Positions 1-20,000 of a stretch of 20,000 nt of DNA are shown one piece after another. The notes beneath the pieces were generated by a model. It was not told the origin of the DNA. It saw only the letters and a list, made by a program, of their open reading frames with translations, and ran no database searches. How positions within the stretch are numbered: the stretch's first letter is position 1; every line of letters starts with the position of its first letter. Location: NCBI GenBank assembly GCA_001724265.1, contig MEDY01000252.1, positions 54,226 to 74,225 on the forward strand, written 5' to 3'. Origin of the DNA: Rhizaria sp. SCN 62-66 (Eukaryota). The translations under genes and the position numbers were made by a program.

Positions 1-1982
1 AGTGGTCCGCGCAGGGCAGCGTGCGCGAGCCCAGCGGCAGCGACAACGGCTGCGTCGGGCCCGGCAGCGACGACACCAGCGCAGGCACAGCGCTAGAGCC
101 AGAACCGGGGGCTGAGGGGGTACTTAGATTCCCGTCTTGTTGTTGTGGCTGTTGTTCGACGGCCCACTTTGCGCTGAGCACCACGGCCTCTGGGCGGAGC
201 GGGTCCACGGGCTGCAGGTGGCCCAGGCTGTGGCCCATCGCCACCGCGGCCGCCAGCGATGTGGGCAGCACGGTGAAGCGGACCACGCTGTTGCCTGTGT
301 TGCGGAGCAGGATGGGGAAGTCGAGACGCGCACCGAGCCGCATGTCGCGCCAGTGTACGGCGGCGTGCGAGATCGAGACCCTCGGCGCGACGGAGGGCGC
401 CGAGAGCTGCGACAGGTGCGCCTCGAGCGAGCGCCGCGTGCTGGCCGACTGGCTGTGCGCGCGGAACGCCGCTGTCAGCGCCACAGGCTTGTGATCCGAC
501 AGTAGCAGCTCCGCGCGGCGGTAGTCGCCGGGCGCGAAGTCGTTGCGGTTCAGCGAGCGCCACTGGATGCGGTCGCACCACGACGGCACGCGCACCTTCT
601 TGTTCGCGCGGCGCTCGTAGTCGTGCGTACCCGGGGTGTATTTGTACGTCGGCGGGAAGGCGATGGGCAGCTCCTGGAACGCGGCGAAGGCGCGCCCGCC
701 GGCCTTCTCGATGAGGAGCTGGTCGCGGCGCAGGAGCGCGTCCAGGTCGTTGTTGGCGATGAGCTTGTGCACCTCGCTCACCGAGGGGTGCGCGACGCGA
801 TAGTTGAGGTCGCCCATCCAAATTACATGGCTAGAAAGAGAACAAATATGACAAAGTGAGGAAAAGTTAGAAAATAAATTAAACGCATGATATTTTTGAG
901 ATGAGTAACAAACAAACAGAAACATTAAATCTTTAGAATCTGATCTTAGATAAAAGCGATATAACTGCGTACCTGTGATCGGTGACGTGGAGAGGCACGT
1001 TCTGGCCCCCGTATCCGCCGCTGCCGCTGCCGCCGCTGCCGCCGCCGCTGCCGCCGCCGCCGCCGCTGCCCTGCTGGTACAGCGCCGTCAGTGGCGCGGA
1101 GCAGGCCGAGTAAAACCCCCCCGCGCCGCCGCCGCCGCCGCTGGCGTAGTTGTAGCCGTCGTCGTCGTCATCGAGCCCCGATCGGCGGCCCGCCTGCGAG
1201 GGCAACGCCTGAGCCTGCGACTGTAGCACGCGCGGGCTGACGCCGGTGGTCGAGTCGAACCGCAGGCGCCGCATGATGGCGCTATAATGGGCGTTGCGCG
1301 CCTGGACCTTCTCCTGGTGGGCGGCGATGTGCGCGTTGAGAAAGCACACGCTCGTGTCGTTAACCGTGAAGGACACGCCGATAGCACCCTTGTTGCCGCC
1401 GACGCCCATAAGCCCGATGCCGACCTTGCCGGTCCGCACGGCGCGCACCTTGTGCAGCAGCGACGTCCGCACCCACACGCACAGGGCTAGTCCGACCAAG
1501 TGAGTCGACGCGATCATGACGTAACCGTCGGCGCCGGGGCGCGGCCGGCCCACGCGCGCCTCTTGGCTCGCGAAGCGGCCCAGCGCGCGGCGCAGCGAGT
1601 CCTCCGTGAGCGCCTCCCAGCGGCCGGTGGCGTGCGGGTCCACGAGCAGGTTCTTGGCCGAGAGGTCGACGACCTCCTGGAAACCCATCGCCACAATATC
1701 GGCCGGCCGCGCAATGCTGCTGGAGCTAGTGCTGGAGCTAGAGGAGCTGTTGGCGCTGGGGCTAGGGCTGGAAGGGTCGCCGCCGCTGGAGTACGGGGAG
1801 AGAGTGAAGTTTGCACCGCTGCTCGCACTATTGGGACTCGAACTCGTGGTGTTCGCGGTGTTGCTGTTGTTGTTGTTGACGATGGGGGGGCACAGCCAGT
1901 CGTCGAGCTGCTCCGTCGTGGCAGGCCGCTTGCCGTTGACGTTCCAGCTGCCCGCCCACACGGTCACTGGCACCGTCGCCAT
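1..1982 (-). CDS. Inositol polyphosphate 5-phosphatase, OCRL/INPP5B-like (catalytic domain plus ASH-like domain); 3' end lies outside the window
   Basis: Segments 1982-973 and 830-<1, joined by intron 972-831 (GTACGC...TTTCTAG). The spliced product has the 5-phosphatase motifs GSWNVNG, DIVAMGFQEVV, GNKGAIG, FLNAHIAAHQ, HVIWMGDLNYR, FPPTYKY, PSWCDRI and SDHKPV. These are followed by PRVSISHAAVHWRDMRLGARLDFPILLRNTGNSVVRF, resembling the OCRL/INPP5B ASH domain. The frame is open to position 1. It probably continues upstream through the TAG at 1991-1989. Confidence 0.92.
831..972 (-). other. Spliceosomal intron (142 nt) in the 5-phosphatase gene
   Basis: AG|GTACGC donor, AT-rich body and CTCTTTCTAG acceptor. 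Splicing restores TDHSHVIWMGDLNYR. Confidence 0.9.
1015..1141. repeat. (GCC/GCT)n trinucleotide tracts encoding a Gly/Ser-rich insertion in the phosphatase domain
   Basis: ccgccgctgccgctgccgccgctgccgccgccgctgccgccgccgccgccgctg and gccgccgccgccgccg, translating on - as GSGGGGGSGGGSGGSGSGG and SGGGGGAGG. Confidence 0.7.
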
Positions 1983-1988
1983 GGCCGT

Positions 1989-3284
1989 CTAGTGGGCGCG
2001 GATCGCAAGCTGGTGGCCCACCCAAGCGGGCGGAACCGGTCCCGCGTACGGCGCCGGCGGCGGCAGCGACGCCGAGGCGGCGATCGCGGCGGCGGCCGCC
2101 GACGGCAGCGCCGGCTGCTGCAGCGACTGCAGTTGAGACTGCAACATGAGTGGCTGTGGGGATTGTGAGTTGTTGTGGGGAACGGGGCTGGGGATGGTGT
2201 CGGCGGCCGAGGTGGGACACATCATGCGTAAGTAGCTCGGCAAGGCGCTTACACCGCCACTTACATTGCCAGACGACGATGACGACGACGATGACGCTGC
2301 GGCGGCGGCGGCGGCGGTGGACATGGTGGGGCGTGCGGGCGGCGCCGGCCGGCTCGCATTAGGGTGCATGTTGGCCATGTTCGCACTAGAGCTAGAGCCA
2401 ACACTCAGCGTGTTGGAGTTGGTATTGTGGCCAGAGCCCGCGCTAGCGTTGACTGCAGGAGAGAAAAGTCCGTTGCTGATGCGCGAGCCCGCAAACGCAG
2501 GCCCTTCACTGGTACCGGTACTCGCACTGCCGGAAGCACTGCTGGAACTACTGTTGGAACTGCTGGAACTCGTGGTGGCACTCGCAGGGTTACTCGTAAC
2601 CGTGTTGGAAGCGACCGGGGCAGCGAGCGCGAGCTTGAAGCCCCCCGCAGGCGCCGCGACAGCGCCAGCCCCGGAATGAGCTCCGCTATTCGCGCTGGCG
2701 TTATAACTCGGCGTACCCGCACCCATGACACTCACGCTGCCCACGTTGTTGCTGCTACTGTTGCCGCTGCCGCCGGGGATGTGCAGGGTCATGCCCGAGG
2801 TCGCCGCCGCGGCCGCCGCCGCCGCGGGCGCGCGGTTACGGCTGACGCTGAGGTGCGCGTTGAGCTGCCCCGGCGCGGCCTGTGTGAACGGCAGCGCGGC
2901 CGTCGCGGGGGACACCGCCGCGCCGCGCGCAAAGGGCAGCGTGCCGCGGGACGCCGACGGGTGCGCGCGCGCGACCTGCTCCATCGCCGTCGTGGTCGCA
3001 GTGAAGAACTGCGCGAAGGTCTCGTCGTCCAGCACGTCCACGGCGGGAGTGCTGTGGTCCGCAGCGCTCGCGTTGCCGCCGCTGCTGCTGCTGACGGCGC
3101 TGTTGGGGCTGGCGAGGAGATCAAGAGGCGAGACGACGCCGTGAGCAGTTGAATTTGCACTATTAGCGTGGGCCTTGCTGTTGTTTGCAGAGCTGGTTTG
3201 GCTGGCAAAGATAGCGAAAGGGTCGTCGCTGCCGCCTGGGCTGGCGCCGGCGCCGGCGCTGGTGCTGTGGCTAGGGAACGACAT
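1989..3284 (-). CDS. 431-aa Ser/Ala/Pro-rich ORF; probable N-terminal disordered region of the 5-phosphatase, separated from it by one in-frame TAG
   Basis: ATG at 3284, in the same frame as the phosphatase ORF (CAC TAG ACG GCC ATG). GC-rich exon-like composition. Contains DPF and LDLL endocytic-type motifs and ends in WVGHQLAIRAH, resembling the helix that precedes 5-phosphatase domains. Confidence 0.7.
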   Translation of the reverse strand: MSFPSHSTSAGAGASPGGSDDPFAIFASQTSSANNSKAHANSANSTAHGVVSPLDLLASPNSAVSSSSGGNASAADHSTPAVDVLDDETFAQFFTATTTAMEQVARAHPSASRGTLPFARGAAVSPATAALPFTQAAPGQLNAHLSVSRNRAPAAAAAAAATSGMTLHIPGGSGNSSSNNVGSVSVMGAGTPSYNASANSGAHSGAGAVAAPAGGFKLALAAPVASNTVTSNPASATTSSSSSNSSSSSASGSASTGTSEGPAFAGSRISNGLFSPAVNASAGSGHNTNSNTLSVGSSSSANMANMHPNASRPAPPARPTMSTAAAAAAASSSSSSSSGNVSGGVSALPSYLRMMCPTSAADTIPSPVPHNNSQSPQPLMLQSQLQSLQQPALPSAAAAAIAASASLPPPAPYAGPVPPAWVGHQLAIRAH

Positions 3285-4328
3285 CGGGCTTCAGCGTTGT
3301 CGAGCCACGGCAATCACAGAGTTCCAGGCGCAGAGCAGTCGCAGTGCGGTCGCAACAGAGTCAGACTGGTGGATCGATCGAACTGTCAGTGAATCGCGCT
3401 GTTCTGGCACCAGATCGGTCCGCAAGCGGGGCTGGAGAGCCGTAGACTCCAACTTGAGCAGACACGGGAGCGCGGAAAATAACGGACAAGTGATTACAAG
3501 GCTTAGCCGATGCTGTGGGAGCGCGCAGAGAGGGGCGGAGGAAGAGAAGACAAGAGCAAAATGAGTGGACGCGAGTGCAAATCGGTGCAGTAGATACCGG
3601 GGCGAGACAAACAGCTGTAGAAATGCAAAAACAGATTTGCAGCAATCTCAACTTATTCCCGTCCTGCTATCCTTGCTAGATATTCAAATGACGATGGATA
3701 TACCCGCGAAACGTGTCATTCAGCTAACCCCCCAAATCTGTCTTTTGTGCTTGCGCCCACTCGGTCGGTCGGTCAGTAGAGTTTTTACGAACCTTCTGTC
3801 TCGACCCGGAGCTACGCGGCATCTCTCGAGAAGGGCCTCACAAAGGCTGAATTCTTTGAAGTCGCCTATATCAGCTATTCCGGCCGTGCGGGTGATGTGG
3901 TATTGTGCGTTTCGTGTTATATTCCTGCTTTGGCGTCGATGTGCATTTGTGTAATAACTCGAGCACGTTGATACAATGGTGTATTTGTCGTTTCCGCGAA
4001 ACCTCGCTTGCGGCGCTTCTCCTTCTCCGACCACTTCGCGTCCGGAGCACTTCCGTGCGCTTTTTTGTCCTTTAAAACTTGCATATCGGATCCAAACTTG
4101 TTTCCAAGATGGCAAACCCAATGTTCTATTGTCCATACTGTTTAGCTTGCGTGATCTTTTCAGTAACATGTATAACCCTGCCTTTCCTGTGACGAAATGC
4201 CTTTTCCTTCATCACCTCCGCTTCCCATCTCATCCCACTTTTCTCTTCTTCACCCCTCAAAACTTTACTTCTGCAACTTCCTTGGCCCTGTGCGTGCTGC
4301 TATATTTTCATCCAGCTCTTTCGCCCGC
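3285..4328. promoter_or_regulatory. Divergent intergenic region, putative bidirectional promoter/5'UTRs for the 5-phosphatase and CBS
   Basis: Head-to-head starts at 3284 (-) and 4329 (+), lower GC, and a pyrimidine-rich tract before the CBS ATG. No specific element identified. Confidence 0.45.
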
Positions 4329-4850
4329 ATGTCCGAGTCGAACGTTCTCGCGCAGCCCAAGATCTGCGACACGATCCTGGACCACATCGGCCACACTCCC
4401 CTGGTCCGCATCAACAACATCACCAAGGACGAGGGTATCGAGTGCGAGGTCCTCGCCAAGTGCGAGTTCTTCAACGCCGGTGGCTCCATCAAGGACCGCA
4501 TCGGTAAGCGCATGGTGCTCGACGCCCAGGCCTCTGGTCGCATCAAGAAGGGCGACATCCTCATCGAGCCCACCTCCGGCAACACCGGTACGTCAACTCT
4601 AACATTGACTTAATATTTCGTTTTATAGTGCAATCATTTGCTTATATCCATATACCTTATGTTTTCTTGTATCATATACTTTGTTTTTATCCCGAAATAT
4701 ACTCACATGCCTTCTCTATTCAACTTGTCCGCACTTATCCTCTCGTGCCCGCTTCAGGCATCGGCATGGCCCTGACCGCCGCCGTCGAGGGCTACAAGAT
4801 GATCATCACCCTTCCCGAGAAGATGAGCAAGGAGAAGGTCGACGTGCTCA

Positions 4851-4884
<34 letters not shown>

Positions 4885-6172
4885 CGAGGCGGCCTGGGAC
4901 GCCCCCGAGTCGCACATCGGCGTCGCCAAGACGCTCAACGCCTCGCTGCCCAACTCGCACATCCTCGACCAGTACGCCAACCAGTCCAACCCGCTGGCGC
5001 ACTACGACGGCACGGCCGAGGAGCTGCTCGCGCAGTGCGACGGCAAGATCGACTACCTGATCGCCACGGCCGGCACTGGCGGCACCATCTCGGGCATTGC
5101 CAAGAAGCTCAAGGAGAAGATCCCCTCCATCCAGGTACGTCTAAGTCGACATGTCTCACGCATATAGCTTGCTAATGGAATTATACGTATATACTAAGGT
5201 GTACCGCTTTATCTTATAACTTTCTTTTTCCGTTCTATTGCTATTTACGTTTATATCATCTCACAACATATCGTTTTCTATCGCTTTGTATCTTATTTTC
5301 TCGCCTGTAACTCTGCGATTGTACGCGACTGTATTGTGCCCCTCCTCCAGATCATCGGCGTCGACCCCGTGGGCTCGATCCTGGCGCTGCCCGAGTCGCT
5401 TAACGTGTCTGACATCTCGACGTACCACGTCGAGGGCATCGGCTATGACTTCATCCCCGACGTGCTCAAGCGTGAGTACATCGACAAGTGGGTCAAGACC
5501 CGTGACGCCGAGTCCTTCACCATGGCCCGCCGCCTCATCCGCCAGGAGGGCCTCCTCTGCGGCGGCTCCTCCGGCGCCTGCATGGCGGCCGCTGTGCGCG
5601 CCATCAAGGACCTCAAGATCGGCAAGGACAAGCGCGTCGTCGTCATCTTCGCCGACTCTGTCCGCAACTACATGGGCAAGTTCCTCTCTGACGAGTGGAT
5701 GGTCGAGAACGGCTTCATGGCGCCCCCCAAGCTCAACGCACCCTGGGCTGACCGCACCGTGGGCTCGCTGGCTCTTCACGCGCCTCTCACTGTTGCGCCC
5801 ACCATCTCGGCCGCGGCCTGCATCGAGATCATGAAGAAGAACGGCTTCGACCAGATGCCCGTCGTCTCGGCCGAGGGCACGCTCCTGGGCGTGGTGACCA
5901 TCGGCAACCTCGCCTCCCGCCTCGCCAATGCGCGCATCACGCCCGACTCGCCGATCGAGGCCGCGATGTTCAAGCAGTTCAAGCGCGTGACCGCGGCCAC
6001 GACTCTCGGCGAGCTGTCGGTTATCTTCGACCGCGACCACTACGCCATCGCCACCGTCAAGTCATCGCACGTCAACGCCGAGGGCGTGACGGAGGAGAAG
6101 GAGATGTGCTCCGGCGTCGTCACCCGCATCGACCTCGTCAACTTCATCACCGAGTTCAACAAGACCGCGTAA
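4329..6172 (+). CDS. CBS: Cystathionine beta-synthase (PLP catalytic domain plus C-terminal CBS-domain pair), 3 exons, ~485 aa
   Basis: Exons 4329-4587, 4758-5134 and 5351-6172; introns 4588-4757 and 5135-5350 (GTACGT...CAG). Motifs [26 protein letters not shown] (PLP lysine), [69 protein letters not shown] and a Bateman module (GFDQMPVV ... VVTRIDL). TAA stop. Confidence 0.97.
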
Positions 6173-7574
6173 GCACGCGTACCCAACCATGCGTACCTTG
6201 AGTGAGAGAGAAAGGGTAGTTCTGCCTGACTTCTCTTCTCGCCTGCTAACGTCTTGCTGTAGCTTTTCTTCGTAGTCCTACCAGTGATGATATTTGTTTG
6301 ATCGATTCCTTTCTTTTTCTGTTTTTATTTTTTTGTCTCCCACTGCAAACGCTAAACAAGACACACTTGGCACTAACACGTGTAAGTTTGTTGTTGCTTT
6401 TCAGCGTCTGTGGTGGCCGGCAACGGGCGACTGTGACATGTTCAGTTCAGCGCCGTGACTGGTCTCACTGCTACCTATCAATACCGCGAAGCGGCAAAAC
6501 CAAACACCCCCCAACAACGTACGGCGACAACAAAGCTACCACCAGACAAGCCACAGCAGCAGCAGCAGCGCGAATTCATGTGTTGCTATGCTAGTGCTGT
6601 CGCTTTTTTAAATGTTGTTGCCTGTATTTTTTATCTAGGGTTTTGCTGCTTTGCGTGATATTTCTGACGCATACTCGAGGCGACCGTGTTCAAAGTGACG
6701 CGTAACGAAACAACGACTTCAATCTCTTTTGTTGTTGTTGATCTATTTGTTGCGCGTTGCTTGGCTTGTTTGTAAAGGTGGTTTCACCGGAGCGGATATT
6801 TTAACAAAACACGCGTACTTTATAACACTATAAAAGTGTACATCAGTACAAGCAGGAGTGAATTTTACGAAATTCCCACACTGTGTGTTTTTATTGGCGT
6901 TCCAAGTCATATTGGAGCGCTAACTCTTCTTTCGTGGCCGCGGCTTGCACAGGCGCACTGTCGTAAGCTACTAAACATGTCAGCGCGACTGTGATTACTC
7001 TCCAGTGTTGTTCTACACTGTAAGGCCTTTATCAGTTGTGTTGATGTAGTAGGACTTACACACATACGCAGAACGAACAAACGAAATGGCAGCCAACAGG
7101 AATCTGTATCTGTTGCTCAGGTTGACGTTTGTTTCACTAGGCGTGTGTGTGTCTTTGGGTAGGGGCGCGACGTATGTGAGATCTCACGCGTGCTCGCAGT
7201 TATAAAAGGACCCGTGACCGACTCGTTTGTTTTTGTTTTTCCGAGTTCTAAGGTGTCATGTGTTTTTTGTGCAGCTTTTATAACGCAATTTCAATCAGTG
7301 ATGAAAGTATCTGTTGTTGTTCCAATCAGCAGCAGAGAACAATGAGTGTATGTATTAATGTCACGACTGCTCGTTAATAGTATTCCGTATTCCGTACACA
7401 CACAATATGCTACATATCTTTTCTCTTCTATAAGTATGTTTATATCTCTCAAGAATACACTCCATCACGCTTCATCAAGTCTACTAATCACACAGCAACA
7501 ACTGACGGCGGCATCCCTTGAGCTTATGCTTGACAGAAGAAAATTGACACTTGAGTTATCACTAAATATCATTG
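6173..7574 (+). ncRNA. Candidate large structured RNA (CBS 3'UTR element or independent ncRNA); family unknown
   Basis: Many nested helices read by eye, e.g. 6340-6353/6403-6416, 6485-6501/6639-6655, 6695-6706/6749-6760, 6806-6815/6882-6891, 6894-6905/6912-6923, 7058-7069/7141-7152, 7199-7208/7275-7284 and 7047-7057/7477-7486. Non-Watson-Crick positions are mostly G-U on the + strand. No credible ORF. Confidence 0.55.
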
Positions 7575-7662
7575 TTTGTATTCACTTTCAACAGAAAGAC
7601 ACAAAACAAACTCACAACTAACATATTACTCGCAGTCTAACTGCGTGTCGCTTGCTTAAGCT

Positions 7663-8112
7663 TTACTGAGGGAAGGAGAAGGACTCCGGGAGGCCGAGGA
7701 AGGCCTTGACCTTGCCGTGGTCCTCGTATGTCTCCCCCTCGACCAGGCGCTCCTCGCTGACCTGGCTCTGGGCGACGTCCCACTTGTAGAGCGTAGGCAC
7801 GGCCGTGAGCTTGATCAGCGGGTCCCGCTTGAACGGGTGGCCGCCGGGCTGGCGGTAAGTCGCGCGCGCGAGCGGGCACAGCACCATCGTGTCGCCCTCG
7901 AGCGCGCCTGACGGCTGAAACAGCGCCGAGAGCATGTTCTCGGCCGCCACGCAGTCGCCGCACCAGGGCTTGCCGGCCTCATGAGCGGTCGTGATCATCA
8001 GGTACACCTTGGCCTTGTCGTTGCTCTTGGCGGCGGTGGCGACGGCGGAGACCATCTTGGCCTGGAAGTCGGAGGCGTCGGCGGCGACGTCGACGAGGGT
8101 AACGATGGGCAT
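7663..8112 (-). CDS. TXNDC17: Thioredoxin domain-containing protein 17 / TRP14-like (DUF953 family), 149 aa, intronless
   Basis: ATG 8112 to TAA 7663. GKPWCGDCVAAE active site and the family-typical R..Y..PGGHPFKRDPLIKLTAVPTLYKW ... RLVEGE. Confidence 0.85.
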   Translation of the reverse strand: MPIVTLVDVAADASDFQAKMVSAVATAAKSNDKAKVYLMITTAHEAGKPWCGDCVAAENMLSALFQPSGALEGDTMVLCPLARATYRQPGGHPFKRDPLIKLTAVPTLYKWDVAQSQVSEERLVEGETYEDHGKVKAFLGLPESFSFPQ

Positions 8113-8935
8113 GCTGGGAGTGGCGGCGAAGAGCAGAGAGCGCGACAGGGGGGCACAGCGAGACGACGGCAAGCGGGAGGAACAGGAGATTCGGGACAAA
8201 GAACGAAACATCGGGAGACTAAAGGGGATGAGATATGCCTGACGTGTGAGTACTTCCAGAAGATATCGTAAATTTTTTAAAGAGAAAACTGCATGAAAGT
8301 CTTGCATAACGCACAATTGTCGCCATTATCGGAGAGCAAATTAAGATATGGCGTGTTTTGATATCTTGATTGACGGTCGCCTGGTGCTGTCTTTTTTGCG
8401 AACCTGTCGTTTGACCACAAAAAAAGACGAGAACAACGTCTCGCTGGTCTTGGTCTTTGGAGTGTCCATTGTACGACATACATCCACAAATAACGCTTGC
8501 AGTGGTAGTATCACTCTATTCTTAGATGGATCTTTAAATGATTGTTATTGCTGCGCTTGCTGGCTCAGGCATTGGGCTGGGGCATCTCCTGCAGATCTGG
8601 GTCACAACAACAACGCTCGTCCTCCCAATGCCCACACTACTTCCCCTCTACAAACCTCAGCCTCGCTGCTGTGTTTAACATTTGGTCTTTAGCCTTTCGT
8701 GTTGGCGCAGTTTATCTTTTTAGTGGTGCTGCTTTTTGCCATGCTAGGCTCAGCCATGGCTCCCTAGAAGGCTTGGCAGTGATATCATCAACACATCTCA
8801 CCTCAAATCAAACCAGTCCTCACTCCATCGCCTCTCTTGTCCTTATTTCCTTGCGCTTTCCTCTGTTTTTGTTTGACTCTCTCTGCCCACCGCTATCTGC
8901 GCCTTGCTCTTGCTACATCAGGAGACATCGTCGCA
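8113..8935. promoter_or_regulatory. Divergent intergenic region, putative bidirectional promoter for TXNDC17-like and RPT1
   Basis: Head-to-head starts at 8112 (-) and 8936 (+), with pyrimidine-rich leaders on each gene's sense strand. Confidence 0.4.
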
Positions 8936-10722
8936 ATGTCGGCCCCGAACAAGGACGACAAGGCGATCCCGATCCCGATTCCTCGCGACGACGCGACTGA
9001 GAAGAAGGACGACACCACGCCCTCCTCCGTCACGGACCCCAAGCGGCCCGGCGACGACCTCGCTTCGGCGTCGACGCGCCCGCTGGATGAGGACGACATC
9101 GCCGTGCTCAAGACCTACGCCGCGGGGCCCTACACCAACTCGATCAAGAAGCTCGAGGACGAGGTCAAGTCCCTCGTCGGCAAGGTCAACACGCTCAAGG
9201 GCGTCAAGGAGAGCGACACGGGTCTCTCCCCGCCCTCGCAGTGGGACCTGGTCGCGGACAAGCAGATGATGATGATGGAGCAGACGCTCCAGGTCGCCCG
9301 CTGCACCAAAATCATCGCCCCTAACACCCCCCAGGTACGTCTCCGGCCTCGCCAACATAACCGTGCTAGTTTTACCATACCCTACATTTGAAGCCAAAGA
9401 TCGCCTCGCGTGGGATTGATTTTGTGCCATGATGTTAATTGTTGCTGTATTTACCTGTTCTTCTTATTATATCTCTCTGTAATAATATCCTCCTCACACA
9501 CATAACACTATCGCCTCCGTATTTGTGTTCCCTGCAGGCCAAGTACATGGTCAACGTGAAGCAGATCGCCAAGTACGTCGTCGGCCTCGCCGAGCGCGTG
9601 TCCCCGACCGACATCGAGGAGGGCATGCGCGTCGGCGTCGAGCGCCAGAACAAGCTCTCGATCCATCTCCCGCTCCCGCCCAAGATCGACCCCTCGGTCA
9701 CCATGATGACCGTCGAGGAGAAGCCCGACGTGACGTACAACGACGTCGGCGGCTGCAAGGAGCAGATCCAGAAGATCCGCGAGGTTGTTGAGATGCCCCT
9801 CCTCAACCCCGAGCGCTTCGTCACTCTCGTACGTCTACAGCCACAAACGCAAACAAAGCTTTTCACTTGCTGTATCTCGACATCAACCGCTTTGTAACAA
9901 ACATATTTCGCCTCGATTCTTTGCAACAACGCCAAGGCGACTAAATTTCTTTTCATGGTATACGATAATAACATTTCAATAACTCATCATCTTGACGCAC
10001 ATCAACTCCTTTCTGCTCTCAACTCTCAACAGGGCATCGACCCCCCCAAGGGCGTGCTGCTGTACGGCCCCCCCGGCACGGGCAAGACTCTCCTCGCCCG
10101 CGCGGTTGCGAACCAGACGGACGCGTGCTTCATCCGCGTCATCGGCTCCGAGCTCGTGCAGAAGTACGTCGGCGAGGGCGCGCGCATGGTCCGCGAGCTC
10201 TTCCAGATGGCGCGCACAAAGAAGGCCTGCATCATCTTCTTCGACGAAGTCGACGCCATCGGCGGCGCGCGCTTTGACGACGGCCAGGGCTCGGACAACG
10301 AGGTGCAGCGCACGATGCTGCAGATTGTGACTGAGCTGGACGGCTTCGACGCGCGCGGCAACATCAAAGTACTGATGGCGACCAACCGGCCCGATACTCT
10401 GGACCCCGCGCTGCTGCGCCCCGGGCGCCTGGACCGCAAGATCGAGTTCGAGCTGCCGAAGCTGGACGGCGCGACGAAGATCCTCGAGATCCACTCCAAG
10501 ACGATGTCGTGCGAGAAGGGCATCCGGTGGGAGCTCATCGCGCGTCTGTGCCCCAACACCACGGGCGCCGAGCTCCGCTCCGTGTGCACCGAGGCGGGCA
10601 TGTTCGCCATCCGCGCGCGCCGCAAGGCCGTCACGGAGAAGGACATGCTCGACGCCGTGCAAAAGGTCATCAAGGGCTACGCCAAGTTCTCCGCCACGCC
10701 TAAGTACCTCGTCTACAACTAA
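8936..10722 (+). CDS. RPT1: 26S proteasome regulatory AAA-ATPase subunit 7 (RPT1/PSMC2), 3 exons, ~459 aa
   Basis: Exons 8936-9334, 9538-9828 and 10033-10722; introns 9335-9537 and 9829-10032 (GTACGT...CAG). Motifs [66 protein letters not shown], Walker A GPPGTGKT, Walker B IIFFDEVD and C-terminal [14 protein letters not shown] stop. Confidence 0.97.
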
Positions 10723-11308
10723 AGTATGCAACAGCACAGCAGTTACAATAATAGCATTCATGGCAGGCTTGCTTACGACAAGTGTGAAACTTGTTCGGCA
10801 CAGAAGTGTTGCGGTATAACAAAACAAGACAGAAAATAAGAAATTATATGCGTTTTTATTAGCTTTTAGATATGTGAAATATGAATACAAAAGTTCAAAA
10901 ATTCAAGCTGACTCCTTAAGCAACGCTCCGCACCACCATTGAACAGTGAGTATTTGTAATGAACAGATATTAACAACACCCGCAAGAAGTCGAGTTTATT
11001 GAGTTACATAATAATTGACTTTTTAGATGTGGGGCACTTGACTAAGCGCCAGTAAAACTATGATTAGTTAATTGTACGCGCAAATAGTACTCAATTTTCT
11101 GTCTTCAGAGCCATACTCGGCACTATGCATTCAATTTGCCAATTCATTTTTGTAAAATCAAAAAACACGTGTTTCACAATTATTTCAAGTTTATTGAATT
11201 CATATTATGAAGAATGCTCTGATTGCATATCATTGAGGTTTGAATCAGCTTCGAGTCCACCACAAACGTGTTTTTGTTTGTTGCTGCCAGTTGGGCTGCT
11301 ACTGGCAG

Positions 11309-11443
11309 GTATGTGAGGTCAAAGACCGAGTTTGACTTGGAGAAGCGGATATCTCTGCGTATTCATCGTCAACGTAAATGATTCTATGGCAACTGTATTT
11401 TTTATAACTCGTATTATTTGATCTTGTTATTGCCACTCCTTAG
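11309..11443 (+). other. Putative 5'UTR intron of the adrenodoxin reductase gene (135 nt)
   Basis: CAG|GTATGT donor matching the local consensus, AT-rich body, and CCACTCCTTAG acceptor 10 nt before the ATG at 11454. Confidence 0.5.
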
Positions 11444-11453
11444 TCACTGTTTT

Positions 11454-13553
11454 ATGCTGAGTTCACGACTGGCCAAAGCAGCCACTCGCTCCACCAGCTT
11501 CCACAGCCTTCTGAGCAGCTCATGCACGCTCCTACGCGCACCTTCCGCGTGCTTCGCTACCAATGCTGCTGCAACCAGTACAGATTCTCCGGCCCCATCT
11601 ATCGCGATTGTCGGCTCCGGTGCGTCTGGTCTTTTCACTGCAAAGTACCTCCTGCAAGAGCTTCCGGGCGCCAAGATAACGATCCTGGACCGGCTGCCCA
11701 CGCCGCACGGGCTGATCCGCTACGGCGTTGCCGCGGACCACCCCGAAGCCAAGGTCGTCACCGCGGACCTGGACAAGGCCGTGCTCTCGCACCCTAACGT
11801 TACCTTTGTGCCCAACGTCGCAGTCACCGCGCCTCCTGTCACGACCTCTTTCCCGTTAGCGTCGAATGAGACGGTCACTGCGGTGCCGCTGGCCGACCTG
11901 CGGGCGCAGCACGACGCCGTGGTGCTGGCTGTGGGCGCCGAGTCCTCCAAGCGGCTTAACCTGCCGGGCGAGGACACGCCGGGCGTGTGGGACGCGCGCG
12001 AGTTCGTCGGCTGGTACAACGGCCACCCCGACTACGCACACTTAGATTTCCACTTAGACGAGACCACGGACGTCGTCATCCTCGGCAACGGCAACGTCGC
12101 GCTCGACGTTGCGCGCATTCTACTTAAGCCCGCCGCCGCGCTGGCTGATACCACGCTCGCGCCCCACGCTTATGCGGCGCTCGAGACCTCGGCGGTGCAG
12201 CGCATCACCGTCGCGGCCAGGTACGTGTACATCTAACAAAACGGATTAATTGACGGCATAGGTTACTTTTGTCGTAATATTTCACCTATAAATGTAAAAA
12301 AAAAATATGTTGTTACTCTTTTATTATGCTTTAATCATTTCAATCATTTATCTTCCTGTTTAAATCTCACTAACAATTTTCTTACTTTGTCTCTGCTTTT
12401 CTTCCTGTTTTTACTCTTCGCCACCTCACACAGGCGCGGCCCCGTGCAGGCGGCGTACACGATTGCCGAGTTCCGCGAGATTACGGCCCTGGCGCTGCGC
12501 CAAGTCCGCTCCGGCCGCTCCGGCCTCCGCTTCGCCTCGGCGCTGCCGCTCGACCCCGCGTCCGCCGCCGAGGCCGAGGGCAACCGCGCGCTGAAGCGCA
12601 AGACGGAGCTGCTGGTGCAGCTGCAGGGCAAGATCGAGAGCGTGGAGCGCGGCGAAGCCGTGGCGACGGGCGGCGGCGAGACCCCCGTGGCCAACAGCCG
12701 CGAGCTCGAGTTCCTGTACTGGGCCAAGCCGGTCGCAATCGAGAGCGCCAACTCCGCCTCGTACTCAAACCTCACGGTGAACCACACCCTGACGGGTCGC
12801 CCCGCGCCCGCGGGTGCTGGCGCGGGCGTGGACGAAGACCATGAGGTGCGGTGCGTGGTGTTCGAATCCACCGACCCCCTGAACAACATGACTAACGTCA
12901 ACGTGAACAGCATCAGCGGCTCCTCAGCGGGCGTTAGCGGCGCTAACAACGCCTTTAGAGTGCCCGCGATGGCGCCGCCGATGCTGCCGACGCTGCCGCC
13001 GACGACGACGCGTGAGAGCGCCCACGCGCAGTTTCACTACACAGGCGATGACTTATCTGCGCAGCCCGCCGAGGGAGAGGCCAAGGGCGAGGCCAGGGGC
13101 GAGGGCGCGAGCGCGCCAAGACACAGCGCGTACGCCGGCAGTGCGCACGCTGGTCATGGGGGCAGCAGCGGCGGCGGCGGCCACTCTGGCGGCGGCCACT
13201 CCGGCGGCAACTACAACCGGCGCGGGCGTGTTATGGTCATCAAGAGCGTGGGCTACCGGTCCGTGCCCGTGCCGGGCTGCGCGTTTGACCCCCAGCGCGG
13301 CGTCATCCCCACCGCAGCTGGCGGACGCGTCCTCGCCAGCAGCGGCGACGGCGGCGGCAACAAGACGCAGACCGCGAGTGCGGGTGCGAGCGAGGCTGCT
13401 GCGGTGAAGACGGAGGAGGGCCTGTATGCGACTGGCTGGGCACGCCGGGGCCCCACTGGCATCATTGGGAGCAACATCGGTGACGCCAAGGAGGTCGCGC
13501 TGGCCGTTGCCGCGGACTGGCGCAAGAAGATGCAGCTGCAGCAGGGCAAGTGA
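11454..13553 (+). CDS. FDXR: Mitochondrial NADPH:adrenodoxin (ferredoxin) oxidoreductase, ARH1/FDXR family, 2 exons, ~628 aa
   Basis: Exons 11454-12220 and 12434-13553; intron 12221-12433 (GTACGT...CAG). The Ser/Arg/Leu-rich, acid-free N-terminus resembles a mitochondrial presequence. Motifs IAIVGSGASG, PTPHGLIRYGVAADHPEAK, AREFVGWYNGHPD, ILGNGNVALDVARIL, RRGPVQAAYT, KSVGY and GLYATGWARRGPTGIIGSN..DA. TGA stop. Confidence 0.93.
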
Positions 13554-14113
13554 GTCGCACTTTACAATGTGTCGCCTTGATGGAGACAACCGTGTTTATA
13601 TTGATGGGCCTCAAGGCCACGCTATTAATAATATCGGAAATGTTTAAAAATACATTTGTTGTATTGTATTACCAAGTCTATTTTTCTGTGTGCTATTGTT
13701 AGAGCGATACGCTTCATGTTTCGCGAGTGATTCCTCGAATCGTTGATGAGAAGGAGAAAACTGCTTCAGACCAGCCGTTTCTTGTAGAGGGAAACGGTCT
13801 GGTCGAGACCGAGTTTTGTGATGAGCAAAACGATGCCTAGAGTCCATGAAAGAGAACTGTCGACTCTTCAAATTATTTTCGATGTTGTTAATAGTTATGC
13901 TTTGCTAACGTCACTGCAAATGATTATGTCTCCCTTACTCTAGCCCTCCTTTCGTTTGGCAGAGCAAACACTAGCCACCACTACCCCAAACTCGCACTCC
14001 TGCCCGTTGCTCGTGCTCCCCTGCGACAACCCGGCAGCCTTTCACCCCACTACAACAGCAACCTAAGAGCTGTTCTTCCTACTACTAGCGACTTTGCCAC
14101 AACAGCTGCTATT

Positions 14114-15861
14114 ATGTACCGCCAAGCGTACGTTTTGCCTCGCTCCGACGCCACACAACTCTGACGCTCACTCGCTGACCTCCTCTCTTCCCAGCACCTC
14201 TATTTCCAACTGTATCGCCCCCTAACATATTTTTTGTGCACTTTACTGCCTTTTTATTGTTTGCTACCACAGTGCCCCGACTGCGGCGCAGACCGCTGCA
14301 CCGACCGTGCTGACAGTGAGCGAAGTCACCGCCCTGCGCACGCTGGCGCACCCGGCCTCGGCGACCTTCACGGCCACGGCCGAACTCGCGCGCAAGAACG
14401 AGCTCAAGGCGCGCTCGACCGCGCGCTACACGCACTGGCCTAACACGCTTGAGGCGCAGCGGCAGAAGAAGGAGCTGGAGCGCCGCCGCCGGCTCGACGC
14501 CATCGAGAGCGCGCAGCAGGAGGTGGACGAGCGTGAGCGTGCCTTCCACGACCAGCAGCGCCGCGCCACCATCGCGCGCGCCAACAACCTGCTGTACCAG
14601 GAGAACGACCGCGTCAAGACCTTCCGCTCCTCGCTGCTGGTCAGCAACGCGCTGCACGAGCGCACCGCGCAGGGCGTGTTCAAGGATGAGTACAAGGCGC
14701 GCGAGGCCCACGCCCGCGCGCTGCACGAGCAGCAGATCGCGGTATCGATCGCCAAGCAGGACGCGCGCGACGCCCGCGACGCCGCGGCCCGCGATGCGCT
14801 TGCGCGCGACGCCGCAGCCATGCGTCTGGAGCAGCTGAAGGAGAAGGAGCAGCGCCACATCGCGGAGAGGCGCGAGGAGATGCGCGAGGGCGCGCTGGTC
14901 CACGCCTCGGCCGCGGCCGCGCTGGCGCAAGGCAAGGCGGCCGAGGCGGCGCGGCGCGCCGAGCAGCGGCAGCGCGCTGAGGAGCTCGTGCTGGCGAACC
15001 AGGACGCGCTGCGCGTCAAGGCGGAGCAGGCGCGGCTGATCGAGGCCGAGAACGCCAAGATCGCGCACTACGCGGCCGAGAAGGAGCGCGTGGCGGCGCT
15101 GCGGGCCGCGCGCGAGCAGGAGAAGCGCGAAGCCAAGCAGGCGCGCGTGGACGGGATTATTTCGCGGCAGCAGGCGCACCTCAGTGTCGTCACGGCCAAG
15201 GAGCGTGAGCGCCTCGAGAAGGAGCTCGCTGCCATGAACTTCAAGGAGGCCGAGAAGGAGCGCATCGCCGCCGACCGGTATGTGACTTTGAAATTATAGT
15301 ACAAAAACAAAAATATCTTCAGGACTAAAAATTGTCTACTCGTGTAAACTCTCAATACTCACACCTACGCATTGTACCTCTCTTTTTCTTCTTGTCTTAT
15401 TGTATCGTTGTATCGCCTTACTTGAATTACTTCACTCCAGGCGCGCGGAGCTGCTGGCGGGCTTGCACCGCGGGCGCGAGCTGCAGCTGATTGACCGCGC
15501 GACCGCAGAGCTGCGGCGCAAGCAGGAGGACGCGGCGATGGGCGCCGAGCACGCGCGCATGTGCGCCGCGCTCAAGGCCGAGGAGGAGGCCGAGCTCCAG
15601 CGCGAGCGCGACGCCGCTGTCACGCTCAAGTCGGCGCTGCACGAGCAGGCGGAGGCGAAGCGGCAGGCGGTGAAGCAGCAGCAGCTGGAGACGCTGCGGT
15701 ACGCGGACCGGATGCAGCGGGAGCGCGACGACGACGACAAGACGTTCGGCGAATACGCGCAGTACCACGTCGACAAGTGGGAGCGCGACGGCAAGGACAC
15801 GATGCCGCTCAAGGTCACGCTCGCCAAGATGGAGCGCAAGGAGAAGCGCATCAACGCGTGA
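14114..15861 (+). CDS. CFAP210: Cilia- and flagella-associated protein 210 (CCDC173)-like coiled-coil protein, 3 exons, ~479 aa
   Basis: Exons 14114-14127 (14 nt coding), 14273-15277 and 15441-15861; introns GTACGT...CAG and GTATGT...CAG, with consistent phases. Signature LKARSTARYTHWPNTLEAQRQKK ... IARANNLLYQENDRVKTFRSSLLVSNALHER, then a long E/R/A/K coiled coil. TGA stop. Confidence 0.82.
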
Positions 15862-15952
15862 AGGGGAGCGCTATAAACTCGATGTATGAGCAGTGCAATG
15901 TGTGTCCGTAAGTCTGTGTATGCTTTGTTTAGTGTTATATGTGATATAATCT

Positions 15953-15982
15953 CTGTAAGCTTACGGACTGTAAGCTTACGGA
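15953..15982. repeat. Perfect 15-bp tandem duplication (CTGTAAGCTTACGGA x2) with an internal palindrome GTAAGCTTAC
   Basis: Read directly at 15953-15967 and 15968-15982. Confidence 0.85.
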
Positions 15983-16274
15983 TAATTATGCAGGGCCAGG
16001 TTAACGTGCGAACAGTTAGGACGAATGTACGTCGGAAAGCATATTCTCACGCGATCAAGATCGATAAATACAAGAATACAAACTACGCGAAATATCAATA
16101 CGCTGCAAATGGACACGCAACATAAGGAAGGAAGCTGTGCGAAACTAAAATCATTGCTGACGTTCAAGAAAAACGTGCCTTTGTATTGCAAAATACGTTA
16201 TGGACATCATAAATCAATCAAACAGCGTTCAAATTTTACAGGAAATTGAATTCATGCACTGCGTTCTGCGACAT

Positions 16275-19200
16275 TTAGTCCAAATCCCGATCGTAATCAT
16301 CGTCGCCGGACATCGAGCCAAGCCCACCGAAGCCGCCGTTGCCATCGCCAGCAGTGGCCAACAGTAGCGCCAGTGCCTCGTTCGCGCCCGCGGTGGCCTT
16401 GGCGTTGGCCTCCGCCTGCGCCTGCGCCGCCGCCGCCTCGGCCGACAGTGCGACCGTCACAGCCTTGGCGCCCCTGCCCTTGCCCGCCCTCGCACCACCC
16501 GTTGCCGAGCCAGCTGCGTGGTCAGCGCCAGTGGCGCTCACAGGCTTGGGTTTCGGGCCACGCTTCCGTGGAGCGGCTGCGCCTGCGCCTGCGCCTGCGC
16601 CTGTGCCGTCTAAGGGGGTACTTACAGCTGCGCCCTCGTCGGCGGGAGCCTTCTTCTTGCGCGGCGCCTTAGGCTTCGCGGCAGCAGCAGCAGCAGCACC
16701 GGCAGCGATGCCAGTGCTCGTGTTGCTGCTATCGGGCAGATCGGCGATCGCGCCCATGGTGGCGATGGCGTGGCTGTGCATGCTCGAGTACGCAGTCGAG
16801 CTCACGTTGCCGTACGCGCTCGGATATGCCGCGGCGCCCACATCGGTGTAGCCAGGGGCGGTCATGTGTGGATAATGCGGGTACACAGGGGCGCCCATGC
16901 CCAGGTTCGGGAGGTCCGAGTACGCGTGAGTGCGAGTGCCGTTGTTCGGGTCCGCGTGAGCGCTCAAGGTCGGGAAGGAAGCTATGCCAAGGTTCGGGAA
17001 CGACGTTGCGCCCAGGTTCGCATTGCTGCTGTTGTTGAGTTCGTCGTCGCCGTCGTCGTATTCGTCGTTATGACTTTGAGAGTAACCGTGAGCGTAGCCG
17101 TGACCATGAATGGGGCCCTGACCAAAGGCACCAGCAGCAGCAGCAGCAGCAGCAGCGGCGGCGGCGGCAGCATGGTTGAAAGCACTGCTACCGGACACTC
17201 CCTCATTTTGAGCGCTACTGCTACTGCTGGCCGTATCAGCAGTCTTACTACCGATCGCAGTCGGGATCGAGTTAGCGCCAGCGCTGGCGCCGGGACCGGG
17301 GGCGGGGCCGGTGCTTTCGTCGTCGCTTAACTTAAGCCGCTTGCTCACGGTCGCGCGGCCCCAGTAGCGCAGCATCTCCGTCACCAGCGACACCATCGCC
17401 TGCCGCGTGCGCGCGCTCATGCCCTTGCCGCTGGGCCCGCCAGCCGCCGCCGCCGCCGCCGCGACGGCCGCCAGCGTCGGCGCCAGGACGGGCGGGATCT
17501 GCTTCTTGTTTCGCGGCCGGCTGGCCTCGGCGAACGCGCGCTGCGCCTTGGTGACGCGCGCCGCCGCGGCCGCCAGGAGCGCGGACGCCGCGGCCGGGGT
17601 CGCGGCGGCGCCCGCGGCCGCGGTGGCCTCGGCGGCGGCGGCCTCGGCGGCGGTGACCGCGGCGGCGGCGGCCAGCACCGCGCCGCTGTCCGGCTCCAGC
17701 TTGGTCTCCTCCAGGGCCGGAATCAGCGGCTCCAGTGCCTGCTTCAGCGCTGTGAGGGCCTGGGCCACGGCTAAGGGGTACTCAGGGAAGAACTCGCTCT
17801 GCGGGACGTGAGCACTTGCGTCCGCACCGGGTAAGGGGGTGCTTAGATGGGGGTCCGCGCTCGATGCAGCTGTTGTCGCGTGACCGCTTGCGTGGGTGTT
17901 GCCGTTGGCGCTGTTGAGGTCACCGTTATTGTATGCGCTATAGCTATAGCTCGAGCTGACGCTTGCCGCTGCAGCTGCGGCTGCGGCTTGTTGTTGTTGT
18001 TGCTGCTGTTGCAACTCAGCATTAATGCCATCGTAGTTGTTGCGGGAACTCGGGTCCGTGTCGGCATCAGTCATGCTTACGCCAGCGCCAGCGCCAGCGC
18101 CAGAGGCATAATAGCCGCTGGCATCAGAGCCTGCATGTGCAGCTGCAGCTGCGTCAGCTCTGTTGCTTGCATCAACAGAAGCAGCAACGCCAGATGGTGC
18201 CGTTGCCGCAGTCCCGAGTTGGGTTGTCACGGCTGCTGCTGCGGCAGCTGCGGCCAACGCGGCCTCTGTCGCTGCCTTGGCTTCCGCGATCTCCTTCTTT
18301 GTGCGCCGCTTCCGGACGCCGGACGCGGGCGCAGCTCTGCCGCCAGCAGCAGCGTCAGAACCGGCGGCTGCATTAGCGGCGTCGGCTGCGGCGGGGGCGG
18401 CGACAGTTGCTTTTTGCTTGCGCTGCCTCGGTGCCTTTGCGGTCGCGGCAGCATTCGAGCCCGCGCCTGCGCCTGCGCCAGCCGCGCTGCCCGCAGCGGC
18501 AGCGGCGGCGGCGGCGGTGGTCGCGGCGGCGGCTGATGCGCGCTTTTGGCCGCCGCGAGCGCCCTTGGCGGCGGCGGCGTCGCCGGTGTCGGCCTCCTTG
18601 CCCTGACCCTGACCCTGCGCCTGCGTCTGGGCCTGCGAGGCAGCGGCGGCGGCGGAGCCAGCCTTGGCCGACGACGTTGCCGCCGCCGCCGTCGCCCCCG
18701 CCGCCGCCGCCTTGGCCACCGGCGGCGGCGGCGGCGGCAGCGGAGGCATCGCGAGCATCGGCACCGGCCCCGGCGCAAGCACATAAAAGCCTGCCACGGC
18801 GGGCACGGGATGCTGGCTGAGCGGGGGGAAGTGCGCGAAGTGACTGTGAGCGGCGGGGTGACCGTGGGCAGGCCGGGGACGCTTGACTGCAGGCTTGCCG
18901 GGGCCGCTGCTGGCTGCATTGTTGTTTTCGTCGTCGTCGCTATTGTTGTTTTCAGAGTCGGAGGCATCGCTTTTGTTGGCGTTGTCGTCTTGCTCTTTAT
19001 CGTCATCATCGTCGTCGTCGTCATCGTCATTGTCGTCATTGTCGTCCCCGTCGCCGTCTTCGCCGTCGTCATCGTCGTCGTCCTCGTCTTCTTCCTCTTC
19101 ATCAGTCACGACAAATCCTTGCAAGTTGCCGTCGTCCTCGTCGTCTTCCTCGCTCTCGTCGTCGTCCTCCTCCTCATTGTACGGCACGCCCGCGGCCGCC

Positions 19201-20000
19201 GCGGCCGCCGCGCGCTGCTGCCGCCGCTGCTGCTTGGCGCGCTCGCGCCGGCGCTGCTGCTGCAGCTTCTTCTTCTCGCGCTGCTCCTGGCGGCTTAACT
19301 TCTTCACAGCACGCTTGCCCTTCGTCGGAGCAGCAGCAGCACTGGCACTGGCGCTAGAGCTGGAGCTAGAGCTGGAGCTGGAGCTGGAGCCGCTCGAGTC
19401 TCCCTTTATCATGCCGTCGGCGTTCGCAGACGAAGACAGGCCCCCGCCCACCCTGCTTGACTTCTTGCTCTGCATGTAAGTGGGCCCCACGTAGGTGCCC
19501 TCTTTGGTGCGCAGGTAGAAGTCGCTGGGCAGCTTGTAGCGCACATAGCAGTTATTGTGCATGTGGTCCAGGCTAACCGTGACCGTGCCGTGAGGCGAAG
19601 CGGCCACCGCGTCGGACAGACTGAAATAGTACCGCAAAGCCTCATCGTCGTCACCGTACTCGTCGTCGTAGTCGCCGTCGCCGTCACCGTCAGCCTCAAC
19701 GTCGTCGTCCTCGTCCTCGTCCTCGTCATCGCCAGCGCTGTCACTGTCGACCGCGCCTCCGCCTGCTCCTGTGGCTGTGTTGAGAGGGCGGATGCCCAGC
19801 CGGGCCGCGGCGGCTGGGTTGGCGGCCAGATACAACTCCGCCTGCGCCTCGCGCTGCGTCTTGCGCGCCCTGCGCTCCGCCGCGCGCGCCGCCGTCAGAG
19901 CCGCCGCCGCGACCGACGCGGCCGCCGAGAGCAGCGGGTCCTGGGGCGCGGCAGCCGCGGCGGCCGCGGCGGCCGCGGCCTCGGCGGCGGCAGCGGCGGT
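16275..20000 (-). CDS. Large low-complexity protein (>1240 aa, 5' end outside window), probably nuclear; tentatively ubinuclein/HPC2-like histone chaperone
   Basis: Frame open from position 20000 to TAA at 16277-16275. Poly-Ala, poly-Asp/Glu, poly-Gln and poly-Ser tracts and basic NLS-like clusters (RKRRTKK, KAPRKKK, PRKRGPKPK). Helical segment KKQIPPVLAPTLAAVA...VSLVTEMLRYWGRATVSKRLKL. Coding status is well supported; the family call is weak. Confidence 0.75.
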   Translation of the reverse strand, partial: TAAAAAEAAAAAAAAAAAPQDPLLSAAASVAAAALTAARAAERRARKTQREAQAELYLAANPAAAARLGIRPLNTATGAGGGAVDSDSAGDDEDEDEDDDVEADGDGDGDYDDEYGDDDEALRYYFSLSDAVAASPHGTVTVSLDHMHNNCYVRYKLPSDFYLRTKEGTYVGPTYMQSKKSSRVGGGLSSSANADGMIKGDSSGSSSSSSSSSSSSASASAAAAPTKGKRAVKKLSRQEQREKKKLQQQRRRERAKQQRRQQRAAAAAAAGVPYNEEEDDDESEEDDEDDGNLQGFVVTDEEEEDEDDDDDDGEDGDGDDNDDNDDDDDDDDDDKEQDDNANKSDASDSENNNSDDDENNNAASSGPGKPAVKRPRPAHGHPAAHSHFAHFPPLSQHPVPAVAGFYVLAPGPVPMLAMPPLPPPPPPVAKAAAAGATAAAATSSAKAGSAAAAASQAQTQAQGQGQGKEADTGDAAAAKGARGGQKRASAAAATTAAAAAAAAGSAAGAGAGAGSNAAATAKAPRQRKQKATVAAPAAADAANAAAGSDAAAGGRAAPASGVRKRRTKKEIAEAKAATEAALAAAAAAAAVTTQLGTAATAPSGVAASVDASNRADAAAAAHAGSDASGYYASGAGAGAGVSMTDADTDPSSRNNYDGINAELQQQQQQQQAAAAAAAASVSSSYSYSAYNNGDLNSANGNTHASGHATTAASSADPHLSTPLPGADASAHVPQSEFFPEYPLAVAQALTALKQALEPLIPALEETKLEPDSGAVLAAAAAVTAAEAAAAEATAAAGAAATPAAASALLAAAAARVTKAQRAFAEASRPRNKKQIPPVLAPTLAAVAAAAAAAGGPSGKGMSARTRQAMVSLVTEMLRYWGRATVSKRLKLSDDESTGPAPGPGASAGANSIPTAIGSKTADTASSSSSAQNEGVSGSSAFNHAAAAAAAAAAAAAGAFGQGPIHGHGYAHGYSQSHNDEYDDGDDELNNSSNANLGATSFPNLGIASFPTLSAHADPNNGTRTHAYSDLPNLGMGAPVYPHYPHMTAPGYTDVGAAAYPSAYGNVSSTAYSSMHSHAIATMGAIADLPDSSNTSTGIAAGAAAAAAAKPKAPRKKKAPADEGAAVSTPLDGTGAGAGAGAAAPRKRGPKPKPVSATGADHAAGSATGGARAGKGRGAKAVTVALSAEAAAAQAQAEANAKATAGANEALALLLATAGDGNGGFGGLGSMSGDDDYDRDLD

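Follow-up and report, generated by a model that had tools for sequence, protein, structure and literature searches.

A strand-specific hairpin array in the spacer between convergent CBS and TXNDC17-like genes

What is encoded between two convergent genes that are separated by an unusually long spacer? A cystathionine beta-synthase (CBS) gene and a TXNDC17-like thioredoxin-fold gene face each other across 1,490 nt, while the other low-GC spacers of the window (the whole 20-kb stretch of DNA analysed) measure ~0.5-0.7 kb by estimated boundaries. The last exon of CBS (5336..6172, + strand) ends with a stop codon at 6170-6172. Pfam PALP and CBS domains were detected in its product, which shares 72% identity with a relative labelled cystathionine beta-synthase by its source and aligns at its C-terminus with the ends of relatives' proteins. 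The TXNDC17-like gene (7663..8112, - strand) matches Pfam PF06110 (E 4.7e-13) and its translation carries a WCGDC motif; the earliest plausible methionine is at MPIVTL, and the start codon as placed is probable. The spacer has a GC content of 35-58% compared to 65-75% in exons, and a structured block occupies the portion that exceeds the usual ~0.5-0.7 kb (estimated boundaries). Three spacer ORFs of 67-98 aa gave no Pfam match at E<=1, and a search for tRNA and tmRNA genes found none. An intron of the 3'UTR spanning the block was rejected because the start shared by both CBS introns upstream of the last exon (GTACGT, in introns running GTACGT...CAG) is absent from the spacer by reading.

Extent and strand of the excess folding

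Folding beyond chance is confined to ~6451-7284 (about 0.8 kb) and to the + strand, i.e. the CBS-sense strand. The minimum free energy (MFE) of 6451-7200 was -274 kcal/mol on the + strand vs. -217 on the - strand, and the + strand reached z -7.24 against dinucleotide shuffles (0/20 as stable), -6.69 against 25 shuffles in 25-nt blocks, and -6.10 against 30 trinucleotide-preserving shuffles, with none of the 75 shuffles equally stable when the three null models were pooled. The same three nulls gave z -1.17, -1.37, and -1.22 on the - strand, which is barely above chance, and the stems are therefore poor DNA palindromes. When 150-nt windows were slid along both strands of the entire 20 kb, the 13-window run at 6451-7200 on the + strand had the most extreme mean z of all runs (-2.10; remaining 704 runs: mean -0.12, sd 0.51, minimum -1.75), and the strand-specific excess is unique within the window.

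The original prediction had described almost the whole gap, starting immediately downstream of CBS, as densely paired + strand RNA, and had advised shuffle tests on both strands. These place the + strand of 6451-7200 far beyond shuffles (-7.2 to -6.1), and the five local helices that it listed lie exactly where it had put them, all of them in the MFE and centroid folds of the + strand. Its extent, however, had to be narrowed: it holds for ~6451-7284 and fails for the proximal flank at 6173-6450 (z -0.34 on +, 68/200 shuffles as stable) and the distal flank at 7285-7662 (z -0.53 on +, 0.02 on -). The block does lie downstream of CBS but begins ~280-300 nt past the stop codon, after T-rich sequence without structure (tract at ~6300-6340). 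The further claim that other intergenic regions lack comparable density was borne out by four control spacers, namely 10700-11420 (z -0.99 / -0.29), 13550-14110 (-2.47 / -0.69), 8320-8900 (+0.51 / +0.54), and 15790-16274 (-0.83 / -0.40), so that flanks and controls together range from +0.5 to -2.5.

The proximal flank (6173..6450, + strand) probably contains an ordinary CBS 3'UTR together with its end. No AATAAA was found there on the + strand, and the genes of the window were not seen to share any 3'-end motif by which the CBS poly(A) site could have been located. The distal flank (7285..7662, - strand) is presumably the 3'UTR of the TXNDC17-like gene.

Hairpins and G-U asymmetry

The + strand folds into ten hairpins, here H1 to H10, which follow each other closely, with only 1-43 nt between neighbours. 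Five of the ten have z-scores between -4.4 and -7.4, basal stems of 12-17 bp, and a total of 22-60 bp paired. The largest, H2 (6476..6660), is a segmented hairpin of 185 nt and ~58-60 bp; its basal stem comprises 17 bp (6485-6501 / 6639-6655), and pair probabilities are 0.93-0.97. Its MFE was -71.9 on the + strand (z -6.58, 0/200 shuffles) and -67.0 on the - strand (z -3.44), and in its apical part (CAG)5 is paired with a degenerate YUG run. The 70-nt H3 (6693..6762) consists of a 17-bp basal stem with 4 G-U pairs and a 10-bp upper stem, with a pair probability of 0.96 and pronounced strand specificity (MFE -31.0, z -7.36, 0/200 shuffles on +; -12.4, z -0.90 on -). H5 (6894..6923) is a hairpin of only 30 nt, in which 11-12 bp including 2 G-U close a hexaloop (MFE -17.0, z -6.12 on +; -9.2, z -3.33 on -; pair probability 0.96). 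In H7 (6977..7047, ~70 nt), a 16-18-bp basal stem with 5-6 G-U leads through an 8x8 internal loop into a 6-bp apical stem; folded as 6979-7045, it had an MFE of -25.7 and z -4.98 on the + strand compared to -14.8 and -1.79 on the - strand (pair probability 0.90-0.99). H8 (7058..7152, 95 nt) pairs (AC)n against (GU)n in a 12-bp basal stem (pair probability 0.97), above which stand 12 + 6 + 4 bp (MFE -37.9, z -4.43 on +; -31.1, z -3.25 on -).

The remaining hairpins are weaker. H1 (6333-6423; z -2.96 on +, -1.48 on -) sits inside the proximal flank. H4 (6806..6891) is a branched element of 86 nt, in which a 9-bp closing stem encloses two small inner hairpins (z -2.62 on +, -1.63 on -; pair probability 0.85-0.91), and the 28-nt H6 (6942..6969; z -3.32 on +, -0.16 on -) has a pair probability of only 0.55. 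The two distal hairpins are H9 (7167-7197; z -1.65 on +, +0.20 on -) and H10 (7199-7284; z -2.03 on +, -2.05 on -), the latter having a perfect 10-bp inverted repeat with TATAAAAG on both strands as its basal stem. No sequence or loop motif shared among the hairpins was found.

Two further analyses address the level at which pairing is maintained. A model-free count of contiguous helices of at least 12 bp (Watson-Crick plus G-U, span up to 220) gave 10 on the + strand of 6451-7284 and none on the - strand, compared to 7 and 3, respectively, in ~4.3 kb of low-GC sequence outside the spacer. In addition, the spacer was folded with G-U pairs forbidden and mismatches in symmetric loops were counted, with a compositional expectation of 0.54 for the share of G.U as binomial baseline. 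The + fold contained 13 G.U vs. 3 A.C (p = 0.024) and the - fold, re-expressed for the + strand, 15 G.U vs. 2 A.C (p = 0.003), while six control spacers, 3,136 nt in total, contained 2 G.U vs. 3 A.C in their + folds. The count of 10 vs. 0 long helices and the G.U:A.C ratio of 13:3 tell RNA-level pairing apart from DNA palindromes. The G-U bias that had been claimed for the + strand (13:3 and 15:2, against 2:3 in controls) is thus upheld, and the data support that the block behaves as an RNA-level feature rather than as DNA inverted repeats.

This evidence also bears on the view that the block is a non-functional relic of inverted-repeat-rich DNA, either foldback/MITE-like or made of microsatellites in both orientations, with a G.U bias produced by strand-biased mutation, e.g. 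C-to-T and A-to-G changes that arise on the sense strand in association with transcription. Runs of (CAG)n, (GTT)n/(CAA)n, and (AC)n/(GT)n do make up parts of H2, H3, and H8, as such a relic would predict. Yet the excess survives shuffles that preserve trinucleotides and local composition, and the spacer ORFs carry no Pfam match. Transcription-linked mutational skews are modest, and an asymmetry of 13:3 to 15:2 far exceeds them. Foldback and MITE elements are present in many copies and, as near-perfect DNA palindromes, fold equally well on either strand. The block resembles them in its long hairpin-forming DNA, e.g. the 185-nt H2, but differs in the absence of - strand helices of at least 12 bp and of any further copy elsewhere in the window (18.5 kb), (CAG)n aside. 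We regard a relic as unlikely.

Long-range closure and known RNA families

Whether the hairpins form one closed domain is less clear. An end-to-end closure of the whole spacer, proposed between 6286-6296 and 7563-7573, was rejected as chance, the best flank duplex reaching only z -0.23 with 109/300 shuffles as good. A different long-range helix is predicted on the + strand between 6449-6471 and 7172-7194 (21 bp, 3 G-U), which would delimit a domain of 746 nt (6449..7194) if formed. Its mean pair probability was 0.92 in the partition function of 6300-7400, where a second enclosing helix, 6423-6439 / 7358-7374, was predicted with P 0.87. The 21-bp helix occurs in the MFE and centroid folds of 6451-7200 but disappears when the MFE is computed for the whole spacer, and as a flank-to-flank duplex it is not better than shuffles (z -1.59, 27/500 as good); for this reason we retain it only tentatively as a possible closure of the array.

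Such a closing helix would be more in keeping with a globular structured RNA than with beads on a string, and it is an argument for a stand-alone, closed multi-branched RNA of 0.75-0.95 kb that would act in a ribonucleoprotein, e.g. as a telomerase-RNA-like scaffold or a lineage-specific lncRNA, instead of being a processing substrate. The position of the element in mid-spacer, distant from both stop codons, and the C-rich internal loop of H2 with 17 unpaired nt (6502-6518) would fit this reading as well. Against it stand the closing helices, which score no better than shuffled flanks and do not appear in the whole-spacer MFE fold, and the lack of an Rfam family match. Telomerase RNA carries a single-stranded template complementary to ~1.5 telomere repeats; CCCTAA, which would be expected in a template for TTAGGG-type repeats, and TTAGGG itself are absent from both strands of the spacer, although the telomere repeat of the host may differ. 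Altogether, a structural RNA of this kind appears very improbable.

Known families offered no assignment. Rfam 15 gave no matches at gathering thresholds across the whole window, and at E<=10 the sole match in 6100-7700 was mir-598 (E 3.6, 16.9 bits vs. a gathering threshold of 69), a chance-level match that sits within the CBS coding sequence. The covariance-model search thus agrees with the statement in the original prediction that the family is not recognised, and no riboswitch family matched at E<=10, so that its suggestion of a metabolite-responsive element is not supported. No known family could be named for the array among riboswitches, snRNAs, snoRNAs, miRNAs, ribozymes, RNase P/MRP, SRP, and telomerase RNAs. 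Box C/D snoRNAs have an RUGAUGA box, a CUGA box ~60-150 nt downstream, and a short terminal stem. RTGATGA occurs on the + strand at 6284 and 7298, but the next CTGA is 380 and 204 nt away, respectively, and the flanking sequences do not pair by reading, so that the box C/D layout is missing. Box H/ACA snoRNAs follow a hairpin-hinge-hairpin-tail arrangement with the pseudouridylation pocket ~14-16 nt from the H or ACA box, and by inspection the 12-17-bp basal stems would leave any such pocket at too great a distance from the single-stranded 3' part.

Relatives and neighbouring sequence bear on the reading preferred in the original prediction, i.e. a cis-acting structured 3'UTR of CBS reaching ~1.1 kb past the stop codon, the hairpins of which would serve as binding sites for proteins (less probably for a metabolite) and thereby control mRNA stability, translation, or localisation. 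The block is located on the CBS strand and directly downstream of the gene, promoter-like or Pol III features were not found between the two, and the constraint acts at the RNA level on the + strand, all of which is compatible with a 3'UTR. On the other hand, the first ~280 nt after the stop codon are unstructured, and a 3'UTR of at least 1.1 kb would be long compared to total spacers of ~0.5-0.7 kb elsewhere in the window; no riboswitch or other cis-element family was matched even at E<=10. A metagenome scan with a CBS alignment returned 80 loci, none of which matches the spacer by blastn or encodes a TXNDC17-like protein. The contig of the only close locus (72% identity) stops 219 nt past the CBS stop and shows no similarity there, and in eight distant relatives the 600 nt downstream of CBS held nothing comparable (sense z +2.0 to -2.6, 12 shuffles each). 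Assemblies of near relatives do exist, given a proteasome subunit with 99% identity, retrieved with the proteasome ATPase, and a CBS with 72% identity on a 36-kb contig. The 3'UTR of transferrin-receptor mRNA carries five iron-responsive elements (IREs), which are protein-binding stem-loops, and in IRE-type arrays one loop and bulge motif recurs. The similarity to these arrays lies in a run of hairpins that follows the coding region of a gene for a metabolic enzyme or transporter, but the hairpins next to CBS have no common motif as in protein-binding arrays and are mostly much longer. A structured CBS 3'UTR is possible but doubtful, and none of the analyses supports membership of the block in the CBS mRNA or a role in CBS regulation. 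A full-text search listed no published description of a large structured element downstream of CBS, which is weak evidence that none has appeared.

Possible processing of the hairpin array

The reading that we favour, tentatively, is a cluster of Pol II-transcribed hairpins in or just after the CBS transcript that would be recognised by shape by RNase III-type enzymes. The absence of a common sequence or loop motif argues for recognition of shape instead of repeated sites for one protein, and the many T runs inside the block argue against a single Pol III unit. The CBS-sense strand of ~6450-7285, and only this strand, encodes eight to ten hairpins of 28-185 nt, each stable on its own, and their pairing appears to have been maintained at the RNA level, with G.U tolerated and A.C not. 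In the favoured scenario, RNA polymerase II would transcribe them in a transcript that continues from CBS or in a unit just downstream, and the hairpins might serve as double-stranded substrates for an enzyme of the Dicer, Drosha, or Rnt1 class. The block could then be a pri-miRNA-like or hairpin-RNA cluster from which cleavage yields small RNAs, and cleavage might also end CBS-sense read-through before it enters the TXNDC17-like gene in antisense direction.

A study of unicellular ichthyosporeans reports miRNAs, including one polycistronic pair, and quotes a criterion of at least 16 nt of arm complementarity (bioRxiv 10.1101/076190). Hairpins of miRNA or hairpin-RNA precursors have an extended imperfect duplex with ~16-21 nt or more of arm complementarity. 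H1, H2, H3, H7, and H8 have arm complementarity of at least 16 nt, with 22-60 paired positions and 12-17 contiguous bp in their basal stems. Similar to polycistronic miRNA or hairpin-RNA precursors such as clustered miRNA genes, the array combines several unrelated hairpins on one strand within ~0.8 kb, and like miRNA precursors its stems contain G-U wobbles and its hairpins are far more stable than shuffled sequence. Unlike miRNA precursors, the array lacks homology to any Rfam miRNA family and is heterogeneous in hairpin size. With only 28-31 nt, three hairpins (H5, H6, and H9) fall short of the size needed for Dicer-type cleavage, H4 and H10 are branched or weak, and some stems are microsatellite-like, e.g. 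(CAG)5, (GTT)n, and (AC)n, all of which counts against a processing cluster.

In yeast, cleavage sites of the RNase III Rnt1 are described as fail-safe Pol II terminators downstream of protein-coding genes, and in the unusually long NPL3-GIP17 spacer an RNase III cleavage hairpin terminates read-through; according to this source, an Rnt1 site consists of a single stem-loop with an AGNN tetraloop at its tip (PMC2779338). The array shares with these terminators, as portrayed there, stable hairpins 3' of a coding gene, an unusually long spacer, and a neighbour at risk of read-through. It differs in comprising eight to ten hairpins, in the absence of AGNN tetraloops among the apical loops of the folds (4-16 nt), which likewise counts against a processing cluster, and in that both enzyme and cleavage are hypothetical here.

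With low probability, the array is an undescribed RNA gene, i.e. a hairpin-array ncRNA of ~0.75-0.95 kb on which selection acts at the RNA level, in a eukaryotic lineage that has been poorly sampled. Such a gene might represent the lineage's first pri-miRNA-like polycistron or a new scaffold RNA with a closed multi-branch fold, and its location between convergent sulfur/redox genes might link CBS read-through to silencing or termination. The hairpin array is a good single-locus candidate and not an established new class. If it is transcribed and conserved, it would represent an unannotated RNA gene or processing module, and might point to an RNase III/small-RNA pathway or to post-transcriptional control of CBS, which commits homocysteine to transsulfuration. 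Moreover, a strong strand-specific signal was obtained here from a single sequence without an alignment, and the same approach is applicable genome-wide for sister elements.

Setting and extent of the structured block

The window belongs to an intron-containing eukaryote with GC-rich exons (about 65-75%) and AT-richer introns and spacers (about 31-50% GC). An ORF at 5336-6172 on the + strand, with Pfam PALP and CBS domains, is the last exon of the CBS gene, and its best relative (72% identity) is called cystathionine beta-synthase by its source. On the - strand, a TXNDC17-like thioredoxin domain (PF06110) is encoded by an ORF at 7663-8316, whose coding region is probably 7663-8112. The two genes are convergent, and both 3' ends therefore fall within the 1,490-nt gap between them (6173-7662). 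Other low-GC spacers of the window measure roughly 0.5-0.7 kb, judged from ORF and GC boundaries that give approximate gene models. The structured block (about 6450-7285) occupies the excess of this spacer over the usual length, starting about 280-300 nt 3' of the CBS stop codon, after unstructured sequence that includes a T-rich tract (~6300-6340), and ending about 380 nt short of the TXNDC17-like stop. Two CBS introns were seen (4589-4757, about 169 nt; 5136-5350, about 215 nt; about 31-40% GC), both with GTACGT at the start and CAG at the end, a splice-site consensus that may be useful for annotating this genome.

The original prediction held that almost the whole gap forms a densely paired + strand RNA of about 1.4 kb. 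Dense pairing on the + strand is real, but its extent is about 0.8 kb. All five local helices quoted there were found in place and are present in both the minimum-energy and centroid folds of the + strand. The + strand of 6173-7172 folds at -349.8 kcal/mol vs -293.7 +/- 7.6 in dinucleotide shuffles (z -7.37, 0/20), the - strand at -293.1 vs -277.8 kcal/mol (z -2.03). For 6451-7200, the + strand reaches -274.0 kcal/mol, with z -7.24 against dinucleotide shuffles (0/20), -6.69 against 25 shuffles in 25-nt blocks that preserve local composition (best shuffle -231.4) and -6.10 against 30 trinucleotide-preserving shuffles that keep microsatellite content (best shuffle -239.8), while the - strand (-217.0 kcal/mol) gives -1.17, -1.37 and -1.22, respectively. 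When both strands of the window were scanned end to end (150-nt windows, 50-nt step, 30 shuffles each), no run was as extreme as 6451-7200 on the + strand (13 windows, mean z -2.10); the remaining 704 averaged -0.12 (sd 0.51, minimum -1.75), and the same run on the - strand -0.17. No folding signal was found in the proximal flank 6173-6450 on the + strand (z -0.34, 68/200 shuffles equally stable) or in the distal flank 7285-7662 (z -0.53 on +, 0.02 on -). Four control spacers spanned z +0.54 to -2.47: 8320-8900 (+0.51 on +, +0.54 on -), 10700-11420 (-0.99, -0.29), 13550-14110 (-2.47, -0.69) and 15790-16274 (-0.83, -0.40).

Some other structured spots occur elsewhere in the window. A near-perfect palindromic hairpin at 13768-13805 (13 Watson-Crick bp and one bulge) occupies the centre of the other apparent convergent spacer, between ORFs 12387-13553 (+) and 14112-15179 (-), and is stable on both strands (150-nt windows 13701, z -2.5 / -3.9, and 13751, z -1.8 / -2.9); a role at 3' ends or in termination, in both directions, is possible. 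A long - strand ORF (16275-19835) is followed, beyond its stop, by a tandem pair of short units at 15952-15990; each unit holds the palindrome GTAAGCTTAC, and the pair forms a 13-14-bp hairpin with local z of -3.6 and -2.1 on the - strand, in a spacer (15790-16274) that as a whole is not structured. Local z is strongly negative in two regions of GC-rich coding ORFs, 18601-18800 (windows 18601/18651, z -6.1 / -5.1 on -, -2.3 / -2.6 on +) and 12851-13050 (windows 12851/12901, z -5.1 / -4.6 on -, -2.9 / -3.4 on +), where the coding sequence is probably repetitive or palindromic.

Strand specificity and probable selection at the RNA level

The gap was folded with G-U pairs forbidden and mismatches in symmetric internal loops were then classed, a procedure that favours neither strand; the two folds were nearly equal (-340.7 and -346.3 kcal/mol). 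The + fold contained 13 G.U, 3 A.C and 17 other mismatches, and the - fold, re-expressed for the + strand, 15, 2 and 18, vs 2 G.U and 3 A.C in six control spacers (together 3,136 nt) folded on the + strand. With a G.U share of 0.54 expected from base composition, the binomial p is 0.024 for the + fold and 0.003 for the - fold, in agreement with the G-U bias originally noticed on the + strand. Counted without any folding model, contiguous helices of at least 12 bp (Watson-Crick and G-U, span up to 220 nt) numbered 10 on the + strand of 6451-7284, three of them overlapping alternatives on a (GTT)n run ending at 6740, and none on the - strand; every long helix thus relies on G-U pairs, which turn into A.C on the opposite strand. 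Low-GC sequence beyond the gap, about 4.3 kb, held 7 such helices on + and 3 on -.

The long helices of the block are not good DNA palindromes, as the original prediction had argued in favouring RNA over DNA inverted repeats, and the pattern is what purifying selection on a + strand RNA would leave. The only neutral alternative we see is a relic of old inverted repeats shaped by a strand-biased mutation process. Transcription-linked mutational skews are modest, and the relic would need a bias far above them. A neutral relic is accorded a low probability. It is quite likely that + strand RNA structure at this locus is, or recently was, under selection.

Hairpin anatomy

Short linkers of 1-43 nt join the hairpins of the block into a chain, and pair probabilities in the main stems are 0.85-0.99 (partition function of 6300-7400). 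Hairpin z-scores (+ / -) are somewhat inflated since borders were chosen from the + strand fold: H1, 6333-6423, within the proximal flank that has no overall excess (-2.96 / -1.48); H2, 6476-6660, 185 nt, four segments totalling about 60 bp (-6.58 / -3.44); H3, 6693-6762, a 17-bp stem with 4 G-U plus 10 bp (-7.36 / -0.90); H4, 6806-6891, branched (-2.62 / -1.63); H5, 6894-6923 (-6.12 / -3.33); H6, 6942-6969 (-3.32 / -0.16); H7, about 6977-7047 (-4.98 / -1.79); H8, 7058-7152 (-4.43 / -3.25); H9, 7167-7197 (-1.65 / +0.20); and H10, 7199-7284 (-2.03 / -2.05). The hairpins have no sequence in common (direct repeats reach 12-14 nt only) and no common loop motif. Runs of (CAG)5, (GTT)n/(CAA)n and (AC)n/(GT)n make up parts of H2, H3 and H8, but do not account for the signal, because the trinucleotide-preserving shuffle still gives an excess. 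The minimal-folding-energy index (energy per nucleotide / GC%) is 0.83-1.21 for H2, H3, H5, H7 and H8; about 0.85 or more is quoted for plant miRNA precursors.

The predicted fold of H2 leaves a 17-nt unpaired C-rich internal loop (6502-6518) next to its 17-bp basal stem; in some RNPs, single-stranded segments bounded by helices act as templates or binding sites. The TATA-box-like octamer TATAAAAG has three copies in the gap (6831-6838 and 7201-7208 on +, 7275-7282 on -), two of which are the arms of a perfect 10-bp inverted repeat at the H10 base.

Two long-range helices are predicted around the array in the partition function of 6300-7400, 6449-6471 / 7172-7194 (21 bp, P 0.92) and 6423-6439 / 7358-7374 (15 bp, P 0.87). 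Closure of the array is only tentative, because a duplex between its flanks does not outperform shuffles (z -1.59, 27/500) and both helices are missing from the whole-gap minimum-energy fold. The proposed end-to-end closure of the gap, 6286-6296 / 7563-7573, does appear in that fold, inside an AU-rich 20-bp helix, but was rejected, the best flank-flank duplex being no better than shuffles (z -0.23, 109/300 equally good). A closed, scaffold-type ncRNA is accorded little probability.

Known families and a candidate mechanism

No family had been recognised originally, and Rfam 15 gave no match in the window at gathering thresholds; at E<=10, the only match in 6100-7700 was a chance-level mir-598 within the CBS coding sequence. 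No tRNAs were found, three gap ORFs (67-98 aa) had no Pfam match at E<=1, the gap contains neither CCCTAA nor TTAGGG, nor AATAAA on its + strand, and no part of it has a second copy in the other 18.5 kb of the window except (CAG)n. A box C/D snoRNA was rejected (two RTGATGA motifs in the gap, but no CTGA at fitting distance). By inspection, the 12-17-bp basal stems seem a poor match to H/ACA snoRNA geometry. An intron was thought unlikely; GTACGT, with which the two CBS introns start, is not read anywhere in the gap.

A cis-regulatory, long CBS 3'UTR is one possible reading, though an unlikely one. The link between CBS and the block is strand and adjacency, nothing more. The gap sequence is unmatched in 80 CBS loci from metagenomes, and the 600 nt downstream of CBS in eight distant loci with enough flank gave sense-strand z of +2.0 to -2.6 in a crude test (12 block shuffles each). 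The only contig of the 72%-identical relative ends 219 nt after the stop codon. A full-text literature search found no such element described downstream of CBS, which speaks only weakly for the absence of a published description.

RNase III-type cleavage has two known outcomes, small-RNA production and termination of read-through. Our preferred mechanism, held tentatively, is that Pol II would make the hairpin cluster and an RNase III-type enzyme would recognise the hairpins by shape and cleave them, which may give small RNAs and/or end read-through. Transcription, the polymerase, continuity with CBS, cleavage and small RNAs are all steps that we infer beyond the structure. This mechanism is preferred over a site array for one protein or an aptamer because the hairpins are many, unrelated, long, very stable and on one strand, because they lack a common motif, and because they follow a gene within a convergent spacer of excess length. 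Passages of bioRxiv 10.1101/076190 describe ichthyosporean miRNAs, one polycistronic pair among them, and passages of PMC2779338 describe Rnt1 fail-safe termination, including in an unusually long yeast spacer. The Rnt1 signature given in those passages is an AGNN tetraloop, and no apical loop of the block is one.

Public databases contain 99%-identical relatives (P0133, P0134) of a proteasome ATPase (Rpt1-type) fragment at 9955-10722, so that sequence from organisms very close to this one exists and could provide the orthologous spacer. For one sequence taken alone, the statistical signal is unusually clean, and the block is a candidate functional RNA element. Both hairpin clusters and structured 3' regions have precedents; the block is without a family and, if real, would be a new hairpin cluster or structured 3' region from an under-sampled lineage.
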